In this document: positions 1-64,000 of the stretch, piece by piece
Position numbering within the stretch: position 1 is the stretch's first letter
Layout of the letters: the number at the start of each line of letters is the position of its first letter
Origin: Escherichia coli
GTDB taxonomy: Bacteria > Pseudomonadota > Gammaproteobacteria > Enterobacterales > Enterobacteriaceae
Assembly: GCF_003018255.1 (NCBI RefSeq)
Contig: NZ_CP027440.1
Strand: one strand, 5' to 3'
Length of the DNA stretch: 64,000 nt
The notes under the pieces: generated by a model
Databases searched by the model: none
Seen by the model: the letters and a program-made list of their open reading frames with translations, nothing else
What the model was told of the DNA's origin: nothing
Made by a program: the position numbers and the translations under genes

Positions 1-398
1 GGCTTTATAACAGCAAAGCAGAAAATATCATCAAAACCTGCCGTATCTTACTGGAACAACATAATGGCGAGGTTCCGGAAGATCGTGCTGCGCTTGAAGC
101 CCTACCTGGCGTAGGTCGTAAAACAGCCAACGTCGTATTAAACACTGCATTCGGCTGGCCGACTATTGCTGTCGATACGCACATTTTCCGCGTTTGTAAT
201 CGTACTCAATTTGCGCCGGGGAAAAACGTCGAACAGGTAGAAGAAAAGCTACTGAAAGTGGTTCCGGCAGAGTTTAAAGTCGACTGCCACCATTGGTTGA
301 TCCTGCACGGGCGTTATACCTGCATTGCCCGCAAGCCCCGCTGTGGCTCTTGTATTATTGAAGATCTTTGTGAATACAAAGAGAAAGTTGACATCTAA
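1..398 (+). CDS. nth: endonuclease III, C-terminal fragment (5' end outside window)
   Basis: Frame from nt 3 translates to ...LPGVGRKTANVVL...CIARKPRCGSCIIEDLCEYKEKVDI*, with HhH motif and 4-Cys cluster; stop TAA at 396-398. Confidence 0.9.
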   Translation, partial: LYNSKAENIIKTCRILLEQHNGEVPEDRAALEALPGVGRKTANVVLNTAFGWPTIAVDTHIFRVCNRTQFAPGKNVEQVEEKLLKVVPAEFKVDCHHWLILHGRYTCIARKPRCGSCIIEDLCEYKEKVDI

Positions 399-1008
399 TG
401 ATAAGGGGTAACACCGATTACCCCATTGATAACCTTTCTTTATCCTCTTTTAAAACATCTTTTTAACGTCAATGATGCCATTGCTTAGCGTTATCATCAG
501 GTAATCCGTTTGCGGATAACCAAAAATGCAGGTTAATTGTTTTTTTAATAGCGAAATTTTCTATTCATTCGTGATCAAGATCACGATGCTGTGGCAATGT
601 AAAAACATTGCAAGAACTAGGTTAAAATCATTTAAATTTACACACGCAACAAATATTGACCTACAAAACATTACACTGGCTATTTTTCAGAAACTGGACT
701 ATCTCACTAGGAAAAACGCTAAATAGCAGAACATATCGCCGTTAAGCCATCATCCCCCTCTCAGGGTAGTGAAAAAATCTGCCGTTACGTTTTTTGAAAA
801 ATTTAACGCTGGATAACATTTCCCGGAATGGTTGAATTCCCCGCCTCAGTTATATGTAACAGATTATTACAAAGGACTTGTCTGAAAATGCAAGATAGTG
901 AACATTACCTGCCGTTTCCCCTCCCACTATAACAATTGCGCGTATGTTTTTTAGGCATAACGCGAGAAAGCACCCCCGTTAATATGGGATGTAAAAAAAG
1001 AGGTAAAA

Positions 1009-2511
1009 GTGTCCACTGCAAACCAAAAACCAACTGAAAGCGTCAGTTTGAACGCTTTCAAACAACCGAAGGCGTTCTATCTCATCTTCTCGATTGAGTT
1101 ATGGGAACGTTTTGGTTATTACGGCCTACAAGGAATTATGGCTGTTTACCTGGTTAAACAACTGGGTATGTCTGAAGCGGATTCAATCACCCTTTTCTCT
1201 TCCTTTAGTGCCCTGGTTTATGGTCTGGTCGCTATCGGCGGCTGGTTAGGTGACAAGGTACTGGGTACTAAACGCGTAATTATGCTTGGCGCTATTGTGC
1301 TGGCGATTGGTTATGCTCTGGTTGCCTGGTCTGGTCACGACGCCGGTATCGTTTATATGGGTATGGCGGCTATTGCGGTCGGTAACGGCCTGTTTAAAGC
1401 TAACCCGTCTTCTCTGCTTTCTACATGCTATGAGAAAAACGACCCGCGTCTGGACGGTGCATTCACCATGTACTACATGTCCGTCAACATCGGCTCTTTC
1501 TTCTCTATGATCGCCACCCCGTGGCTGGCCGCGAAATACGGCTGGAGTGTTGCGTTTGCGTTGAGCGTTGTAGGCCTGCTGATCACTATCGTTAACTTCG
1601 CCTTCTGCCAACGCTGGGTTAAACAGTACGGTTCAAAACCAGACTTCGAGCCTATCAACTACCGTAACCTGCTGCTGACCATTATTGGTGTTGTGGCACT
1701 GATCGCTATCGCCACCTGGCTGCTGCACAATCAGGAAGTTGCGCGTATGGCGCTGGGCGTTGTTGCCTTCGGTATTGTGGTTATCTTCGGTAAAGAAGCT
1801 TTCGCGATGAAAGGTGCTGCGCGTCGTAAAATGATCGTTGCCTTCATCCTGATGCTCGAAGCAATCATCTTCTTCGTGCTGTACAGCCAGATGCCAACGT
1901 CACTGAACTTCTTTGCGATTCGTAACGTTGAACACACCATTCTGGGCCTGGCCGTAGAACCTGAGCAGTATCAGGCACTGAACCCGTTCTGGATCATCAT
2001 TGGTAGCCCGATTCTGGCCGCTATCTATAACAAGATGGGCGATACCCTGCCGATGCCAACTAAGTTTGCAATCGGTATGGTGATGTGTTCTGGTGCGTTC
2101 CTGATTCTGCCGCTGGGTGCAAAATTCGCGTCTGACGCAGGTATCGTGTCTGTAAGCTGGCTGGTCGCAAGCTATGGCCTGCAGAGTATCGGGGAACTTA
2201 TGATCTCTGGTCTGGGTCTGGCAATGGTTGCACAACTCGTTCCGCAGCGTCTGATGGGCTTCATTATGGGTAGCTGGTTCCTGACCACTGCCGGTGCAAA
2301 CCTGATTGGTGGTTATGTTGCGGGTATGATGGCTGTGCCGGATAACGTTACCGATCCACTGATGTCACTGGAAGTCTATGGTCGCGTATTCTTGCAGATT
2401 GGTGTCGCTACTGCCGTTATTGCAGTACTGATGCTGCTGACCGCGCCGAAACTGCACCGCATGACGCAGGATGACGCTGCAGACAAAGCGGCGAAAGCAG
2501 CCGTAGCGTAA
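1009..2511 (+). CDS. dtpA: dipeptide/tripeptide:H+ symporter (POT family)
   Basis: 500 aa ORF, GTG start preceded by AAAGAGG; N-terminus [17 protein letters not shown]... recognised as DtpA (TppB/YdgR). Confidence 0.93.
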
Positions 2512-2533
2512 AATTCAGGGAAACTCTTTTACA

Positions 2534-2570
2534 AGCCGCTAACTTTTCGTTAGCGGCTTTTTTTTTTGTT
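2534..2570 (+). terminator. intrinsic terminator downstream of dtpA
   Basis: Inverted repeat AGCCGCTAAC/GTTAGCGGCT followed by a T-run of about 10. Confidence 0.8.
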
Positions 2571-2617
2571 CAGCAACGCACTACCATACTTTAAACCACA
2601 GACAAAAGGAGTTACCG

Positions 2618-3223
2618 ATGAAATTGTTCTACAAACCGGGTGCCTGCTCTCTCGCTTCCCATATCACCCTGCGTGAGAGCGGAAAGGATTTTACGCTCGT
2701 CAGTGTGGATTTAATGAAAAAACGTCTCGAAAACGGTGACGATTACTTTGCCGTTAACCCTAAGGGACAGGTACCTGCATTGCTGCTGGACGATGGTACT
2801 TTGCTGACGGAAGGCGTAGCGATTATGCAGTATCTTGCCGACAGCGTCCCCGACCGCCAGTTGCTGGCACCGGTAAACAGTATTTCCCGCTATAAAACCA
2901 TCGAATGGCTGAATTACATCGCCACCGAGCTGCATAAAGGTTTCACACCTCTGTTTCGCCCTGATACACCGGAAGAGTACAAATCGACAGTTCGCGCGCA
3001 GCTGGAGAAGAAGCTGCAATATGTGAACGAGGCACTGAAGGATGAGCACTGGATCTGCGGGCAACGATTTACAATTGCTGATGCCTATCTGTTTACGGTT
3101 CTGCGCTGGGCATACGCGGTGAAACTGAATCTGGAAGGGTTAGAGCACATTGCGGCATTTATGCAACGTATGGCTGAACGTCCGGAAGTACAAGACGCGC
3201 TGTCAGCGGAAGGCTTAAAGTAA
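2618..3223 (+). CDS. gstA: glutathione S-transferase
   Basis: 201 aa [25 protein letters not shown]...; recognised as E. coli GstA. Confidence 0.93.
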
Positions 3224-3230
3224 TAGCCAT

Positions 3231-3254
3231 CGGCCCACAGGTCGTTGTGGGCCG
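3231..3254. terminator. stem-loop between convergent gstA and pdxY
   Basis: 9 bp perfect stem CGGCCCACA/TGTGGGCCG in the 43 bp gap; no strong T-run, so terminator function is inferred. Confidence 0.5.
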
Positions 3255-3266
3255 AAATGAGATATT

Positions 3267-4130
3267 TCAGAGCTTTGTTGCGCTGAAATAATGTTCTGGT
3301 TTGGCAATACGATCCTGAGCAGCAACCACTTGCAGCTCATATTCCTGCATTGCTTTGGTGGTCACCATGATTTCGTATACTGCAGCGGTCACATGTTCCA
3401 GAGCCTCCTGCAGCGTTGCCCCCTGAAGCAGTTTCACCAGCAGTAAACCGCTCGTCACATCACCAACACCTACCGGCTGGCGCATACCAAAATCCACCAG
3501 CGGACGGCTGATATGCCAGGCTTCATCGGCGGTAACCAGCAGCATTTCAAAACGGTCACGGCTGTAGCCAGCCCGCGCCAGGTGTTTAACCAACACAATT
3601 TGTGGCCCTTGCGCAATGAGTTCACGCGCTGCCAGAACCGCTTCTTCGACGTTATTTACCGCATGCTCACAGAGTATTTCCAGCTCAACCAGATTCGGCG
3701 CAATGATATCGCTGGCAGGCAAACCGTGCCGCACATGAAACTCTGCGACACCCGGTGCAACGATACAGCCTTTTTCCGGATGACCCATTACCGGATCGCA
3801 AAAATATTTCGCCTGCGGATTCGCTGCTTTCACCTGACGAACGATACCGAGAATATGTTCACCCTGCTCCGCCGAACCCAGATAGCCACTTAATACGGCA
3901 TCACAGGTGTGTAATTTATCAATGGCGGCAATGCCTTGCACAATTTCGGTTAAATGGCTGGGCGGCATCACGCAGCCAGTCCATTTGCCGTATTGAGTGT
4001 GATTAGAAAATTGAACGGTGTTCAGCGGCCAGACGTTCGCGCCCAGGCGGCGCATCGGAAACTCTGCCGCACTGTTACCCGCATGACCATAAACAACGTG
4101 AGACTGGATAGCGAGAATATTTTTCATCAT
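3267..4130 (-). CDS. pdxY: pyridoxal kinase 2
   Basis: 287 aa [25 protein letters not shown]...; recognised as PdxY; upstream gene of the pdxY-tyrS-pdxH arrangement. Confidence 0.92.
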
Positions 4131-4188
4131 GTTCCCTGTATAAAAACCAGGGGGAGTGATTTCTCACTCCCCCTTTCCACTTAATGCA

Positions 4189-5463
4189 TTATTTCCAGCA
4201 AATCAGACAGTAATTCTTTTTGCCGCGACGCAATAAGGTAAAACGACCAAACAGACGATCTTCTTCTTTAAAGAAGTATTCAGGATCGGACTGTTTTTCA
4301 CCGTTAATGGTGATGGCATTGGAGGCGATAGTTTTACGCGCCTGACCACGGGAAGGTTGCAGTTCAGAATCGACCAGCGCCTGCATCAGGTCTGCGCCCT
4401 TCTCCATCTCAACCATCGGTACGCCGTCCTGCGCCAGCTGTTCGAAGTCCGCTTCACTCAGCGCACTCAAGGAACCGCTGAACAGGCATTCGGTAATACG
4501 TTTTGCCGCCTGCAAACCGTCTTCACCATGCACCAGACGTGTCACCTGTTCTGCAAGCACATACTGGGCGCGCGGTGCTTTACCGCTGTTTTTATCTTCT
4601 TCTTCCAGGGCGTTGATCTCTTCAATGCTCATGAAGGTGAAGAACTTCAGGAAGCGGTAAACGTCGGCATCCGCAGTGTTGATCCAGAACTGGTAGAATT
4701 TGTACGGGCTGGTTTTCTTCGGATCCAACCAGACTGCGCCGCCTTCAGTTTTACCAAATTTGGTGCCGTCTGCTTTGGTGATCAGCGGAACGGTCAAGCC
4801 AAACACCTGATTCTGATGCAGACGACGGGTCAGGTCGATACCAGAAGTGATGTTACCCCACTGGTCAGAACCACCGATTTGCAGCACCACACCGTACTGT
4901 TTGTTCAGACAGGCGAAGTCATAACCCTGCAACAGGTTGTAGGAAAACTCAGTGAACGAAATCCCCTGATCTTCACGGTTGAGACGCTGCTTAACCGCTT
5001 CTTTGTTGATCATCTGGTTAACGGAGAAGTGTTTGCCAATATCGCGCAGGAAGGTCAGCACATTCATATTGCCGAACCAGTCATAGTTGTTCGCCGCGAT
5101 AGCAGAGTTTTCTCCACAGTCGAAATCGAGGAACGGGGCAACCTGCTTGCGGATTTTGTCCACCCACTCCTGAACAGTTTCTTCAGTGTTCAGCTTACGC
5201 TCGGCAGCTTTGAAGCTCGGGTCGCCAATCAGACCCGTCGCGCCGCCTACCAGCGCAACCGGCTTGTGGCCCGCCTGCTGGAAGCGTTTCAGGCATAACA
5301 ATGGAACAAGATGCCCCAAATGCAAGCTGTCAGCGGTAGGATCGAAGCCGCAATAGAGCGCGATCGGGCCTTGCGCCAGTCGCTCTGCTAACGCTTCCTC
5401 GTCCGTCACCTGGGCTACCAGCCCCCGCTCTTGCAATTGTTTAATCAAGTTACTGCTTGCCAT
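4189..5463 (-). CDS. tyrS: tyrosyl-tRNA synthetase
   Basis: ORF track gives 428 aa ([10 protein letters not shown]...); GGAG lies 8 nt before the second ATG, giving the 424 aa form [14 protein letters not shown]; HLGH class I motif present. Confidence 0.93.
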
Positions 5464-5591
5464 CAAAATCTCCATGTATATAACGACTGCACCTTTGCCG
5501 GTACACGACTTTTCGCCAGATGCGAAAGAGACATAGAATAAAGTGCCAGAATCAGGAGTACCAGCGATTAAAGCAAGATTTTTGCATCTTT

Positions 5592-6248
5592 TCAGGGTGC
5601 AAGACGATCAATCTTCCACGCATCATTTTCACGCTGGTACAAAAAGCGGTCATGCAGGCGATGCTCACCGCCCTGCCAGAACTCAATCTGTTCAAGGCTG
5701 ACGCGAAAACCGCCCCAAAAACTCGGCAATGGCACTTCGCCCTGTTGAAACTTCTGCTTCAGCTCCAGGAATTTACTTTCAAGGATACCGCGGGCAGAAA
5801 TGCGACTGGACTGCTTCGAAACCCATGCACCAATCTGGCTATCACGTGGGCGACTATGAAAATATTTCATCACTTCGAGAGTCGAAAGTCGTTCCGCTTT
5901 ACCGATCACCATCACCTGGCGCTCAAGGGTATGCCACGGGAACAGCAGGCTAACGCGCGGATTATTTTCGATTTGATGTGCTTTACGGCTGCCGAGGTTG
6001 GTGTAAAACACCATGCCTTTTTCGTCGTAATGTTTGAGTAAAACGATGCGCTGATAAGGCTGACCATGTTCATCCACGGTAGCGACCACCATCGCGGTAG
6101 GGTCCGCCAGTTTGGCTTCACACGCCTGAGAGAGCCAGCGTTCAAAAAGGGTTAATGGATCGGCGGGAAGATCGCGGCGGCGTAATCCGCCTTTGGTGTA
6201 TTCACGGCGCAGATGCGCGATTTGCTGCAATTCGTCGTTATCAGACAT
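5592..6248 (-). CDS. pdxH: pyridoxine/pyridoxamine 5'-phosphate oxidase
   Basis: 218 aa [25 protein letters not shown]...; recognised as PdxH. Confidence 0.93.
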
Positions 6249-6306
6249 GGTTTTCTTTACGGATTGTCAGTGGGTGACGCTATTGTGCGCCGCCCCTGGA
6301 AAAATC

Positions 6307-6636
6307 TCAACGCTGTGGATTTTGTAACTGACAGTTATTCAAGACGATGCGGTCGCGTTTATAGACAGTCGCTTCCTCGCCTTTCGACCAGAAAACATAG
6401 ATCCCGTCGGTGTAACGTGCACCAGACGCAGAAATGCCCTGTTTGAGATGCAGTAGTTGATTATCGTAAACAAAACTGACTTCCTGGCGCGGATTATTCA
6501 GTTTGACCGTCAACGGTTTTTCATCACACTGGTATTCCAGCGTATCGGTTTGCATGCGCTCAAACAGTTGATTGAACGCGCTACAGTCGGTGAGAAGGAC
6601 CGGCAAACAGATCAGTAACAGTTTTTTCATAGACAT
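6307..6636 (-). CDS. mliC: membrane-bound lysozyme inhibitor of C-type lysozyme (lipoprotein)
   Basis: 109 aa ORF with signal peptide and lipobox-like LLTDCS; recognised as MliC/YdhA; exact start among the N-terminal Met codons uncertain. Confidence 0.85.
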
Positions 6637-6733
6637 ATCCCGAAGACTTTCCTGGTCTGGAGGGCAATACGCCCTCCCTAACGTTCCAAGTGTAACGGCA
6701 GACGCGGTAAGAAAAATTCAGTTAACTCTGATA

Positions 6734-7843
6734 TCACGGGTTAGCGGGGAAAATAGCCCCGAGTACCGTCTCCTGGCTTGCGCCAGTGACGGAAGGCAGA
6801 TTTCCTGGTAATCCCGCAAGCGTCCGCCAGGCAAGCCAGGCGAAAGCCAATGCTTCCATGTCATCGCCACTAATGCCAACGGCATCAGTGGTGGTGACTT
6901 CTGTGCCTGGCAGTAATGCCGCCAGACGCGCCATGAGTAGCGGATTACGACTTCCTCCACCACATACCATCAATCGTTCACAGCCACCGCTCAACAAAAC
7001 TTGTTCAGAAATGGTCACGGCGGTGAGTTCTGCCAGTGTGGCCTGCACATCACGGGGATCAACACCCGGAAAATGGCGCAAATGGCGCTCCAGCCAGCCG
7101 TAGTTAAAGTATTCGCGTCCGGTGCTTTTCGGTGCGGGTTGCGAGAAATACGGGTCGCTGAGCATATTTTGCAGCAGTGGGAGAATAACTTTACCCGCCC
7201 GTGCCCACTCGGCATCTTTATCGTAAGGTTTACCGGCCTGACGCCAGATCCAGGCATCCATCAGCATGTTACCAGGACCGGTATCGTAGCCCCCAACCGG
7301 CTGCCCAGGAATGAGCAGTGACAGATTGGCGATGCCGCCAATATTGAGCACCATTCGTCGCTCGGTTGGGTGAGCCAGCAGCGCATGATGGAACGCAGGT
7401 ACCAGCGGTGCGCCTTGTCCTCCCAAGGCAATATCGCGACGGCGAAAATCACCGACAACCGTAATTCCGGTGCGTGCCACAATTTGATTGTTATCGCCAA
7501 TCTGTAAAGTGTGTGGTGCCACGCCCGTCGGTTCATGCCAGACGGTTTGACCGTGACAGCCGATCGCAACGATATCTCTCGCCTGCAGGTTTTGTTCCTT
7601 AAGCAAGGCATTGACCGCATCAGCAAAAAGTCGCCCGAGTTGAGTATCAAGCTGTCCAAACTGAGAAAGTGTAAGCTGCTGGCCCTGGCAAATATCCAGT
7701 ACAGCCTGTTTCAGAGACACCGGGATCGGCCAGCTCAAACTTGCCAGCTGTGCGACCCGGTGTTCATCAATTGTCGCCAACACAACATCAACACCATCAA
7801 GGCTGGTGCCTGACATAACGCCAATAAAGCGGCCCGATTTCAT
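6734..7843 (-). CDS. anmK: anhydro-N-acetylmuramic acid kinase
   Basis: 369 aa [26 protein letters not shown]...; recognised as AnmK/YdhH. Confidence 0.92.
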
Positions 7844-7976
7844 AGTTCATCCTTTTTCAATCTGACGTTTGCGCACCACTCAAACATAAACTTTTCGTGA
7901 ATACCATGCGGAATGACCGATTTTTACCGTTGGTAGTAAAACATTATCTTCAAATCAATAATCATCATGAATGTTT

Positions 7977-7993
7977 TGTTTATAATTGGTTGA
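7977..7993 (+). promoter_or_regulatory. candidate PhoP box upstream of slyB
   Basis: TGTTTA-N5-GGTTGA direct repeat about 125 bp upstream of the slyB start; slyB is a known PhoP-activated gene. Confidence 0.4.
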
Positions 7994-8116
7994 TCCTACT
8001 TTCATTATGATTTGCTCATATTTGGTAGAACATGTAACCATGGATTCACATATGCCATATACTTTGACCATGAGGGATGCTTGCGTGGCGTTTCATGGTG
8101 AACAGGAGATTTTTCA

Positions 8117-8584
8117 ATGATTAAACGCGTATTGGTTGTTTCAATGGTAGGTCTGTCTCTTGTCGGTTGTGTTAATAACGACACCCTGTCAGGGGATGTT
8201 TATACCGCTTCTGAAGCGAAACAAGTACAGAATGTCAGCTATGGCACCATCGTTAACGTACGTCCGGTACAGATTCAGGGCGGTGATGATTCCAACGTTA
8301 TCGGCGCAATTGGCGGTGCTGTTCTTGGTGGTTTCCTGGGGAATACTGTTGGTGGCGGAACCGGGCGTTCTCTGGCTACTGCTGCAGGCGCTGTTGCAGG
8401 TGGCGTAGCCGGTCAGGGCGTACAGAGTGCAATGAACAAAACGCAGGGTGTCGAGCTGGAAATTCGTAAAGACGATGGTAATACCATCATGGTGGTACAG
8501 AAACAAGGCAACACTCGTTTCTCTCCGGGCCAACGTGTCGTACTGGCCAGCAATGGCAGTCAGGTGACCGTTTCCCCGCGCTAA
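8117..8584 (+). CDS. slyB: outer membrane lipoprotein SlyB (glycine-zipper)
   Basis: 155 aa ORF with signal peptide, lipobox LVGC and Gly-rich GAIGGAVLGGFLGNTVGGGTG segment. Confidence 0.93.
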   Translation: MIKRVLVVSMVGLSLVGCVNNDTLSGDVYTASEAKQVQNVSYGTIVNVRPVQIQGGDDSNVIGAIGGAVLGGFLGNTVGGGTGRSLATAAGAVAGGVAGQGVQSAMNKTQGVELEIRKDDGNTIMVVQKQGNTRFSPGQRVVLASNGSQVTVSPR

Positions 8585-8593
8585 ATAAGTTTG

Positions 8594-8620
8594 CGTGTGG
8601 TCAGGTTACTGACCACACGC
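8594..8620. terminator. bidirectional stem-loop between slyB and slyA
   Basis: 11 bp perfect inverted repeat GCGTGTGGTCA/TGACCACACGC in the 46 bp convergent gap. Confidence 0.7.
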
Positions 8621-8630
8621 CCCCTTCATT

Positions 8631-9065
8631 TCACCCTTTGGCCTGTAACTCAATGATATTATGCTCAAGTTTTGCGATGAGCTTAATCAGTTGTTCCAGT
8701 TCCTCTGCGGAGATGCCATGTAAAATTTCCGCGCGGGTTTTGTTAATAACAGCTTCCATTTCGCTGATCAGCGGCTCTGCCTTTTCCGTCAGTTTAATAC
8801 GTTTAGCCCGACGATCGCTGGCACAAGTTTGACGCGAAATTAACCCTTTTTCTTCCAGTTGGTCCAGAGTACGGACCAGTGATGGCTGCTCGATGCCAAT
8901 CGCTTTTGCCAGTTGAATTTGCGACTGGTCTGGAGGTAACTGATGGATATTGTGTAACGTAACCCAATGGGTTTGTGTTAACTCCAGCGGTTTCAGGCGA
9001 TGGTCTATCAGAGCACGCCATATGCGCACCAACCGTGCCAGATCAGAACCTAGTGGCGATTCCAA
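8631..9065 (-). CDS. slyA: MarR-family transcriptional regulator SlyA
   Basis: ORF track 146 aa from ATG at 9071 ([11 protein letters not shown]...); I recall a 144 aa annotated form starting two codons later at TTG; either way clearly SlyA. Confidence 0.9.
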
Positions 9066-9265
9066 TTTCATCTCCTTATAATTAGCTTGCTAAGATATTA
9101 TGCGGCTTTTAGAATAGTGTGCAGCAATTGTATTGCTAAAACAAATGTATTGCTGCATTTGGTTACCGTCAGACATATTTTTCAGAAATTGCGCGTAAAT
9201 TTTTCGCACTTAAAGAATATTTATTAATCTAACGCAATATATTCGGTCGTAAAGGAATCTACTTT

Positions 9266-9502
9266 GTGAAGTTTATGCTCAATGCAACAGGATTGCCCTT
9301 ACAAGATCTGGTGTTCGGTGCGTCCGTCTACTTTCCTCCGTTTTTCAAAGCCTTCGCGTTTGGATTCGTCATCTGGCTTGTCGTACACCGCCTGCTTCGT
9401 GGCTGGATCTACGCCGGTGACATCTGGCATCCCTTGTTAATGGATTTATCGCTGTTTGCGATTTGCGTTTGCCTTTCCCTGGCAATACTGATTGCGTGGT
9501 AA
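9266..9502 (+). CDS. ydhI: small inner-membrane protein (DUF1656, AaeX-like)
   Basis: 78 aa hydrophobic ORF immediately upstream of ydhJ; recognised as YdhI. Confidence 0.85.
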
Positions 9503-9504
9503 CT

Positions 9505-10362
9505 ATGTCAATTAAAACAATTAAGTATTTCTCAACAATCATTGTAGCGGTAGTTGCGGTTCTTGCCGGATGGTGGCTGTGGAATTATTACATGCAATCT
9601 CCGTGGACACGCGACGGGAAAATACGCGCAGAACAGGTTTCTATCACCCCTCAGGTGTCGGGACGTATTGTTGAGCTGAATATAAAAGACAACCAACTGG
9701 TTAACGCGGGGGATCTTCTGCTCACGATCGATAAAACGCCCTTTCAGATCGCCGAGCTGAACGCACAGGCTCAGTTGGCGAAAGCGCAATCTGACCTCGC
9801 AAAAGCCAATAACGAAGCGAATCGTCGTCGTCATCTCTCACAAAATTTTATTTCTGCCGAAGAACTCGATACCGCTAACCTCAATGTTAAAGCGATGCAG
9901 GCCAGTGTTGATGCCGCACAGGCGACGCTGAAACAGGCACAATGGCAACTGGCGCAAACGGAAATTCGCGCCCCGGTGAGTGGATGGGTGACTAACCTCA
10001 CTACCCGCATCGGCGATTACGCTGACACCGGGAAACCGCTGTTTGCCCTTGTCGACAGCCACTCGTTTTACGTCATTGGTTATTTTGAAGAAACCAAGTT
10101 GCGCCATATCCGCGAAGGTGCACCAGCACAAATTACCCTCTATAGTGATAACAAAACGTTACAGGGTCACGTTTCCAGTATCGGTCGGGCGATTTATGAT
10201 CAGAGCGTTGAAAGTGACTCAAACCTTATTCCGGATGTGAAACCTAACGTCCCCTGGGTTCGCCTCGCCCAACGAGTTCCCGTCCGCTTTGCGCTGGATA
10301 AAGTCCCAGGCGATGTCACGCTGGTGTCGGGCACCACCTGTAGTATTGCCGTAGGTCAATAA
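9505..10362 (+). CDS. ydhJ: membrane fusion protein (HlyD/AaeA-like efflux adaptor)
   Basis: ORF track 299 aa from 9463; internal Met [24 protein letters not shown] gives 285 aa with an N-terminal TM anchor; stop TAA overlaps the ydhK ATG in TAATG. Confidence 0.85.
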
Positions 10363-12374
10363 TGAACGCATCGTCATGGTCCTTGCGCAATTTGCCCTGG
10401 TTCAGGGCCACGCTGGCGCAATGGCGTTATGCGTTACGCAATACCATTGCCATGTGTCTGGCGCTGACGGTTGCCTATTATTTAAATCTGGATGAACCCT
10501 ATTGGGCGATGACCTCGGCTGCCGTGGTTAGCTTTCCCACCGTTGGAGGTGTCATCAGCAAAAGCCTCGGACGCATCGCTGGCAGTTTGCTCGGAGCCAT
10601 TGCGGCACTGCTTCTTGCCGGACATACGCTCAATGAGCCGTGGTTTTTTCTTTTGAGCATGGCGGCGTGGCTTGGCTTTTGTACCTGGGCCTGTGCGCAC
10701 TTCACGAATAATGTCGCGTATGCATTTCAACTGGCGGGCTACACAGCTGCCATCATCGCCTTTCCGATGGTTAATATTACTGAGGCCAGCCAGCTGTGGG
10801 ATATCGCTCAGGCGCGCGTTTGCGAGGTGATTGTCGGTATTTTGTGCGGCGGCATGATGATGATGATCCTGCCGAGCAGTTCCGATGCTACAGCCCTTTT
10901 AACCGCATTGAAAAACATGCACGCCCGATTACTGGAACATGCCAGTTTACTCTGGCAGCCTGAAACAACCGATGCCATTCGTGCAGCACATGAGGGGGTG
11001 ATTGGACAGATACTGACCATGAATTTGCTCCGTATCCAGGCTTTCTGGAGCCACTATCGTTTTCGCCAGCAAAACGCACGCCTTAATGCGCTGCTCCACC
11101 AGCAATTACGTATGACCAGTGTCATCTCCAGCCTGCGACGTATGTTGCTCAACTGGCCCTCACCGCCATGTGCCACACGAGAAATTCTCGAACAGCTGCT
11201 GACGGCGCTCGCCAGTTCGCAAACAGATGTTTACACCGTCGCACGTATTATCGCCCCGCTACGCCCGACCAACGTCGCCGACTATCGGCACGTCGCCTTC
11301 TGGCAGCGACTACGTTATTTTTGCCGCCTTTATCTGCAAAGTAGTCAGGAATTACAACATCTGCAAAGCGGTGTGGATGATCATACCAGACTTCCACGGA
11401 CATCCGGCCTGGCTCGTCATACCGATAACGCCGAAGCTATGTGGAGCGGACTGCGTACATTTTGTACGTTGATGATGATTGGCGCATGGAGTATTGCTTC
11501 GCAATGGGATGCCGGTTCCAATGCATTAACGCTGGCAGCAATTAGCTGCGTACTCTACTCCGCCGTCGCAGCACCGTTTAAGTCGTTGTCACTGCTGATG
11601 CGCACGCTGGTGTTACTTTCGCTATTCAGCTTTGTGGTCAAATTTGGCCTGATGGTCCAGATTAGCGATCTGTGGCAATTTTTACTGTTTCTCTTTCCAC
11701 TGCTGGCGACGATGCAGCTTCTTAAATTGCAGATGCCCAAATTTGCCGCATTGTGGGGGCAACTGATTGTTTTTATGGGTTCGTTTATCGCTGTCACTAA
11801 TCCCCCGGTGTATGATTTTGCTGATTTTCTTAACGATAATCTGGCAAAAATCGTTGGCGTTGCGCTGGCGTGGTTAGCGTTCGCCATTTTGCGTCCAGGG
11901 TCGGATGCTCGTAAAAGCCGTCGTCATATTCGCGCGCTGCGCCGGGATTTTGTCGATCAACTTAGCCGCCATCCAACACTGAGTGAAAGCGAATTTGAAT
12001 CGCTCACTTATCATCACGTCAGTCAGTTGAGTAACAGCCAGGATGCGCTGGCTCGCCGTTGGTTATTACGCTGGGGTGTAGTGCTGCTGAACTGTTCTCA
12101 TGTTGTCTGGCAATTGCGCGACTGGGAATCGCGTTCCGATCCGTTATCGCGAGTACGGGATAACTGTATTTCACTGTTGCGGGGAGTGATGAGTGAGCGT
12201 GGCGTTCAGCAAAAATCACTGGCGGCCACACTTGAAGAATTACAGCGGATTTGCGACAGCCTTGCTCGTCATCATCAACCTGCCGCCCGAGAGCTGGCGG
12301 CAATTGTCTGGCGGCTGTACTGCTCGCTTTCGCAACTTGAGCAAGCACCGCCGCAAGGTACGCTGGCTTCTTAA
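10362..12374 (+). CDS. ydhK: FUSC-family (AaeB-like) efflux/inner membrane protein
   Basis: 670 aa multi-TM ORF; start overlaps the ydhJ stop by 1 nt, suggesting translational coupling. Confidence 0.88.
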
Positions 12375-12896
12375 TTACTTAATTACACCACAGGCATAGC
12401 GTTCACCGCCACCGCCCAGCGGTTTAGGTTGATCGGACATATTATCGCCGCCAACGTGGACCATCAGTGCTTTGTCTTTGACTTCATCCAGTGATTTCAG
12501 ACGAGGCGCGATGACGGCATCGGTAGCTTTGCCGTCATTATTGACGACCAGTGCAGGCAGATCGCCTAAATGCCCGGCACCTTCTGGCCCTTCATGTTTA
12601 CCGGTATTTTGTGGATCAAGATGCCCGCCTGCGGATTCTGCGGCGCTGGCTTTGCCATCTTTGGTGGCTGGCTGGCAGCTTCCTTTGGCATGAATATGGA
12701 AGCCATGTTCACCGGGAGGTAATGCTTTCAGATCGGGCGAAAACTCCAGACCTTTATCGGTTTCAGTAATGGTGACGCTACCAATTGACTGCCCAACCCC
12801 TTGCGACGTGACGAGGTTCATCTCGACTTTTTCACTGGCAGCTTGTGCGCCGGTCGCAACAACCAGCGCCAGAATGGCCAGACTAAAACGTTTCAT
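12375..12896 (-). CDS. sodC: periplasmic Cu,Zn superoxide dismutase
   Basis: ORF track 190 aa; internal start MKRFSLAILALVVATGAQA (signal peptide) gives 173 aa; His-rich copper-site motifs HGFHIHAKGSC and GGGGERYACGVIK. Confidence 0.92.
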   Translation of the reverse strand: MKRFSLAILALVVATGAQAASEKVEMNLVTSQGVGQSIGSVTITETDKGLEFSPDLKALPPGEHGFHIHAKGSCQPATKDGKASAAESAGGHLDPQNTGKHEGPEGAGHLGDLPALVVNNDGKATDAVIAPRLKSLDEVKDKALMVHVGGDNMSDQPKPLGGGGERYACGVIK

Positions 12897-12976
12897 AAGA
12901 CCTCCGTTCATTGTGCATTCCTGAATAAGTGTAAACCAGTGACACATTTTTGAACGGCAGCTATTCCTAAAAGTGC

Positions 12977-13873
12977 TTACGGTACGTCGTAACCTAGTGC
13001 CGCTTTACGGATACGGAACCATTGTTGACGGGTCATTTTCAGTGTTTCTGCTTCGACTGCTGCCCGTACGCGCTCAATTTTACCTGAGCCGATAATTGGC
13101 AGCGGCTGCGACGGTAAACGTAATACCCAGGCGTAAACCACCTGTTCAATCGAGCCCGCGTTTAACTCCTCTGCCACCACAGCCAGTTCATCACGCAGCG
13201 GCTGGAAATAATCATCATTAAACAGACGACCACCACCAAGGCAGGACCACGCCATCGGACGAACACGCAGTTGTTGCAGTTGGTCGAGCGTGCCATCCAG
13301 CAGTAACGGCTGATGTACCGGGGATATTTCCACCTGATTAGTGGCAAGGGTAAACGGCAGGCGTGATTGCAAAAGCGCAAATTGCACAGGCGTAAAGTTC
13401 GATACGCCAAAATGACGCACTTTGCCGCTCTGATGCAGATGTTTAAACGCGTCCGCCACTTCATCGGCATCCATTAACGGGTCTGGTCGGTGGATTAACA
13501 GCAGATCCAGATGATCGGTCGCGAGATTAATTAGCGACTGTTCGGCGCTCTTAATGATGTGATCGCGGTCAGTGATGTAATGACCAATGACGTTTTCTTC
13601 ACGCGCGGTCGTCGCGATACCGCATTTACTGACGATTTCCATCCGTTCACGCAGGTGAGGTGCCAGTTTCAACGCCTCGCCAAACGCCGCTTCGCACTGA
13701 TAGCCACCATAAATATCAGCATGGTCCACGGTGGTCACGCCGAAATCCAGATGCTCTTCAATAAAACTGACCAGCTGGCGGGCGGACATATTCCAGTCCA
13801 TCAATCGCCAGTAGCCCATCACAAAACGGGAAAACTCCGGGCCTTGCGGCGCAATAGTAATACGCTGAACCAT
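12977..13873 (-). CDS. ydhF: aldo-keto reductase family oxidoreductase
   Basis: 298 aa ORF; recognised as YdhF. Confidence 0.88.
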   Translation of the reverse strand: MVQRITIAPQGPEFSRFVMGYWRLMDWNMSARQLVSFIEEHLDFGVTTVDHADIYGGYQCEAAFGEALKLAPHLRERMEIVSKCGIATTAREENVIGHYITDRDHIIKSAEQSLINLATDHLDLLLIHRPDPLMDADEVADAFKHLHQSGKVRHFGVSNFTPVQFALLQSRLPFTLATNQVEISPVHQPLLLDGTLDQLQQLRVRPMAWSCLGGGRLFNDDYFQPLRDELAVVAEELNAGSIEQVVYAWVLRLPSQPLPIIGSGKIERVRAAVEAETLKMTRQQWFRIRKAALGYDVP

Positions 13874-13921
13874 AATCGCTTCCTCTTATCAGATATGAGA
13901 GGAGTATACGCAAGATTAGGC

Positions 13922-14161
13922 TCAAAAGAGTGATGGTTGCTCCGGTTCGTCTGATGACGCTGGCTTATTTGCGCGTAATTTGCGCATTAATCGCTGCCGA
14001 CAAAGGCGCAGCACCTCTTGTTTTTCGCCATCGCTCATTTTATTCCAGTTAAAACGCTCATCCCGACTACGAAAACAGCCGCGACAAAACCCGCGTTCGT
14101 CAGACTGGCAAATTCCCCGGCACGGGCTCTGGACGGGAAAGAACTCTAATTGCTCCGCCAC
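13922..14161 (-). CDS. ydhL: DUF1289 Cys-rich small protein
   Basis: ORF track 136 aa; the form I recall is 79 aa starting at GTG (VAEQLEFFPVQSPCRGICQSDERGFCRGCF...); the longer frame would overlap the nemR start on the other strand. Confidence 0.75.
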   Translation of the reverse strand: MAEQLEFFPVQSPCRGICQSDERGFCRGCFRSRDERFNWNKMSDGEKQEVLRLCRQRLMRKLRANKPASSDEPEQPSLF

Positions 14162-14233
14162 TTCGCCCTCCTCAAATAAGATTATTACCATTATTGAAGC
14201 TGTTAATGCCCAAAGTAGCAACTTTGCTTGCAC

Positions 14234-14249
14234 TAGACCGACTGGTCTA
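14234..14249. promoter_or_regulatory. NemR operator-like palindrome
   Basis: TAGACC-GACT-GGTCTA (6 bp inverted arms, 4 bp spacer) about 15 bp upstream of the nemR start; matches the TetR-family NemR box type. Confidence 0.6.
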
Positions 14250-14263
14250 CTACACTCCAACGC

Positions 14264-14863
14264 ATGAACAAACACACCGAACATGATACTCGCGAACATC
14301 TCCTGGCGACGGGCGAGCAACTTTGCCTGCAACGTGGATTCACCGGGATGGGGCTAAGCGAATTACTAAAAACCGCTGAAGTGCCGAAAGGGTCCTTCTA
14401 TCACTACTTTCGCTCTAAAGAAGCGTTTGGCGTTGCCATGCTTGAGCGCCATTACGCCACATATCACCAACGACTGACTGAGTTGCTGCAATCCGGCGAA
14501 GGTAACTACCGCGACCGCATACTGGCTTATTACCAGCAAACACTGAACCAGTTTTGCCAACATGGAACCATCAGTGGTTGCCTGACAGTAAAACTCTCTG
14601 CCGAAGTGTGCGATCTGTCAGAAGATATGCGTAGCGCGATGGATAAAGGCGCTCGCGGCGTGATCGCCCTGCTCTCGCAGGCGCTGGAAAATGGCCGTGA
14701 TAGCCATTGTTTAACCTTTTGTGGCGAACCGCTGCAACAGGCACAAGTGCTTTACGCACTATGGCTGGGTGCGAATCTGCAGGCCAAAATTTCGCGCAGT
14801 TTCGAGCCACTGGAAAACGCGCTGGCACATGTAAAAACCATTATTGCGACGCCTGCCGTTTAG
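14264..14863 (+). CDS. nemR: TetR-family electrophile-sensing repressor
   Basis: 199 aa ORF MNKHTEHDTREHLLATGEQLCLQRGF...; recognised as NemR/YdhM. Confidence 0.92.
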   Translation: MNKHTEHDTREHLLATGEQLCLQRGFTGMGLSELLKTAEVPKGSFYHYFRSKEAFGVAMLERHYATYHQRLTELLQSGEGNYRDRILAYYQQTLNQFCQHGTISGCLTVKLSAEVCDLSEDMRSAMDKGARGVIALLSQALENGRDSHCLTFCGEPLQQAQVLYALWLGANLQAKISRSFEPLENALAHVKTIIATPAV

Positions 14864-14899
14864 CAGGCATTTTTTATCACCAGACGACCGGGAGCCTTT

Positions 14900-15997
14900 A
14901 TGTCATCTGAAAAACTGTATTCCCCACTGAAAGTGGGCGCGATCACGGCGGCAAACCGTATTTTTATGGCACCGCTGACGCGTCTGCGCAGTATTGAACC
15001 GGGTGACATCCCTACCCCGTTGATGGCGGAATACTATCGCCAACGTGCCAGTGCCGGTTTGATTATTAGCGAAGCCACGCAAATTTCTGCCCAGGCAAAA
15101 GGGTATGCTGGTGCACCTGGCATCCATAGTCCGGAACAAATTGCCGCATGGAAAAAAATTACCGCTGGCGTTCATGCTGAAAATGGTCATATGGCCGTAC
15201 AGCTGTGGCACACCGGACGCATTTCTCACGCCAGCCTGCAACCTGGCGGTCAGGCACCGGTAGCGCCTTCCGCACTTAGCGCGGGAACACGTACTTCTCT
15301 GCGCGATGAAAATGGTCAGGCGATCCGTGTTGAAACATCCATGCCGCGTGCGCTTGAACTGGAAGAGATTCCGGGTATCGTCAATGATTTCCGTCAGGCC
15401 ATTGCTAACGCGCGTGAAGCCGGTTTTGATCTGGTAGAGCTCCACTCTGCTCATGGTTATTTGCTGCATCAGTTCCTTTCTCCTTCTTCAAACCATCGTA
15501 CCGATCAGTACGGCGGCAGCGTGGAAAATCGCGCACGTCTGGTGCTGGAAGTGGTCGATGCCGGGATTGAAGAATGGGGTGCCGATCGCATTGGCATTCG
15601 CGTTTCGCCAATCGGTACTTTCCAGAACACAGATAACGGCCCGAATGAAGAAGCCGATGCACTGTATCTGATAGAACAACTGGGTAAACGCGGCATTGCT
15701 TATCTGCATATGTCAGAACCAGATTGGGCGGGGGGTGAACCGTATACTGATGCGTTCCGCGAAAAAGTACGCGCCCGTTTCCACGGTCCGATTATCGGCG
15801 CAGGTGCATACACGGTAGAAAAAGCCGAAACGCTGATCGGCAAAGGGTTAATTGATGCGGTGGCATTTGGTCGTGACTGGATTGCGAACCCGGATCTGGT
15901 CGCCCGCTTGCAACGCAAAGCTGAGCTTAACCCACAGCGTGCCGAAAGTTTTTACGGTGGCGGCGCGGAAGGCTACACTGATTACCCGACGCTGTAA
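14900..15997 (+). CDS. nemA: N-ethylmaleimide reductase (Old Yellow Enzyme family)
   Basis: 365 aa [31 protein letters not shown]...; recognised as NemA. Confidence 0.93.
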
Positions 15998-16077
15998 TCC
16001 AACATTGCGAGCGGCGCAAAGCCGCCGCTATACTAAAACAACATTTTGAATCTGTTAGCCATTTTGAGGATATAAAG

Positions 16078-16485
16078 ATGCGTCTTCTTCATACCATGCT
16101 GCGCGTTGGCGATCTGCAACGCTCCATCGATTTTTATACCAAAGTACTGGGCATGAAACTGCTGCGTACCAGCGAAAACCCGGAATACAAATACTCACTG
16201 GCGTTTGTTGGCTACGGCCCGGAAACCGAAGAAGCGGTGATTGAACTGACCTACAACTGGGGCGTGGATAAATACGAACTCGGCACTGCTTATGGTCACA
16301 TCGCGCTTAGCGTAGATAACGCCGCTGAAGCGTGCGAAAAAATCCGTCAGAACGGCGGTAACGTCACCCGTGAAGCGGGTCCGGTAAAAGGCGGCACTAC
16401 GGTTATCGCGTTTGTGGAAGATCCGGACGGTTACAAAATTGAGTTAATCGAAGAGAAAGACGCCGGTCGCGGTCTGGGCAACTAA
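16078..16485 (+). CDS. gloA: glyoxalase I (lactoylglutathione lyase)
   Basis: 135 aa [32 protein letters not shown]...; recognised as GloA. Confidence 0.94.
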
Positions 16486-16587
16486 TCTCCTGCCGGGCGT
16501 GAACTCATCGCGCCCGCATCTTTACTGCATCGACAAGTAATATTTGTCATAATGCGCGCTGCAATTTATCCGTATTAAGAGAATCAG

Positions 16588-17235
16588 ATGTCCGATAACG
16601 CTCAACTTACCGGTCTGTGCGACCGTTTTCGTGGTTTTTATCCTGTTGTGATCGATGTTGAAACAGCTGGATTTAACGCCAAAACCGATGCGCTGCTTGA
16701 GATTGCCGCCATCACCCTGAAAATGGATGAACAAGGCTGGCTGATGCCGGACACCACATTACATTTCCACGTCGAACCATTTGTCGGCGCAAATTTGCAG
16801 CCAGAGGCCCTCGCCTTCAACGGCATTGACCCGAACGATCCCGATCGCGGCGCGGTCAGCGAATACGAGGCGCTGCACGAAATTTTTAAAGTTGTGCGTA
16901 AAGGTATTAAAGCGAGCGGTTGTAACCGCGCCATTATGGTGGCGCACAACGCCAATTTCGATCACAGCTTTATGATGGCCGCCGCAGAACGCGCCTCACT
17001 GAAACGTAACCCGTTCCACCCTTTCGCCACTTTTGACACTGCTGCACTGGCCGGGCTGGCACTCGGACAAACCGTATTGTCAAAGGCTTGCCAGACCGCT
17101 GGCATGGACTTCGACAGCACCCAGGCGCACTCCGCGCTGTACGACACCGAACGCACTGCTGTGCTGTTTTGTGAAATCGTCAACCGCTGGAAACGTCTGG
17201 GAGGCTGGCCGCTACCTGCCGCCGAAGAGGTGTAA
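16588..17235 (+). CDS. rnt: ribonuclease T (DEDDh exonuclease)
   Basis: 215 aa [32 protein letters not shown]...; recognised as RNase T. Confidence 0.94.
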
Positions 17236-17327
17236 TCGAGTCGATGCCTGATGACATGCAATGATTCAGGCATCTATAGTGAGGCTATTCCACGCATCAT
17301 GCATGATATTCACGGGGAATAGCGTTA

Positions 17328-20300
17328 ATGGCAGATAATCCAAACCTTTCATCGCCCCTGCCGGACGTGTTTTCACCGGCAACCCGCGACTGGTTTCTTC
17401 GCGCCTTTAAACAGCCGACCGCTGTCCAGTCGCAAACATGGCATGTGACGGCGCGAGGCGAACATGCGCTGGTGATTGCACCGACCGGCTCCGGGAAAAC
17501 GCTGGCAGCATTTCTCTACGCCCTCGATCAGCTCTTCCGCGAAGGCGGCGAAGATACCCGCGAGGCGCATAAACGTAAAACCTCACGCATCCTCTATATT
17601 TCACCGATAAAAGCCCTTGGCACCGACGTTCAGCGCAACTTGCAGATCCCGTTACAGGGTATTGCCGATGAACGGCGGCGGCGCGGCGAAACGGAAGTCA
17701 ATCTTCGCGTGGGGATCCGTACTGGCGATACGCCCGCACAGGAACGCAGCAAACTCACCCGTAATCCGCCGGATATTCTGATCACCACACCCGAATCACT
17801 CTATCTGATGCTGACCTCCCGCGCGCGCGAAACGCTACGCGGCGTCGAAACGGTAATTATTGATGAAGTCCACGCGGTAGCAGGCAGTAAACGTGGTGCG
17901 CATCTGGCGTTAAGTCTGGAGCGGCTCGATGCGCTGCTCCACACCTCAGCACAGCGAATTGGCCTTTCTGCCACTGTGCGTTCAGCCAGCGATGTGGCAG
18001 CATTTCTTGGTGGCGATCGCCCGGTTACGGTAGTCAACCCGCCCGCAATGCGCCATCCGCAGATACGGATTGTCGTACCGGTCGCCAATATGGATGATGT
18101 CTCATCGGTCGCCAGCGGCACCGGCGAAGACAGCCATGCCGGCCGGGAAGGCTCCATCTGGCCATATATTGAAACGGGTATCCTTGATGAAGTTTTGCGC
18201 CATCGCTCGACCATTGTCTTTACTAATTCACGCGGGCTGGCGGAAAAACTGACGGCACGATTAAATGAGCTTTACGCCGCACGCTTACAGCGTTCCCCAT
18301 CTATCGCCGTTGATGCGGCCCATTTCGAGTCGACCTCCGGCGCAACCTCTAACCGTGTACAAAGTAGCGACATTTTTATTGCCCGCTCACACCACGGCTC
18401 CGTCTCTAAAGAACAACGAGCAATCACCGAACAGGCGCTGAAATCGGGTGAATTACGCTGTGTGGTTGCAACCTCCAGTCTCGAACTGGGGATTGATATG
18501 GGCGCGGTGGATCTGGTGATTCAGGTGGCAACGCCGCTTTCTGTTGCCAGTGGGTTACAACGCATTGGACGTGCCGGACACCAGGTAGGTGGTATCTCCA
18601 AAGGGCTTTTTTTCCCCCGAACCAGGCGTGACTTAGTCGATTCCGCAGTCATTGTTGAGTGTATGTTCGCAGGCAGGCTGGAAAACCTGACACCACCGCA
18701 TAATCCACTCGACGTCCTTGCGCAGCAAACCGTTGCCGCCGCGGCGATGGATGCATTACAGGCAGACGAATGGTACTCCCGCGTACGCCGTGCCGCACCG
18801 TGGAAAGATCTGCCAAGACGTGTTTTTGACGTCACGCTGGATATGCTTTCCGGGCGCTATCCCTCTGGCGATTTTTCTGCTTTTCGACCAAAACTGGTCT
18901 GGAACAGGGAGACCGGGATATTGACCGCCCGACCTGGCGCTCAGCTGTTGGCGGTTACCAGCGGTGGCACCATTCCGGATCGTGGCATGTATAGCGTGTT
19001 ATTACCCGAAGGTGAAGAACAGGCCGGTTCGCGGCGGGTGGGTGAACTGGATGAGGAGATGGTATATGAGTCGCGGGTGAACGACATTATCACTCTCGGC
19101 GCTACCTCATGGCGGATCCAGCAAATCACCCGCGATCAGGTGATTGTGACTCCTGCTCCAGGTCGTTCTGCCCGCCTTCCCTTCTGGCGTGGTGAAGGTA
19201 ACGGACGTCCGGCAGAATTAGGCGAGATGATCGGCGATTTTCTCCATTTACTGGCGGATGGCGCGTTCTTTTCCGGGACTATTCCCCCGTGGTTGGCAGA
19301 AGAAAATACGATCGCCAATATTCAGGGGTTGATTGACGAGCAGCGCAACGCGACGGGCATCGTTCCGGGGAGTCGTCATCTGGTCCTCGAACGGTGCCGT
19401 GATGAAATTGGTGACTGGCGTATTATTTTGCACTCTCCCTATGGAAGACGGGTGCATGAACCCTGGGCGCTGGCGATTGCCGGGCGAATACATGCACTAT
19501 GGGGCGCTGACGCGTCTGTGGTTGCCAGTGATGACGGCATTGTTGCGCGCATTCCTGACACCGATGGTAAATTGCCTGATGCCGCGATTTTTTTGTTTGA
19601 ACCAGAAAAGTTGCTGCAAATTGTCCGCGAGGCGGTAGGCAGCTCGGCACTTTTCGCCGCCCGTTTTCGCGAATGCGCCGCGCGGACATTATTAATGCCG
19701 GGCCGCACGCCGGGCCATCGCACCCCGCTCTGGCAACAACGGCTGCGCGCCAGTCAGTTGCTGGAAATCGCTCAGGGATATCCAGATTTTCCGGTCATTC
19801 TCGAAACCCTACGCGAATGTCTGCAAGATGTTTATGATCTTCCCGCGCTGGAACGTTTGATGCGTCGCCTGAACGGTGGCGAAATTCAAATATCCGATGT
19901 AACGACCACTACGCCTTCGCCTTTCGCCGCCAGTTTATTGTTCGGCTATGTCGCGGAATTTATGTACCAGAGCGACGCCCCGCTGGCAGAGCGCCGGGCA
20001 TCCGTACTGTCGCTGGACAGCGAGTTACTGCGCAATCTACTCGGACAGGTCGATCCGGGGGAATTACTCGACCCACAGGTCATTCGCCAGGTGGAAGAAG
20101 AGTTGCAACGACTGGCTCCTGGCAGAAGAGCGAAAGGTGAAGAAGGATTGTTCGACCTGCTGCGCGAACTGGGGCCAATGACCGTTGAAGACCTGGCGCA
20201 ACGACATACAGGCAGCAGTGAAGAGATTGCGTCGTATCTGGAAAATCTTCTTGCAGTAAAACGAATCTTCCCGACCATGATTAGCGGGCAGGAGCGTCTT

Positions 20301-21944
20301 GCCTGTATGGATGATGCCGCCAGGCTGCGCGATGCTCTCGGCGTACGACTACCAGAGTCACTGCCAGAGATTTATTTGCACCGAGTCAGTTACCCGCTTC
20401 GCGACCTCTTTCTGCGCTATCTCCGGGCTCATGCTCTGGTCACGTCTGAACAACTGGCTCATGAGTTTAGTCTCGGTATTGCCATTGTCGAAGAGCAACT
20501 TCAGCAACTGCGCGAACAGGGGCTGGTGATGAATCTGCAACAAGACATCTGGGTGAGCGATGAAGTATTTCGTCGTCTGCGTTTGCGCTCGCTGCAAGCC
20601 GCCAGAGAAGCGACGCGTCCCGTTGCGGCCACGACCTATGCGCGATTGCTGCTGGAACGTCAGGGCGTATTACCCGCCACCGATGGTAGCCCGGCACTCT
20701 TTGCCTCAACATCGCCAGGCGTTTATGAGGGCGTGGATGGCGTCATGCGGGTGATCGAACAGCTTGCCGGAGTCGGTTTACCCGCCTCACTCTGGGAAAG
20801 CCAGATCCTGCCTGCCCGCGTACGCGACTATTCGCCAGAAATGCTCGATGAATTACTGGCAACCGGTGCGGTTATCTGGTCGGGGCAAAAAAAGCTGGGT
20901 GAAGATGACGGTCTGGTGGCACTGCATCTACAGGAATATGCCGCAGAATCGTTCACTCCCGCCGAAGCGAATCAGGCGAATAGTTCGGCGCTGCAGCAAG
21001 CGATAGTCACGGTTCTGGCTGACGGAGGAGCCTGGTTTGCACAACAAATCAGCCAACGGATACGCGATAAAATCGGCGAATCGGTTGATCCCTCAGCCAT
21101 GCAAGAGGCGTTATGGGCGCTGGTCTGGCAAGGCGTCATCACCAGCGACATTTGGGCACCGTTACGCGCCCTCACCCGCAGCAGTACCAACACACGCACC
21201 TCAACTCGCCGCAGTCACCGGGCTCGTCGTGGACGTCCTGTCTATGCGCAACCCGTCTCGCCGCTGGTATCTTACAACACACCAAAGCTTGCTGGACGCT
21301 GGTCGTTATTGCAGGTGGAGCCACTAAACGATACCGAAAGGATGCTGGCGCTGGCGGAAAATATGCTCGACCGCTACGGCATCATCAGTCGTCAGGCGGT
21401 GATAGCCGAAAATATCCCTGGCGGGTTTCCATCGATGCAAACGCTTTGTCGAAGTATGGAAGACTCCGGGCGAATTATGCGAGGTCGTTTTGTAGAAGGT
21501 CTGGGTGGCGCGCAATTCGCTGAACGTCTGACTATTGACCGATTGCGCGATCTGGCGACACAAGCCACGCAAACGCGCCACTATACACCAGTGGCGCTCT
21601 CTGCCAACGATCCGGCTAATGCATGGGGAAATCTTCTGCCCTGGCCTGCACATCCGGCAACGCTGATACCAACGCGTCGGGCGGGTGCGCTGGTGGTCGT
21701 TTCTGGCGGCAAATTGTTACTCTATCTGGCGCAAGGTGGCAAAAAAATGCTGGTCTGGCAGGAAAAAGAGGAATTACTCGCCCCAGAGATTTTCCACGCG
21801 CTGACTACCGCACTGCGTCGCGAACCACGGCTGCGCTTTACGCTAACAGAAGTGAATGACCTACCGGTCCGGCAAACGCCGATGTTTACGCTGCTGCGTG
21901 AGGCGGGATTTTCAAGTTCGCCACAAGGGCTGGATTGGGGATAG
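17328..21944 (+). CDS. lhr: large ATP-dependent helicase Lhr (SF2, DEAH)
   Basis: 1538 aa ORF with Walker A APTGSGKT and DEVH motifs; recognised as Lhr. Confidence 0.94.
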   Translation: MADNPNLSSPLPDVFSPATRDWFLRAFKQPTAVQSQTWHVTARGEHALVIAPTGSGKTLAAFLYALDQLFREGGEDTREAHKRKTSRILYISPIKALGTDVQRNLQIPLQGIADERRRRGETEVNLRVGIRTGDTPAQERSKLTRNPPDILITTPESLYLMLTSRARETLRGVETVIIDEVHAVAGSKRGAHLALSLERLDALLHTSAQRIGLSATVRSASDVAAFLGGDRPVTVVNPPAMRHPQIRIVVPVANMDDVSSVASGTGEDSHAGREGSIWPYIETGILDEVLRHRSTIVFTNSRGLAEKLTARLNELYAARLQRSPSIAVDAAHFESTSGATSNRVQSSDIFIARSHHGSVSKEQRAITEQALKSGELRCVVATSSLELGIDMGAVDLVIQVATPLSVASGLQRIGRAGHQVGGISKGLFFPRTRRDLVDSAVIVECMFAGRLENLTPPHNPLDVLAQQTVAAAAMDALQADEWYSRVRRAAPWKDLPRRVFDVTLDMLSGRYPSGDFSAFRPKLVWNRETGILTARPGAQLLAVTSGGTIPDRGMYSVLLPEGEEQAGSRRVGELDEEMVYESRVNDIITLGATSWRIQQITRDQVIVTPAPGRSARLPFWRGEGNGRPAELGEMIGDFLHLLADGAFFSGTIPPWLAEENTIANIQGLIDEQRNATGIVPGSRHLVLERCRDEIGDWRIILHSPYGRRVHEPWALAIAGRIHALWGADASVVASDDGIVARIPDTDGKLPDAAIFLFEPEKLLQIVREAVGSSALFAARFRECAARTLLMPGRTPGHRTPLWQQRLRASQLLEIAQGYPDFPVILETLRECLQDVYDLPALERLMRRLNGGEIQISDVTTTTPSPFAASLLFGYVAEFMYQSDAPLAERRASVLSLDSELLRNLLGQVDPGELLDPQVIRQVEEELQRLAPGRRAKGEEGLFDLLRELGPMTVEDLAQRHTGSSEEIASYLENLLAVKRIFPTMISGQERLACMDDAARLRDALGVRLPESLPEIYLHRVSYPLRDLFLRYLRAHALVTSEQLAHEFSLGIAIVEEQLQQLREQGLVMNLQQDIWVSDEVFRRLRLRSLQAAREATRPVAATTYARLLLERQGVLPATDGSPALFASTSPGVYEGVDGVMRVIEQLAGVGLPASLWESQILPARVRDYSPEMLDELLATGAVIWSGQKKLGEDDGLVALHLQEYAAESFTPAEANQANSSALQQAIVTVLADGGAWFAQQISQRIRDKIGESVDPSAMQEALWALVWQGVITSDIWAPLRALTRSSTNTRTSTRRSHRARRGRPVYAQPVSPLVSYNTPKLAGRWSLLQVEPLNDTERMLALAENMLDRYGIISRQAVIAENIPGGFPSMQTLCRSMEDSGRIMRGRFVEGLGGAQFAERLTIDRLRDLATQATQTRHYTPVALSANDPANAWGNLLPWPAHPATLIPTRRAGALVVVSGGKLLLYLAQGGKKMLVWQEKEELLAPEIFHALTTALRREPRLRFTLTEVNDLPVRQTPMFTLLREAGFSSSPQGLDWG

Positions 21945-21994
21945 AGAAAGGACTGACGAATGCCCGTTCGCATCCGTCAGTATTGCAGGACGGA

Positions 21995-22342
21995 TTATTC
22001 AGCGTCCGGCTCTTCAGACTTGTATTTAGCGGCAGTTTCTTTGATCAGCTGCTGCAGTTCGCCACGCTGATACATTTCGATCACGATATCACAACCGCCG
22101 ACCAGCTCGCCGTCAACCCACAGTTGCGGGAAGGTCGGCCAGTTAGCATATTTCGGCAGTTCCGCACGAATGTCCGGATTCTGCAGGATATCAACATAGG
22201 CAAAACGTTCGCCACATGCGGCAAGCGCCTGGACTGCCTGGGCAGAGAAACCGCAGCTCGGCAGTTTCGGTGAACCTTTCATGTACAGCAGGATCGGGTT
22301 TTCAGCAATCTGGCGTTGGATTTTTTCGATAGTGGTGCTCAT
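21995..22342 (-). CDS. grxD: monothiol glutaredoxin (Grx4)
   Basis: 115 aa ORF with CGFS active-site motif (PKLPSCGFSAQ). Confidence 0.93.
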   Translation of the reverse strand: MSTTIEKIQRQIAENPILLYMKGSPKLPSCGFSAQAVQALAACGERFAYVDILQNPDIRAELPKYANWPTFPQLWVDGELVGGCDIVIEMYQRGELQQLIKETAAKYKSEEPDAE

Positions 22343-22676
22343 TGTCTTGCTTCCTCAAACTTCTTTACGGCAGTAATCTGACATTGTAGCGGGTCAGTGC
22401 GGCATCGGAAAATAACATTTTCATCACGCTTTTGCTATTTTATCCCTTTGCTCTATTTGTTGCATTTCAAATATTCGTTTCTTCCCTGACGCACGGCAAA
22501 CTGGCGTATTTATAACCATTTTTAGCTTTCACTGCTGCATTTTTTTGCGCTCGCCAACGAAACGTATTTTTTAACAATAAAAGCTATTAACTTTCTCTTC
22601 TTCTATGCATTAGAATCATCAAGTTTTGTAAATCAGACGCAGGCATGATAGACCTGCCTTAACAGAGGGACGCTCA

Positions 22677-23504
22677 GTGGCGCGGATAAACCGTATTTCG
22701 ATCACGCTCTGTGCTTTACTTTTTACCACCCTGCCTTTAACGCCTATGGCCCATGCTTCAAAGCAAGCCAGGGAGAGTTCTGCTACTACTCATATCACCA
22801 AAAAAGCAGATAAAAAGAAAAGCACGGCAACCACCAAAAAGACCCAGAAAGCCAGCCAGAAAACAGCGAAAAAAGCCGCCAGTAAAAGTACGACCAAAAG
22901 CAAAACCGCTTCTTCCGTTAAAAAATCTTCCATTACCGCTTCTAAAAACGCCAAAACTCGCAGCAAACATGCCGTCAATAAAACGGCCTCAGCCAACTTT
23001 ACCGAAAAGTGTACCAAACGTAAGGGCTATAAATCGCATTGTGTGAAAGTCAAAAATGCCGCGTCAGGAACCCTTGCCGACGCGCACAAAGCGAAGGTGC
23101 AAAAAGCCACGAAAGTGGCAATGAATAAACTGATGCAACAAATTGGTAAGCCATATCGTTGGGGCGGCAGCTCACCGCGTACCGGTTTTGATTGCAGCGG
23201 CCTGGTTTATTACGCTTATAAAGATTTGGTGAAAATTCGTATTCCGCGTACGGCGAATGAAATGTATCACCTGCGTGATGCAGCACCTATCGAACGTAGT
23301 GAACTGAAAAACGGCGACCTGGTCTTCTTCCGTACTCAGGGACGCGGTACAGCCGATCATGTCGGCGTGTATGTCGGCAACGGCAAATTTATTCAGTCAC
23401 CGCGCACGGGCCAAGAAATTCAAATCACTTCTCTCAGTGAAGACTACTGGCAGCGCCACTATGTTGGCGCTCGTCGGGTAATGACCCCAAAAACACTTCG
23501 CTAA
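22677..23504 (+). CDS. mepH: peptidoglycan DD-endopeptidase, NlpC/P60 family
   Basis: ORF from GTG at 22677 (275 aa) with signal peptide, Lys/Thr/Ser-rich linker and C-terminal NlpC/P60 domain (DCSGLVYYAY...H); exact start uncertain by a few codons. Confidence 0.88.
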   Translation: MARINRISITLCALLFTTLPLTPMAHASKQARESSATTHITKKADKKKSTATTKKTQKASQKTAKKAASKSTTKSKTASSVKKSSITASKNAKTRSKHAVNKTASANFTEKCTKRKGYKSHCVKVKNAASGTLADAHKAKVQKATKVAMNKLMQQIGKPYRWGGSSPRTGFDCSGLVYYAYKDLVKIRIPRTANEMYHLRDAAPIERSELKNGDLVFFRTQGRGTADHVGVYVGNGKFIQSPRTGQEIQITSLSEDYWQRHYVGARRVMTPKTLR

Positions 23505-23510
23505 AACTTT

Positions 23511-23548
23511 ACCCTGTTGTTACGGCAACAGGGTAAGTTCATCTTTTG
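23511..23548 (+). terminator. intrinsic terminator downstream of mepH
   Basis: ACCCTGTTG/CAACAGGGT stem followed by a T-rich tract. Confidence 0.6.
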
Positions 23549-23631
23549 TCTCACCTTTTAATTTGCTACCCTATCCATACGCACAATAAGGCTATTGTAC
23601 GTATGCAAATTAATAATAAAGGAGAGTAGCA

Positions 23632-24213
23632 ATGTCATTCGAATTACCTGCACTACCATATGCTAAAGATGCTCTGGCACCGCACATTTCTGCGGAAACC
23701 ATCGAGTATCACTATGGCAAGCATCATCAGACTTATGTCACTAACCTGAACAACCTGATTAAAGGTACCGCGTTTGAAGGTAAATCACTGGAAGAGATTA
23801 TTCGCAGCTCTGAAGGTGGCGTATTCAACAACGCAGCTCAGGTCTGGAACCATACTTTCTACTGGAACTGCCTGGCACCGAACGCGGGTGGCGAACCGAC
23901 TGGAAAAGTCGCTGAAGCTATCGCCGCATCTTTTGGCAGCTTTGCCGATTTCAAAGCACAGTTTACTGATGCAGCAATCAAAAACTTTGGTTCTGGCTGG
24001 ACCTGGCTGGTGAAAAACAGCGATGGCAAACTGGCTATCGTTTCAACCTCTAACGCGGGTACTCCGCTGACCACCGATGCGACTCCGCTGCTGACCGTTG
24101 ATGTCTGGGAACACGCTTATTACATCGACTATCGCAATGCACGTCCTGGCTATCTGGAGCACTTCTGGGCGCTGGTGAACTGGGAATTCGTAGCGAAAAA
24201 TCTCGCTGCATAA
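23632..24213 (+). CDS. sodB: Fe superoxide dismutase
   Basis: 193 aa [39 protein letters not shown]...; recognised as SodB; RBS AAAGGAGAG upstream. Confidence 0.95.
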
Positions 24214-24231
24214 TAACTGATGGCAAATGCA

Positions 24232-24300
24232 ACATTGCCTGATGCACTTCGCTTACCATGCCAACTCGGATGAAGCGTTAACACCGCATCCGGCAAGATA
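24232..24300. repeat. degenerate REP-like palindromic element
   Basis: Reverse complement reads tGCCGGATGCGGtGTtAACGCtTcATCCG..., resembling the REP consensus GCCGGATGCGGCGTGAACGCCTTATCCGGCCTAC with several mismatches. Confidence 0.45.
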
Positions 24301-24324
24301 AATCGCACGTTGCCAGCAACTGTA

Positions 24325-24353
24325 ACGCAGAAGGTTATCCTTCTGCGTTTTTG
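24325..24353 (+). terminator. intrinsic terminator of sodB
   Basis: ACGCAGAAGG-TTAT-CCTTCTGCGT hairpin followed by TTTTTG. Confidence 0.8.
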
Positions 24354-24358
24354 TGTAA

Positions 24359-25528
24359 TTAGCTGTTGGCAACGCAAACTGCCTCAGGTTGTTTTCTGGC
24401 TGACATAAACACCAGCAATAATGCCAGTCCCGCGACAATCGCCCCCATCACCGGCACAAAGCTGTATCCCAGCCCAGCGGAAATTACCGCACCACCAGCA
24501 GCAGCTCCCAGCGCATTTCCAAGATTAAAGGCACCAATATTGACTGATGAAGACAGACCAGGCGCTTCACTGGCGACACGCATCACGCGCATCTGTAACG
24601 GCGGTACGACCGCAAAGGTTGCAGCTCCCCACACCACCATGCTAATAGCTGCGCCGAACTCATTGCGGGCCAGGAACGGGATTGCTAGCATAATCACCAT
24701 CAGCAGCAACAAAAAGCCTTTCAACGTGCCGTTAACTGAACGATCTGCCAGTTTGCCGCCGAGATAGTTACCGATAGAGAATCCGACACCAATCAGCACC
24801 AGCATTGCCGTAACGAACACCGGCGTTGCGTGGGTAATACTTTGCAGTACCGGAGAGATATAGGTGTAGAGGGTAAACATTGCACCAGCTCCCAGTACCG
24901 TCGTCAGCAATGCAGACAGCACCTGCGGACGCATTAATACCGCCAGCTCTTTTTTCACTTCAGGTCGCGCCCCTGCGCCACCTTTAGGTAATGAGAAGAA
25001 CAGACTTACCATTGAAATCACGCCCAGCCCCGCCGTTGCCAGAAATGACATCCGCCAGCCGATGGTTTCGCCCAACCAGGTCGCTGCCGGAACGCCACCG
25101 ATATTTGCCAGGGTTAACCCCATAAACATAGTGGCAACTGCGCTGGCCTGTTTATGTTTTGGCACCACGCTTGCGGCCACAACTGAACCCAAACCAAAAA
25201 ATGCTCCGTGATTCAGGCTGGTCAAAATGCGTGAAAGCATCAGCGTCATATAATCCGGCGCGATGGCGGAAAGTACGTTGCCGAGCGTGAAAATCGCCAT
25301 CAGGAAAATCAACGCACTGCGGCGAGCACGATGAGAAAGTAGAAGCGTCATCAGCGGCGCGCCAACCATTACGCCAACTGCATAGGCACTGATTAACATT
25401 CCGGCAGCGGGAATCGAGACATCCACACCGCGCGCAATGACGGGCAATAAGCCCATTGGCGAGAACTCCGTTGTCCCGATACCAAACGCGCCAATCGCCA
25501 GCGCCAGCAACGGATAGTTAATTTTCAT
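24359..25528 (-). CDS. ydhP: MFS transporter (DHA1 family)
   Basis: 389 aa 12-TM-type ORF MKINYPLLALAIGAFGIGTTEFSPMGLLPV...; recognised as YdhP. Confidence 0.88.
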   Translation of the reverse strand: MKINYPLLALAIGAFGIGTTEFSPMGLLPVIARGVDVSIPAAGMLISAYAVGVMVGAPLMTLLLSHRARRSALIFLMAIFTLGNVLSAIAPDYMTLMLSRILTSLNHGAFFGLGSVVAASVVPKHKQASAVATMFMGLTLANIGGVPAATWLGETIGWRMSFLATAGLGVISMVSLFFSLPKGGAGARPEVKKELAVLMRPQVLSALLTTVLGAGAMFTLYTYISPVLQSITHATPVFVTAMLVLIGVGFSIGNYLGGKLADRSVNGTLKGFLLLLMVIMLAIPFLARNEFGAAISMVVWGAATFAVVPPLQMRVMRVASEAPGLSSSVNIGAFNLGNALGAAAGGAVISAGLGYSFVPVMGAIVAGLALLLVFMSARKQPEAVCVANS

Positions 25529-25693
25529 GCCTTATCTCCACCTCTTCGCGTCATTACGCGATATTCATTAAAGTGGCGAAAGCATGACAGCAATCACAAA
25601 AAAATGAAAATAACAAAAAGAGAAAACACTTTTGCCATTTTGCTAACAAACAGGAAGGAGATGCGAGGGAGAACGCGCTCCCTCGAGAGGAAA

Positions 25694-25783
25694 TCAGTGC
25701 AGCGCGGCAGTCAAACCCACGGCCACGATCAAACCGAGGACGATAATCGTTGTTACCAGTGAAAATTTAAGGTCGGTGCTCAT
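25694..25783 (-). CDS. ynhF: 29 aa hydrophobic small membrane protein
   Basis: Manual translation of the minus strand: ATG...TGA encoding MSTDLKFSLVTTIIVLGLIVAVGLTAALH; below the ORF-track size cutoff; matches the small protein YnhF I recall between ydhP and purR. Confidence 0.7.
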   Translation of the reverse strand: MSTDLKFSLVTTIIVLGLIVAVGLTAALH

Positions 25784-26021
25784 CAAGTTTTCTCCTTTTT
25801 TATTACCACACAAAAAGTGATATTACGCATTTTTACACACTGTGATGAAAAAATCTCCCGTCATTTATAATGATAAGTGTTTTTACCACTTCCCCTTTTC
25901 GTCAAGATCGGCCAAAATTCCACGCTTACACTATTTGCGTACTGGCCATTGACCCCTTCCTGACGCTCCGTGTCGTTTTTCCGGCGTACCGCAACACTTT
26001 TGTTGTGCGTAAGGTGTGTAA

Positions 26022-26037
26022 AGGCAAACGTTTAGCT
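26022..26037 (+). promoter_or_regulatory. PurR operator (pur box) O1 in the purR leader
   Basis: AGGCAAACGTTTAGCT matches the pur-box core GCAAACGTTT; purR is autoregulated by two downstream operators. Confidence 0.7.
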
Positions 26038-26081
26038 TGCGATTTTGCAGGAGCTGAAGTTAGGGTCTGGAGTGAAATGGA

Positions 26082-27107
26082 ATGGCAACAATAAAAGATG
26101 TAGCGAAACGAGCAAACGTTTCCACTACAACTGTGTCACACGTGATCAACAAAACACGTTTCGTCGCTGAAGAAACGCGCAACGCCGTGTGGGCAGCGAT
26201 TAAAGAATTACACTACTCCCCTAGCGCGGTGGCGCGTAGCCTGAAGGTTAACCACACCAAGTCTATCGGTTTGCTGGCGACCAGCAGCGAAGCGGCCTAT
26301 TTTGCCGAGATCATTGAAGCGGTTGAAAAAAATTGCTTCCAGAAAGGTTACACCCTGATTCTGGGCAATGCGTGGAACAATCTTGAGAAACAGCGGGCTT
26401 ATCTGTCGATGATGGCGCAAAAACGCGTCGATGGTCTGCTGGTGATGTGTTCTGAGTACCCAGAGCCGTTGCTGGCGATGCTGGAAGAGTATCGCCATAT
26501 CCCAATGGTGGTGATGGACTGGGGTGAAGCAAAAGCTGACTTCACCGATGCGGTCATTGATAACGCATTCGAAGGCGGCTACATGGCCGGGCGTTATCTG
26601 ATTGAACGCGGTCATCGCGAAATCGGCGTTATCCCTGGCCCGCTGGAACGTAACACCGGCGCAGGCCGCCTTGCCGGTTTTATGAAGGCGATGGAAGAAG
26701 CGATGATCAAAGTGCCGGAAAGCTGGATTGTACAGGGTGACTTTGAACCTGAATCCGGTTATCGCGCCATGCAGCAAATACTGTCGCAACCGCATCGCCC
26801 TACTGCCGTCTTCTGTGGTGGCGATATCATGGCAATGGGCGCACTTTGTGCTGCTGATGAAATGGGTCTGCGCGTGCCGCAGGATGTTTCGCTGATCGGT
26901 TATGATAACGTGCGCAACGCCCGCTATTTTACGCCAGCGCTGACCACGATCCATCAGCCAAAAGATTCGCTGGGCGAAACGGCGTTCAACATGCTGTTGG
27001 ATCGTATCGTCAATAAACGCGAAGAACCGCAGTCCATTGAAGTGCATCCGCGCTTGATTGAACGCCGCTCCGTGGCTGACGGCCCGTTCCGCGACTATCG
27101 TCGTTAA
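26082..27107 (+). CDS. purR: purine repressor (LacI family)
   Basis: 341 aa [31 protein letters not shown]...; recognised as PurR. Confidence 0.95.
26110..26125 (+). promoter_or_regulatory. PurR operator (pur box) O2 inside the purR coding region
   Basis: GAGCAAACGTTTCCAC at codons 10-15 of purR; second pur-box match. Confidence 0.65.
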
Positions 27108-28036
27108 TCACCCGTTGCGGGAGTCTCTTCCGGCTCCCGCAGCCACTCCTTATTCAGCGTCTCACTATCGCCGAGATACTCAAGCAACCAGGTTAACGCA
27201 GGCGACATATCATTTTGCTGCCATGTCAGACAACATGCCGAATCCGGGAAGGGGTTTTCCAGTTCTAGTGCTACCCACTTCCCCTCATTAAGCCACGGTT
27301 TGGCGAAATGTGTTGGCACCATCCCTATGCATAATCCTGCCGAGATACAGGTTGCCGATGATTCCCAGTCAGGCACGACAAGTCTTTTTTGGTTATCCAG
27401 CAACCAGGTAATACGTTTAGGTAGCGTTCGCGAGGTGTCTTCGCGCACCAACGACGGCCAGTTGCGCAACGTATCATCGCTGAACGGGCCATCCATCAAC
27501 GCCAGCGGGTGGTGGCTGGCAACAACGCAACTCCAGCTTAGCATCCCCATATCGCGGAAGGCATAACGACCGCCTACCGGAATCGCGCGTGTTGCGCCAA
27601 TCGCCAGTTCCACGCGCCCGTCGGAAAGCGCATCCCAGACACCGTTGAACACTTCCTGAAAGACAAGAAGTTCGACATCATCAAAATGGCGATAAAAATC
27701 AACGATCATCTGCCGTGTACGTTCTGGCCTGACAATATTATCCACTGCGATAGCTAACTGACCGCGCCAGCCGTTCGCTATCTGCTGACATTGCTGCCGG
27801 GTGATCTGCATTTTTTTGACAACAGAGCGCCCTTCTTTGAGAAACCACGCCCCGGCAGCGGTCAGTTCCACATCACGGTGACGTCGTTCAAACAGCGGCA
27901 CCGCCAGCCACTCTTCCAGCTGACGCACGGTATAGCTGACCGCAGAAGGAACGCGATGCAACTCCTGTGCCGCAGCGCTAAAACTACCATTACGCGCTAC
28001 CGCATCAACAACTTCGAGTGAATATTCTGACCACAT
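27104..28036 (-). CDS. punR: LysR-family transcriptional regulator
   Basis: 310 aa ORF with N-terminal HTH ([41 protein letters not shown]); recognised as YdhB/PunR; divergent from punC. Confidence 0.88.
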
Positions 28037-28148
28037 AGTCTGCCTGCAAAATTTTTGAAACCAGTCATCAAATATTACCGTTTCACAACACTAATTTCAC
28101 TCCCTACACTTTGCGGCGGTGTTTAATTGAGAGATTTAGAGAATATAC

Positions 28149-29360
28149 ATGCAACCTGGGAAAAGATTTTTAGTCTGGCTGGCGGGTTTGAGCGTACTCG
28201 GTTTTCTGGCAACCGATATGTATCTGCCTGCTTTCGCCGCCATACAGGCCGACCTGCAAACGCCTGCGTCTGCTGTCAGTGCCAGCCTTAGTCTGTTCCT
28301 TGCCGGTTTTGCCGCAGCCCAGCTTCTGTGGGGGCCGCTCTCCGACCGTTATGGTCGTAAACCGGTATTATTAATCGGCCTGACAATTTTTGCGTTAGGT
28401 AGTCTGGGGATGCTGTGGGTAGAAAACGCCGCTACGCTGCTGGTATTGCGTTTTGTACAGGCTGTGGGTGTCTGCGCCGCGGCAGTTATCTGGCAAGCGT
28501 TAGTGACGGATTATTATCCTTCACAGAAAGTTAACCGTATTTTTGCGACCATCATGCCGCTGGTGGGTCTATCTCCGGCACTGGCTCCTCTGTTAGGAAG
28601 CTGGCTGCTGGTCCATTTTTCCTGGCAGGCGATTTTCGCCACCCTGTTTGCCATTACCGTGGTGCTGATTCTGCCTATTTTCTGGCTCAAACCCACGACG
28701 AAGGCCCGTAACAATAGTCAGGATGGTCTGACCTTTACCGACCTGCTACGTTCTAAAACCTATCGCGGCAACGTGCTGATATATGCGGCCTGTTCAGCCA
28801 GTTTTTTTGCATGGCTGACCGGCTCACCGTTCATCCTTAGTGAAATGGGCTACAGCCCGGCAGTTATTGGTTTAAGTTATGTCCCGCAAACTATCGCGTT
28901 TCTGATTGGTGGTTATGGCTGTCGCGCCGCACTGCAGAAATGGCAAGGCAAGCAGTTATTACCGTGGTTGCTGGTACTGTTTGCTGTCAGCGTCATTGCG
29001 ACCTGGGCTGCGGGCTTCATTAGCCATGTGTCGCTAGTCGAAATCCTGATCCCATTCTGTGTGATGGCGATTGCCAATGGCGCGATCTACCCGATTGTTG
29101 TCGCCCAGGCGCTGCGTCCCTTCCCACATGCAACTGGTCGCGCCGCAGCGTTGCAGAACACTCTACAACTGGGTCTGTGCTTCCTCGCAAGTCTGGTAGT
29201 TTCCTGGCTTATCAGTATCAGCACGCCATTGCTCACCACCACCAGCGTGATGTTATCAACAGTAGTGCTGGTCGCTCTGGGTTACATGATGCAACGTTGT
29301 GAAGAAGTAGACTGTCAGAATCATGGCAATGCCGAAGTCGCTCATAGCGAATCACACTGA
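28149..29360 (+). CDS. punC: MFS transporter (purine nucleoside/drug exporter type)
   Basis: 403 aa multi-TM ORF; recognised as YdhC/PunC. Confidence 0.88.
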
Positions 29361-29650
29361 TCTATATCGATATGATTATACTTAGGCTGCTAACAAAATT
29401 TTGTTGTATGATTGAAATTAGCGGCCTATACTAATTTCGAGTTGTTAAAGCTACGATAAATATTATGTTTTTACGGGGACAGGATCGTTCCCGACTCACT
29501 ATGGATGGTCATTTCGGCAAGGGTTCCTCCTTTCCCTCTGTTCTACGTCGGATTATAGACTCGCGGTTTTTTCTGCGAGATTTCTCACAAAGCCCAAAAA
29601 GCGTCTACGCTGTTTTAAGGTTCTGATCACCGACCAGTGATGGAGAAACT

Positions 29651-30799
29651 ATGAGTTCATCGTGTATAGAAGAAGTCAGTGTACCGGATGACAACTGGTA
29701 CCGTATCGCCAACGAATTACTTAGCCGTGCCGGTATAGCCATTAACGGTTCTGCCCCGGCGGATATTCGTGTGAAAAACCCCGATTTTTTTAAACGCGTT
29801 CTGCAGGAAGGATCGTTGGGGTTAGGCGAAAGTTATATGGATGGCTGGTGGGAATGTGACCGACTGGATATGTTTTTTAGCAAAGTCTTACGCGCAGGTC
29901 TCGAGAACCAACTCCCCCATCATTTCAAAGACACGCTGCGTATTGCCGGCGCTCGTCTCTTCAATCTGCAGAGTAAAAAACGTGCCTGGATAGTCGGCAA
30001 AGAGCATTACGATTTGGGTAATGACTTGTTCAGCCGCATGCTTGATCCCTTCATGCAATATTCCTGCGCTTACTGGAAAGATGCCGATAATCTGGAATCT
30101 GCCCAGCAGGCGAAGCTCAAAATGATTTGTGAAAAATTGCAGTTAAAACCAGGGATGCGCGTACTGGATATTGGCTGCGGCTGGGGCGGACTGGCGCACT
30201 ACATGGCATCTAATTATGACGTAAGCGTGGTTGGCGTCACCATTTCTGCCGAACAGCAAAAAATGGCTCAGGAACGCTGTGAAGGCCTGGATGTCACCAT
30301 TTTGCTGCAAGATTATCGTGACCTGAACGACCAGTTTGATCGTATTGTTTCTGTGGGGATGTTCGAGCACGTCGGACCGAAAAATTACGATACCTATTTT
30401 GCGGTGGTGGATCGTAATTTGAAACCGGAAGGCATATTCCTGCTCCATACTATCGGTTCGAAAAAAACCGATCTGAATGTTGATCCCTGGATTAATAAAT
30501 ATATTTTTCCGAACGGTTGCCTGCCCTCTGTACGCCAGATTGCTCAGTCCAGCGAACCCCACTTTGTGATGGAAGACTGGCATAACTTCGGTGCTGATTA
30601 CGATACTACGTTGATGGCGTGGTATGAACGATTCCTCGCCGCATGGCCAGAAATTGCGGATAACTACAGTGAACGCTTTAAACGGATGTTTACCTATTAT
30701 CTGAATGCCTGTGCAGGTGCTTTCCGCGCCCGTGATATTCAGCTCTGGCAGGTGGTGTTCTCACGCGGTGTTGAAAACGGCCTTCGAGTCGCTCGCTAA
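29651..30799 (+). CDS. cfa: cyclopropane-fatty-acyl-phospholipid synthase
   Basis: 382 aa ORF with SAM-binding motif VLDIGCGWGGLA; recognised as Cfa. Confidence 0.94.
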   Translation: MSSSCIEEVSVPDDNWYRIANELLSRAGIAINGSAPADIRVKNPDFFKRVLQEGSLGLGESYMDGWWECDRLDMFFSKVLRAGLENQLPHHFKDTLRIAGARLFNLQSKKRAWIVGKEHYDLGNDLFSRMLDPFMQYSCAYWKDADNLESAQQAKLKMICEKLQLKPGMRVLDIGCGWGGLAHYMASNYDVSVVGVTISAEQQKMAQERCEGLDVTILLQDYRDLNDQFDRIVSVGMFEHVGPKNYDTYFAVVDRNLKPEGIFLLHTIGSKKTDLNVDPWINKYIFPNGCLPSVRQIAQSSEPHFVMEDWHNFGADYDTTLMAWYERFLAAWPEIADNYSERFKRMFTYYLNACAGAFRARDIQLWQVVFSRGVENGLRVAR

Positions 30800-30809
30800 A
30801 GGCTATTCT

Positions 30810-30832
30810 ATCGCCCCCTCTCCGGGGGCGAT
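30810..30832. terminator. bidirectional stem-loop between cfa and ribC
   Basis: Perfect 9 bp GC-rich inverted repeat ATCGCCCCC-TCTCC-GGGGGCGAT in the 39 bp convergent gap. Confidence 0.7.
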
Positions 30833-30838
30833 TTCAGA

Positions 30839-31480
30839 TCAGGCTTCTGTACCTGGTTGATTCATGGCATTTTCTCGTGCTGCCAGCACACGTTCTACGG
30901 TATCTACCACTGCCTGAGTTTGTGGATCAATTTCAATGTTGACGCGTGCGCCGAGTTTTTTCTTCCCAAGAGTCGTGCGTTCCAGGGTTTCCGGAATTAA
31001 ATGGACGCAAAAACGCGTTGGCGTGACTTCGCCGACGGTCAGGCTAATACCGTCGATGCCAATAAATCCTTTGTACAGAATATATTTCATCAACTGACTA
31101 TCCTGGACTTTAAACCAGATCTGGCGATTATTTTCCGAGGTTAATATTTTCGCCACTTCAGCGGTGGTCATAATATGACCTGACATTAAGTGTCCGCCAA
31201 TTTCATCACTGAATTTCGCCGCACGCTCAACGTTTACCCAATCCCCCACTTTTAAATCGCCAAGATTGGTAATGCGTAACGTTTCTTTCATCAGGTCAAA
31301 ACTGACATGGTTGCCGTTAATTTCCGTCACGGTCAGGCAGCAACCGTTATGCGCCACGGACGCACCGGTTTCCAGGCCCTCCAGCATGTGGTCGGGTAAC
31401 TCCACCACATGCGTACGAAAATTTGGTTTCTCGTCAATCGACACCAGTTTTGCGGTGCCCTGTACAATCCCCGTAAACAT
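30839..31480 (-). CDS. ribC: riboflavin synthase
   Basis: 213 aa [33 protein letters not shown]...; recognised as riboflavin synthase. Confidence 0.93.
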
Positions 31481-31673
31481 ACTTACAACTCCTGAAATCA
31501 GTTAAGACATTCTGTTCAGCACAATAGCAGGTGGCAAACGCCCTTACCAGTGAAGGGGTAAGAATGACTATTTTTTCACTGGAGAATTAATAAATCCTCG
31601 CTACAATAGACTGAATTTCCCCTGCTTCTTCTTTTTGCTGCCCATTCAGGCGGCTTTTTAGTCTCTCATATAA

Positions 31674-33068
<1,395 letters not shown>

Positions 33069-33077
33069 TAAAGACAA

Positions 33078-33110
33078 GGCGCAACCTTCACGGGTTGCGC
33101 CTGTGTTTTT
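33078..33110 (+). terminator. intrinsic terminator after mdtK (convergent with ydhQ)
   Basis: GGCGCAACC-TTCACG-GGTTGCGCC hairpin followed by TGTGTTTTT. Confidence 0.75.
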
Positions 33111-34365
33111 ACGCAGGCTGGAGCGTTGCGCCAATCCCGTCTTCGTCTGGCTGTAGTTTCAGTGCGTTACACAGAGTTTGCCGACTGGCATCTGTTATCT
33201 CAACGTGTATATCACCAGTAACTTCCCCTTTCACATTGATGAAGTCAGGTGAAATTTCTTTCGCACTGGTTTGCAGGCAAATCGCTCCCTCTCCGCGCAG
33301 GCGTTTCACTTTCAGTTGCACATGCGTTGCCGCACCAGTGATTAGCCACAGTTTTCCGCCATTTAGATTGATGCTACCAACACTGAAAGTGACACTGTCA
33401 CCTTTTACCGTACTGCCGTCGAGAATCAATACACCGCCCTGCTGTACAGTAATCGTTGATTGTTGCAGATCTGCGCCATAGCCAATAATCATTGAAGCGC
33501 CGTCCAGTAATGCAACACTACCGGTCAGTTCAACCGGTGCGCGATCTTCCTCTACGACAAAATTTTCGTCCGCGCTGGTGGGTGACAACAGGATGACTGT
33601 CCCACCTTGTATTACCGCATTTTCCAGCGTACCGGCATGCACTTCAGCCCGACCACCCACATTAACGGACAGGTTTTGCGTCTTACCGGAACTGTAGAGC
33701 TGAAGACCATCCGTCCCCAGACGATAAGTGGATCCATTCTCAACAATAGTGTCAGAGTCTTCACCACCGAGATTATTCATGGTGCCACCAGCAAGCAATG
33801 TATCACTGGCTTTCCCCGCCAGCATAAAAACGCCGCCCTGATTAATCTCACAATTGCTGGCTTCCCCACCTGGATACACCAACAATTCACCACCTTCATC
33901 TACCACGACCGCTGAGGTTGTCCCATTGACCAACAGGCCACCCTCTTGATCGAGAATAATTTTTTCCGCGCGATGGCCTTCCAGTACACGCAGGTTACCG
34001 CCATTTTCCAGCAACAAACCGCAGGCATAACCTTTATCAACGCTGAATTCACCTTCGGGATGGCGGCCATTAACCGTAGCGAGCGTAGAGAGACTAATTG
34101 CGCCTCCCTCGGACTGAACAATATCTGTGGCAATGGCACCGTCGCTGACCGATAGCGTGCCATTGTTGCCGTACTGTGTGCATTTGGCGATCCCACCGGT
34201 TGCCACTTTCAACCAGCCAGCCCCCGTGACCACGGTATTTTCGGCTCTTCCGCCAGCTTCAACAATTAACTCACCTTCAGTAAGTTGCGTCGCGCCAATG
34301 ACCTCGCCGGTCTTAACAATTTGCACGTTCCCGTCGCTCATCAAGTTTTTCGCATCAGATCCCAT
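33109..34365 (-). CDS. ydhQ: autotransporter-passenger-like repeat protein
   Basis: 418 aa ORF rich in Gly/Thr/Val beta-strand-type repeats; no obvious N-terminal signal peptide and too short for a C-terminal beta-barrel; recognised as YdhQ. Confidence 0.85.
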   Translation of the reverse strand: MGSDAKNLMSDGNVQIVKTGEVIGATQLTEGELIVEAGGRAENTVVTGAGWLKVATGGIAKCTQYGNNGTLSVSDGAIATDIVQSEGGAISLSTLATVNGRHPEGEFSVDKGYACGLLLENGGNLRVLEGHRAEKIILDQEGGLLVNGTTSAVVVDEGGELLVYPGGEASNCEINQGGVFMLAGKASDTLLAGGTMNNLGGEDSDTIVENGSTYRLGTDGLQLYSSGKTQNLSVNVGGRAEVHAGTLENAVIQGGTVILLSPTSADENFVVEEDRAPVELTGSVALLDGASMIIGYGADLQQSTITVQQGGVLILDGSTVKGDSVTFSVGSINLNGGKLWLITGAATHVQLKVKRLRGEGAICLQTSAKEISPDFINVKGEVTGDIHVEITDASRQTLCNALKLQPDEDGIGATLQPA

Positions 34366-34618
34366 GATTTATTCCTTTGCTGCATCTGTGTGCCTTTATT
34401 GCTACCTAAGTGTAAAGGCTACGGAGGATTTATCCACGACAGATTTTGAGATGGTGGCAAACAACTCTGTTTAAACTCTGATACACGGATTATTGGGTTG
34501 TATCTGATGTAAATGCGATCCTGAATAAAAATCGCCCTTGCAAATCAACAAAATATAGCCAATTTGCTTAAAAGCTCTGCAAACGGTCGAAATAGCGCAG
34601 AAAATTACGTTTTGCCTC

Positions 34619-34647
34619 TTGCCACCTTCCCACTCTGCCGCTAATAT
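34619..34647 (+). promoter_or_regulatory. candidate sigma70 promoter of the valV-valW tRNA operon
   Basis: TTGCCA -35, 17 bp spacer, TAATAT -10, followed by GC-rich discriminator TCGTCCCCG about 20 bp before the tRNA 5' end. Confidence 0.55.
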
Positions 34648-34673
34648 TCGTCCCCGTTGTCACCTACAACGTT

Positions 34674-34750
34674 GCGTTCATAGCTCAGTTGGTTAGAGCA
34701 CCACCTTGACATGGTGGGGGTCGTTGGTTCGAGTCCAATTGAACGCACCA
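34674..34750 (+). tRNA. valV: tRNA-Val (anticodon GAC)
   Basis: 77 nt: GCGTTCATAGCTCAGTTGGTTAGAGCACCACCTTGACATGGTGGGGGTCGTTGGTTCGAGTCCAATTGAACGCACCA; canonical D-loop, T-loop GTTCGAGTC and encoded CCA. Confidence 0.95.
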
Positions 34751-34754
34751 TCCT

Positions 34755-34831
34755 GCGTCCGTAGCTCAGTTGGTTAGAGCACCACCTTGACATGGTGGGG
34801 GTCGGTGGTTCGAGTCCACTCGGACGCACCA
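34755..34831 (+). tRNA. valW: tRNA-Val (anticodon GAC), tandem copy
   Basis: 77 nt copy 4 bp downstream of valV; differs in acceptor stem (TCCG...CGGA vs TTCA...TGAA) and T-stem with compensatory changes; encoded CCA. Confidence 0.95.
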
Positions 34832-34938
34832 GATTTTCTTAATCTGGTCTTCTCCTTTTTCCCTCTGTTTCTTCTCTATATCCAATACGTTAAAAGATTT
34901 ACACTGTCTTCGTATGCGTTATCAGAAGGAGAATCGCT

Positions 34939-35244
34939 ATGGCAACTTTGTTACAACTTCATTTTTCTTTCAATGGCCCATTTGGCGACGCAATGGCTGA
35001 GCAGCTTAAACCGCTTGCTGAGTCGATTAATCAGGAACCTGGTTTTCTGTGGAAGGTATGGACAGAAAGTGAAAAGAACCACGAAGCCGGTGGGATCTAC
35101 CTTTTTACTAATGAAAAAAGCGCCCTTGCCTATCTGGAAAAACATACTGCCCGACTGAAAAATCTCGGCGTTGAGGAAGTTGTCGCCAAAGTTTTCGATG
35201 TCAATGAGCCACTTAGTCAAATCAATCAGGCAAAACTCGCCTGA
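34939..35244 (+). CDS. ydhR: small monooxygenase-like protein
   Basis: 101 aa ORF with RBS AGAAGGAG; recognised as YdhR. Confidence 0.85.
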
Positions 35245-35369
35245 CAGAATTTAATCAAGGGCGGTTAGCGCCCTTTTCATCCCTGTCTGAAATTTCTCAA
35301 ATTCTAAAAATCTCAACCAAACTTATCTGATAACACTAAATTCGAAAGAATGCGTACAGGTAAGTAACA

Positions 35370-36980
35370 ATGAAAAAAATTGCTATTGTGGGTGCCGGGC
35401 CTACGGGGATCTACACCTTATTCTCGCTTCTACAGCAACAAACTCCACTTTCTATTTCTATCTTCGAGCAGGCTGATGAAGCCGGTGTCGGGATGCCATA
35501 CAGTGATGAGGAAAACTCAAAAATGATGCTGGCAAATATTGCCAGTATTGAAATACCGCCGATTTATTGTACGTATCTCGAATGGCTACAAAAGCAAGAA
35601 GCCAGCCATCTCCAGCGTTATGGCGTTAAAAAAGAAACCTTGCACGATCGTCAGTTTTTACCGCGAATTCTGCTGGGCGAATATTTCCGCGATCAATTTT
35701 TACGATTAGTAGACCAGGCACGACAGCAAAAATTTGCAGTGGCTGTTTATGAATCATGCCAGGTTACCGATCTGCAAATTACAAATGCTGGCGTCATGCT
35801 CGCTACAAATCAGGATTTACCCAGCGAGACGTTTGATTTAGCGGTGATCGCCACGGGTCACGTCTGGCCTGATGAAGAAGAAGCAACCCGAACGTATTTT
35901 CCCAGCCCGTGGTCAGGCCTGATGGAAGCAAAGGTCGATGCGTGTAACGTGGGTATTATGGGAACATCCTTGAGCGGACTGGATGCGGCAATGGCAGTGG
36001 CTATTCAGCATGGTTCGTTCATTGAAGATGATAAACAACACGTCGTTTTTCACCGCGATAACGCAAGTGAAAAGCTAAATATTACGTTGATGTCGCGTAC
36101 GGGTATTTTACCCGAAGCCGATTTCTATTGCCCTATTCCCTACGAGCCCTTACACATCGTCACCGATCAAGCATTAAATGCTGAGATTCAAAAAGGCGAA
36201 GTGGGCCTTTTGGATCGGGTATTTAGATTGATAGTAGAGGAAATCAAATTTGCTGATCCAGACTGGAGCCAACGCATAGCCTTAGAAAGCCTGAATGTCG
36301 ATTCCTTTGCTCAAGCCTGGTTTGCCGAGCGCAAACAACGCGACCCATTCGACTGGGCAGAAAAAAATCTCCAGGAAGTCGAACGCAATAAACGAGAAAA
36401 ACATACTGTTCCCTGGCGTTATGTCATTCTGCGCCTGCATGAAGCCGTACAGGAAATTGTTCCTCATCTGAATGAACACGACCATAAACGGTTCAGTAAA
36501 GGCCTTGCCCGGGTTTTCATCGATAATTATGCGGCAATCCCTTCAGAGTCTATTCGTCGACTACTGGCCTTACGTGAAGCGGGAATCATTCATATTCTCG
36601 CCCTCGGTGAAGACTACGAAATGGAAATTAATGAGTCGCGCACCGTCCTGAAAACGGAAGACAATAGCTACTCGTTTGACGTTTTTATTGATGCCCGTGG
36701 GCAGCGTCCGCTTAAAGTGAAAGATATTCCTTTCCCTGGACTACGCGAACAATTACAGAAAACAGGGGATGAAATCCCTGATGTTGGCGAAGATTATACG
36801 CTACAGCAACCCGAAGAAATTCGTGGGCGCGTAGCGTTCGGCGCGTTGCCCTGGTTGATGCACGACCAGCCATTCGTACAGGGACTTACGGCATGTGCAG
36901 AAATTGGTGAGGCGATAGCTCAGGCGGTCGTAAAGCCTGCATCCCGTGCTCGTCGGCGTCTTTCGTTTAATCAAATGTAA
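35370..36980 (+). CDS. ydhS: FAD/NAD(P)-binding protein
   Basis: 536 aa ORF with N-terminal dinucleotide-binding fingerprint IAIVGAGPTG; recognised as YdhS; start may differ by a codon or two. Confidence 0.85.
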   Translation: MKKIAIVGAGPTGIYTLFSLLQQQTPLSISIFEQADEAGVGMPYSDEENSKMMLANIASIEIPPIYCTYLEWLQKQEASHLQRYGVKKETLHDRQFLPRILLGEYFRDQFLRLVDQARQQKFAVAVYESCQVTDLQITNAGVMLATNQDLPSETFDLAVIATGHVWPDEEEATRTYFPSPWSGLMEAKVDACNVGIMGTSLSGLDAAMAVAIQHGSFIEDDKQHVVFHRDNASEKLNITLMSRTGILPEADFYCPIPYEPLHIVTDQALNAEIQKGEVGLLDRVFRLIVEEIKFADPDWSQRIALESLNVDSFAQAWFAERKQRDPFDWAEKNLQEVERNKREKHTVPWRYVILRLHEAVQEIVPHLNEHDHKRFSKGLARVFIDNYAAIPSESIRRLLALREAGIIHILALGEDYEMEINESRTVLKTEDNSYSFDVFIDARGQRPLKVKDIPFPGLREQLQKTGDEIPDVGEDYTLQQPEEIRGRVAFGALPWLMHDQPFVQGLTACAEIGEAIAQAVVKPASRARRRLSFNQM

Positions 36981-36985
36981 AGCTA

Positions 36986-37798
36986 TCAGCACTCAACAAA
37001 CTGATGCTGTTCATTAAGGCGATAGCGGACTCCGGCTCGAATATTGTTTTCACCTTCAATGGCGACGGCGAAGCGAACTCTTTCGCCGTCATGATATGCC
37101 AGTGCGGCGCTTCCCCCTGGCCCGAGAATAATTGAGTCGACCACGCCCGTGCTCACTATTGTTGAATCTTCACCGCTGGCAATGATGTGTACATTGTCGC
37201 CGCTGTTGGCAATTCTGGCGTTTGCGCCAAAGCTGGCGATTTGCACCAGGTCACCATTACTGGCGACATGACATCGTTCACCCAATGTACAAACGCGTAC
37301 TCGCATTCCGGTATTCGCAATCCGACTGCTATCTCCAGCGCTGCTTATCCGCGAAGAATTACCGGTTACAGCAACCCGTGCGCGTTCACCGGAGCTGCCA
37401 ATGTGACTGTTAAAGCCGACACTTCCAATCCGCACGCTATAACCCATACTGGCAATTTGCGCGGCATACCCAGCGGTTGCGATTCTGGCATTATCCTCAC
37501 AACAGCCGATGCGAGCATGATCGTCGCTGCGGGCAAACTGACTGCAAAATGCTCTCTCTCCGGGATCTGTGGCCAGTTTTTGCATAGAAGAAACTTCCTG
37601 ATGCGCGAAGTTTTCATCCGCCAGCCATTTTTTCCACGCATACTCAACCAGACTCTCCGCCCAGTCCGTATATCCTTCCTCAATCAGTGCATGATGAATA
37701 TCGGCATAACTACCGCCGCGTGGGAAATGGCGCAGAAACCAGCGATACATCACCGCTCCGATACGCCATTCTCGCAGGTCTGCTCGTGTAATGATCAT
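36986..37798 (-). CDS. ydhT: beta-solenoid-like nonapeptide-repeat protein, last gene of ydhYVWXUT
   Basis: 270 aa ORF; residues 93-227 form 15 consecutive 9-residue repeats (e.g. DNARIATAG, NSSRISSAG, DSSRIANTG, ANARIANSG); recognised as YdhT. Confidence 0.85.
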   Translation of the reverse strand: MIITRADLREWRIGAVMYRWFLRHFPRGGSYADIHHALIEEGYTDWAESLVEYAWKKWLADENFAHQEVSSMQKLATDPGERAFCSQFARSDDHARIGCCEDNARIATAGYAAQIASMGYSVRIGSVGFNSHIGSSGERARVAVTGNSSRISSAGDSSRIANTGMRVRVCTLGERCHVASNGDLVQIASFGANARIANSGDNVHIIASGEDSTIVSTGVVDSIILGPGGSAALAYHDGERVRFAVAIEGENNIRAGVRYRLNEQHQFVEC

Positions 37799-37801
37799 TC
37801 G

Positions 37802-38587
37802 TTAGTGCCGGTGATAGCCATCGACCATGCTTTTAAAGGTTTCGTGTGGCGTACGCCCCGTGGTGCAAAGATAAAGATGACCGAAGATAAAAAAGAGGCT
37901 TATAAATGCCAGAGCAAAATGCGCCTGCAATAACCAGTATCTTACGCCAGGAAACATATCTCCCACGGCTTGCGGATAGAGACACAGCAGCCCCGTCAAT
38001 AGTAACAATGGCAGCAATCCATACATGACACCAACATAGGCGACCTGCTGTAAGGGATTAAATTTAGACTGGGTTGTTGCCGGGAAAGGATGTTCTTCCC
38101 CCTGCATAATGCCAAACAAATAGAATCGCGTTTGTTTTGCCGCTCGCTCCAGCCCCCCCTGACGACGAATGCGATAGTGGTGACCATTACCCCCAACGGC
38201 ATTGATCAGAACAAAGCCGAGCCAGCATGCCAGTAACAAAAATCCGCAAACTTCATGCACCGCAACCAGACTTTTAACCGTAGTTGCGCCCACCAGCGCA
38301 AAGTGATTTATCAGCCCACTTGCCAGCAACAATACAAAGAGTAACGCATTCGACCAGTGCCATAATCTGACCGCTTTGCTGTAAAGATAAACCTTCTCAC
38401 CATGGTCGTTGGCTGATTTCTTCACGCCACGAGCACGAAGCAAGGCATGCAGCCCCAGCACCAACCACATCCCTACCAGCAATAGTCCGGCAATGATCAA
38501 CCACACCGGCCAAAATTGGGGAGTGAACAGTGGCACATAGTTCGCCAACTGGCTCTGAAACTGTTCAGCATGTTGCGACGGGTTCAT
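37802..38587 (-). CDS. ydhU: PhsC-like cytochrome b-type membrane subunit
   Basis: 261 aa multi-TM ORF with conserved His residues; 3 bp from ydhT and 4 bp overlap with ydhX; recognised as YdhU. Confidence 0.85.
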   Translation of the reverse strand: MNPSQHAEQFQSQLANYVPLFTPQFWPVWLIIAGLLLVGMWLVLGLHALLRARGVKKSANDHGEKVYLYSKAVRLWHWSNALLFVLLLASGLINHFALVGATTVKSLVAVHEVCGFLLLACWLGFVLINAVGGNGHHYRIRRQGGLERAAKQTRFYLFGIMQGEEHPFPATTQSKFNPLQQVAYVGVMYGLLPLLLLTGLLCLYPQAVGDMFPGVRYWLLQAHFALAFISLFFIFGHLYLCTTGRTPHETFKSMVDGYHRH

Positions 38588-39252
38588 ACATTTTCCTTTT
38601 TAATCAAATGTTGACCGAACCGGCGATACAGGTGCGGTTTCCCGGCACCAGGTAGCTGATATTGATAGTATTTATTTTCCTGCAACCACGCCTGAATTTC
38701 TGGGCTATCTTCGCGACCAAAGATCAATGCGTGTTCCGGACAGGCGCTGACGCAAATGGGCGGAAAGCCTTTTGCCAGTCGGGACTCAGCGCAGAAATCA
38801 CATTTATCTGCCACTTTAGTGACAGGGTTAAGGTAGCGAACCTGGTAAGGACAAGCGCCAATGCAATAACTGCAGCCGATGCACTGCGATTTTTCTACCC
38901 GCACGATCCCCTGCTCATCACGCCACGACGCCCCTGTCGGGCAAACGTCGATGCAAGGAGCATCTTCACAGTGCTGGCATGACTGGCGAAAAAAGTGATA
39001 CTGCGTTTCGTTGTCGTTATCGGTGACTGGAATGTGTGCTATCGATAAACGGCTTCCCTGAGCGGGGACGTGGTTAGTTTTACGGCATGCGCGGGCGCAA
39101 ATATTACAGCCATTGCACCGTGACTCGTCATGAATCATGGCATACCGAACTTTCTTTTCTTGCATCGTGTTCGCTAACAGAGAAGACGCAGAACCAGTAA
39201 AAAAGATTACTGTTCCCATCCCCAGAACAAATTTGCGTCGAGTGAAGGACAT
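38584..39252 (-). CDS. ydhX: Tat-exported 4Fe-4S ferredoxin-type subunit
   Basis: ORF track 239 aa; internal start MSFTRRKFVLGMG... (twin-arginine motif) gives 222 aa; four Cys-cluster motifs including CQHCEDAPCIDVCP and CIGCSYCIGACP. Confidence 0.85.
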   Translation of the reverse strand: MSFTRRKFVLGMGTVIFFTGSASSLLANTMQEKKVRYAMIHDESRCNGCNICARACRKTNHVPAQGSRLSIAHIPVTDNDNETQYHFFRQSCQHCEDAPCIDVCPTGASWRDEQGIVRVEKSQCIGCSYCIGACPYQVRYLNPVTKVADKCDFCAESRLAKGFPPICVSACPEHALIFGREDSPEIQAWLQENKYYQYQLPGAGKPHLYRRFGQHLIKKENV

Positions 39253-39315
39253 CTGATTATCCCCTAATGCAGTGGCTGCTACTGTCCACCCTATCCATGA
39301 CATCTCCCTGAAATT

Positions 39316-39963
39316 TCAGGGGTTCTGAAACTGCTCTACCTCGAACCATTCGCATAAGCCATACGCCTTGCCATAGGTCATAAATCGCTCGCTAAACAAG
39401 TACAACACCGCCGTCGATGACTCCACCTGCCGTATATCAGCATATTCAGGTGCAATATCCATCGCGGCGATCGCGGCTTCGATCTGCGCTTCCTGGAAGT
39501 AATATGGCGCTTGCATCAGCATGGCGACTTTGTAAGGACGAGGATACGTCTGGCACTCAAAACGAACGGCGTGTGCAATGGCGCGACAAATGTCCTGCTC
39601 CACAACTTGCAAAGACATCGCCGCGTAGTTTTCACTCATGGCCTGCGTTGAGTAATAGTAATCATCCTGGCTTCCCGTCATACACGCGATATCCGCGTGG
39701 TCTCCGTTCTGCTTAATGTTTTCCAGCAAAACTGACAGTTCCTCTTCTGCAACCGAATAGGGCGGCGAGAGAAACACGGCGCGCGCCACCAGCTGCCCAG
39801 CCGCAGAATGCTGACGAATGAACTCTGCCAGGATTTCAGCAGGTTCTGGTTCGGTTACCGTATCAACGGGGTGACGCATCCCCTGCAACCATTGCCGCTT
39901 CGCCTCATCAACTTCGCTGACTTTCGCTAACGGCAATTCATCCTGATGGTTCATCTCACCCAT
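39316..39963 (-). CDS. ydhW: uncharacterised protein of the ydh oxidoreductase operon
   Basis: 215 aa acidic ORF between ydhV and ydhX; recognised as YdhW; no catalytic motif seen. Confidence 0.8.
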   Translation of the reverse strand: MGEMNHQDELPLAKVSEVDEAKRQWLQGMRHPVDTVTEPEPAEILAEFIRQHSAAGQLVARAVFLSPPYSVAEEELSVLLENIKQNGDHADIACMTGSQDDYYYSTQAMSENYAAMSLQVVEQDICRAIAHAVRFECQTYPRPYKVAMLMQAPYYFQEAQIEAAIAAMDIAPEYADIRQVESSTAVLYLFSERFMTYGKAYGLCEWFEVEQFQNP

Positions 39964-39966
39964 TCC

Positions 39967-42716
<2,750 letters not shown>

Positions 42717-42917
42717 TTATTTCGCATCCTCTTCGCAAACACAGTGCTGACAATTCAGCAGCCTGATATTAGGCACTCAACTAATACGCTGCTGACTCTG
42801 TCCTCAACACCAGATATTTTCCCTAACCCAATAGTGTATGAGAAAAGATTTAACGCTGATAAACTAATCCTTTATGGTTAGGAGAAAAAATAATGTGATT
42901 ATTCTGGGCTCTTAACA

Positions 42918-42931
42918 TTGATCGTTATCAA
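42918..42931 (-). promoter_or_regulatory. FNR (CRP/FNR-family) binding site upstream of ydhY
   Basis: Perfect match TTGAT-CGTT-ATCAA to the FNR consensus TTGAT-N4-ATCAA, about 200 bp upstream of the ydhY start in an AT-rich region. Confidence 0.7.
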
Positions 42932-43171
42932 TTAAAATCACAAAGCAAGAAATTATAAGTGAACTGATATTTATTATCATTTGAAATAAATTTAACTTAA
43001 CCGACAATTATTTGTGAAGTTCATCGCAGAAAATAAAAATAACTTTATCGCTATAAATTAAAATACACACCGAAATTCGTATAATTTCAGCAGTTGTTAT
43101 TTAGAATGATTAACTGGACCGCAACTGAAGCAAGAATATCAGGATGAAGCTTACCGCCTCATCCTGAATGG

Positions 43172-43381
43172 TCATTTTACCAGTGCGTTAATGACGGTTT
43201 CCATCGCCTGCTTTTCCAGCTCACTGCGCTGAATGCGTTTATTGGCTAATGCTGTACGTAATACGCCTGCGATAACAATATGCTTTGGTTCCTGCCCCAG
43301 ATCGCGCATTTCCAGCACAACTTTACCGACAACTCTGCACATTTCTCGGTACAGTTCATCCTCTTTTGTCCGATTTCCCAT
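43172..43381 (-). CDS. fumD: small fumarase D (formerly ydhZ)
   Basis: 69 aa ORF MGNRTKEDELYREMCRVVGKVVLEMRDLGQEPKH...; recognised as YdhZ/FumD. Confidence 0.85.
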   Translation of the reverse strand: MGNRTKEDELYREMCRVVGKVVLEMRDLGQEPKHIVIAGVLRTALANKRIQRSELEKQAMETVINALVK

Positions 43382-43716
43382 TCTTTATACCTATTTATCA
43401 TGCCAACTATCAGCATATATCAATCTAACCAATTAAACAAAAATCAAACAAAATCAGACAAATAACGCGATAAATTATTTTAACTGTAGCAATTGAGCGA
43501 TGATGTATTTATACACCGGATGAACTTTCACTTATCTTCACAGTGACAACCCCGGCACCAGACGTTGCGCAAACAGCGAAGTTTTTGCGTAACCTTTTCC
43601 CTGGAACGTTAAATCTTTGATAACAATTTATTGTCTAACAAGTTGTATATTTTTTGAAACGCTGTTTTTGTTTTCCTTTTGGATTAATTTCAGCGTATAA
43701 TGCGCGCCAATTGACT

Positions 43717-43732
43717 CTTGAATGGTTTCAGC
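43717..43732. promoter_or_regulatory. candidate Cra (FruR) operator upstream of pykF
   Basis: CTTGAATGGTTTCAGC; reverse complement GCTGAAACCATTCAAG matches the Cra half-site GCTGAAAC; pykF is a known Cra-repressed gene. Confidence 0.5.
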
Positions 43733-43937
43733 ACTTTGGACTGTAGAACTCAACGACTCAAAAACAGGCACTCACGTTGGGCTGAGACACAAGCACACAT
43801 TCCTCTGCACGCTTTTTCGATGTCACCTATCCTTAGAGCGAGGCACCACCACTTTCGTAATACCGGATTCGCTTTCCGGCAGTGCGCCCAGAAAGCAAGT
43901 TTCTCCCATCCTTCTCAACTTAAAGACTAAGACTGTC

Positions 43938-45350
43938 ATGAAAAAGACCAAAATTGTTTGCACCATCGGACCGAAAACCGAATCTGAAGAGATGTTAGCT
44001 AAAATGCTGGACGCTGGCATGAACGTTATGCGTCTGAACTTCTCTCATGGTGACTATGCAGAACACGGTCAGCGCATTCAGAATCTGCGCAACGTGATGA
44101 GCAAAACTGGTAAAACCGCCGCTATCCTGCTTGATACCAAAGGTCCGGAAATCCGCACCATGAAACTGGAAGGCGGTAACGACGTTTCTCTGAAAGCGGG
44201 TCAGACCTTTACTTTCACCACTGATAAATCTGTTATCGGCAACAGCGAAATGGTTGCGGTAACGTATGAAGGTTTCACTACTGACCTGTCTGTTGGCAAC
44301 ACCGTACTGGTTGACGATGGTCTCATCGGTATGGAAGTTACCGCCATTGAAGGTAACAAAGTTATCTGTAAAGTGCTGAACAACGGCGACCTGGGTGAAA
44401 ACAAAGGTGTGAACCTGCCTGGCGTTTCCATTGCCCTGCCAGCACTGGCTGAAAAAGACAAACAGGACCTGATCTTTGGTTGCGAACAAGGCGTAGACTT
44501 TGTTGCTGCTTCCTTTATTCGTAAGCGTTCTGACGTTATCGAAATCCGTGAGCACCTGAAAGCGCACGGCGGCGAAAACATCCACATCATCTCCAAAATC
44601 GAAAACCAGGAAGGCCTCAACAACTTCGACGAAATCCTCGAAGCCTCTGACGGCATCATGGTTGCGCGTGGCGACCTGGGTGTAGAAATCCCGGTAGAAG
44701 AAGTTATCTTCGCCCAGAAGATGATGATCGAAAAATGTATCCGTGCACGTAAAGTCGTTATCACTGCGACCCAGATGCTGGATTCCATGATTAAAAACCC
44801 ACGCCCGACTCGCGCAGAAGCCGGTGACGTTGCAAACGCCATCCTCGACGGTACTGACGCAGTGATGCTGTCTGGTGAATCCGCAAAAGGTAAATACCCG
44901 CTGGAAGCGGTTTCTATCATGGCGACCATCTGCGAACGTACCGACCGCGTGATGAACAGCCGTCTCGAGTTCAACAATGACAACCGTAAACTGCGCATTA
45001 CCGAAGCGGTATGCCGTGGTGCCGTTGAAACTGCTGAAAAACTGGATGCCCCGCTGATCGTGGTTGCTACCCAGGGCGGTAAATCTGCTCGCGCAGTACG
45101 TAAATACTTCCCGGATGCCACCATCCTGGCACTGACCACCAACGAAAAAACGGCTCATCAGTTGGTACTGAGCAAAGGCGTTGTGCCGCAGCTGGTTAAA
45201 GAGATCACTTCTACTGATGATTTCTACCGTCTGGGTAAAGAACTGGCTCTGCAGAGCGGTCTGGCACACAAAGGTGACGTCGTAGTTATGGTTTCTGGTG
45301 CACTGGTACCGAGCGGCACTACTAACACCGCATCTGTTCACGTCCTGTAA
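43938..45350 (+). CDS. pykF: pyruvate kinase I
   Basis: ORF track is 542 aa in-frame from 43722; true start is the internal ATG giving 470 aa [40 protein letters not shown]. Confidence 0.95.
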
Positions 45351-45381
45351 TATTGCTTTTGTGAATTAATTTGTATATCGA

Positions 45382-45410
45382 AGCGCCCTGATGGGCGCTT
45401 TTTTTATTTA
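45382..45410 (+). terminator. intrinsic terminator of pykF
   Basis: AGCGCCC-TGAT-GGGCGCT hairpin followed by TTTTTTTATTT. Confidence 0.85.
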
Positions 45411-45586
45411 ATCGATAACCAGAAGCAATAAAAAATCAAATCGGATTTCACTATATAATCTCACTTTATCTAAGATGAATCCGATGGAAGCATCCTGTTT
45501 TCTCTCAATTTTTTTATCTAAAACCCAGCGTTCGATGCTTCTTTGAGCGAACGATCAAAAATAAGTGCCTTCCCATCAAAAAAATA

Positions 45587-45616
45587 TTCTCAACATAAAA
45601 AACTTTGTGTAATACT
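45587..45616 (+). promoter_or_regulatory. lpp promoter
   Basis: TTCTCA -35, 17 bp spacer, TAATAC(T) -10, preceded by an A-tract; leaves a leader of about 38 nt before the lpp ATG. Confidence 0.7.
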
Positions 45617-45648
45617 TGTAACGCTACATGGAGATTAACTCAATCTAG

Positions 45649-45897
<249 letters not shown>

Positions 45898-45914
45898 TAG
45901 TACCTGTGAAGTGA

Positions 45915-45945
45915 AAAATGGCGCACATTGTGCGCCATTTTTTTT
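45915..45945 (+). terminator. intrinsic terminator of lpp
   Basis: AATGGCGCACA-TTG-TGCGCCATT hairpin followed by a T-run of 8. Confidence 0.85.
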
Positions 45946-45960
45946 GCCTGCCATTTACCG

Positions 45961-46965
45961 CTACTGCGTCGCGCGTAACATATTCCCTTGCTCTGGTTCA
46001 CCATTCTGCGCTGACTCTACTGAAGGCGCATTGCTGGCTGCGGGAGTTGCTCCACTGCTCACCGCAACCGGATACCCTGCCCGACGATACAACGCTTTAT
46101 CGACTAATTTCTGATCTACACCCTTATTGTCTTTAAATTGCGTAAAGCCTGCTGGCAGTGTGTATGGCATTGTCTGAACGTTCTGCTGTTCTTCTGCCGA
46201 TAGTGGTCGATGTACTTCAACATAACGCATCCCGTTAGGCTCCACGGAATATTTCACCGGTTCGTTGATCACTTTCACCGGCGTTCCCGTCCGCACGCTG
46301 GAGAATAAGGCTTTAATATCCGGTGCATTCATGCGAATACACCCTGAACTGACGCGCAAACCGACGCTGTCCGGCGCACTGGTGCCGTGAATGAGGTATT
46401 CGCCATTACCATGCGCGAGGCGCAGTGCGTAACGTCCTAGTGGGTTATTGGGCCCGGCAGGAACGACTGGTGGTAATTTAATGCCACGTTCCAGCGAACG
46501 TTGACGAATGCCCGCCGTAGGCGTCCAGGTTGGGTTAGGGATTTTCTGCCCCACACGCGTTTCCATCACCGGCGTTTCCAGCCCCTGCAAACCAATACCT
46601 ATCGGATAAACCTGCACGATATTTTCTCCCGGCGGATAATTATAAAGGCGCAGCTCTGCAAGGTTTACAATAATCCCCTGACGCGGCGCATCAGGTAATA
46701 ATAGTTGTGAAGGAATAGTTATCGTCGTACCGGGTTTTGGCACCGGGGCGATAGTGTTATTGGCTTCAAGGATCAACATTGCCGCAGTATCAAAACGTCG
46801 GGCGATGGCCTGAAGGTTTTTATCCCCTTCTTGCACCGTATACGTTTGATTTTGCCCAACCAGTCGACTGCCGGTTGGTGGTAGCGGATAATCAACCGCC
46901 CAGGCAGCCTGGATGGCGCTAAAAGCGCCGATAAGCGTGAGTGTAAGCAAAGACGCGCATTTCAT
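45961..46965 (-). CDS. ldtE: L,D-transpeptidase (LysM + YkuD domains)
   Basis: 334 aa ORF with signal peptide [23 protein letters not shown]; recognised as YnhG/LdtE. Confidence 0.9.
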
Positions 46966-47113
46966 TGTAAACCTCCTGTATTTGCCGGAGACTCACGCTG
47001 AAACGTCGGATGGCGCTTATGTTCACCTGAAACCAAAACACTCCTGTGCAGGCCAGTGTAAACATTGACCACCCGGCAATGTGAGCCAACCGGATGAAAG
47101 CTGTCCCTTTAGT

Positions 47114-47530
47114 TTAGCTAAGTGCAGCGGCTTTGGCGCGAATTGCGCGAATCATCGCTTCCAGACCTTGTGAGCGTGATGGGGTGAGATGTTGGGTGAG
47201 CGCCATTTTTTCAAACCACGGGCGCACATCGAAATTGACAATATCCTGCGGCGTCATTTGATCGTAAAGAATAAAGACGACCGCAATAAGCCCTTTTACA
47301 ATGGCCGCATCGCTGTCGCCCTGTAATTCAATAATTCCCTGCGCATTTTGACGCATCACAATCCACACCTGACTCTGGCAGCCCTGGATGCTATTTTGCG
47401 GGCTTTTGTCTTCGTCACGTAATTCTGGCAGACGCTGACCCAACTCAATAATGTAGAGATATTTCTCTTCCCAGTTGGCGCAGCGTAAAAAATTACGCAG
47501 CAATTTTTCTTTATCCGGCAATAAAGCCAT
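47114..47530 (-). CDS. sufE: sulfur acceptor protein SufE
   Basis: 138 aa [34 protein letters not shown]...; last gene of sufABCDSE. Confidence 0.94.
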
Positions 47531-47542
47531 AGTGCCTCCCTG

Positions 47543-48763
47543 TTATCCCAGCAGACGGTGAATACGTTGCAGGCCGGTCACCAGACGATCCACTTCTTCA
47601 TGGGTGTTATACATGGCCAGCGATGCCCGACACATCGCAGGGACGTTGTAATAGGCCATTAATGGCATTGCGCAGTGATGTCCGGTACGCACAGCAATGC
47701 CGTAATTATCGAGAAAACTGCCAACATCATAGGCGTGGTGTTTACCGAGATTAAAAGCAATAACGCCAAGCCTGTTTTGTGGGCCATAGAGAGTGAGATC
47801 CGGTACAGATTCCAACTGTGATAACGCGTAATGCATCAGATTCTGTTCATACTCGGCTATGTTATTAAGCCCCAGCGCCGAAACATACTCCAGCGCCGCG
47901 CCAAGACCAATGATGCCTCCGGTATTGGGTGTACCGGCTTCAAACCGCCATGGTGCTTTGGTCCAGGTAGTGCCTTCACTCAGGCTGACGGTGGCGATCA
48001 TAGAACCGCCCCCTTCCCACGGCGGCATCTCCTGCAACAAGGCTTCTTTGACATAAAGAATGCCAATTCCGGTAGGGCCATACAGTTTATGCCCGGAGAA
48101 CACGTAAAAATCGCAATCCAGCGCCTGAACATCCACCGGATGATGCATCACCGCCTGAGCGCCATCCACCAGCACTTTTGCGCCATGTTGATGCGCAAGT
48201 GTGATCATCTCCGCCAGCGGATTTTCTGTCCCAAGCACGTTGGAGACATGAGTAATTGCCAGCAGACGAGTTTTCTCATCAAACAGCGTAGGCAGCGTCT
48301 CCAGTTGCAGAGTACCGTCGGGGTTGAGCGGGATCACACGCAGCTCTGCGCCAACGCGTGCACAAAGCATCTGCCAGGGGACAATGTTAGCGTGGTGCTC
48401 CATCTGACTGATGATGATGTTATCGCCCGCTCGCACATTGCTGTTGCCCCAGCTATTGGCGACCAGATTGATCCCTTCCGTCGTGCCGCGGACGAACACC
48501 AGCTCTTCCGCCGAACGGGCATTAATAAACAGCGATGCCCGCTTGCGCACGTTCTCCATTTTCTCGGTCGCCTGGGCGCTTAAGGTATGAATACCGCGAT
48601 GCACCGCCGCGTAGCCATGACGATAAAACTCAGCCTCGGCATCAATCACCTGGCTCGGTTTCTGCGCACTGGCGGCGCTGTCGAGATAAGCCAGCGGCAA
48701 ACCGTTTACCTCACGAGAAAGCACCGGAAAGTCGGCCCGCACTTTGTCGACGGAAAAAGTCAT
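47543..48763 (-). CDS. sufS: cysteine desulfurase (group II, PLP-dependent)
   Basis: 406 aa [39 protein letters not shown]...; recognised as SufS. Confidence 0.95.
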
Positions 48764-50031
48764 CTTGCACCTCCTGGCAGTCGTTGACCGATTCGGGCCA
48801 GCACCTGCTGTTTAAGCCCCTCATCACGCAGTGCTTCCGTCAGTTCGGCAGCAAAGGCGTAAATGATCATCTGCTGGGCATCTTGCTGATTGATCCCGCG
48901 CGAGCGCAGATAAAACATCTGTTCGTCATCAATACGCCCCACCGTCGCGCCGTGGCTGCATTTCACATCATCTGCATAGATTTCCAGCTGCGGTTTCGTA
49001 TCCACTTCCGCCAGTTTGCCCATCAGCAGATTATTGTTGGTCATCTGACCATCCGTTTTGATGGCGTGCTGCGCGACGTTGATCAAACCGTTAAATACCG
49101 CGCGGCCTTTGTCGCTGACGATAGTTTTGTGCAACTGTCGGCTGTTACAAAAACCTTTATTGTGTTCCAACCAGGTACGAGTATCACACACCTCGTTTTT
49201 CACCGGCATCGCCAGGCTATTGATCCGCAGCGTGCTGTTTTCGCCATTGAGTTGCGTACTGGTGTTGTGTCGTAATACTGCGCCACCCAGCAGGAAACTG
49301 TGGCTAAATGCGGTGGCATCGTCAGCCAGCAACAAATCGTTATGAGCAAAGTGGTGACTGAGCGGGTTTTCAAACGCCAGCTTGATATGCTGCAAATGGG
49401 CGTTCGCTGCGACGTTGATAGTGAACCGTGCGCCGGTGAAGTGACGAGCATCATTAAGGCTGACAAAATGTTCGATCACCGTTGCTTCGGCACCTTCCGC
49501 CAGATCCAGATGATGCCGGTAATGGGCAGTATTCACCTCTTCACCTGCCACGCCCTGGGTGATATGCATTAACAGCAATGGCTTTGCCGGCCGTTGACCG
49601 CGCTTCACGGCGATATGCGTCACGCTTTGTGCCAGGCTTTCCGTCAAATGCAGAAACACTTCCGCCTGAATAGCATCGGGTAACCCCTGACGGTCGTCGT
49701 TAATGCTCACTTCATATCCGCTGCCTTCAGTTGCATCGCTCAGTGCGGGCACGTAACGTCCATCGACAAACACCAGCCGCACGGCGTCTAATGTTAACGC
49801 TAAGGCATCACGCTGCTGTGGGGATATCTCCCCCGCAATGCTGACAAACTGGCTATTGGTCAGCCCGTCCAGCGGCGTATATTTCCAGTTTTCATGTTTA
49901 CGTGTCGGCAGTCCGGTACGCAGCAATTGTTGTAAATGCTGCTGTGCTTGCGGGGAGCGTTTCGCCCCTTCAGCTTCAAACAAATGATGCCACTGTTGCA
50001 GTGCGTTACTGCTGTTCGGTAAGCCAGCCAT
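48760..50031 (-). CDS. sufD: Fe-S cluster assembly protein SufD
   Basis: 423 aa ORF; 4 bp overlap with sufS and overlap with sufC typical of the operon. Confidence 0.93.
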
Positions 50032-50752
50032 AACCCTGCTCCTCCAGTTGTTTGACCAACGTGAAATCGCCGGATTTCACAATTCGTCCCTGATACAGCA
50101 CATGGACGTAATCAGGCTTGATGTAGTCGAGAATGCGTTGGTAGTGCGTAACAATGATGAATGAACGCTTGCCGTCACGCAGCGAGTTCACGCCATCGGC
50201 AACCACTTTTAATGCGTCAATATCCAGCCCGGAGTCTGACTCATCAAGAATGCATAACTCCGGTTCCAGCACCGCCATTTGCAAAATATCGTTGCGCTTT
50301 TTCTCACCGCCGGAAAAACCAACGTTTACCGAACGGGTTAATAAATCTTCCGGCATCTTCAGGAGAGCGATTTTCTCTTCCATCAAATCCTGAAAATCAA
50401 AGCGGTCGAGCGTTTCCTGGCCGCGATAGCTGCGCACCGCATTAAGTGCCGTTTGCAGGAAAAACTGGTTACTGACGCCGGGAATTTCCACCGGATACTG
50501 GAAGGCCATAAAGATGCCTTCACCTGCACGATCTTCCGGTGACAGCGCAAGCAAATCTTTGCCTTTGAACTCAACCGTGCCGCCCGTCACCTCATAATCT
50601 TCTCGCCCGGCAAGCGTTGCCGATAAGGTACTTTTGCCAGAACCGTTTGGCCCCATAATGGCGTGAACTTCGCCGGGACGAACGTCGAGGCTTAATCCAC
50701 GCAGGATAGCTTTATCTTCCACGCTGACGTGTAAATCTTTAATACTTAACAT
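50006..50752 (-). CDS. sufC: Fe-S cluster assembly ATPase SufC
   Basis: 248 aa ABC-type ATPase with Walker A GPNGSGKST. Confidence 0.95.
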   Translation of the reverse strand: MLSIKDLHVSVEDKAILRGLSLDVRPGEVHAIMGPNGSGKSTLSATLAGREDYEVTGGTVEFKGKDLLALSPEDRAGEGIFMAFQYPVEIPGVSNQFFLQTALNAVRSYRGQETLDRFDFQDLMEEKIALLKMPEDLLTRSVNVGFSGGEKKRNDILQMAVLEPELCILDESDSGLDIDALKVVADGVNSLRDGKRSFIIVTHYQRILDYIKPDYVHVLYQGRIVKSGDFTLVKQLEEQGYGWLTEQQ

Positions 50753-50761
50753 GTTTATTCC

Positions 50762-52249
50762 TTATCCGACGCTGTGTTCAAGACTGATGGCGAGGAGTTT
50801 TTGTGCTTCAACGGCAAATTCCAGCGGCAGTTCCGAGAACACGTCTTTGCAAAAACCGTTAACAATCATCGAGATGGCATCTTCTTCGCTGATCCCGCGT
50901 TGCAGGCAGTAAAACAGTTGATCTTCACCAATACGTGATGTCGTTGCCTCGTGCTCCAGCTGAGCGCTGTTATTGCGACATTCGACATACGGGAAGGTAT
51001 GCGCCCCACAATTAGCGCCAATCAGCATTGAATCGCACTGAGTGAAATTGCGCGCATTGGTTGCCGTCGGCATGATTTTCACTAAGCCGCGATAACTGTT
51101 CTGACTATGTCCGGCAGAGATCCCTTTCGAGATAATGGTCGATTTGGTGTTTTTACCGATGTGGATCATCTTGGTGCCGGTATCCGCTTGCTGATGACCG
51201 CTGGTCAGCGCCACTGAGTAAAACTCACCAATGGAGTTATCGCCGCGCAAAATGCAGCTGGGATATTTCCACGTAATCGCTGACCCGGTTTCTGATTGCG
51301 TCCATGACATTTTGCTGTTTTCGCCTTCGCACAACGCACGCTTGGTGACGAAGTTGAGAATACCGCCGGTGTTGTTATCGCCAGGGAACCAGTTTTGTAC
51401 CGTGGAATATTTCACCTCGGCGTTTTTATGGATGATGACTTCCACCACCGCCGCGTGTAACTGATAGCTGTCACGCACCGGAGCGGAACAGCCTTCAATG
51501 TAGCTAACGTAGCTGTCTTCGTCGGCCACCAGAATGGTGCGCTCAAACTGCCCGGTTTTTTCCGCGTTAATGCGAAAATAGGTGGAAAGTTCCATCGGGC
51601 AACGCACGCCTTTAGGCACATAAATAAACGTACCGTCAGAGGCTACCGCCGCATTAAGTGCGGCAAAGAAGTTGTCATTCCCCGGCACCACGGTGCCGAG
51701 ATATTTACGCACCAGTTCCGGGTGATCGTGGATCGCCTCGCCAAAGGAACAAAAAATAATTCCCTGCTCCGCCAGTTTTTCGCGATAAGTAGTGGCAACC
51801 GAAACAGAGTCGAAAATGGCATCCACTGCCACCTCTTTGCCTTCCCGCACGGGAACGCCCAACTGCTCAAACGCCGCCTCCACCTCTTTACTTAAAAAGG
51901 CGTTCGCGCCAGTTTGCTGCACCGCGCCGGGTTCAGACGCACAAGTGTCGTCACAATTACCGCACGATGGTGCCGAATAGTAGCTGTAATCCTGATAATT
52001 CAGCTTGTCGTAGTGCGCTTTCAACCAGTGCGGTTCTTCCATCTCCAGCCATGCGCGATAGGCATTTAGACGAAACTCCAGCATCCACTCCGGCTCATTA
52101 CGCTTCGCCGAAATTGCGCGCACCACCTCTTCGTTTATCCCCTTTGCCAGCTCATCGGTGGCTAACTGGGTGAAGAATCCTTCTTTATAATTCAGCGGGC
52201 CGCCGGTCCAGGTTTTGACATCGTCAGTTGCTTCAGTATTACGAGACAT
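50762..52249 (-). CDS. sufB: Fe-S cluster scaffold SufB
   Basis: ORF track 508 aa; internal start [26 protein letters not shown] gives 495 aa. Confidence 0.93.
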
Positions 52250-52257
52250 AGTACCGC

Positions 52258-52626
52258 CTATACCCCAAAGCTTTCGCCACAGCCACATTCATTCTGGGCT
52301 TTAGGGTTGTGAAATTTGAATATCTGATTAAGTCCTTCACGAACGAAATCGACTTCCGTGCCATCAATAAACGGCATCGCTTGCAGCGGGACAAACAGCT
52401 TCGCGCCATCGTGTTCAAACAGCAGATCGTCTTTGTCCGGCTCGCTAACACTGTCGAGCACATAGCCAAAGCCCGCGCAGCCCGTTTGCTTCACGCCTAA
52501 GCGCACGCCGACCATACCCGGCTGCTTTGCCACCAGCTCGCGGATGTGGACAGCGGCTGCGGGTGTCAGCGTTAAGCCCTGCCAGGCGAAATCCTGTGGA
52601 TTAAAGGTTCCTGAATGCATGTCCAT
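52258..52626 (-). CDS. sufA: A-type Fe-S carrier SufA
   Basis: 122 aa ORF ending ...[11 protein letters not shown] with conserved Cys ligands; first gene of the suf operon. Confidence 0.94.
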
Positions 52627-52669
52627 CGATTTACCTCACTTCATCGCTTTCAGCGTATAACAGCATGTT

Positions 52670-52688
52670 AGTGATAATGATTATCAGT
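52670..52688 (-). promoter_or_regulatory. Fur box in the sufA promoter
   Basis: GTGATAATGATTATCAGTT matches the Fur consensus GATAATGATAATCATTATC, about 45-60 bp upstream of the sufA ATG. Confidence 0.65.
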
Positions 52689-52950
52689 TCAACCCAGCAA
52701 ACGCAGGGACTTTAGCGTAAAACATGCTTTTTACCTGCTTTTAATAAGCATAGACCCTGATGTGTGGGTTAACAGGCACGCTAAGAATTAGGTATCTCAT
52801 TGTTAGATAATGATTATTATCTAAGGAGCATTAAGGCTGTGATGAAAAAGAAAAAGTTGTATTGAAAATGACTATTTAAGGGATAGGTAAAAAAGTGCAG
52901 CGTTCAGAAATAAGAAAACCCTTAAGTCTGTGCGACACAGGCTTAAGGGT

Positions 52951-53018
52951 TTCTACCCCATCCGGCGCTTATCTCCGGCACTCACAGTGGCTTAGCTCTT
53001 GAAGGGGCGATAAGAATA
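52951..53018 (-). ncRNA. rydB: small RNA RydB (approximate ends)
   Basis: Placement from my recollection of rydB lying between sufA and ydiH on this strand; a perfect 11 bp hairpin AAACCCTTAAG/CTTAAGGGTTT at 52913-52950 plus U-rich tract lies just 3' and may be its terminator, so the 3' end may extend to about 52908. Confidence 0.45.
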
Positions 53019-53174
53019 ATCTCATAAAGCTAACCCGCCGTTTTAACACAAACTGCGATTAGTATTATTTTTGAACAATATCAGGCGGATAGATAAGCAG
53101 TATTAAGAAGGTCATCGAACCTGGACGGAGGTTAATCCAGGTCGATTTGGCAAAATTGCGGCATTAAGTCAGGA

Positions 53175-53363
53175 TCAATGCACGCCCAGACGCCAGGCAA
53201 AGTAGATTTCTTCTTTTAATTCAGCAGAAGAGAGAGTAAGCAGGTCAGCAAATTCAAGTTCTAGTTGTTTCAGACGTTTGAGATATTGGGCAGGTGAAAG
53301 ATTGCTCTGGTCACGGCGTAAAAATTCAATGGCCAGCTGGGTGGGATCAAGTTGAGTAGACAT
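53175..53363 (-). CDS. ydiH: small uncharacterised protein
   Basis: ORF track 89 aa; the form I recall is 62 aa starting MSTQLDPTQLAIEFLRRDQ... Confidence 0.75.
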   Translation of the reverse strand: MSTQLDPTQLAIEFLRRDQSNLSPAQYLKRLKQLELEFADLLTLSSAELKEEIYFAWRLGVH

Positions 53364-53462
53364 AGCATCCTCGCTTTTAGACAAGACCTGCACAGTATAC
53401 CACCGTTTACTGTGCAGATAATGACCAAAAGCAATATGCGTCACACTTTTCTGGTGACAACG

Positions 53463-53873
53463 TCACAAAATGGCGGTCGTTAATCGTGACGAACAGCACA
53501 AACGCCCTTTCTCATCGAAGATTTCAATCTGCCAGACCTGGTGACGCGAACCGAGATGCAACGGTTTGCATACGCCGCGCACCCGCCCTTCTCGTGCCGA
53601 GCGGACGTGGTTAGCATTGATTTCCAGACCAACCACCTTTTGCTCACCTTCGGTACATAAATAACCGGCAACGGAACCGATACTTTCGGCCAGTACCACG
53701 GATGCCCCTCCATGCAGCAACCCGAAAGGCTGCTTTGTCCGCGAGTCTACTGGCATTGTCGCTTCAAGGGTGTCATCACCAATATGTTCAAAGCGAATAT
53801 CCAGCAACCCCACCATGTTTCCTTCACCCATGGCATTCAGTGCTTCCAGGGTGATTTTTCGTTTCCATATCAT
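53463..53873 (-). CDS. menI: 1,4-dihydroxy-2-naphthoyl-CoA hydrolase (hotdog-fold thioesterase)
   Basis: 136 aa ORF MIWKRKITLEALNAMGEGNMVGLLDIRFEHIGDD...; recognised as YdiI/MenI. Confidence 0.9.
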   Translation of the reverse strand: MIWKRKITLEALNAMGEGNMVGLLDIRFEHIGDDTLEATMPVDSRTKQPFGLLHGGASVVLAESIGSVAGYLCTEGEQKVVGLEINANHVRSAREGRVRGVCKPLHLGSRHQVWQIEIFDEKGRLCCSSRLTTAIL

Positions 53874-56800
53874 TTAATAATCTCCAGTAAAGCCTGCACA
53901 GGATGGCGTACCCCCGTGCCTTCGACCCGTTTTACCTGGCTACGGCAGGAATATCCGGTCGCCAGACAGCGATTACGCGGCAGTCGCTGCATCGCCTGAT
54001 GCCAGGATAACTCATAGATCCCGAGCGAATTTTTATGGTTTTTCGCTTCATGTCCGTAAGTCCCTGCCATGCCGCAGCACCCCACGCTGACATTTTCCAG
54101 TTTCGCGCCAAAACGGGCAAATATCGCAACCCATTGTGCTGGCGCGCCCGGCAAAGCGGTAACTTCGGTACAGTGACCAAAGAAATACCATGATTCACCG
54201 CTGACTGTAGCCACTGGCTGTGAGTCAAGTGCGCTTGCCAGCCATTCATTCGCCAGTAAGACGTTAAACTCGCCACGTTCCTCGCCCAGCGCCAGTTTAT
54301 ATTCATCGCGATAACAAAGTACCAGCGCCGGATCGACGCCCACCATTGGCATCCCCAGCTTCGCCATACGGTTGAGGAAATCCGCCGTCTTTTTCGCCGT
54401 CTTCGCAAAACGATTAAGAAAGCCTTTGATATGCTGGGCTTTGCCATTTGGCGAAAATGGCAGTAACACAGGCTGGAAACCTAATTTTTCAACCAGACGG
54501 ACAAAATCCGCCACCACTTGCGCATCGTAATAGCTGGTAAAGGGGTCCTGCACCACCAACACCGTGCGCGCTTTCTGCTCTGCATTGAGAGCTTCAAGCT
54601 GTTCCAGCGTCATATTCGCCGAGCGATGCCCCACCATTTGTTGTTGTAGCGAGGGGACTGACAGCAGTGGCAAATCAACCATGCCGATATGTTTTTCCGA
54701 GAGCTTGCGCACCAGCGGCTGGTTAATGAAGAAGTTAAAGGTTTTCGGCGCGCGTGCCATCAGCGGTGCGTAGCTCTCGACCGTAGCAACGAGGTGGTCA
54801 CGAAGCGGGCGTAAATAACGGGTGTGATAGAGCTGCAGAAAACGAGAGCGAAACTCCGGCACATCAATTTTGATGGGGCACTGGGTCGAACACGCTTTAC
54901 AGGCAAGACAGCCCGACATCGCCTCTTTGACTTCGTGTGAGAAGTCGTATTCGCCTTTATTCGCATGCCAGCTATTGCGCGTGCGGGCAATTAACGTCCG
55001 CAAACTGACGCCGGATTCAGGCAGTTCTTGTTCCAGTTTGAGTGGGTCAACGCCGCGATCCGCCAACAAGCGCAGCCATTCACGCACCAGCGTTGCGCGC
55101 CCTTTCGGTGAATGAATCCGGTTCTGGGTGATCTTCATCGACGGACACATCGAACTACGGGCATCAAAGTTGAAGCATAAACCGTTGCCGTTACACTCCA
55201 TCGCACCGCGCCACTGCTGGCGTACCGCAATGGGGATCTGCCGATCGAATGTACCGCGCTTCACCGCGTCCACTTTCATCATCGGCGCATCGAGACCTTC
55301 TGGCGGGCAAATCTTCCCTGGGTTGAGTCGGTTATGCGGGTCAAATGCCGCTTTCACTTTGCGCAGTTCTGCAAAAAGTTCCTCACCGAAAAACGCAGGG
55401 CTGTATTCGGCACGAAAACCTTTGCCGTGTTCGCCCCACAACAAACCACCGTATTTCGCGGTAAGCGCCACTACGTCATCAGAGATTTGCTTCATCAAAA
55501 TCTCTTGTTGCGGATCGCACATATCCAGCGCAGGACGGACGTGCAAGACACCTGCGTCGACGTGACCGAACATACCGTAGCTTAAGCCGTGGCTGTCGAG
55601 CAGCGCGCGAAATTCAGCAATATAATCGGCCAGATGTTCCGGCGGTACGCAGGTATCCTCAGCAAACGGAATTGGCTTAGCGGCACCTTTGGCATTGCCA
55701 AGCAGACCAACGGCTTTTTTGCGCATCGCATAGATACGTTCAACACCCGCCAGCTCGCGGCACACCTGCCAGCCAATCACACCTGCCTGTTGGCTGGCAA
55801 TCAGTTCATCCAACCGCGCACAGAGTGCATTTACCCGCTCATCAATCAGCGTCTCATCATCACCAGCAAATTCCACAATGTTCAGCCCGAGCATTTCTTT
55901 GTCAGGCACATCGGTAATCAACTCGCTGACGGAATGCCAGACAATATCTTCCCGCGCCAGATTCAGCACTTTTGAGTCCACCGTCTCTACCGAAAGCGCC
56001 CGCGCCTCAACCATAAACGGCGCGTTACGCAGCGCGGAGTCAAAAGAGTCATATTTGACGTTCACCAGACGGCGCACTTTAGGCAAGGGCGTAATATCCA
56101 GCCGCGCTTCGGTAATAAAGGCCAGCGTCCCTTCTGAACCCGTCAGAATGCGCGTCAGGTCGAACTCGGTCATCTCATCGTTAAAGACATGACGCAGATC
56201 GTAACCGGTAAGAAAGCGGTTAAGTTTGGGGAAGTTGTCGATGATTAACTGGCGTTGCTGACGGCAACATTGATAAACCGTGTTATAAATTCGCCCGATT
56301 GCGGTATTGGTTTTACCCAGCGTTTCTGCCAGTTCGACGGGTAAAGGTTGCGTATCGAGAATATCGCCCCCCAACAACACCGCGCGTACGCCAAGTACGT
56401 GATCTGACGTTTTGCCATAGACCAGCGATCCCTGACCGGATGCATCGGTATTGATCATCCCACCGAGCGTTGCCCGGTTGCTGGTCGAAAGTTCCGGCGC
56501 AAAAAAGTAGCCGAACGGTTTCAGGTACTGATTGAGTTGATCTTTTATCACCCCGGCCTCAACGCGCACCCAGCCCTCTTCAGGGTTAATTTCGATGATG
56601 CGGTTCATATGGCGGGACATATCAACAATAATCCCCTGGTTGAGCGCCTGACCGTTAGTGCCGGTGCCGCCGCCGCGGGGGGTAAAGATCAGCGATGAAT
56701 AGCGTTCCTGCGCGGCAAGACGGGCTATAAGCGCCACATCTGCGGTTGAACGCGGAAATACCACCGCATCGGGGAGAAGTTGGTAAATACTGTTGTCGGT

Positions 56801-56926
56801 CGACATTGTCAGACGATCGGCATAACTTGTCGCCGTATCGCCGGTAAAACCTTGTTGCTCCAGCTCTTGCAAAAAATTAAGCACCAGTTGAACGACGCCG
56901 GGTGCCTGGGAAATCTGTGGAATCAT
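53870..56926 (-). CDS. ydiJ: large FAD-linked oxidase with C-terminal Fe-S/CCG domains
   Basis: ORF track 1042 aa; internal start MIPQISQAPGVVQLVLNFLQ gives 1018 aa; FAD-binding PCMH-type N-terminal domain and C-terminal Cys-rich region (CLACKACSTQCP). Confidence 0.88.
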   Translation of the reverse strand: MIPQISQAPGVVQLVLNFLQELEQQGFTGDTATSYADRLTMSTDNSIYQLLPDAVVFPRSTADVALIARLAAQERYSSLIFTPRGGGTGTNGQALNQGIIVDMSRHMNRIIEINPEEGWVRVEAGVIKDQLNQYLKPFGYFFAPELSTSNRATLGGMINTDASGQGSLVYGKTSDHVLGVRAVLLGGDILDTQPLPVELAETLGKTNTAIGRIYNTVYQCCRQQRQLIIDNFPKLNRFLTGYDLRHVFNDEMTEFDLTRILTGSEGTLAFITEARLDITPLPKVRRLVNVKYDSFDSALRNAPFMVEARALSVETVDSKVLNLAREDIVWHSVSELITDVPDKEMLGLNIVEFAGDDETLIDERVNALCARLDELIASQQAGVIGWQVCRELAGVERIYAMRKKAVGLLGNAKGAAKPIPFAEDTCVPPEHLADYIAEFRALLDSHGLSYGMFGHVDAGVLHVRPALDMCDPQQEILMKQISDDVVALTAKYGGLLWGEHGKGFRAEYSPAFFGEELFAELRKVKAAFDPHNRLNPGKICPPEGLDAPMMKVDAVKRGTFDRQIPIAVRQQWRGAMECNGNGLCFNFDARSSMCPSMKITQNRIHSPKGRATLVREWLRLLADRGVDPLKLEQELPESGVSLRTLIARTRNSWHANKGEYDFSHEVKEAMSGCLACKACSTQCPIKIDVPEFRSRFLQLYHTRYLRPLRDHLVATVESYAPLMARAPKTFNFFINQPLVRKLSEKHIGMVDLPLLSVPSLQQQMVGHRSANMTLEQLEALNAEQKARTVLVVQDPFTSYYDAQVVADFVRLVEKLGFQPVLLPFSPNGKAQHIKGFLNRFAKTAKKTADFLNRMAKLGMPMVGVDPALVLCYRDEYKLALGEERGEFNVLLANEWLASALDSQPVATVSGESWYFFGHCTEVTALPGAPAQWVAIFARFGAKLENVSVGCCGMAGTYGHEAKNHKNSLGIYELSWHQAMQRLPRNRCLATGYSCRSQVKRVEGTGVRHPVQALLEIIK

Positions 56927-57314
56927 TATATTGACCCTTTCCTGCGGTCTGTGATGTAGGTCGATACACTGTTCTTTCAGGCGGCTGCAATAGCGCACTG
57001 AAAGGTGATGTTTGTTTACTCTATGGATTTCGTGTTGCAGGAAGGCGGCAAGCGAGTGAACTCCAGGAGCTTACAACAGTAAGTAACTGGGGTGAACGAA
57101 CGTAGCCGCAGCATATGCAACTTGAAATACGACGAGTAAATCGTTTGCGTGTTGCCTGAGTTGTTGTACCACATTTTTTTCTAACACGCCCATCAGAATT
57201 AAGGGCAGAATCGGCCTGTTAAAAACCGCTGAAATTGCTCATCATTATGCAGGTGAGTTTCGCGTGTTCACGTCGCGTCGACGATTTGACGCACAAAAAA
57301 GGTGAAAAGTAGTT

Positions 57315-58427
57315 ATGGTAAATGTTCGTCAGCCCAGGGATGTCGCACAAATTCTGCTTTCGGTGCTGTTTTTAGCCATCATGATTGTGGCATGTCTGTG
57401 GATTGTTCAACCCTTTATTCTCGGCTTTGCATGGGCCGGTACAGTGGTTATCGCCACCTGGCCGGTATTGTTACGTTTGCAAAAGATCATGTTTGGCCGC
57501 CGCTCTCTCGCCGTTCTGGTGATGACGCTGTTATTAGTGATGGTGTTTATCATCCCTATTGCCTTGTTGGTTAACAGTATTGTCGATGGCAGCGGTCCGC
57601 TAATTAAAGCCATTTCCAGCGGTGACATGACGTTACCCGATCTGGCGTGGCTTAATACCATTCCGGTGATTGGCGCGAAGCTATATGCAGGCTGGCACAA
57701 CTTGCTGGATATGGGGGGTACGGCGATCATGGCGAAAGTCCGTCCTTATATTGGCACCACCACCACCTGGTTCGTTGGGCAGGCGGCGCATATCGGGCGC
57801 TTTATGGTGCATTGTGCGCTGATGCTTCTCTTCAGTGCCCTGCTGTACTGGCGCGGTGAACAGGTGGCACAAGGCATTCGCCATTTTGCAACCCGTCTGG
57901 CAGGCGTTCGCGGTGATGCTGCTGTGCTACTGGCGGCACAGGCTATCCGCGCGGTGGCGCTGGGTGTGGTGGTGACGGCGTTAGTACAGGCAGTGCTTGG
58001 CGGTATCGGCCTCGCCGTATCCGGCGTACCTTATGCAACTTTGCTCACGGTGTTAATGATCCTCTCCTGCCTTGTCCAGCTTGGACCGTTGCCGGTACTG
58101 ATTCCGGCGATTATCTGGCTCTACTGGACCGGTGATACCACCTGGGGAACGGTATTGTTAGTGTGGAGCGGTGTGGTTGGCACGCTGGATAACGTCATCC
58201 GCCCAATGTTAATTCGCATGGGTGCCGATTTACCGCTGATCCTGATCCTCTCTGGTGTTATTGGTGGTTTGATTGCTTTCGGGATGATCGGCCTGTTTAT
58301 TGGTCCGGTTCTGTTAGCCGTTTCCTGGCGTCTTTTTGCCGCGTGGGTGGAAGAAGTCCCACCGCCGACGGACCAACCGGAAGAAATTCTCGAAGAACTT
58401 GGCGAAATCGAGAAATCGAATAAGTAA
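57315..58427 (+). CDS. ydiK: AI-2E/UPF0118-family membrane transporter
   Basis: 370 aa multi-TM ORF MVNVRQPRDVAQILLSVLFLAIMIVACLW...; recognised as YdiK. Confidence 0.88.
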   Translation: MVNVRQPRDVAQILLSVLFLAIMIVACLWIVQPFILGFAWAGTVVIATWPVLLRLQKIMFGRRSLAVLVMTLLLVMVFIIPIALLVNSIVDGSGPLIKAISSGDMTLPDLAWLNTIPVIGAKLYAGWHNLLDMGGTAIMAKVRPYIGTTTTWFVGQAAHIGRFMVHCALMLLFSALLYWRGEQVAQGIRHFATRLAGVRGDAAVLLAAQAIRAVALGVVVTALVQAVLGGIGLAVSGVPYATLLTVLMILSCLVQLGPLPVLIPAIIWLYWTGDTTWGTVLLVWSGVVGTLDNVIRPMLIRMGADLPLILILSGVIGGLIAFGMIGLFIGPVLLAVSWRLFAAWVEEVPPPTDQPEEILEELGEIEKSNK

Positions 58428-58433
58428 TTTCTC

Positions 58434-58460
58434 ATCAGGCGGCTCTGCCGCCTGATTGTT
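58434..58460 (+). terminator. stem-loop downstream of ydiK
   Basis: ATCAGGCGG-CTCT-GCCGCCTGAT perfect hairpin just after the stop; weak T-tract. Confidence 0.6.
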
Positions 58461-58612
58461 AACCCCTGCTAATTGATATTTGCTTGCTCTTCCCCATATT
58501 TTCCTGCTTACCGCCATTCAGCTGGTAGTACCTGTCGCAAATTCTTTACAGTTTTTAAACTAATGAGACGAATCTGATCGACGCAAAAAGTCCGTATGCC
58601 TACTATTAGCTC

Positions 58613-58718
58613 ACGGTTATAAATCAACATATTGATTTATAAGCATGGAAATCCCCTGAGTGAAACAACGAATTGCTGTGTGTAGTCTTTGCCCATCTCC
58701 CACGATGGGCTTTTTTTT
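58613..58718 (+). ncRNA. rprA: small regulatory RNA RprA (RpoS translational activator)
   Basis: ACGGTTATAAATCAACATATTGATTTATAAGCATGGAAATCCCCTGAGTGAAACAACGAATTGCTGTGTGTAGTCTTTGCCCATCTCCCACGATGGGCTTTTTTT recognised as RprA, with terminal hairpin CCCATC...GATGGG plus T-run. Confidence 0.88.
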
Positions 58719-58855
58719 AACATTTTTCCGCTTTGCTATCTCGCCCCTCACGCTTTCCAATAATGTTGCACAAGATACTGTGACTCTCTTCAAGCCGTCA
58801 GCAGGCTGATAATGTTATTTATATTTTATTGTTTATTTCATGCAGCCATTACACG

Positions 58856-59212
58856 ATGAACGCTTATGAACTCCAGGCACTTCGCCATATTTTTGCCATG
58901 ACTATTGATGAATGCGCGACCTGGATTGCCCAGACCGATGACAGTGAAAGCTGGCGTCAGTGGGAAAATGGCAAATGCGCCATTCCTGATCGTGTAGTCG
59001 AGCAACTGTTGGCTATGCGTCAGCAACGAAAAAAACATCTTCATGCCATCATAGAGAAAATAAATAACCGCATCGGCAACAACACCATGCGTTTTTTCCC
59101 CGACTTAACCGTGTTTCAACAAGTCTACCCTGATGGCAATTTTATTGACTGGAAGATCTATCAATCGGTAGCCGCTGAATTATATGCACACGATCTGGAG
59201 CGGCTTTGTTAA
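58856..59212 (+). CDS. ydiL: DUF1870-family small protein
   Basis: ORF track 127 aa; the form I recall is 118 aa starting MNAYELQALRHIFAMTIDE... Confidence 0.8.
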   Translation: MNAYELQALRHIFAMTIDECATWIAQTDDSESWRQWENGKCAIPDRVVEQLLAMRQQRKKHLHAIIEKINNRIGNNTMRFFPDLTVFQQVYPDGNFIDWKIYQSVAAELYAHDLERLC

Positions 59213-59311
59213 TTTCTCCACACAAAGGAATTGTCTTTGTTACAACAATAATGAACGGATACTGACACAACATCTCTACACTTTTTAAAGCACCTTTGCT
59301 AAGTAGAACCT

Positions 59312-60526
59312 ATGAAAAATCCCTATTACCCTACCGCACTTGGGTTGTATTTTAATTACCTGGTGCATGGTATGGGCGTCATTTTGATGAGCCTGAATAT
59401 GGCCTCGCTGGAGACGCTTTGGCAGACTAATGCCGCGGGCGTCTCGATAGTTATCTCATCACTGGGCATTGGTCGATTAAGTGTCTTGCTTTTTGCAGGA
59501 TTATTATCCGATCGCTTTGGTCGCCGCCCTTTTATCATGCTCGGGATGTGCTGCTATATGGCCTTCTTTTTTGGCATCCTGCACACCAATAACATCATTA
59601 TCGCTTATGTTTTTGGCTTTCTGGCGGGAATGGCAAACAGTTTTCTCGATGCAGGCACCTATCCCAGTTTGATGGAAGCTTTTCCACGCTCACCGGGTAC
59701 AGCCAATATTTTAATTAAAGCATTTGTTTCCAGCGGACAATTTTTATTACCGCTAATTATCAGCCTGTTAGTGTGGGCTGAACTGTGGTTCGGTTGGTCC
59801 TTTATGATTGCCGCAGGCATTATGTTTATTAACGCTCTGCTTTTATACCGTTGTACGTTCCCACCCCATCCGGGTCGTCACTTACCTGTCATAAAGAAAA
59901 CCACCAGCTCTACGGAACATCGCTGTTCAATTATCGATTTAGCCAGTTATTCCCTATATGGCTATATCTCAATGGCAACGTTTTATCTGGTTAGCCAGTG
60001 GCTGGCACAATACGGACAATTTGTCGCCGGCATGTCATACACCATGTCGATCAAATTACTCAGTATCTACACCGTGGGTTCGCTGCTTTGTGTATTTATT
60101 ACCGCTCCACTCATTCGTAATACCGTTCGCCCAACAACATTACTGATGCTGTACACCTTTATCTCATTTATCGCCCTGCTCACCGTCTGCCTGCATCCCA
60201 CATTTTATGTGGTGATAATATTTGCTTTCGTCATCGGTTTTACCTCCGCAGGCGGTGTTGTACAAATTGGCCTGACGTTAATGGCGGAACGTTTTCCCTA
60301 CGCTAAAGGAAAAGCAACGGGGATCTATTACAGTGCGGGCAGCATTGCAACCTTTACTATTCCGTTGATTACGGCTCATCTTTCGCAAAGAAGTATTGCC
60401 GATATTATGTGGTTCGATACCGCCATCGCTGCCATCGGCTTTATACTGGCACTGTTTATTGGCTTACGCAGTCGCAAAGAAACGCGGCATCACTCGCTAA
60501 AGGAAAATGTCGCTCCGGGTGGGTAA
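59312..60526 (+). CDS. ydiM: MFS transporter
   Basis: 404 aa multi-TM ORF; paralogous to the adjacent ydiN (shared motifs LHG..VI...NM.SL and GRL..L.F.G..SD.FGRR). Confidence 0.88.
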   Translation: MKNPYYPTALGLYFNYLVHGMGVILMSLNMASLETLWQTNAAGVSIVISSLGIGRLSVLLFAGLLSDRFGRRPFIMLGMCCYMAFFFGILHTNNIIIAYVFGFLAGMANSFLDAGTYPSLMEAFPRSPGTANILIKAFVSSGQFLLPLIISLLVWAELWFGWSFMIAAGIMFINALLLYRCTFPPHPGRHLPVIKKTTSSTEHRCSIIDLASYSLYGYISMATFYLVSQWLAQYGQFVAGMSYTMSIKLLSIYTVGSLLCVFITAPLIRNTVRPTTLLMLYTFISFIALLTVCLHPTFYVVIIFAFVIGFTSAGGVVQIGLTLMAERFPYAKGKATGIYYSAGSIATFTIPLITAHLSQRSIADIMWFDTAIAAIGFILALFIGLRSRKETRHHSLKENVAPGG

Positions 60527-60752
60527 TGCAATATTCTTTTCAGGTCATGCAAGATCTTACGGATAAATAACTCTTTCTGCGCTAACTAAGGAAAATCGCG
60601 ATCAAAAACAAACTATGACATGCAATATTCCTGGAAACATAAACTTTATGCCATGTACCCAGGGAAAATTATCTTCAGTATAGTAATTATGTAAACCGTC
60701 GGAGAACAATACGTACGGTAACGAAATTATCTTTCAGCAAGGAGCTGTGAAA

Positions 60753-62018
60753 ATGTCTCAAAATAAGGCTTTCAGCACGCCATTTATCCTGGCTGTTCTT
60801 TGTATTTACTTCAGCTATTTCCTGCACGGCATTAGTGTTATTACGCTTGCCCAAAACATGACATCTTTGGCAGAAAAGTTTTCCACTGACAACGCGGGCA
60901 TTGCCTATTTAATTTCCGGTATCGGATTGGGGCGATTGATCAGTATTTTATTCTTCGGAGTGATCTCCGATAAGTTTGGTCGTCGGGCGGTGATATTAAT
61001 GGCAGTAATAATGTATCTGCTATTCTTCTTTGGTATTCCTGCTTGCCCGAATTTAACTCTCGCCTACTGTCTGGCAGTGTGCGTAGGTATCGCTAACTCA
61101 GCGCTGGATACGGGTGGCTACCCCGCGCTTATGGAATGCTTTCCGAAAGCCTCTGGTTCGGCGGTCATACTGGTTAAAGCGATGGTGTCATTCGGGCAAA
61201 TGTTCTACCCAATGCTGGTGAGCTATATGTTGCTCAATAACATCTGGTACGGCTATGGGCTGATTATTCCGGGTATTCTGTTTGTACTGATCACGCTGAT
61301 GCTGTTGAAAAGCAAATTCCCCAGCCAGTTGGTGGACGCCAGCGTAGCTAATGAATTACCGCAAATGAACAGCAAACCGTTAGTCTGGCTGGAAGGTGTT
61401 TCATCAGTACTGTTCGGTGTAGCCGCATTCTCGACCTTTTATGTGATTGTGGTGTGGATGCCCAAATATGCGATGGCTTTTGCTGGTATGTCAGAAGCTG
61501 AGGCATTAAAAACCATCTCTTATTACAGTATGGGTTCGCTGGTCTGTGTCTTTATTTTTGCCGCCCTGCTGAAAAAAATGGTCCGGCCCATCTGGGCTAA
61601 TGTATTTAACTCTGCACTGGCAACAATAACAGCTGCCATTATCTACCTGTACCCTTCTCCATTGGTGTGTAATGCCGGAGCCTTTGTTATCGGTTTCTCA
61701 GCAGCTGGCGGCATTTTACAGCTCGGCGTTTCGGTCATGTCAGAGTTTTTCCCAAAAAGCAAAGCCAAAGTCACCAGTATATATATGATGATGGGTGGAC
61801 TGGCTAACTTTGTTATTCCGCTGATTACCGGTTATCTGTCGAACATCGGCCTGCAATATATCATTGTTCTCGATTTTACTTTCGCGCTGCTGGCCCTGAT
61901 TACCGCAATTATTGTTTTTATCCGCTATTACCGCGTTTTCATTATTCCTGAAAATGATGTGCGGTTTGGCGAGCATAAATTTAGCACCCGGTTAAACACG
62001 ATTAAGCATAGAGGTTAA
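60753..62018 (+). CDS. ydiN: MFS transporter
   Basis: ORF track starts at GTG 60747; AAGGAG lies 8 nt before the ATG at 60753, giving 421 aa ([16 protein letters not shown]...); 11 bp before ydiB. Confidence 0.88.
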
Positions 62019-62029
62019 AGGAGTTAATT

Positions 62030-62896
62030 ATGGATGTTACCGCAAAATACGAATTGATTGGGTTGATGGCCTATCCCATCCGCCACAGTTTATCGCCCGA
62101 AATGCAGAATAAAGCCTTAGAAAAAGCGGGATTGCCATTTACCTATATGGCCTTTGAAGTGGATAACGATAGTTTTCCCGGAGCAATTGAAGGATTAAAA
62201 GCCCTCAAAATGCGCGGAACTGGTGTATCAATGCCGAACAAACAACTGGCGTGTGAATATGTTGATGAATTAACGCCAGCGGCCAAACTGGTGGGAGCCA
62301 TCAACACCATCGTTAATGATGATGGCTATCTGCGTGGCTATAACACCGACGGCACGGGTCATATTCGCGCCATTAAAGAGAGCGGTTTTGATATCAAAGG
62401 CAAAACGATGGTGCTATTAGGGGCCGGTGGTGCCTCAACGGCAATTGGCGCGCAGGGGGCAATTGAAGGTTTAAAAGAAATTAAACTCTTTAACCGTCGG
62501 GATGAGTTCTTCGATAAAGCTCTCGCCTTCGCGCAGCGGGTTAACGAAAACACCGATTGCGTCGTGACAGTCACCGATCTCGCCGATCAGCAAGCCTTTG
62601 CAGAAGCCCTGGCTTCCGCCGACATTTTAACCAATGGCACCAAAGTGGGTATGAAACCCCTTGAGAATGAATCATTGGTTAATGATATCAGTCTGTTACA
62701 TCCGGGACTTCTGGTCACTGAATGCGTGTATAACCCTCATATGACGAAGTTATTGCAGCAGGCGCAACAAGCGGGTTGCAAAACGATTGATGGATACGGC
62801 ATGTTGTTGTGGCAAGGGGCTGAACAGTTCACGTTATGGACTGGCAAAGATTTCCCTCTGGAATATGTTAAACAGGTCATGGGGTTCGGTGCCTGA
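62030..62896 (+). CDS. ydiB: quinate/shikimate dehydrogenase (NAD(P)-dependent)
   Basis: 288 aa [38 protein letters not shown]... with Rossmann GAGGAS motif; recognised as YdiB. Confidence 0.93.
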
Positions 62897-62926
62897 CAGG
62901 CTGACCGCGTGCAGAAAGGGTAAAAA

Positions 62927-63685
62927 ATGAAAACCGTAACTGTAAAAGATCTCGTCATTGGTACGGGCGCACCTAAAATCATCGTCTCGCTGATGGCGAA
63001 AGATATCGCCAGCGTGAAATCCGAAGCTCTCGCCTATCGTGAAGCGGACTTTGATATTCTGGAATGGCGTGTGGACCACTATGCCGATCTCTCCAATGTG
63101 GAGTCTGTCATAGCGGCAGCAAAAATTCTCCGTGAAACCATGCCAGAAAAACCGCTGCTGTTTACCTTCCGCAGTGCCAAAGAAGGCGGCGAGCAGGCGA
63201 TTTCCACCGAGGCTTATATTGCACTCAATCGTGCAGCCATCGACAGCGGCCTGGTTGATATAATCGATCTGGAGTTATTTACCGGCGATGATCAGGTTAA
63301 AGAAACCGTCGCCTACGCCCACGCGCATGATGTGAAAGTTGTCATGTCCAACCATGACTTCCATAAAACGCCGGAAGCCGAAGAAATCATTGCCCGTCTG
63401 CGCAAAATGCAGTCCTTCGATGCCGATATTCCTAAGATTGCGCTGATGCCGCAAAGTACCAGCGATGTGCTGACGTTGCTTGCTGCGACCCTGGAGATGC
63501 AGGAGCAGTATGCCGATCGTCCAATCATCACGATGTCGATGGCAAAAACTGGCGTAATTTCTCGTCTGGCTGGTGAAGTATTTGGCTCGGCGGCAACTTT
63601 TGGTGCGGTAAAAAAAGCCTCTGCGCCAGGGCAAATCTCGGTAAATGATTTGCGTACGGTATTAACTATTTTACATCAGGCATAA
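62927..63685 (+). CDS. aroD: 3-dehydroquinate dehydratase (type I)
   Basis: 252 aa [40 protein letters not shown]...; recognised as AroD. Confidence 0.95.
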
Positions 63686-63830
63686 GCAATAATATTTCGG
63701 CGGGAATACTCTCCCCCGCCGAACTAAAAAAAGTATTTTTAACCGTATTTAATAAAAATATTTCGTGAGTCTCTGTGCGCTAATTCTCCATCTGGCGTAG
63801 GGAAAATCACACCTGAATCAGGAATTAACA

Positions 63831-64000
63831 ATGAAACCTGTAAAACCACCTCGCATTAATGGACGAGTGCCGGTCCTGTCGGCACAGGAAGCGGTGAATT
63901 ATATTCCCGACGAAGCAACACTTTGTGTGTTAGGCGCTGGCGGCGGTATTCTGGAAGCCACCACGTTAATTACTGCTCTTGCTGATAAATATAAACAGAC
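63831..64000 (+). CDS. ydiF: acyl-CoA:acetate CoA-transferase, N-terminal fragment (3' end outside window)
   Basis: ATG at 63831 preceded by GGAATTAACA; translation MKPVKPPRINGRVPVLSAQEAVNYIPDEATLCVLGAGGGILEATTLITALADKYKQ...; recognised as YdiF. Confidence 0.8.
   Translation, partial: MKPVKPPRINGRVPVLSAQEAVNYIPDEATLCVLGAGGGILEATTLITALADKYKQ

Follow-up and report, generated by a model that had tools for sequence, protein, structure and literature searches.

A conserved stem-loop at the overlapping stop codons of purR and punR in Escherichia coli, and the probable origin of the overlap

The convergent genes purR and punR (ydhB) of Escherichia coli run into one another at their 3' ends, where the two stop codons, read from opposite strands, share the tetranucleotide TTAA and no intergenic DNA separates the coding sequences. 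This arrangement raises two questions: whether the overlap of 4 bp is itself a preserved feature of the locus, and what marks the 3' end of the purR mRNA when the coding sequence of the neighbouring gene takes up the DNA past its stop codon. Both were addressed in a 64,000-nt stretch of E. coli DNA (NZ_CP027440.1), referred to below as the window, and in the corresponding loci of other Enterobacteriaceae. The features of the junction are collected in Table 1.

Table 1 Features at the purR/punR junction, in window coordinates
Feature	Position	Strand	Description and basis
purR CDS	26082..27107	+	LacI-family purine repressor, 341 aa, stop TAA 27105-27107; ORF list, RefSeq, Pfam
punR (ydhB) CDS	27104..28036	-	LysR-family activator of punC, 310 aa; ORF list, RefSeq, Pfam
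punR stop	27104-27106	-	Complement of TTA; ORF list, RefSeq
TTAA overlap	27104..27107	.	4 bp common to the purR and punR CDSs, stops 1 nt out of step; direct sequence read
PunR C-terminal tail	27107..27127	-	Last 7 codons, ETPATGD; putative lineage-specific extension translating the hairpin loop and 5' arm; species comparison
Stem-loop	27114..27143	+	GC-rich, 12 pairs, no U tract, within punR codons 298-307; purR mRNA 3'-end element; folding, covariation
purR mRNA 3' end	27145..27146	+	2-3 nt past the stem; Term-seq, MG1655 1738907/1738908, Adams et al. 2021 (PMC7815308)
C-rich, G-poor stretch	27146..27245	+	Candidate Rho-utilisation region, antisense to punR; C/G = 1.72

The overlap and the other convergent genes of the window

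Direct reading of the sequence, the ORF list and RefSeq all bear out the 4-bp stop overlap and the gene identities proposed in a first-pass annotation of the window. The coordinates given there are exact, and the miscount that it had feared did not occur: the stretch from 27100 to 27109 reads g t c g T T A A t c. Pfam assigns LacI and Peripla_BP_3 domains to PurR, and HTH_1 (residues 7-62) and LysR_substrate (residues 88-290) domains to PunR. The same overlap is carried by the RefSeq entry of MG1655, with purR at 1737844..1738869 and punR at 1738866..1739798, and is annotated in strain 2017.09.02CC (99.9% identical). A 3.6-kb query taken round the junction found a match of at least 95% identity in 5424 of 5426 complete genomes. 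Among 5423 E. coli genomes, 5146 carry the 76-nt junction unchanged, and the remaining 277 show 95-99% identity. An annotation artefact was considered and ruled out, as the punR frame contains no earlier in-frame stop and the 310-aa form of the protein is found in 27 species.

Only four tetramers, TTAA, CTAA, TTAG and CTAG, allow two convergent stop codons to overlap; they were listed by Lillo and Krakauer 2007 (PMC2174442), who found 4 bp to be the modal overlap length overall and counted 58 convergent overlaps in E. coli. At the purR/punR junction, two real and annotated genes end in stops that are offset by one base and share TA. The TTAA overlap is an ordinary, already annotated member of this described class, and its occurrence is not beyond chance.

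The first-pass annotation had further described the junction as the second such tail-to-tail arrangement in the window. Gaps between convergent pairs were taken from the annotation of the near-identical strain 2017.09.02CC, giving values of -4, 0, 5, 39, 40, 43, 46, 50, 63 and 145 bp for the 10 pairs of the window. The stops are no more than 5 bp apart in 3 of the 10, and purR/punR is the only annotated overlap among them. The stops of ydhK (+) and sodC (-) abut as TAATTA at 12372-12377, with a 0-bp gap, which constitutes an abutment and not an overlap; this is probably the pair that had been counted as the first. Between ydhS (+, TAA 36978-36980) and ydhT (-, complement of TCA 36986-36988), 5 bp lie between the stops. 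Other tight tail-to-tail pairs thus exist, as the description implied, but it is inexact, because neither of these two pairs overlaps.

Linear coordinates in the window are shifted by about 910 bp relative to NZ_AP025214.2 (2017.09.02CC) at the ydhK/sodC junction, so that an insertion or deletion must separate the two sequences somewhere from about 12.4 kb to 25.8 kb. The lhr-like helicase gene is annotated as frameshifted in strain 2017.09.02CC.

A conserved stem-loop and the purR 3' end

The absence of any terminator space, which the first-pass annotation had read from the overlap, holds for intergenic DNA only, because the element that marks the purR 3' end lies inside punR. This element is the stem-loop GUUGCGGGAGUC-UCUUCC-GGCUCCCGCAGC, which begins 7 nt past the purR stop and lies wholly within the last 13 punR codons (298-310). 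Its folding energy on the plus strand is -23.2 kcal/mol (z -5.7 against shuffles), and the minus-strand hairpin of E. coli is weaker (-17.1, z -1.8). The stem includes a perfect 8-nt inverted repeat, TGCGGGAG/CTCCCGCA, and is followed by CACUCCUU. A pyrimidine-rich run, CACUCCUUAUUC, lies directly 3' of the stem in E. coli, although it does not amount to a U tract: 3 of the first 8 nt are U, and the compared species average 2.7 U over the 8 nt past the stem, where many of them carry CACUCCCGGU.

Known element types were compared with the hairpin. A consensus promoter and terminator scan returned chance-level matches only, none of them at the hairpin, and an Rfam scan of 26800-27500 gave no match. 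A covariance model of the hairpin, searched against the 64-kb window, matched solely at 27105-27154, which argues against a repeated REP-type element; together with the absence of an Rfam match, this single hit ruled out a REP or other repeated palindrome as the identity of the hairpin.

Conservation of the stem-loop was assessed across the window sequence and 77 species loci. The hairpin folds in all 78 sequences, with energies from -15.7 to -27.7 kcal/mol and a start at a median of 7 nt past the purR stop. RNAalifold applied to a plain MAFFT alignment found no consensus hairpin, because loop and spacer lengths differ and the 5' arms fall out of register; this problem was solved by folding each sequence separately and realigning with a covariance model. 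In the realignment, which is fitted to the structure and so favours it, 7 of the 12 stem pairs show compensatory double changes. Double-change cells number 48, where shuffles give 14.3±4.2 and none of 500 reaches the observed count; the covariation score is 0.231 against 0.132 in shuffles, again unmatched by any of the 500, and at most 0.085 in slid controls. A check independent of the structure-fitted alignment was provided by chimeras in which the 5' and 3' halves come from different species. These fold at -15.6 kcal/mol compared with -21.1 for native sequences, an average loss of about 5.5, whereas chimeras sharing identical 3' arms hold -21.8 kcal/mol. The conserved functional element at the purR/punR junction is the stem-loop, not the overlap.

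A systematically stronger hairpin on the purR-sense strand, the pattern seen in E. coli, was rejected in the comparison across 78 species (-20.8 versus -20.6 kcal/mol, Wilcoxon p = 0.75). Because the two strands are equally stable across species, the hairpin may also serve punR or act bidirectionally.

The Term-seq study of Adams et al. 2021 (PMC7815308, supplementary file 1) reports a "primary" purR 3' end, antisense to ydhB, at 1738907 (+) in the sheet for LB at OD 0.4 and at 1738908 in the sheet for a second condition. Its conversion from MG1655 to window coordinates was confirmed by the flanking sequence, with the stem ending at 27143. According to Dar and Sorek 2018 (PMC6061677), Rho-dependent transcripts end diffusely downstream and are trimmed by PNPase or RNase II to a protective stem-loop, which sometimes lies inside the next gene. 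At purR, a precise 3' end directly follows a stem that has no U tract, and C exceeds G just downstream; the stretch listed in Table 1 has a C/G ratio that reaches or exceeds the 95th percentile (1.69) for 100-nt segments taken across the whole 64 kb. The combination of a 3' end abutting the stem, the missing U tract and the C-rich downstream region, as in the cases of Dar and Sorek, favours Rho termination followed by trimming, which is most likely how the purR 3' end is formed. Transcription of purR would continue along the C-rich strand antisense to punR until Rho stops it there, and the transcript would then be trimmed 3' to 5' back to the protective stem-loop. Inefficient termination on the spot, driven by the hairpin, is a weaker alternative.

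On the opposite strand, punR would have no separate 3' region of its own. In E. coli, punR reaches its stop 7 nt past the foot of the hairpin, and the first 200 nt downstream of this stop are not C-rich on the punR sense strand (C/G 0.85). No punR 3' end is listed in the Term-seq tables of Adams et al. 2021. The p19 dsRNA tables hold per-gene counts for purR and ydhB in unlabelled columns.

Two further plus-strand 3' ends reported by Adams et al. 2021 fall near the beginning of purR, at window position 26071 (MG1655 1737833, "orphan"), 11 nt upstream of the start codon, and at 26190 (1737952, "internal"), 108 nt inside the gene. A PUR-box-like palindrome, GCAAACGTTTAC, is located at about 26024-26035, upstream of the 3' end at 26071. 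Autoregulation of purR uses two operators downstream of its promoter, and the 3' ends at 26071 and 26190 may be linked to it.

Turnover of the punR stop codon in Enterobacteriaceae

A PunR scan with one genome per species yielded 80 Enterobacteriaceae loci, 78 of which have purR as the convergent neighbour; in the other two (L053 and L076) the sequence ends just past punR, and these were left out. Over the 78 species loci with both genes, orthologue identity is 84-98% for PunR and 91-100% for PurR. Family-wide conservation of the overlap, a check that the first-pass annotation had suggested, does not hold, as the overlap was found in only 27 of the 78 species, comprising Escherichia, Salmonella arizonae, most Citrobacter, Trabulsiella, Pluralibacter gergoviae, Silvania, Leclercia, Pseudocitrobacter and Intestinirhabdus. 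All 27 encode a 310-aa PunR in one frame, with the punR stop being TAA where purR ends in CGT-TAA and TAG where it ends in CGC-TAA.

The largest class, with 45 species (Klebsiella, Raoultella, Enterobacter, Lelliottia, Kosakonia, Kluyvera, Phytobacter and some Citrobacter), has a gap of 14-22 nt between the stops and a PunR of 303 aa; the punR stop is located fully within the hairpin loop in 33 of them and across the loop/stem edge in 12. Gaps of 1-5 nt, with PunR proteins of 307-309 aa, occur in 5 species (Superficieibacter, Kluyvera georgiana, one Citrobacter and others), and a single species, Enterobacter sp. kpr-6, has a gap of 45 nt produced by an insertion, with a PunR of 303 aa. A spacer between the orthologous genes, accompanied by independent terminators, had been named in the first-pass annotation as evidence that would count against its reading. 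Spacers do occur, in these 45 species and 6 others, but those of 14-22 nt leave no room for two terminators, because they are the 5' arm of the same hairpin. Judged from the compared loci, the 4-bp overlap is not specially conserved.

Individual loci depart from these patterns. The insertion in Enterobacter sp. kpr-6 (L036:3893-3972) lies right past the purR stop and carries a GC-rich palindrome of its own, GCCTGC...GCAGGC, beside the usual hairpin. In Superficieibacter and relatives (L067, L069 and L077), punR reads through the hairpin in another frame and stops at TTA or TCA 1 nt past the purR stop (TAAgTTA or TAAgTCA), a near miss of the overlap.

The proteins mirror the position of the stop. 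The PunR core ends in ...GDSETLN(K/R)EWLREP(E/D/A) in all species, and the end of the core is the last residue, 303, in 46 of them. The 7-residue tail found in the longer form is hypervariable between genera (ETPATGD, EAPAQQA, EVPAGEA, TPAPGRD, ASAPQRH, ASVRKEA), as would be expected of a mere translation of the loop and the 5' arm that covaries. The LysR_substrate match in Pfam stops before the tail, at residue 290.

To follow the stop through the family, its position was coded in three state classes and mapped by Fitch parsimony onto a midpoint-rooted neighbour-joining tree of the two genes, which covered Enterobacteriaceae and from which Leclercia (overlap) was left out. At least 10 changes among the three classes were obtained. 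One large overlap clade comprises Escherichia, Salmonella, Citrobacter and Intestinirhabdus, with a reversion to the loop stop in the C. gillenii group, and separate origins of the overlap are placed in Trabulsiella, Silvania, Pluralibacter and Pseudocitrobacter. Loop stops are distributed among Klebsiella, Raoultella, Kluyvera, Kosakonia, Enterobacter and Lelliottia, and the Fitch root set is ambiguous between the loop stop and the "other gaps" state. The data moderately, though not firmly, favour the loop stop as ancestral and the overlap as derived: the loop stop is taken as ancestral because it is spread over most other genera, and the polarity is only moderately supported because the tree is rooted at its midpoint and not by an outgroup from beyond the Enterobacteriaceae.

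The overlap most likely arose by loss of the punR stop within the loop, which would have left PunR 7 residues longer. The proposed course begins from the condition of most Enterobacteriaceae, in which the punR stop sits in the loop of the hairpin and ends a protein of 303 aa. The lineage of Escherichia, Salmonella and Citrobacter would have lost this in-loop stop, as would several other genera on separate occasions, after which translation would run 7 codons through the 5' arm to the next in-frame stop. That stop would be supplied by the complement of the last-codon pyrimidine of purR together with TA, so that CGT-TAA gives TTA, read as TAA, and CGC-TAA gives CTA, read as TAG. The complement of the purR stop would thereby act as an unavoidable backstop once the loop stop is gone. 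Turnover of the punR stop against such a fixed backstop would make the TTAA overlap a near-neutral by-product and not a selected feature. As a whole explanation, we consider it likely that the shared hairpin serves as the purR 3'-end element through Rho termination and trimming, and that the overlap is a neutral by-product of stop-codon turnover.

Alternative readings and comparison with known systems

Several features of the hairpin would also suit a bidirectional terminator of the collision type, at which converging RNA polymerases pause and collide and both 3' ends are fixed without Rho or a U tract. It sits precisely where two convergent genes meet, folds with equal stability on either strand across the 78 species and is unlike both canonical intrinsic terminators and REPs, and the purR 3' end is sharp and adjoins the stem. 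The collision model (Ju et al. 2019; Wang et al. 2022) needs a stem-loop in the nascent RNA, and termination is more efficient for highly expressed pairs (bioRxiv 10.1101/2022.10.23.513370), whereas purR and punR, judging from the functions of the genes, are probably weakly expressed. Moreover, the purR end alone is documented, with no punR counterpart in the Term-seq tables, and the hairpin is weaker on the minus strand in E. coli; a collision-type terminator is accordingly regarded as unlikely. A weak, non-canonical intrinsic terminator of purR inside the punR coding sequence, operating independently of Rho, is quite improbable, given that the U tract is missing in E. coli and in the many species with CACUCCCGGU, that the mapped end lies just past the stem and not 7-9 nt into a U run, that the consensus terminator scan does not call the hairpin, and that the TERMITe terminator supplements list nothing for purR. 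The stable GC-rich stem of terminator-like size and the pyrimidine-rich run behind it in E. coli are nevertheless compatible with such a terminator, predicted Rho-independent terminators lie in the partner gene for 19 of the 58 E. coli convergent overlaps (Lillo and Krakauer, PMC2174442), and low-U hairpins may be inefficient intrinsic terminators with Rho as a backup (Dar and Sorek, PMC6061677).

The remaining alternative concerns the overlap itself, which could be selected, for example, through genome compaction or through antisense or excludon-type coupling of the two purine regulators. The two genes are adjacent in 78 of 80 loci, the exceptions being the truncated ones; their adjacency was noted by Rodionova et al. 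2021 (PMC8376909), and both act in purine homeostasis. The junction is also nearly invariant within E. coli, but this invariance is no greater than species-level identity. Overlapping 3' ends are produced by 75% of convergent operons (Conway et al. 2014); the transcripts would overlap whether the coding sequences overlap by 4 bp or lie 17 bp apart, and any antisense effect is therefore independent of TTAA. With the overlap confined to about a third of the species, gained or lost at least 10 times and accompanied by hypervariable PunR residues, selection for the overlap itself appears extremely improbable.

The overlap carries little weight as a discovery, since the reference annotation already shows it and its class is a textbook one. 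Rodionova et al. 2021 (PMC8376909) pointed out the purR-punR-punC synteny but did not discuss the overlap. The new details are small, namely that the 3' end of purR is marked by a covarying hairpin, conserved in the family and lacking a U tract, and that the punR stop has repeatedly changed places between the loop of this hairpin and the complement of the purR stop, and none of them is surprising to a specialist. A more consequential possibility, which we hold to be very unlikely, is that the hairpin is a selected two-way 3'-end element for two purine regulators in which the position of the punR stop matters, a trimmed punR mRNA being non-stop, or that convergent read-through couples the genes in antisense. 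If the punR mRNA were trimmed to the hairpin in E. coli, its stop codon would be lost, resulting in a non-stop message and tmRNA rescue, and PunR output would be lower than in species with the stop in the loop.

The value of the locus is modest, as a clean illustration that stop-codon turnover can leave two tail-to-tail genes overlapping by 4 bp as a neutral side effect, and that selection at such a junction can act on a shared stem-loop which lacks a U tract, lies within coding sequence and sets the 3' end of an mRNA. The lesson for annotation is that absent intergenic space does not imply an absent 3'-end signal.

The canonical intrinsic terminator shares with the purR hairpin a stable GC-rich stem-loop close to the stop codon; the purR hairpin differs in having no 7-8 nt U tract with a 3' end inside it, its end lying immediately past the stem. 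The bidirectional terminators of Ju et al. 2019 and 10.1101/2022.10.23.513370 likewise consist of one stem-loop between convergent genes that differs from the classical intrinsic terminator, whereas at purR/punR the documented 3' end is that of purR alone and expression of the two genes is probably weak. With the protective stem-loops of Dar and Sorek (PMC6061677), purR shares a terminator-like energy, the lack of a U tract, a 3' end right after the stem, an excess of C over G downstream and a location in the coding region of a neighbour; for purR, dependence on Rho and exonucleases is presumed from these features, and the stop region of a convergent gene takes in the same hairpin.

The overlap itself shows no essential difference from the 4-nt convergent stop-stop overlaps of PMC2174442, having the same stops offset by 1 nt and sharing TA, with TTAA as the tetramer, or CTAA where purR ends in CGC. 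Convergent overlaps are generally ascribed to 3' extension following loss of a stop codon (cited in PMC2716372), and the purR/punR data fit this origin; here, the putative lost stop can be located, in the loop of the hairpin, and its turnover can be traced over 78 species.

Follow-up and report, generated by a model that had tools for sequence, protein, structure and literature searches.

The gene ydhQ of Escherichia coli encodes a protein that resembles the secreted portion of an autotransporter and has no visible means of leaving the cell, which raises the question of whether it is an orphan remnant of a former surface protein or a cytoplasmic beta-helix with another role. It is an uncharacterized core gene of the best-studied bacterium. 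The gene, its annotation, the missing signal peptide, and the cytoplasmic behavior of its product are already published (PMC13101318); added here are the protein-level truncation points, the conservation of the gene at a fixed length throughout the genus with synteny kept in E. albertii and E. marmotae, a quantified estimate of purifying selection, a cysteine signature, and the argument against classing ydhQ either as an autotransporter or as a relic. In the stretch of E. coli DNA analyzed (64,000 nucleotides, hereafter the window), ydhQ is monocistronic, convergent with mdtK, and divergent from two tRNA-Val(GAC) genes, and the features at its two ends are as follows.

33109–34365, minus strand: ydhQ coding sequence, ATG start, intact open reading frame, 418 aa.
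34366–34430, minus strand: conserved ydhQ 5′ leader, with the Shine–Dalgarno sequence AAGGA at 34373–34377.
33077–33102, both strands: bidirectional terminator-like hairpin common to the convergent mdtK and ydhQ.

The stem of the hairpin comprises 11 base pairs when read on the plus strand and 10 when read on the minus strand. The ydhQ product begins with MGSDAKNLMSDGNVQIVKTG, and its most frequent residues are glycine (15.3%), leucine (10.5%), valine (9.1%), alanine (8.1%), and threonine (8.1%). The same sequence is deposited as RefSeq WP_001563421.1 under the label “ydhQ: AIDA repeat-containing protein,” and it aligns with the YdhQ equivalog model (NCBIfam PRK09945 / NF007409) over residues 1 to 418 of 418 with 938.5 bits as compared to a cutoff of 830; YdhQ is the founding member of NCBIfam PRK09945. 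Sequence inspection places a stop codon two codons 5′ of the ATG, so an N-terminal extension of the reading frame is impossible. At the opposite end, mdtK terminates 40 bp past the ydhQ stop codon, which leaves no space for a barrel.

A preliminary description of this locus, made from the nucleotide sequence, held that the product is composed of pertactin-like passenger repeats, and this is borne out by profile searches, an AlphaFold2 model, and structural comparison. Pfam AIDA (PF16168) matches YdhQ in three stretches (E 8.7e-29; 99.8 bits as compared to a cutoff of 27), the NCBIfam strand-loop-strand repeat model TIGR04415 scores 43.7 bits (cutoff 30), and Pfam Pertactin (PF03212) matches residues 329 to 403 with positions 1 to 78 of its 121. 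The auto_Ag43 and auto_AIDA-I models reach 88.8 and 52 bits, respectively, both far under their cutoffs of 1200, and the NCBIfam Ag43 model covers the repeat region via model positions 249 to 456 of 948. These matches and the predicted structure divide the coding sequence into the following segments.

33676–34293, minus strand: AIDA/Ag43-like repeat region, aa 25–230, ∼18–19 residues per rung (Pfam AIDA, NCBIfam).
33946–34125, minus strand: most conserved module, aa 81–140 (…TVNGRHPEGEFSVDKGYACGLLLENGGNLRVLEGH…), delimited by windowed identity and dN/dS.
33157–33381, minus strand: proximal part of a pertactin-like autochaperone, aa 329–403 (PF03212), within which YdhQ ends.
34348–34365, minus strand: disordered N-terminal tip, aa 1–6 (MGSDAK), pLDDT <50.

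The AlphaFold2 model, built on a 19-sequence alignment, predicts that residues 7 to 417 form one continuous all-beta solenoid (pLDDT 92, pTM 0.88). When this model was compared with solved structures by Foldseek, the best PDB matches were Ag43 (7koh, 7ko9, 4kh3, and 7kob) and TibA (4q1q), with E values of 3e-11 to 4e-9 and a probability of 1.00. An enzymatic beta-helix of the lyase or tailspike type was considered as an identity for YdhQ and rejected (Foldseek probability ≤0.2, TM <0.2). YdhQ shares with Ag43, AIDA-I, and TibA strand-loop-strand repeats of ∼19 residues (Pfam AIDA), and within YdhQ these repeats are degenerate, with autocorrelation peaks at lags of 17 to 19, 27, 36, and 54 that reach z values of only 2.9 to 3.9. 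Residues 26 to 142 align to residues 201 to 317 of the Ag43 alpha-domain crystal chains with an E value of ∼1e-19 on that stretch, at a local identity of only ∼30 to 45%. YdhQ and Ag43 have in common a hairpin module of the form …G.N..G.F.V..G.A.G..LE.GG.L.VL.GH…, and the most conserved module of YdhQ (aa 81–140) recurs in Ag43 and in a full-length autotransporter of 1534 aa (P0026). Identity in windows along this module is 0.93 to 0.99 across nine orthologues, down to the one that is 72% identical overall, and the module includes a beta-hairpin predicted at aa 97 to 110 (strands E97–102 and E105–110 of the AlphaFold2 model). The MGSDAK tip is conserved across all YdhQ orthologues; eukaryote-like N-myristoylation at this tip was considered and rejected, as position 5 departs from the consensus.

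The same preliminary description had noted neither a signal peptide nor a translocator barrel, and both absences hold under direct tests. The most hydrophobic 11-residue Kyte–Doolittle window within the first 70 residues scored 1.1 to 1.6 in three YdhQ orthologues, as compared to at least 2.3 in five signal-bearing relatives that served as positive controls (a YcgV-like protein, an Ag43-like protein, P0026, P0123, and P0110). SignalP 6.0 was likewise negative for YdhQ (PMC13101318), and a scan for a Tat motif, a lipobox, and an RTX motif found none of the three. The barrel domain PF03797 gave no Pfam match in YdhQ at E values up to 1, and the AlphaFold2 model, which extends to residue 417, contains neither an alpha-helical linker nor a barrel; since the beta-helix uses up the sequence of YdhQ, nothing remains from which either could be formed. 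No partner barrel gene is present within 15 kb on either side of ydhQ, and neither a cleaved signal nor homology to an unrelated family was found. A complete autochaperone is also not present in YdhQ, as positions 79 to 121 of PF03212 are missing. Thus, one of four hallmarks of a type Va autotransporter, the beta-helical passenger, is found in YdhQ, whereas signal peptide, complete autochaperone, and barrel are not, and the protein should not be classed as a type Va autotransporter; it is a homolog of self-associating passengers.

Comparison with full-length autotransporters, which the preliminary description had suggested as a way to locate a deletion, defined breakpoints at the protein level. 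When 1.84 billion cluster representatives were scanned exhaustively with HMMER, a single YdhQ cluster was returned and, after it, only large autotransporters. The nearest full-length relative, P0026, is only 38% identical to YdhQ, and the truncation is therefore old. YcgV, an AIDA-type adhesin of E. coli K-12 (represented here by P0103 and P0128), provides the best colinear full-length match, and the longest colinear alignment pairs YdhQ residues 7 to 396 with residues 77 to 490 of the YcgV-like P0103 at 29 to 32% identity; this alignment spans the repeats, the region with the MxNLGxD…YxLG motif, and the first part of the autochaperone. At the N terminus, residues 2 to 12 of YdhQ align to a passenger rung of P0103. 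At the C terminus, …IGATLQPA aligns with …GGGxAxFTLA in the autochaperone module of full-length autotransporters, which run on past that point through the rest of the autochaperone, a linker, and the barrel. YcgV, unlike YdhQ, has a hydrophobic N-terminal leader (h-region score 2.36) and several hundred further residues that comprise the remaining autochaperone, linker, and barrel. Ag43 likewise differs: it has an extended signal peptide, a passenger that is ∼175 residues longer on the N-terminal side, and a cleavage site, and both its autochaperone and a C-terminal barrel are complete. With the pertactin-type autochaperone (PF03212) YdhQ shares positions 1 to 78, modeled by AlphaFold2 as long paired strands, but the last third of the module, with its conserved …VDxGxYxYxL… hairpin, is missing from YdhQ.

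YdhQ accordingly lacks the signal peptide, the first ∼90 to 175 passenger residues, the distal autochaperone, the linker, and the 12-stranded barrel and, as judged from these alignments, represents the middle-to-distal part of a passenger truncated at both ends rather than an autotransporter. A close full-length parent and a DNA-level deletion breakpoint were searched for and not found; with no close parent and with mdtK abutting the stop codon, only protein-level breakpoints can be defined. A profile search aimed at further families that consist of a passenger alone brought up YdhQ variants and fragments almost exclusively and is uninformative on other genera. The E. coli K-12 genes ydbA and yaiT are autotransporter genes split by insertion sequences (IS), in recent and strain-specific events, and are annotated as pseudogenes. 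All three are autotransporter-derived frames that can no longer be secreted, but ydhQ differs from ydbA and yaiT in that its truncation is old and clean and extends across the genus and in that the gene is under purifying selection.

Cysteine content also distinguishes YdhQ from secreted relatives and points to the cytoplasm. Autotransporter passengers avoid cysteine, since disulfides hinder translocation across the outer membrane, and among the aligned secreted passenger segments 7 of 10 are without cysteine and the other three contain only a closely spaced pair. In contrast, YdhQ orthologues carry three to six cysteines, of which C363 is invariant and C115 nearly so; conserved cysteine is a feature of YdhQ as compared to Ag43 as well.

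YdhQ could in principle be a surface or extracellular adhesin exported along a non-classical route (vesicles, lysis, flagellar export, or piggy-backing on an autotransporter) and contributes to early adhesion or biofilm formation. Its homology to self-associating adhesin passengers is consistent with such a role, as are the strong conservation of the short disordered N-terminal tip, the listing of YdhQ under COG3468 in a vesicle-proteome survey, and an FlhDC gSELEX site that maps to 34582–34623, in the spacer between ydhQ and valV (PMC9962212). Sites under positive selection, a feature known from surface proteins, have been reported in YdhQ (PMC9110714), and the same article cites earlier work for a requirement for YdhQ in early adhesion. 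YdhQ fusions, when made without an added signal peptide, were fluorescent, folded, and cytoplasmic by microscopy and yielded no extracellular agarase activity (PMC13101318). YcgV fusions, on the other hand, were unfolded in the cytoplasm in the same 2026 study, which called YdhQ a “leaderless autotransporter” and claimed surface display once a signal peptide was added; this last claim calls for caution, as the missing barrel is unaddressed and the readouts are indirect. An exported adhesin is also difficult to reconcile with an architecture in which signal peptide, Tat motif, lipobox, RTX motif, and barrel are all missing, with the lack of a partner barrel gene within 15 kb on each side, and with conserved cysteines that are atypical for secreted passengers. 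Moreover, an ω of ∼0.1 with the N-terminal third as the most constrained part of the protein is unlike an immune-exposed surface protein. In the adhesin screen of Roux et al. in 2005, induction of ydhQ reportedly gave no adhesion. On balance, we regard export by such a route as unlikely. Because both ends needed for secretion are missing, the view of YdhQ as an adhesin or autotransporter, found in its annotation and in several papers, is structurally untenable.

The distribution of ydhQ bears on whether the truncated gene is decaying. It was found in 5424 of 5426 complete E. coli genomes at 97.6 to 99.9% identity, and orthologues of 418 aa occur in E. ruysiae (90% identity), Escherichia sp. 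E4742 (87%), E. marmotae (83%), and E. albertii (80%), with a further orthologue of 419 aa at 72% identity. The order ydhR / tRNA-Val / ydhQ / mdtK is common to E. coli, E. marmotae, and E. albertii, and in the latter two species the slot reads ydhR / ydhQ / mdtK / ribC(ribE) / cfa. Nearby genes have been lost while ydhQ was kept, namely ydhS in E. albertii and ydhYVWXUT in E. marmotae. Disruptions of ydhQ are rare, with an ISEcp1 insertion in one genome; a few alleles encode 370 to 391 aa, and some fragment clusters exist. Truncated ydhQ alleles or IS insertions occur in some E. coli/Shigella lineages.

Between species, dN/dS of ydhQ is 0.06 to 0.13 (about 0.1), at a dS of ∼0.8 to 1.1 or saturated (0.09 to 0.13 where dS is ∼0.8 to 1.1), with a bootstrap 95% interval of 0.07 to 0.16 and a bootstrap maximum of 0.19. 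The ratio is 0.03 to 0.07 for codons 1 to 140 and 0.13 to 0.24 within E. coli. For comparison, neighboring genes gave values of 0.01 to 0.02 (mdtK), 0.02 to 0.04 (ribC), and 0.06 to 0.09 (ydhR). The gene is under purifying selection and is a remnant by origin that is not decaying.

If YdhQ were an inert relic, i.e., an expressed autotransporter leftover that has no function and persists by chance, it would be expected that all full-length relatives extend past it on both sides, and the sporadic IS insertions, shortened alleles, and clusters of fragments would also fit. Deletion of ydhQ is phenotypically silent enough for a control and integration site, which speaks in the same direction. In the literature, ΔydhQ has been used as a neutral control and as a safe-harbor integration site, with no obvious laboratory phenotype, and this neutrality fits awkwardly with strong selection, although core y-genes are often neutral in the laboratory. 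A relic is not expected, however, to show a dN/dS of ∼0.10 (bootstrap maximum 0.19) across an Escherichia radiation in which dS is saturating, nor an intact frame fixed at 418 aa in E. coli, E. ruysiae, E. marmotae, and E. albertii. Presence in all but two of the complete E. coli genomes, retention where adjacent operons were lost in some species, and conservation of the leader and Shine–Dalgarno sequence likewise argue against persistence by chance, and an inert YdhQ is very improbable and close to refuted. Of the two identities proposed in the preliminary description, orphan remnant or cytoplasmic beta-helix, the first thus holds for the origin of the gene but not in the sense of decay, and the second, a cytoplasmic protein with another role, is favored.

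Expression of ydhQ appears to be governed through its leader. The Shine–Dalgarno sequence AAGGA is positioned 8 nt 5′ of the ATG, and the 60 nt before the start codon hardly differ between E. coli and even the orthologue with 72% identity. ydhQ is one of 19 validated direct targets of CsrA, which binds its 5′ UTR (PMC5389547). The predicted fold of the leader is no better than that of shuffled sequences (z 0.2), and the count of ANGGA motifs over the window lies under the chance expectation and has no bearing on CsrA; as folding and motif count add no support, the link between CsrA and ydhQ is the one reported in PMC5389547. A scan of the ydhQ strand for sigma-70 promoters gave no consensus match. 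A sigma-28-like match upstream of ydhQ, judged by eye, was weak (∼5/8 per half) and was dropped.

Since signal and barrel have been lost and yet ydhQ is kept by selection, its product most likely works inside the cell. We consider it likely that YdhQ is a beta-helix that descends from an Ag43/AIDA-type passenger, has been domesticated in the cytoplasm, is selected for intracellular binding or scaffolding, and is controlled by CsrA. An internal fragment of a self-associating passenger of the Ag43/AIDA-I type would have been exapted as a soluble right-handed beta-helix; all type Va secretion elements would have been lost, and the helix may have been retained for intracellular binding or scaffolding. 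The role of YdhQ would probably be centered on the very conserved N-terminal third, i.e., the hairpin module at aa 81 to 140, and its expression would be set post-transcriptionally by CsrA.

A more specific form of this proposal concerns the possible partners of the module. EF-Tu is a frequent contaminant in co-purifications, and phase-separation screens for RNA-binding proteins yield false positives. YdhQ co-purified with EF-Tu in one study (PMC2672614) and is among the unannotated RNA-binding-protein candidates of another (bioRxiv 10.1101/2023.07.03.547468); it has also been quantified in the proteome (PMC6561319). A literature search under alternative identifiers of ydhQ returned nothing further of relevance. 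YdhQ might on this basis be the first documented passenger to have been domesticated intracellularly, under control by CsrA, with an ultra-conserved hairpin module that would bind EF-Tu and/or RNA and influence translation or the metabolism of RNA in Escherichia, a combination that we put forward as doubtful, with a small chance of being correct.

A cytoplasmic protein with passenger repeats could alternatively serve as a substrate or decoy for chaperones or for enzymes that modify passengers (e.g., heptosyltransferases) and so tune the maturation of Ag43-like autotransporters. The heptosyltransferases Aah and TibC act in the cytoplasm on strand-loop-strand repeats, the repeat model for heptosyltransferase targets (TIGR04415) matches YdhQ above its cutoff (43.7 as compared to 30 bits), and the hyper-glycosylated TibA is among the closest solved structures, all of which would suit such a function. 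Heptosyltransferase genes, however, are accessory and confined to certain pathotypes, whereas ydhQ belongs to the core of the genus; no heptosyltransferase gene lies near ydhQ, and no experimental hint points to a decoy. We therefore view this explanation as extremely improbable and favor the domesticated cytoplasmic beta-helix selected for binding or scaffolding.

Recognition of YdhQ as a selected cytoplasmic fragment shifts the focus of experiments away from assays of adhesion and surface exposure and toward partners inside the cell. It also advises caution where ydhQ is routinely deleted, or used for integration, as a neutral site and where its product serves as a display anchor, and it identifies YdhQ as a naturally cytoplasm-foldable beta-helix scaffold for engineering. 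Should the reading in which the hairpin module binds EF-Tu or RNA prove true, it would mean that the stalks of secreted adhesins can be recycled as cytoplasmic scaffolds.

Comparison of the ydhQ locus across Escherichia species revealed that the genes flanking ydhQ differ from one species to another (E. albertii locus L003, 1-8000; E. marmotae locus L005, 1-8000). In E. albertii, ydhS is absent from the locus, and in E. marmotae the ydhYVWXUT oxidoreductase cluster is absent; both loci retain ydhR, ydhQ, and mdtK. The most divergent family member seen was a 419-aa YdhQ orthologue with 72% identity, encoded at locus L002 (1-1636; Logan SRR31578456), which shares its start with other YdhQ proteins and has a conserved leader. 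No YdhQ orthologues were found outside Escherichia/Shigella in homologue searches that included a HMMER scan of 1.84 billion cluster representatives.

The spacer separating ydhQ from the divergent valV-valW tRNA genes contains a sequence (window 34582-34623) bound by FlhDC in gSELEX (PMC9962212). The tRNA genes are a tandem pair separated by 4 bp:
34674-34750, tRNA-Val(GAC)
34755-34831, tRNA-Val(GAC)
A 62-aa ORF listed on the minus strand (34641-34829) is simply antisense to these two tRNA genes.

Another leaderless repeat protein, YdhT, is encoded near YdhQ, the two genes lying 2.6 kb apart:
36986-37798, minus strand, ydhT, 270-aa product
Residues 96 to 230 of YdhT comprise ∼15 contiguous 9-residue repeats with the pattern (R/H/Q)(I/V)xSxGxxx, and the protein has no sequence relationship to YdhQ.

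Disrupted and shortened alleles of ydhQ were also detected. In E. coli AR_0013 (NZ_CP032204.1; locus L010), the gene exists as two halves, each annotated as a pseudogene, on either side of a transposase, the sole IS-split ydhQ visible among the sampled matches:
L010 675-3592, ISEcp1-family transposase insertion in ydhQ
Four rare E. coli alleles (proteins P0007, P0008, P0014, and P0015) encode products of 370 to 391 aa. Because query coverage is 100% at these lengths, ∼27 to 48 residues appear to have been lost in frame, an amount equivalent to roughly 1.5 to 2.5 helix rungs. This pattern of shortening suggests repeat-mediated slippage or recombination within the gene.

Follow-up and report, generated by a model that had tools for sequence, protein, structure and literature searches.

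The valV-valW tRNA operon of Escherichia coli: a tandem isodecoder pair whose base-paired differences are probably old and nearly neutral

Introduction

Few tRNA operons of E. coli are as well characterised as the valV-valW operon, and the two tRNA forms encoded there have long been named tRNAVal2A and tRNAVal2B. Its promoter was described as sigma-70 dependent, with hexamer matches of 5/6 and 4/6, and the start sites were located by primer extension at two C residues, 18 and 19 nt 5' of mature valV (Mohanty and Kushner 2007, PMC2190699). The UCCU spacer between the two tRNAs carries no RNase E site, and transcription termination is apparently Rho-dependent (PMC2190699). RNase P alone separates valV from valW by cutting at both mature 5' ends, so that the precursor builds up in rnpA49 but not in rne-1 mutants, while the 3' sequences are taken off exonucleolytically (PMC2190699; Agrawal et al. 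2014, PMC4176162). In predicted equilibrium structures, Mohanty and Kushner noted, the RNase P sites lie buried, and they proposed co-transcriptional cleavage. On the genomic scale, Goodenbour and Pan (2006, PMC1693877) counted 6 of the 86 tRNA genes in E. coli K-12 as isodecoder genes.

The pair analysed here, in a 64-kb window of E. coli DNA (the whole stretch under study), is this well-characterised operon, and the feature is therefore already known. The analysis concerns the base-paired differences between the two genes, their conservation, and the relation between gene spacing and acceptor-stem identity in arrays of the same kind.

Structure of the gene pair and its differences

Exactly two tRNA genes were found by ARAGORN in the window, both of them tRNA-Val(GAC) on the + strand with the anticodon gac at position 35 (Table 1). 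With the Rfam tRNA family (RF00005) they reached 70.1 and 69.6 bits, above the gathering score of 29, and the segmentation gives each a 7-bp acceptor stem, a D arm, a 5-bp anticodon stem with a 7-nt loop and a 5-bp T stem with a GTTCRANYC loop. The score, the ARAGORN call and the segmentation all place valV and valW in the cloverleaf family. Between the two genes there are six differences (92.2% identity), and these form three pairs at which Watson-Crick pairing is preserved: 5:68 is U-A in valV and C-G in valW, 7:66 is A-U in valV and G-C in valW, and 50:64 is U-A in valV and G-C in valW. Over linear positions 8-50 (43 nt), which take in the D and anticodon arms and the variable loop, valV and valW do not differ, and the T-stem pairs 49:65 (G-U) and 51:63 (U-A) are common to them as well. 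The pair is a clean textbook case of compensatory change in an RNA helix.

Table 1. Features of the valV-valW locus, in positions of the 64-kb window
Feature	Positions	Strand	Description	Basis
Sigma-70 promoter of the valV-valW operon	34619-34647	+	-35 TTGCCA, 34619-34624; 17-bp spacer; -10 TAATAT, 34642-34647	Promoter scan; published hexamers; K-12 flank identical
5' leader of the dicistronic precursor	34654-34673	+		Published primer extension and placement on the window
valV, tRNA-Val(GAC)	34674-34750	+	77 nt, CCA encoded; acceptor stem GCGUUCA/UGAACGC; T stem GUUGG/CCAAU	ARAGORN, Rfam, K-12 identity
Intergenic spacer	34751-34754	+	TCCT (RNA: UCCU)	Sequence; PMC2190699
valW, tRNA-Val(GAC)	34755-34831	+	77 nt, CCA encoded; acceptor stem GCGUCCG/CGGACGC; T stem GGUGG/CCACU	ARAGORN, Rfam, K-12 identity
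3' trailer	34828-34900	+		Terminator scan, sequence, PMC2190699

A preliminary description of this DNA had reported a tandem tRNA-Val pair of 77 nt each, 4 bp apart, and the coordinates and the TCCT spacer confirm it. The names valV and valW given there were right, the sequences being those of the K-12 genes between ydhQ and ydhR, and the acceptor strands quoted, GCGTTCA/TGAACGC against GCGTCCG/CGGACGC, were exact. The anticodon arm that was called the same in both lies within the identical positions; the paired substitutions said to preserve acceptor-stem pairing are those at 5:68 and 7:66, which stay Watson-Crick; and the further difference noticed in the T stem is that at 50:64.

Operon anatomy

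Both 77-mers, the spacer and 133 nt upstream are identical to those of E. coli K-12 AB1157, and the locus order ydhQ, valV valW, ydhR-ydhS is the same as in the K-12 annotation. The promoter scan returned TTGCCA-17-TAATAT, in agreement with the published 5/6 and 4/6 hexamers (PMC2190699), and a G+C-rich discriminator, TCGTCCCC, was found after the -10 hexamer. Placed on the window, the published start sites would fall at about 34654/34655. The TCCT spacer is short and not A/U-rich.

Downstream of valW, the terminator scan gave one site against 0.7 expected by chance. The hairpin in the trailer (34828-34848) is weak, with 8 bp of which 3 are G-C, and uses valW's own ACCA end; its tail, CTTCTCCTTT, has no U run and is followed by a C/T-rich, G-poor tract. 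An intrinsic terminator after valW was rejected, since the sole candidate lacks a U run and occurs near the chance rate, and the unconvincing candidate fits the published Rho-dependent termination (PMC2190699).

A short dicistronic transcript is thus made from one sigma-70 promoter with its G+C-rich discriminator, RNase P cuts at each mature 5' end and thereby separates the tRNAs across a UCCU spacer that lacks an RNase E site, the short 3' extensions are trimmed by 3'-to-5' exonucleases, and termination downstream is apparently Rho-dependent. Both mature tRNAs are charged by ValRS and read the codons GUC and GUU.

Other RNA family matches in the window

A match to RF02194, 'HPnc0260 bacterial antisense RNA', was recorded at 34793-34955 on the minus strand with 112.4 bits against a gathering score of 59. 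In antisense orientation it covers the 3' half of valW, the region between valW and ydhR, and the start of ydhR. Part of the score comes from the complement of the tRNA T arm; the non-tRNA part, 34832-34955, alone scores 44.6 bits (E = 2.5e-4). No E. coli literature on the HPnc0260 match was found. A YrlA (Y RNA-like) match at 34698-34804 (+), across the tRNA junction, is sub-threshold at 28.1 bits (gathering score 69) and almost certainly reflects no more than a likeness to tRNA. Three enterobacterial sRNAs were matched at the Rfam gathering level, STnc550 at 25691-26081 (-) with 388 bits, rydB at 52948-53008 (-) with 83 bits and RprA at 58613-58720 (+) with 118.5 bits, and these matches are ordinary for this region of E. 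coli.

Conservation within E. coli

A 701-nt query around the pair had matches in 5425 of the 5426 complete E. coli genomes, with most of its length covered in 5410. By single-gene queries, valV was found exact in 5407/5425 and valW in 5348/5425 complete genomes, and an intact valV is missing from only about 3 of the 5425.

Deviations from the standard arrangement were observed in a few genomes. E. coli Q65 (GCF_047551885.1, NZ_CP180222.1) carries a single chimeric tRNA-Val at the locus (402-478 of its extracted locus), in which the 5' part of valV is joined to the 3' part of valW, so that the acceptor stem has a U5.G68 wobble and an A7.C66 mismatch. The chimera evidently reflects a deletion, with the crossover inside the 43 nt that the two genes share, and may be either real or a collapse in the assembly. 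In E. coli CEC96047 (NZ_AP026104.1), an IS3-family transposase gene (247-1586 of the extracted locus) lies directly 5' of a lone intact valW, and valV and the operon promoter region are gone. The valW of E. coli Z1323HEC0355 (299-375 of the extracted locus), one example among 77 genomes with a non-exact valW, has C2 changed to T, giving a U2.G71 wobble.

Val(GAC) arrays across species

One genome per species was scanned for two Val(GAC) anticodon arms 60-90 nt apart, and 120 loci were returned. Exact valV followed by exact valW, with zero differences, was found in 29 two-copy loci with spacers ranging from 3 to 17 nt. The genera concerned include Citrobacter, Enterobacter, Lelliottia, Kosakonia, Cedecea, Shimwellia and Siccibacter, and further Mangrovibacter, Phytobacter, Pseudescherichia, Superficieibacter and Silvania. 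The pair thus recurs unchanged in many genera of Enterobacteriaceae, the family across which the preliminary description had proposed an alignment as a check. The possibility raised there, that the differences are strain-specific noise, was rejected on the near-universal exact copies within E. coli and on this recurrence.

The exact valW form also extends beyond Enterobacteriaceae across families of Enterobacterales, being present in Serratia, Pantoea, Erwinia, Tatumella, Budvicia and Rosenbergiella. The partner of valW varies by lineage, with 5' acceptor strands GCGTTCT, GCGCTCT, GCGTTTA, GCGTTCG and others and T stems GATGG or GGAGG, and is fully paired in every case; Aeromonas has one valV-like and one valW-like form. 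At least two sequence forms are present in 101 of 111 arrays. Three different Val(GAC) forms stand consecutively in Kluyvera and Pluralibacter, with spacers of 2-8 nt, and many array spacers end in AGT or CAGT right before the tRNA 5' end.

An alignment of 62 distinct Val(GAC) sequences, all taken from other species, has 99.8% of its cloverleaf cells paired, compared with 85.6% after shuffling. In the same alignment double changes occur at 14 of 21 pairs, and slid-register controls pair at only 29-48%. The preservation of base pairs among Val(GAC) sequences is not chance.

Expression and functional equivalence of the two tRNAs

The two products are separable RNA species. According to PMC7568582, in its account of the work of Dong et al., Val2A and Val2B were resolved as separate species on 2D gels (2D-PAGE), and Miyauchi et al. 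purified tRNAVal2A and tRNAVal2B each with a specific 3'-side probe (PMC1851638). The probe sequences of that study identify Val2A as the valW product and Val2B as the valV product. The suspicion that one copy is not expressed, which the preliminary description had named as a ground for refutation, is thereby removed. With this and the strain-noise objection both set aside, valV and valW are a real, maintained isodecoder pair, having the same anticodon and six differences, with the expression of both taken from the literature.

The preliminary description suggested that the copies may differ in processing or identity elements. Specialisation of the two isodecoders after maturation, in charging, EF-Tu binding, modification, stability or non-translational roles, would be a reading of this kind, and the exact conservation of each form across many genera, like the separability of the two RNAs, would agree with it. 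ValRS recognises A35, C36, A73, G20 and G45 and is sensitive to G3-C70 and U4-A69 (PMC9976931). A35, C36, A73, G45, G3-C70 and U4-A69 are present and identical in valV and valW, and both have the regular acceptor helix of the ValRS identity set. The minor determinant G20, defined on tRNAVal1, is absent from both copies, whose D loop, AGTTGGTTA, has U after G18 G19 (as we infer the numbering of position 20); its absence does not distinguish the copies, and as a minor determinant it is not defining for Val(GAC) tRNAs. Differing ValRS identity elements were therefore rejected, every listed determinant being common to both. EF-Tu affinity is set by the T-stem pairs 49:65, 50:64 and 51:63, and the mean ddG at 50-64 is 0.0 for U-A and for G-C alike (PMC3239215, Table 2). 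Tuning of EF-Tu binding through the T-stem change was likewise rejected, since this additive model gives 0.0 for both pairs and 49:65 and 51:63 are shared. None of the differences thus falls on a known ValRS determinant, and in the published T-stem model for EF-Tu they are neutral, so that the suggestion of differing identity elements finds no support.

Nor does the suggestion of differing processing, as RNase P cuts both 5' ends of one dicistronic transcript. The modification acp3U47 is present in both valine isodecoders (PMC6895100), the charging level is given for the pair jointly (PMC4176162), and no difference lies in the anticodon arm, the D arm or the variable loop. Moreover, the partner of valW has quite different stems in Erwiniaceae and other families, which indicates that no particular valV sequence is required. 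Specialisation of the mature tRNAs appears highly improbable on this evidence.

Spacer length and acceptor-stem identity

The 175 adjacent pairs of Val(GAC) genes that were sampled, from about 50 genera and from Val(GAC) arrays only, show a relation between spacing and stem identity (Table 2). None of the 175 pairs has neighbours less than 10 nt apart that share an acceptor stem, and identical neighbours have spacers of 10-35 nt. Counted by genus, same-stem neighbours occur in 0 genera at less than 10 nt and in 12 at 10 nt or more, and different-stem neighbours in 20 and 30 genera respectively, for which Fisher p = 0.006 with a crude phylogenetic correction. In three-copy arrays with two forms, the order ABA was found 16 times against 5 for AAB/ABB. 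An exhaustive scan of 241 million metagenome records found no valW-valW pair with a 0-9 nt spacer, while the control scan at 10-40 nt gave 34 matches on 29 contigs, whose spacers were 17-35 nt long and comprised 25 different sequences.

Table 2. Adjacent Val(GAC) gene pairs with the same acceptor stem, by spacer length
Spacer (nt)	Same acceptor stem/pairs
0-5	0/42
6-10	1/25
11-15	2/35
16-20	16/29
21-30	8/25
Above 30	0/19

Based on this pattern, it can be proposed that tRNA genes packed within about 10 nt need different acceptor stems and that the heterogeneity of valV and valW was selected and did not arise by drift, a proposal that we consider unlikely. Selected heterogeneity would either keep the precursor from folding with swapped strands or protect the array from collapse by recombination; the pattern itself could reflect avoidance of misfolding, avoidance of collapse, or history.

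In the folding version, identical copies 4 nt apart would place the 3' acceptor strand of the first tRNA next to a perfectly complementary 5' strand of the second, and a swapped hairpin with ACCA and the spacer as its loop would produce a dimer that hides the RNase P sites, whereas with unlike stems each 5' strand would pair only with its own partner. Folding predictions with ViennaRNA go in this direction. For the natural leader-valV-UCCU-valW-trailer, both native acceptor stems have P = 0.71, against about 1e-5 in artificial valV-UCCU-valV and valW-UCCU-valW, in which the strand-swapped dimer dominates. The same contrast was obtained, on pair probabilities, between 165 natural dimers and homogenised controls, where the swapped middle hairpin reaches about 0.97 after homogenisation. 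The near absence of same stems at 0-5 and 6-10 nt compared with 16-20 nt, the genus-level table, the metagenome scans, the ABA order and the burial of RNase P sites in the structures of Mohanty and Kushner all agree with such an effect. However, the swapped fold is also predicted, with a probability of about 0.99, for natural identical arrays with 17-30 nt spacers, and these persist in many genera; the equilibrium model therefore seems a poor guide to function and is not taken as decisive. Several natural valV-valW dimers have only moderate native-stem probability, the problem may not arise if folding and cleavage are co-transcriptional, the correction for phylogenetic non-independence is crude, and the 0/19 above 30 nt is not predicted by a simple distance rule. 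Selection for correct folding of the closely packed precursor is accordingly judged quite unlikely as the cause of the acceptor-stem difference.

In the recombination version, the difference would be kept at the DNA level. Identical direct repeats in close proximity would collapse to one functional copy and be easily lost, while a crossover between valV and valW would leave a lone mismatched chimera and no intact Val(GAC) gene, so that the product would be purged and the two-copy state stabilised. The Q65 chimera, with its U5.G68 and A7.C66, is exactly the predicted product, although it may be an assembly collapse; the rarity of genomes without intact valV also fits, as does the lack of identical genes next to each other at very short distances. 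Against it, the 43-nt identical core still permits recombination, so that the divergence does not block the event, and the repeat period of 81 nt with a 4-nt spacer, compared with about 97 nt with a 20-nt spacer, should hardly alter deletion rates, yet identical pairs occur only at the longer spacing. Identical triple arrays, furthermore, persist in Serratia. A recombination lock seems very unlikely to be the reason for the difference.

Origin and persistence of the differences

The valV-valW operon consists of two tandem isodecoder genes whose differences are most likely old, functionally near-neutral divergence. A tandem duplication would have been followed by compensatory divergence at 5:68, 7:66 and 50:64, after which each copy would have been held constant by purifying selection on tRNA structure and dosage. 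We infer both the neutrality of the differences and the reason for their persistence: they would persist because of their location at the gene ends, which lack the flanking homology that gene conversion needs, and any crossover in the 43-nt core would yield a single chimera with a mismatched acceptor stem. The Q65 chimera suggests that core crossovers happen and give a defective stem.

Against neutrality, many genera have kept both of the differing forms exactly and in tandem, which could also reflect selection for being different. Near-neutral divergence explains the stem pattern below 10 nt only through confounding by duplicate age; alternatively to selection, young duplicates would be identical with unit-length spacers, while old ones would have diverged as their spacers shrank. 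The pattern of spacing against stem identity may be new. A limited literature search found no published rule on tandem tRNA spacing and misfolding among the 15 best of 58 hits. If the pattern reflects selection, it would amount to a simple rule for the design of tRNA arrays, natural and synthetic, and would give some bacterial isodecoders a functional reason.

Comparison with known systems

Compared with the K-12 valV-valW operon (tRNAVal2B/tRNAVal2A, 'valine isotype 2'), the tRNAs, spacer, promoter region and leader are identical in sequence, the flanking genes ydhQ and ydhR are the same, and one substitution lies in the downstream intergenic region. The isodecoder concept (PMC1693877) comprises a shared anticodon, a differing body and pairing-preserving changes, as in valV and valW; to be immediate neighbours 4 nt apart in one transcript is a trait of this pair and not general to isodecoders. 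In valU-valX-valY-lysV, the lysT operon, leuQPV and secG-leuU, the tRNAs are separated by RNase P and not by RNase E, as in valV-valW, and very short C/U spacers (CUUC, CC, CUC) likewise occur among the RNase P-dependent tRNA operons of E. coli. The 2-4 nt spacers named for the other operons (PMC4176162) lie between a valine and a lysine tRNA, unlike the same-anticodon pair valV-valW at 4 nt. The leuQ-leuP-leuV genes encode the same tRNA species and are 29-34 nt apart, whereas valV and valW are 4 nt apart and differ in their acceptor stems. In tandem-repeat proteins, misfolding between adjacent identical domains is avoided, since neighbours that are too alike can swap strands. The reading of the stem differences as a safeguard would follow the same logic, which for tRNA arrays is an analogy drawn from protein.

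Follow-up and report, generated by a model that had tools for sequence, protein, structure and literature searches.

A perfect FNR palindrome upstream of ydhY in Escherichia coli and the conserved promoter arrangement around it

What does a perfect FNR palindrome do in the AT-rich DNA upstream of the E. coli gene ydhY, and if it activates this gene from the usual class II position, what might act on the long leader that such a position implies? The window we analysed is a stretch of 64,000 nucleotides in which a sequence-only reading had noticed a match to the FNR consensus without mismatch at 42918-42931, in a 455 bp AT-rich region upstream of ydhY. Both statements were confirmed by measurement, as TTGATCGTTATCAA on the plus strand (TTGATAACGATCAA when read in the direction of ydhY) matches TTGAT-N4-ATCAA at 10/10 specified bases, and the spacer between the fumD stop (43172) and the ydhY ATG (42716, minus strand) is 455 bp long with a G+C content of 33.4%.

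The palindrome and its setting

The genes and the one flanking structure that define the locus are listed here.

39967-42153, minus strand: ydhV (open reading frame)
42090-42716, minus strand: ydhY, the first gene of ydhYVWXUT, encoding a ferredoxin-like protein of 208 aa
43139-43167, minus strand: intrinsic terminator-like hairpin just 3' of fumD, with a 12-bp stem followed by a T-rich tail
43172-43381, minus strand: fumD (= ydhZ; open reading frame)

Upstream, the ydhY control region is bounded by this hairpin. At the other end, an in-frame TAA lies immediately 5' of the ydhY ATG, and because of this the coding region cannot reach further upstream and shorten the leader. Open reading frames of 20-31 aa in the ydhY leader and spacer were without support. 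On the far side of fumD, the open reading frame at 43718-43930 (plus strand; 43736-43930) corresponds to the small protein YnhH, which is annotated just upstream of pykF in K-12.

Apart from the FNR palindrome, the window has no match to TTGATNNNNATCAA that is free of mismatches; 0.02 matches would be expected by chance (estimated from dinucleotide-preserving shuffles, with 2 of the 100 giving any match). The centre of the palindrome, at 42924.5, is 208.5 bp upstream of the ATG. When we looked for a second FNR site in the spacer, the best other match was 8/10 and located about 334 bp upstream of the ATG; this secondary match is 7/10 in K-12 and is without conservation. Myers 2013 report one single FNR site at ydhY (PMC3688515).

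The 1.5-kb region is matched in 5425 of 5426 complete E. coli genomes, with ydhV, ydhY and fumD as the annotations. We considered promoter disruption by insertions in some of these genomes and rejected it, as in one of the two strains concerned, E. coli AH20I049 and E. coli CEA212U, an IS5 is located between ydhV and ydhY, and in the other the variant, an annotated extra 'hypothetical protein' which overlaps the ydhY 5' end and probably comes from a duplication, lies inside ydhY. The FNR site is untouched in both genomes.

The comparison was made over 30 loci obtained by a YdhY search, in the genera Escherichia, Citrobacter, Leminorella and Limnobaculum; 26 of them are Escherichia and Citrobacter loci with enough upstream DNA, and three are Budviciaceae loci. 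A perfect FNR site is found in 26/26 of the Escherichia and Citrobacter loci at 155-241 bp from the ATG. Its ten specified bases are 100% conserved, compared with a mean column identity of 79% over the surrounding 154 columns, and conservation of the spacer within the site is 87% (26 loci, site-anchored). The three Budviciaceae loci have a 9/10 site, TTGATAACGATCAC.

Citrobacter sp. NCU1 has two ydhY loci in this set (L008 and L025, with 93% and 88% identity to the query), each with its own perfect FNR site, –10 element and long leader, and the ydhY operon appears to have been duplicated along with its control region in this strain.

Anatomy of the ydhY promoter

In class II FNR promoters the site is centred near –41.5 (within about 1–4 bp) and overlaps the –35 region, and in those which depend on the activator a poor –35 is expected. 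The corresponding elements of the ydhY promoter are as follows.

42918-42931, minus strand: FNR binding site, with the centre at 42924.5 corresponding to –42.5 (from sequence, conservation and Myers 2013 Table S6)
42912-42917, minus strand: –35 region TGTTAA (–35 to –30), 2/6 to TTGACA
42890-42895, minus strand: –10 element CATTAT (–13 to –8), 4/6 to TATAAT (from fixed spacing and conservation)
42882, minus strand: inferred transcription start, C (from the published –42.5 position and the sigma70 summit)

The weak –35 and activator-dependent layout are the usual anatomy of a class II promoter, and a simple sigma70 scan of the minus strand from the FNR site to the ATG found no self-sufficient promoter. 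In all the Escherichia and Citrobacter loci the –10 hexamer is found 23–28 nt past the end of the FNR site, and its column identity is 99%. The same order is seen in the Budviciaceae, in which the FNR box is followed by the –10 and then by a box of two heptamers in 7-2-7 spacing, described below.

Published ChIP-seq and ChIP-chip data show FNR at this site, and the FNR-dependent expression of the operon is likewise known from published experiments. Table 1 of Myers 2013 places ydhYVWXUT in category 1 (direct FNR activation), with a ChIP-seq peak at 1,752,688 (U00096.2), one FNR site at –42.5, and sigma70 occupancy and expression which are both higher without oxygen, and the operon is given as 'Activated' in Table S8 (PMC3688515). 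The identical 14-mer is listed in Table S6 at 1752702, as a predicted site marked under an FNR ChIP-seq peak, and the peak itself is at 1752706 in Table S5, which is 2.5 bp from the site centre at 1752708.5 (PMC3688515). Anaerobic activation of the ydh operon by FNR, proposed from the palindrome alone, is thus in agreement with published data, and the comparison with FNR ChIP-seq peaks that had been suggested as a check finds the same 14-mer beneath the peak. Sigma70 occupancy at ydhY was 46.9 under aerobic and 177.4 under anaerobic conditions, a 3.8-fold difference (Table S2), and the aerobic-versus-anaerobic value for ydhY in Table S12 is 0.25, a ratio which may run either way (PMC3688515). 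Myers 2013 cite Partridge et al. 2008 for prior FNR binding and for control by FNR, NarL and NarP (PMC3688515), and the title of the latter paper (Microbiology 154:608) refers to NarL/NarP control of ydhY-T.

The anaerobic sigma70 ChIP-seq summit is at 1752666 (Myers 2013 Table S1; PMC3688515), which is exactly the FNR site centre of 1752708.5 minus 42.5. It should be noted that we have the published –42.5 position second-hand, through a citing paper and not from the start-mapping study itself. From this position and the sigma70 summit we infer that ydhY transcription starts near 42882; with the site centre at –42.5, the leader is 166 nt long, close to the unusually long leader of about 160 nt that had been anticipated for a class II site. 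The start region reads TTTTTCTCC, with C/T at 42882-42883. Transcription would then begin on a pyrimidine, either the C or the T just 5' of it, whereas starts on a purine are more usual. The K-12 leader is 165 nt, compared with 166 nt in the window, as the result of a 1-nt deletion.

Taking the explanation as a whole, the palindrome is almost certainly the site from which FNR activates the ydhYVWXUT promoter in class II fashion. Such a site has already been published for ydhY, and the reading is therefore correct but not new. In the absence of oxygen, the [4Fe-4S] FNR dimer would bind the palindrome centred at –42.5, where it overlaps a very poor –35, and recruit RNA polymerase to the weak –10 through contacts of the kind expected at class II FNR promoters. 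Transcription would then start near 42882 and produce an mRNA carrying the 166-nt leader.

Further regulators, the leader and competing explanations

Two further boxes and the leader lie around the promoter core.

42865-42880, minus strand: NarL/NarP-type 7-2-7 inverted heptamers TAACCAT-AA-AGGATTA, +3 to +18
42966-42984, minus strand: Fur-box-like 19-mer TCAAATGATAATAAATATC, centred at –93, 14/19 to the consensus GATAATGATAATCATTATC
42717-42881, minus strand: remainder of the ydhY 5' leader, holding GGGTTAGGG, a hairpin and a nearly invariant block

The 7-2-7 box has two mismatches to TACYYMT-NN-AKRRGTA (6/7 and 6/7), and the window holds 3 matches at this level, about as many as the 2.7 that chance would give. 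Its position is conserved in all 30 loci and the Limnobaculum box is nearer the consensus (TACCCCC-TT-AGAGGTA, 6/7 and 7/7), and this combination of positional conservation and improvement fits the published NarL/NarP repression. The box is likely to be the operator for nitrate/nitrite repression of ydhY, with phospho-NarL and phospho-NarP probably repressing by occupying it.

The Fur-like 19-mer is located 50 bp upstream of the FNR site. Its 14/19 match is a level reached by 6% of shuffled spacers, and column identity over the 19-mer is 93% in the 26 Escherichia and Citrobacter loci. Strong, overlapping Fur-box matches are also present on both strands at 52667-52691 (3 and 4 mismatches to the 19-mer, with none expected by chance), and presumably correspond to the sufA promoter's known Fur operator. 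Fur occupancy near ydhY and an effect of Fur on its expression were reported by Banerjee et al. 2020. Their ChIP-seq summit for Fur is at 1910890 in CFT073, which is 274 bp 5' of the ydhY ATG, and ydhY expression in the fur mutant was 0.072 of wild type, a RyhB-independent drop of about 14-fold (PMC7157518). The Fur-like box is 259 bp upstream of the ATG and so 15 bp from this summit, which makes it a candidate for the site of the published peak. From Escherichia to Citrobacter, the FNR box, the –10, and the putative NarL/NarP and Fur boxes keep what by alignment is a fixed arrangement.

The spacer is also one of 78 predicted 'promoter islands' with many potential starts, and is H-NS-bound in every data set examined (PMC3661553). 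At ydhY, loss of hns and stpA takes the FNR ChIP-chip signal from 0.29 to 1.82 (PMC3688515), and the sigmaS holoenzyme is preferred at the ydhY promoter region in vitro (PMC3141248). H-NS on the AT-rich spacer limits the occupancy of the site by FNR, and Fur bound near –93 would raise ydhY expression, possibly by countering H-NS in the manner of ftnA.

It had been suggested that the long leader leaves room for additional regulation. Additional regulation does exist, and to FNR can be added the NarL/NarP-type box, the Fur-like box and H-NS on the spacer, but the known layers (NarL/NarP, Fur, H-NS and sigmaS) act on DNA and are mostly outside the body of the leader.

The alternative for the extra layer is that the leader carries a structured RNA regulator (a riboswitch, an attenuator or an sRNA target) which matters more than promoter-level control. 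None of the 30 loci has a leader shorter than 93 nt, and the 37 nt before the ydhY ATG (42717-42753, minus strand), adjoining the ribosome binding site, hardly vary across Escherichia and Citrobacter. Of these, the 21 nt nearest the ATG, GAAGAGGATGYGAAATAAATG, are shared by Leminorella and Limnobaculum as well, a conservation which on this comparison would exceed the need of a ribosome binding site alone. There is in addition a hairpin of 7+6 bp at 42756-42794 (minus strand). Against such a regulator, a search of Rfam with 42000-44000 found no match at E<=1, and the leader has a minimum free energy of –48.7 kcal/mol with z = –1.57, as 13 of 200 shuffles fold as well. RNAalifold gave a weak consensus for 11 leaders (–9.5 kcal/mol; covariation term –0.36). 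The hairpin is specific to Escherichia and not conserved in Citrobacter, and the Citrobacter koseri leader, which is 113 nt long, is missing the segment between two GTGTTG direct repeats and is without the middle hairpin region, which suggests that this segment of the leader is dispensable. Leader length itself ranges from 93 to 199 nt, and the Fur effect is RyhB-independent (PMC7157518). Given the lack of an Rfam match, the weak fold and almost no covariation, neither a riboswitch nor an attenuator was accepted as the main explanation of the leader. There is no good evidence for the leader as a structured RNA regulator, and we regard this explanation as improbable, although it may still apply to the block beside the ribosome binding site.

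Within the leader, GGGTTAGGG at 42821-42829 (minus strand, +54 to +62) is conserved and is complementary to CCTAACC at +1 to +7 (42876-42882), inside the NarL/NarP box. Both elements are conserved in Escherichia and Citrobacter, and at the paralogous Citrobacter locus L025 there is one compensatory change and one broken pair. That GGGTTAGGG and the 37-nt block form a control layer which has not been described before is an unlikely proposition; it could take the form of an RNA stem that forms on the full leader only and affects translation or stability, or of DNA looping through a further NarL/NarP heptamer at a distance.

The FNR site is symmetric, and the palindrome might also, or mainly, serve a divergent promoter on the plus strand, from –41.5 relative to a start near 42966, with a transcript antisense to fumD. 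The plus strand has TATAAG (5/6 to TATAAT) at 42954-42959, which is at class II spacing, and the prediction of a 'promoter island' with many potential starts (PMC3661553) would accommodate such a promoter. However, the TATAAG hexamer is found in E. coli proper only, and at this position the rest of Escherichia, and Citrobacter, read TTAAAA or TTAAAT. The sigma70 summit is on the ydhY side of the site (the centre minus 42.5), there is no plus-strand gene downstream before pykF, and Myers 2013 assign the peak to ydhY alone (PMC3688515). We therefore consider a divergent promoter very unlikely. The hexamer is part of the near-palindromic CTTATAAT at 42952-42959, which offers a consensus TATAAT on the minus strand (with ATGATA as a –35 inside the Fur-like box) as well as TATAAG on the plus strand.

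Finally, a chance palindrome with no regulatory role might be imagined in DNA of 33% G+C, and some perfect E. coli FNR sites (within sucC, purU and ybcM; Myers 2013 Table S6, PMC3688515) are unbound in vivo, but the expectation of 0.02 perfect sites per window and the invariance of the ten bases over two genera while flanking columns vary speak against it, and published FNR occupancy and FNR-dependent expression refute it (PMC3688515), leaving it next to no probability.

The ydhY promoter among known systems

The class II FNR activator site of ydhYVWXUT adds little new biology, but it confirms that an experimentally validated class II FNR promoter, along with its unusual leader of 166 nt, can be recovered by reading nothing more than raw sequence. 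Our modest additions come from comparison: a promoter footprint that spans genera, and a 19-mer that may be the Fur box behind a published peak.

The nearest known system is the E. coli K-12 ydhY-T promoter, which is the same locus in a different E. coli lineage from that of the window. The control regions are 98% identical, with 17 substitutions and one extra base in 491 aligned positions; all of these lie outside the FNR 14-mer, the –10 and the 7-2-7 box, which are identical in the two.

At narG, FNR also acts from a class II position, –41.5, and control is shared with NarL, which activates from far upstream together with IHF. In contrast, the NarL/NarP-type box of ydhY overlaps the start and the published effect is repression. 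The narG FNR promoter has the identical 14-mer TTGATCGTTATCAA (Myers 2013 Table S6, 1278982; PMC3688515), although the spacer is read in the opposite orientation relative to transcription at the two promoters.

The ydhY promoter also resembles that of ftnA, which is Fur-activated and H-NS-silenced, in having a RyhB-independent positive effect of Fur, an upstream Fur-like box and AT-rich DNA bound by H-NS. At ftnA, Fur relieves silencing by H-NS, and by analogy Fur may do the same at ydhY.

Follow-up and report, generated by a model that had tools for sequence, protein, structure and literature searches.

The pykF control region of Escherichia coli: two promoters, a putative Cra operator and a leader open reading frame whose translation is probably under selection

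The interval between fumD and pykF of Escherichia coli is, very probably, best explained as a whole as a two-promoter control region of pykF that carries a Cra operator and a leader whose translation is under selection. Two promoters, P1 and P2, are both used, and the −10 element of P1 is that of a working promoter. An open reading frame (ORF) in the P1 leader, annotated as ynhH, keeps its start position and its open frame across five Enterobacterales families, while its peptide is not kept. The window analysed here is a 64,000-nucleotide stretch of the E. coli chromosome (NCBI RefSeq assembly GCF_003018255.1, contig NZ_CP027440.1), and all positions refer to it. The comparative set comprises 80 pykF loci, each from a different Enterobacterales species; some counts are given over 81 loci (the window plus L002–L081) or over 82 sequences.

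The interval and its surroundings contain the following coding sequences.

43172–43381, minus strand: fumD (ydhZ) coding sequence, the divergent neighbour (RefSeq; NCBIfam NF007630 match, E 1.4e-45)
43736–43930, plus strand: ynhH, 64 codons, begins with TTG at +28 and stops (TAA) 8 nt ahead of the pykF ATG (RefSeq b4817 / YP_010283910.1)
43938–45350, plus strand: pykF coding sequence, pyruvate kinase I, 470 aa (RefSeq; PDB chains begin at its Met)

As an earlier note on this DNA had stated, the interval is 556 bp long, bounded by the fumD start codon, whose edge is at 43381, and by the pykF ATG at 43938. RefSeq places ynhH within it, at 43736–43930, and the interval is thus not gene-free. Among 5426 complete genomes of E. 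coli, 5425 contain the region from 43100 to 44100, at 95–100% identity. The published transcription start site (TSS) of fumD, at 43405, is weak and gives a 24-nt leader (PMC3415461 suppl.), and fumD adjoins pykF in just 9 of the 80 Enterobacterales loci. In the alignment and the conservation profile, the conservation linked to pykF starts at about 43650.

The ORF 43722–45350 (542 aa) is PykF preceded by 72 in-frame codons, which account for an over-long call of pykF just as the earlier note had proposed; the solved PykF chains (470 aa, for example 1PKY) start at residue 73 of this ORF. The 72-codon extension (43722–43937, plus strand) was considered and rejected. No species but E. coli and E. 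albertii has it open, the length elsewhere being 1–67 codons; it has no Pfam match, and its pN/pS is about 1 or higher. Judged by these comparisons, the over-long pykF ORF is an accident.

The distal promoter, P1, consists of the following elements.

43673–43678, plus strand: weak −35 element TTCCTT, with a 17-bp spacer, in a conserved T-rich block at 43662–43682 (conservation profile, alignment)
43696–43701, plus strand: TATAAT, the −10 hexamer of P1 (pykFp); 75 of 82 sequences have it unchanged, and a mapped TSS follows it
43702–43708, plus strand: GC-rich discriminator GCGCGCC, directly after the P1 −10
43709, plus strand: start site of P1, the distal one, 229 nt before the ATG (PMC3415461 suppl.; Salmonella P732)

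The perfect TATAAT was already reported at 43696–43701 in the earlier note, and these coordinates are confirmed. TATAAT occurs 18 times in the window versus 24.8 expected and is, if anything, under-represented. A consensus promoter scan gave no call for P1, and no −35 element close to TTGACA is found at a spacing of 16–18 bp, the best candidate being TTCCTT, which matches at two of six positions and in which the two leading T's alone are conserved. Published TSS maps supply the 5′-end mapping of pykF that had been proposed as a check, and they put the start at 43709, behind the TATAAT. Specifically, in MG1655 a pykF TSS at 1753493 (U00096.2), which equals 43709, is supported by 88 reads and has a 5′UTR of 229 nt, and the sequence printed upstream of it is ...CAGCGTATAATGCGCGCCA (PMC3415461 suppl. 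file 2). This map was obtained from RNA enriched for 5′-triphosphates with terminator exonuclease, and its U00096.2 coordinates were converted to those of the window. Salmonella dRNA-seq lists the same upstream sequence (P732) as sigma-70, with the same base used (PMC3293720 suppl. file 2). The mapped start in E. coli, like the orthologous one in Salmonella, is properly spaced past the TATAAT for sigma-70 (6–8 nt rule).

A putative operator follows the P1 start.

43717–43732, unstranded: putative Cra (FruR) operator, minus strand GCTGAAACCATTCAAG (consensus, conservation, Cra-repression literature)

The Cra-like sequence CTTGAATGGTTTCAGC lies at 43717–43732, as the earlier note had it, and its minus strand is a full match to the Cra consensus: positions 43719–43732 read GCTGAAACCATTCA, with 0 mismatches to the 14-mer RSTGAAWCSNTHHW. 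Of 82 sequences, 67 have the 12-mer core TGAATGGTTTCA without a change, and most of the others have 1 mismatch. The 64-kb window holds 2 matches to RSTGAAWCSNTHHW versus 0.54 expected; the second one, inside pykF (44266–44279), is unconserved at synonymous sites, has 0 mismatches in 8 of 81 orthologues, and was rejected as a chance match.

The operator occupies +9 to +24 relative to the mapped TSS at 43709, or −221 to −206 relative to the ATG. A Cra site downstream of or overlapping the start reportedly means repression, a rule said to go back to Ramseier in 1995 and to Saier and Ramseier in 1996, and by this position rule the arrangement at P1 is a repressing one. With Cra bound there, initiation or promoter escape is blocked; Cra is freed from the DNA by fructose-1-phosphate or fructose-1,6-bisphosphate, and this makes pykF sugar-inducible. 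The repressing arrangement agrees with the literature on pykF, which is listed among the Cra-repressed glycolytic genes (PMC8085971) and whose control by Cra is attributed to Bledig 1996 in the passage of PMC2759082 that cites it.

TATAAT and TGAATGGTTTCA are both exact in most of the 80 loci, 23–24 nt apart and 218–303 nt upstream of the ATG, and the pair spans Escherichia, Salmonella, Klebsiella, Serratia, Yersinia, Hafnia, Erwinia, Dickeya, Pectobacterium and Xenorhabdus. Thus, although the motifs alone do not exceed chance, the TATAAT and the operator are real, because they are conserved in the 80 loci and coincide with mapped TSSs. A reading in which the distal TATAAT and the Cra site survive as a relic, and all transcription of pykF begins near the ATG, would fit 5′RACE on glucose-grown JM101, in which the distal start was undetected and only ends at about −34, −80 and −97 were seen; the authors of that study, however, considered certain of the short ends to be possible processing products (PMC2759082). 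Against a relic stand the presence of the distal start in two independent primary-transcript maps, from E. coli and Salmonella, and the almost invariant −10 and operator across the order, and we regard it as extremely improbable.

Further conserved motifs lie upstream of the P1 −10.

43565–43592, unstranded: candidate factor-binding site, TTGCGCAA (43565–43572) with a degenerate copy TTGCGTAA (43585–43592), 20 bp apart
43655–43669, unstranded: inverted repeat TGAAAC-GCT-GTTTTT of KdgR-type appearance, −54 to −40 from the distal TSS

Of 78 loci, 46 have the octamer TTGCGCAA or a one-base variant of it upstream of the pykF promoter, versus 2.9 expected, often at fixed offsets, the extended consensus being TTGCGCAACAA. 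A terminator-like call at 43563–43578, with a 5-bp stem, overlaps TTGCGCAA. As for the inverted repeat, its core RAAAYRNYRTTTY (at most 1 mismatch) is present in 53 of 80 loci versus 2.1 expected, at −53 in Enterobacteriaceae and at −5, over the start site, in Yersinia, Hafnia, Pectobacteriaceae and Erwinia. Positions 43656–43668 match the core of what we take to be the KdgR consensus, an inverted repeat of the AATRAAAYRNYRTTTYATT type, while the outer bases mismatch in E. coli. In the passage of PMC6127512 that cites Rodionov 2004, pykF is a predicted KdgR target.

The proximal promoter, P2, lies inside ynhH.

43821–43835, plus strand: conserved block TGTCACCTATCCTTA with the P2 −10 TATCCT (43828–43833) and a C at −13 (80–99% column conservation)
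43840, plus strand: proximal transcription start P2, inside ynhH, 98 nt upstream of the ATG (PMC3415461 suppl.)

In MG1655, a second pykF TSS at 1753624, which equals 43840, has 145 reads and a 5′UTR of 98 nt, and the sequence upstream of it is ...GATGTCACCTATCCTTAGAGCG (PMC3415461 suppl.). The majority of the mapped 5′ ends in these data thus come from P2 (145 versus 88 reads). The orthologous Salmonella start, P733, is labelled ‘Sigma 38’ (PMC3293720 suppl.), and a sigma38-like −10 was described by Olvera 2009 (PMC2759082), in whose 5′RACE study pykFP4–P5 correspond to the TSS at 43840. The P2 −10 (CTATCCT) is the core of TGTCACCTATCCTTA, which is the most conserved block of the leader.

The long pykF leader deduced in the earlier note therefore stands for the distal start, with 229 nt; what it missed is that a second start at 43840 yields a leader of 98 nt and that the annotated ORF ynhH takes up the long leader. 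The earlier note would have taken a start mapped near the ATG as evidence against the long leader. Such a start exists (43840, 98 nt), yet the distal start is mapped as well, so that it refutes nothing; because both starts coexist, the test is not a valid one. The earlier interpretation is partly supported, being correct in substance and incomplete. It re-derives a textbook Cra-controlled promoter and adds nothing beyond databases and published TSS maps, in which the promoter, the Cra site and the long leader at pykF are already known, and it overlooked three things: the TSS at 43840, the ORF ynhH, and an sRNA target at the pykF RBS region.

The ORF that fills the P1 leader is conserved in position. 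In particular, an NTG codon lies 2–6 nt past the operator in 69 loci (TTG in 59, ATG in 6 and GTG in 4), and in 66 of these 69 the ORF starting from it has 60–85 codons and reaches the pykF start, versus 7 of 138 control frames. Counted from the A of the pykF ATG, the ORF ends range from 15 nt upstream to 14 nt downstream; the ORFs have either a stop ending 5–15 nt before the ATG or a start overlap (ATGA; to +14 in Yersinia). In Pectobacteriaceae and Rosenbergiella (6 loci), an equivalent ORF begins with GTG at +7/+8. Over the window and L002–L081, the frame set by the start is open as far as the pykF start in 72 of 81 loci, and with one representative for each of 23 genera the frame of the start codon contains 0 stops versus 65 and 71 in the other frames.

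An open frame could also be a by-product of the G-poor, C/T-rich leader, with ynhH a spurious call. Dinucleotide shuffles give a mean longest open stretch of 57–60 of about 70 codons, the total stop count in the leaders is not depleted, and two of the three frames are open in E. coli; by the shuffles, composition seemed sufficient as the complete cause. That candidate was overturned by the test of the start-set frame, since the open frame is specifically the one set by the conserved TTG, ATG or GTG, the stops fall in the two other frames and never in this one, and the start varies solely among start codons. We consider an origin in composition highly unlikely, and a maintained leader ORF is the reading that we follow below.

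Proteus, Photorhabdus, Budvicia and Plesiomonas lack the ORF. In the first three of these the −10 and the operator persist despite its absence, and the ORF is therefore dispensable for Cra control. The frame of the ORF relative to pykF varies by lineage, indicating that indels are tolerated while the ORF stays open. All three frames have stops beside the pykF RBS, so that an ending there is automatic and provides no separate evidence for coupling. Furthermore, transcripts from P2 do not contain the ORF start and make up over half of the ends, indicating that pykF is translatable without the leader ORF. No Shine-Dalgarno sequence can be recognised before the TTG start of ynhH. A search for the source of the ynhH annotation in supplements of Nakahigashi 2016, Stringer 2021 (bioRxiv) and Adams 2021 found no pykF or ynhH entry.

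The peptide behaves differently from the frame. The ynhH product matches Pfam PF23642 end to end (E 6.5e-50; 167.6 bits versus a cut-off of 27), its database homologues occur in Escherichia, Citrobacter and Salmonella only, and those in E. albertii, Citrobacter and Salmonella are 70–92% identical. These homologues, the Pfam family and the RefSeq name would suit a small protein that is functional in its own right and whose place before pykF is ordinary operon organisation, as would the pN/pS of the ynhH frame between E. coli and Salmonella/Citrobacter, which at 0.36–0.41 is below the permuted neutral value of about 0.85 (P 0.002–0.006). The signal is, however, lost in most other pairs: the values for the other pairs of the clade are 0.56–0.76 and mostly not significant, two pairs with Pluralibacter being nominally significant (P 0.011 and 0.027), and the leader-ORF pN/pS cannot be told from the neutral value in Serratia, Yersinia, Rahnella and Pantoea, although the frame is kept open there. 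Moreover, shifts of the frame relative to pykF are tolerated, as is a frameshifted YnhH C-terminus in S. bongori, and three-base periodicity is absent from the conserved nucleotide blocks of the leader. A functional small protein is thus unlikely. By sequence comparison, the leader-ORF peptide evolves nearly neutrally, with weak or absent constraint. Because the frame is kept open while the peptide is free, selection probably acts on translating the leader and not on the peptide.

Toward its 3′ end, the leader contains a hairpin and an sRNA target, which are present in both the P1 and the P2 transcripts.

43871–43896, plus strand: covarying hairpin with a GCUUUC/GAAAGC outer stem and a GG/CC inner stem (RNAalifold, covariation)
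43907–43927, plus strand: conserved single-stranded block CATCCTTCTCAACTTAAAGAC, sRNA target region (conservation; Salmonella AdiZ pairing)

RNAalifold gives five pairs in the hairpin, each with compensatory changes. In 35 Enterobacteriaceae sequences, 76% of the cells are paired versus 34–51% for slid partners, and the covariation is 0.455 versus 0.215 for shuffles (0 of 500) and 0.08–0.14 for slid partners. In 63 distinct sequences from across the order, the corresponding values are 74% paired versus 29–50%, and 0.312 versus 0.151, the covariance-model alignment used there leaning towards the model. In the adjacent block, the Salmonella pykF substitution C-22G (window 43916) is compensated by AdiZ G10C, and chimeras of ArcZ with the pykF 5′UTR have been reported in Salmonella (bioRxiv 10.1101/2025.06.06.658255).

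Conservation analysis of the leader for structured elements, another check proposed earlier, thus yields conserved blocks and one covarying hairpin, with no Rfam match and no global fold. A structured cis-regulatory RNA that senses a metabolite (a riboswitch, thermometer or attenuator) would be in keeping with these blocks, with the hairpin and with a conserved leader length of 227–291 nt. Set against it, an Rfam scan of 42700–44300 with E values up to 1 returned nothing. Shuffled versions of the E. coli leader fold better than the leader itself (leader z +1.5 and +1.7), the mean folding z over 16 genera is +0.16, and the local window from −95 to −28 has a mean z of only −0.7. The long-range pairing of operator RNA at the 5′ end with the first pykF codons, seen in the E. 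coli MFE structure, is no better than in shuffles across 17 genera. Only the one short hairpin is supported, and neither an intrinsic terminator nor an attenuator was found there, as it is followed by AAGUUUCUCCC with no U-tract and the scan called no terminator. A metabolite-sensing leader RNA is accordingly very improbable. The leader is richer in C than in G, with a GC skew of −0.16 to −0.38, versus about 0 in the pykF coding sequence.

Taken with the maintained leader ORF, these features point to a possible mechanism. The P1 transcript would not begin with a long untranslated leader, since ynhH would be translated from +28 through the P2 region, the hairpin and the sRNA-target block. Cra would block P1. 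On the P1 transcript, ribosomes on the leader ORF would cover a C-rich, G-poor and largely unstructured RNA that may otherwise be a substrate for Rho or for decay (RNase), would melt the hairpin at 43871–43896, and would terminate within re-initiation distance of a pykF start with a weak Shine-Dalgarno sequence. Transcripts from P2 would bypass leader translation, leaving the hairpin and the sRNA site directly accessible. Of these steps, we infer the shielding from Rho and the coupling. That the leader ORF is a conserved translational gate on pykF, such that P1 RNA escapes Rho or decay and feeds the pykF start only while it is translated, is a tentative proposal to which we give slightly less than even chances.

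If the proposal is true, flux control would combine Cra on the DNA with leader translation and the sRNAs ArcZ and AdiZ, with P2 as a bypass, and this would be a so far unrecognised level of control over an enzyme central to glycolysis in at least five Enterobacterales families. The leader ORF has been open through the history of most enteric families, with its start at the operator, its end at pykF and its peptide drifting, which suggests that pyruvate kinase I may be controlled at the step of leader translation itself. Adaptive mutation and metabolic engineering often target pykF, and constructs with and without the leader may therefore differ. As far as we have checked, the order-wide leader ORF, whose position is kept and whose sequence is not, and the covarying hairpin are undescribed.

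The window ORF fits the model of the YnhH-like family PF23642, whose members are limited to Escherichia, Citrobacter and Salmonella. The ORFs in the same position in Serratia, Yersinia, Erwinia and Dickeya show no peptide similarity to YnhH beyond the conserved DNA blocks.

Other Cra-repressed promoters with an operator at or downstream of the start are those of fruBKA, pfkA, ptsHI and edd-eda. Like these, pykF has an asymmetric palindrome of the GCTGAAAC/GTTTCAGC type, with one consensus and one degenerate half, and the operator position in the fruBKA-type promoters and in pykF alike predicts repression. Unlike these, pykF has the start codon of a leader ORF within 3 nt of the operator. P1 itself is at the same locus as pykFp (Bledig, Ramseier and Saier 1996; RegulonDB/EcoCyc), whose 1996 start was described as a predicted one. 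The pykFp sequence printed in PMC2759082 ends at TATAATGCGCGC, −231, while the maps put the start 2 nt downstream, at −229; the Cra site, which the same paper places ‘197 nt upstream of the ATG’, does not agree with the −221 to −206 seen here.

The Salmonella work on AdiZ and ArcZ used reporter fusions and did not address translation of the leader ORF or the hairpin (bioRxiv 10.1101/2025.06.06.658255). The block at 43907–43927, which holds the AdiZ-compensated base C-22, places the leader beside the sRNA-targeted 5′UTRs of rpoS, ptsG and Salmonella pykF (AdiZ, ArcZ).

In mgtL-mgtA, tnaC-tnaA and toiL-topAI, translation of a leader ORF, and not its product, controls the downstream gene. At 60–85 codons, the pykF leader ORF is much longer than typical leader peptides such as mgtL, tnaC and toiL, and it differs from them in its internal promoter bypass and in that no stalling motif was identified. 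The likeness is that the pykF leader, as in mgtL, tnaC and toiL, contains an upstream ORF within a long 5′ leader, conserved in position and unconstrained in peptide, with a plausible link to Rho access.

Upstream of the distal pykF promoter (P1), the window carries two copies of an octamer.
43565-43572, palindromic octamer TTGCGCAA, upstream of the pykF −10
43585-43592, degenerate second copy of the octamer, upstream of the pykF −10

The octamer, whose extended form is TTGCGCAACAA, is present 5′ of P1 in 46 of 78 loci from the Enterobacterales comparison set (L002-L081), versus 2.9 expected, and its distance from the −10 is often constant between loci. Specifically, it lies at −110/−111 from the −10 in Serratia, Yersinia, Hafnia, Dickeya, Pectobacterium and Xenorhabdus, at about −131 to −135 in E. 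coli, Salmonella and Citrobacter, and at −76 in Pantoea and Erwinia. Two copies occur in several genera; those of E. albertii are perfect and spaced by 20 bp. Across the pykF loci compared, conservation is absent from the flanks of the octamer and from the upstream gene.

In Salmonella and Citrobacter (L004, L011, L015), the octamer is directly followed by a GC-rich hairpin (for example, GCCGCCC...GGGCGGC), this region being located ~100-130 nt 5′ of the −10. The hairpin looks like a terminator of the upstream gene. The window has a terminator-like hairpin of its own, next to fumD.
43139-43167 (−), terminator-like hairpin of 12 bp, just 3′ of fumD

A foreign pykF copy is located on the 73.8-kb plasmid NZ_CP142917.1 of E. 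coli B19374 (match H15, positions 6624-7072). This copy shares 88% identity with the window from 43652 onward, a position that coincides exactly with the upstream edge of the conserved pykF promoter. A 'hypothetical protein' is annotated next to this copy, at the place expected for the leader ORF ynhH.

In Enterobacter and Salmonella (L019, L024, L027, L030, L032 and L004), a TGTGAATCTGCACAGA-like sequence that includes one good CRP half-site is positioned 5′ of the pykF promoter, roughly between −75 and −60 relative to the TSS. Its counterpart in the window, 43630-43650, is diverged in E. coli, in agreement with a report that CRP did not bind the pykF promoter of E. coli in EMSA (PMC8085971).

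The pykF coding sequence contains a second full match to the Cra consensus, 328 nt within the CDS.
44266-44279 (−), 14-mer Cra-consensus match AGTGAAACCTTCAT, inside pykF

We rejected this match as a Cra site: only 8 of 81 orthologues have 0 mismatches, and the match is not preserved at synonymous positions. It probably arises from the codons for YEGFT.

Protein models of YnhH comprise 76 residues (P0005, P0007) or 80 residues (P0011). In Salmonella (L004) and C. rodentium (Citrobacter loci), the 76-residue models begin with an ATG within the −10 hexamer (TATAATG), 5′ of the mapped TSS, so the annotated N-termini are probably wrong. For S. bongori, the model has a frameshift near the C-terminus and ends at an ATGA overlap with pykF.

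In Salmonella, the distal start of pykF carries the label 'P, Alt', denoting a ppGpp-dependent alternative TSS (PMC3293720, supplementary file 2, rows P732 and P733); the same file lists values of 6 and 43 for the distal start and 8 and 34 for the proximal start, apparently counts. A GC-rich discriminator, as in P1, would fit stringent control of this promoter.
43702-43708, GC-rich discriminator GCGCGCC of P1
43655-43669, inverted repeat GAAAC-N3-GTTTY, KdgR-type

The repeat GAAAC-N3-GTTTY, which resembles a KdgR-type box, occurs in 53 of the 80 pykF promoters. Its position is −53 in Enterobacteriaceae, while in Yersinia, Hafnia, Pectobacteriaceae and Erwinia it overlies the transcription start, in place of the GC-rich discriminator of E. 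coli; loci with the repeat at −5 to +8 of the TSS are L055, L057-L060, L065, L067-L069, L073-L075 and L077. A predicted link between pykF and KdgR comes from Rodionov 2004, as cited in PMC6127512.

Follow-up and report, generated by a model that had tools for sequence, protein, structure and literature searches.

A Fur-like palindrome upstream of sufA in Escherichia coli is best explained as part of a predicted IHF element

Results

The spacer between sufA and ydiH (positions 52627 to 53174 of the window, the whole stretch of 64,000 nucleotides of E. coli DNA analysed here) is the known, well-studied control region of the iron-sulfur operon sufABCDSE, together with the small-RNA gene rydB. It is a textbook multi-regulator promoter next to a known small RNA, and this much is not new. 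The spacer also holds a palindrome that looks like a second Fur box and that Fur does not detectably occupy. We found that this palindrome is best explained, from its position and conservation, as the AT-rich 5' half of the predicted IHF element (ORE-II) in Escherichia, at which we infer the IHF contact. Its dyad symmetry and its resemblance to Fur sites are lineage-specific and probably incidental, and a strong hairpin further upstream is the terminator of rydB. We hold this composite account with good, though not complete, confidence.

The suf control region and its elements

The 1.5 kb around the interval are 99.9% identical to E. coli chromosomes and were found in 5,421 of 5,426 complete genomes. 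All genes here (sufB, sufA, rydB, ydiH and menI) are on the minus strand, according to the list of open reading frames and the RefSeq annotation. When aligned with K-12 MG1655, the window shows 99% identity and a single 1-bp indel, and for positions below 53089 the K-12 coordinate is the window position minus 52600 plus 1,764,360. The suf promoter strains of a published study carry a Fur-site mutation described as -26 ATA -24 and an IscR-site base described as -50 C (PMC12594620). These match the sequence only if transcription starts at 52658, which leaves a 5' UTR of 32 nt before the ATG at 52626. The features of the interval and its borders are listed below, with positions relative to this start and with the strand where a feature has one.

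52258 to 52626, minus strand: sufA coding sequence, first gene of sufABCDSE (open reading frame list, RefSeq annotation of near-identical E. coli genomes and of K-12)
52658, minus strand: sufA transcription start (+1), anchored on the published mutant descriptions (PMC12594620)
52672 to 52686: proximal Fur box TGATAATGATTATCA, the functional Fur operator, -14 to -28
52693 to 52716: region of the IscR type-2 site, about -35 to -58, with conserved CCCCTG...GGGGTTGAA
52745 to 52757: near-invariant block GGGTCTATGCTTA (suf orientation), -87 to -99, conservation 0.97
52793 to 52805, minus strand: position homologous to the IHF core, -135 to -147; in E. coli TAACAATGAGATA, with 7 of the 9 specified bases
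52803 to 52824: distal palindrome TTAGATAAT-GATT-ATTATCTAA, -145 to -166, Fur-like in this allele
52852 to 52888: OxyR site (ORE-I), -194 to -230, CTAT-N7-ATAG-N7-C(T/A)AT, a conserved block of the cross-genus alignment
52906 to 52952, minus strand: rydB intrinsic terminator, with a 17-bp interrupted stem (52916-52932 / 52936-52952) followed by UUUUCUUAUUU
52948 to 53020, minus strand: rydB small RNA, with the Rfam core at 52948-53008, the 5' end annotated in K-12 at 53020 and the dominant in vivo 3' end at 52948
53175 to 53363, minus strand: ydiH, the upstream neighbour, which bounds the interval (RefSeq annotation)

We compared these elements across 80 sufA loci from Enterobacteriaceae species. 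Conservation was computed as identity to E. coli over 26 non-Escherichia genera, from an alignment of 33 upstream regions, and amounts to 0.32 in the neighbouring spacer DNA, which we took as background. The promoter-proximal Fur box proposed by the first-pass annotation is fully borne out. It consists of AGTGATAATGATTATCAGT at 52670-52688, whose core at 52672-52686 matches the 7-1-7 Fur consensus at 14/14 and which contains overlapping units at 14-16/19 of the 19-bp consensus. It is found about 60 bp upstream of the ATG in 80 of the 80 loci, has a conservation of 0.95, and is flanked by Fur ChIP-exo peaks in eight strains (tables of PMC10164565). Through this operator suf is repressed when iron is plentiful. 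The IscR site, whose reported positions are -56 to -50 (PMC12594620), has a dyad that is partly conserved in the cross-genus alignment and is an activator site of suf.

Further upstream, the elements expected of an OxyR site (ATAG/CTAT at 10-11 bp spacing) are present at 52852-52888, with CAAT as the last element in E. coli, and this block has a conservation of 0.75. The far-upstream OxyR site acts on suf via an IHF-mediated loop, and both the binding of IHF and the requirement for it are stated in reviews (PMC8593673, PMC8300815). The proposed order upstream of +1 is Fur (-14 to -28), IscR (about -35 to -58), the invariant block (-87 to -99), IHF (about -135 to -166) and OxyR (-194 to -230), with IHF bending the DNA so that the distant OxyR could activate the promoter.

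This is the same locus as the E. coli suf promoter, with the same elements (ORE-I for OxyR, ORE-II for IHF, ORE-III for IscR and Fur) at the published positions. Nothing structural differs; the window strain has an A at 52813 where K-12 has a G. The three-part layout was reportedly described by Lee in 2004, Outten in 2004 and Mettert & Kiley in 2014. Lee et al. are said to have placed the elements at -236 to -197, -156 to -127 and -56 to -35, the middle range being the IHF element, and these positions agree with the conserved blocks of our cross-genus alignment.

One of these blocks has no evident owner. The 13 bp GGGTCTATGCTTA at -87 to -99 are conserved as highly as the Fur box in the 26 non-Escherichia genera. 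Compared by eye with the consensus sequences of IscR type 2, NsrR, the mar/sox box, CRP, sigma-E and sigma-54, the block fits none of them, and it has no match among the regulators known to act on suf. A block as invariant as the Fur box to which no regulator is assignable is a by-product of this analysis. A 10-nt inverted repeat of E. coli, ATGCTTTTTA / TAATAAGCAT (52724-52733 and 52742-52751), has its right arm in this block, and conservation in other genera does not extend to the left arm.

The distal palindrome resembles a Fur site

The near-palindrome noted on first reading about 180 bp from sufA exists and is indeed Fur-like. The sequence AGATAATGATTATTATCT at 52805-52822 precedes the sufA ATG (52626) by 179-196 bp. 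It belongs to a longer perfect inverted repeat than first noted, since TTAGATAAT (52803-52811) and ATTATCTAA (52816-52824) make 9-nt arms around a 4-nt spacer. We scored it against two forms of the Fur consensus, the 19-bp GATAATGATAATCATTATC and the overlapping 7-1-7 units TGATAATnATTATCA. It reaches 14/19 and 12/14, respectively, and the K-12 allele 13/19 and 11/14. Counting with the 19-bp form was too permissive (eight loci in the 64-kb window reach at least 14/19, and the distal site is not special by that count), and we used instead the 7-1-7 scores against Markov controls. Of the first-order Markov copies of the 548-bp interval, 0.4% contain a 7-1-7 match of 12/14 or better (P about 0.004), and three such sites are observed in the 64-kb window for about 0.2 expected. 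The 11/14 match of the K-12 allele occurs in 6% of the random copies (P about 0.06).

The resemblance to a canonical Fur box is partial. The palindrome holds one 7-1-7 unit, lies 150 bp upstream of the transcription start instead of over the -35/-10 hexamers, and has neither a second overlapping unit nor conservation in orthologues nor a Fur ChIP-exo peak. In a direct reading of 52799-52825, units offset by 6 bp reach 8/14 or lower; neither a second overlapping 7-1-7 unit nor the at least three hexamers expected for two Fur dimers was found there.

The key base of the match is polymorphic. We obtained allele counts at 52813, the central base of the palindrome, by exact 41-mer searches of complete genomes: of 5,421 complete E. 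coli genomes, 2,118 (39%) have A and 3,262 (60%) have G. The A allele is found in the window, O157:H7 Sakai, CFT073 and 042, the G allele in K-12, where it gives AGATAATGGTTATTATCT. The change from G to A is what lifts the palindrome from 11/14 to 12/14. A third allele, C, was seen in one draft genome and had no exact match among the complete genomes.

The site is not conserved as a Fur site either. The comparison of the orthologous promoters shows no conservation of the distal Fur-like site beyond Escherichia. At the homologous position, only the window and two other Escherichia species reach 14/19 or more, and one further match, in Pseudenterobacter, is at a neighbouring offset. Among the 26 non-Escherichia genera, the promoter-proximal arm of the palindrome has a conservation of 0.67, and the distal arm, at 0.34, is close to the background.

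The palindrome occupies the place of a predicted IHF element

We used the invariant block as an alignment anchor to search for the IHF core at a fixed offset from it. The core WATCAANNNNTTR was found there exactly in 43 of 75 non-Escherichia loci and with one mismatch in another 24 of the 75, and its N positions vary among these loci. At this position, all five Escherichia species have the 13-mer TAACAATGAGATA (52805 down to 52793), with two mismatches to the core. The palindrome begins about the first bases of the core position and extends upstream from there. IHF sites carry an AT-rich tract upstream of the core. In E. coli, the AT-rich tract 5' of the core position is the palindrome itself, ATAATAATCATTATC in suf orientation, and its ATTAT part is conserved across genera. 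The IHF core would thus have drifted to 7/9 in Escherichia, and only the promoter-proximal arm of the palindrome is conserved.

The first-pass annotation had left open whether the distal box belongs to suf, rydB or another transcript. Its position provides the answer: with the rydB terminator about 85-100 bp upstream of it, and the OxyR site and the promoter on its two sides, the box is part of the suf upstream activating region and not of rydB.

Fur does not detectably occupy the palindrome

We then turned to published Fur ChIP-exo data from nine E. coli strains grown aerobically in iron-replete M9, for which peaks were called with MACE and reported as thresholded lists (PMC10164565). Dataset 2 of that study assigns Fur peaks to sufA in eight of the nine strains. 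Two strains with a palindrome identical to that of the window, also at 179-196 bp upstream of the ATG, are the most informative. Mapped on the RefSeq records, the peaks of CFT073 precede the sufA ATG by 31-43 and 65-77 bp, and those of 042 by 30-42 and 63-75 bp. They bracket the proximal box (46-60 bp upstream of the ATG), and peaks 34 bp apart are resolved. Among the suf-region peaks retrieved for CFT073 and 042 from these thresholded, aerobic M9 data, there is none at the distal palindrome. For Sakai, which also has the A allele, the coordinates of the table come from an older sequence version and we used only the spacing between the suf and ydiE Fur peaks, which is the same as in MG1655 and W3110. 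Fur occupancy of the distal palindrome, the check suggested on first reading, is therefore not detectable in thresholded aerobic ChIP-exo: the peaks are only around the proximal box, which speaks against a second site.

The palindrome could nevertheless be a genuine second Fur operator, weak but stronger with the A allele, which competes with IHF and damps the OxyR-dependent induction of suf at high iron. Beyond the consensus match, uncommon by chance, this reading draws on geometry, since the palindrome overlaps the IHF element and competition is geometrically possible, and on growth conditions, since Fur binds 157 further sites anaerobically (anaerobic Fur ChIP-seq, Beauchene 2015). Yet there is no peak in CFT073 and 042 despite the identical sequence and the resolution of the method, the site is a single 7-1-7 unit, 60% of E. 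coli, K-12 included, have the weaker allele, and conservation ends with Escherichia whereas the proximal box is universal. We regard such an operator as very unlikely. Taken together, the lack of conservation, the polymorphic key base, the position in an IHF element and the absence of a ChIP-exo peak argue against the second Fur site suggested initially. A narrower version is just as improbable: in the A-allele strains (about 39%), the palindrome would be a single weak Fur 7-1-7 site overlapping the IHF element, and at very high Fur activity, for example in anaerobic, iron-rich growth, Fur could take the place of IHF and cut suf off from OxyR. If true, iron status would bear on peroxide induction in some strains and not in others.

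The symmetry of the palindrome is not maintained

A 9-4-9 dyad might also serve a different dimeric regulator, as an operator gained in the Escherichia lineage. Of the Markov copies of the interval, 2.3% contain a perfect inverted repeat with arms of 9 nt or more and a spacer of 10 nt or less (P about 0.02), and 99% of E. coli genomes have this dyad unchanged apart from the spacer base. However, near-identity within E. coli is expected of any intergenic DNA, and we found no match of the dyad to a known motif. Moreover, substitutions among Escherichia species number seven in the distal arm and one in the proximal arm, and none is compensatory, indicating that the dyad symmetry is not being maintained. 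E. albertii, E. whittamii and Escherichia sp. E1V33 all break it by changes in the distal arm only, without compensation. An operator of this kind seems very improbable to us.

It is just as improbable that the palindrome holds GATAAT as the -10 hexamer of a second sigma-70 promoter toward sufA, or of one on the opposite strand toward rydB: a consensus scan does give ATCACA-16-GATAAT at 52843..52816 on the minus strand, the same pair that RpoD genomic SELEX lists as the sufA 'constitutive promoter' (PMC3946193), but that assignment is a best-motif pick inside a broad low-resolution peak, the region has three promoter-like hits for 1.8 expected by chance, neither hexamer is conserved outside Escherichia, and the published sufA start is 150 bp downstream, with no start site found reported at the palindrome.

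We thus favour the IHF element as the explanation of the palindrome. That its symmetry and Fur-likeness are incidental remains an assumption, because both the Fur match and the 9-nt dyad are uncommon by chance and IHF sites are not palindromic. The finding matters little beyond annotation hygiene, but it suggests that an AT-rich IHF site can produce, as a by-product in one lineage, a look-alike of the Fur box that is convincing by statistics and only 135 bp away from a real one. Such look-alikes call for caution in motif-based regulon prediction.

The hairpin is the terminator of rydB

The presence of rydB in the sufA-ydiH spacer, presumed on first reading, is well supported. Rfam RF00118 matches 52948-53008 on the minus strand over its full length (model 1-61 of 61) with 83 bits (E = 1.6e-19), where the gathering threshold is 50. 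In K-12 the gene is annotated as b4430, which corresponds to 52953-53020, and the flanking genes, sufA and ydiH, are the same. Neither the Rfam model (61 nt) nor the K-12 annotation (68 nt) includes the conserved terminator hairpin, at whose foot both end. Other candidates were discarded: a plus-strand open reading frame of 35 aa at 52895-53002, antisense to rydB, was taken as spurious, and Rfam matches to mir-1278 and asX4 were far under their thresholds.

The perfect 11-bp stem of the first-pass annotation exists, is strong and adjoins rydB, but its coordinates, 52913-52950, were off by 2-3 nt. The arms AAACCCTTAAG / CTTAAGGGTTT are at 52916-52926 and 52942-52952, and past one mismatch they extend to 17 nt (52916-52932 / 52936-52952). 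The hairpin folds with -22 kcal/mol (z = -5.4) and is followed on the minus strand by UUUUCUUAUUU, where the plus strand has only UUUCUACCCC on its own 3' side. We collected by BLAST 27 sequences of the rydB core and hairpin from Escherichia, Salmonella, Citrobacter, Silvania, Leclercia and Pseudenterobacter. Compensatory double changes affect 12 of the 16 stem pairs (for example CCCTTAAG/CTTAAGGG to CGGTCAGC/GCTGACCG), very few pairs are broken, and a T-run follows the hairpin in every one of the 27 sequences. The compensatory changes and the T-run identify the hairpin, initially listed as an element of its own, as the Rho-independent terminator of rydB. A terminator scan gave no hits and missed the hairpin, probably because of the internal mismatch. 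The RepRanger survey lists rydB with a Rho-independent terminator, and the annotated length of the Salmonella rydB is 105 nt. This terminator would also insulate the suf regulatory DNA from the transcription of rydB and ydiH.

The abundant 3' end of RydB is not at the U-tract. Term-seq places the dominant end at K-12 position 1,764,708 on the minus strand, which is position 52948 of the window, with 2-4 million reads for 0.08-0.18 million at lpp, more than tenfold (PMC7815308). The Rfam model ends on this same base, five nt into the 5' arm of the stem. The published list has no end at the U-tract, but of all peaks within 100 bp it retains the strongest alone, and a minor end at the U-run is thus compatible with it. 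Since the abundant end sits five nt inside the RNA's own terminator stem, RydB is probably made as a longer, terminated precursor of about 100-115 nt and then trimmed at its 3' end.

M1 RNA of RNase P is a stable RNA matured by the removal of a 3' terminator hairpin. RydB would resemble it in having a conserved intrinsic terminator downstream of an abundant mature 3' end. It differs in that the mature end is 5 nt inside the stem and not upstream of it, and in that for RydB we infer the processing. The position of the end points to a 3' maturation step of an abundant and highly conserved small RNA.

The core of RydB is itself strongly constrained. About 40 consecutive positions at 52966-53004 (CCTTCAAGAGCTAAGCC...GAGTGCCGGAGATAAGCGCCGG) are invariant in six genera. 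The targets of RydB were described as unknown in a 2024 preprint, and such invariance is unusually strict for a small RNA without known targets.

The distance between rydB and sufA varies. In Salmonella enterica subsp. diarizonae and arizonae and in several Citrobacter, rydB and its terminator are about 800-1,900 bp upstream of sufA, for about 280 bp elsewhere, which indicates that extra DNA was inserted between rydB and the suf regulatory region. In these loci, the OxyR, IHF, invariant-block and Fur elements stay beside sufA.

Other observations in the window

A short perfect inverted repeat, ACCTGGA-N10-TCCAGGT, at 53119-53142, follows the stop codon of ydiH by about 35-55 nt on the minus strand. 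There is no clear U-run after it, and it may be a 3' stem-loop of ydiH.

Further away, TGATATTTATTATCA at 42965-42979 matches the Fur 7-1-7 consensus at 13/14. It is in the spacer between ydhY and fumD, about 250 bp upstream of ydhY. The ChIP-exo tables list intergenic ydhYVWXUT Fur peaks in KO11 and 042, and because these are at a roughly matching distance from the suf peak, this is probably a real Fur site.
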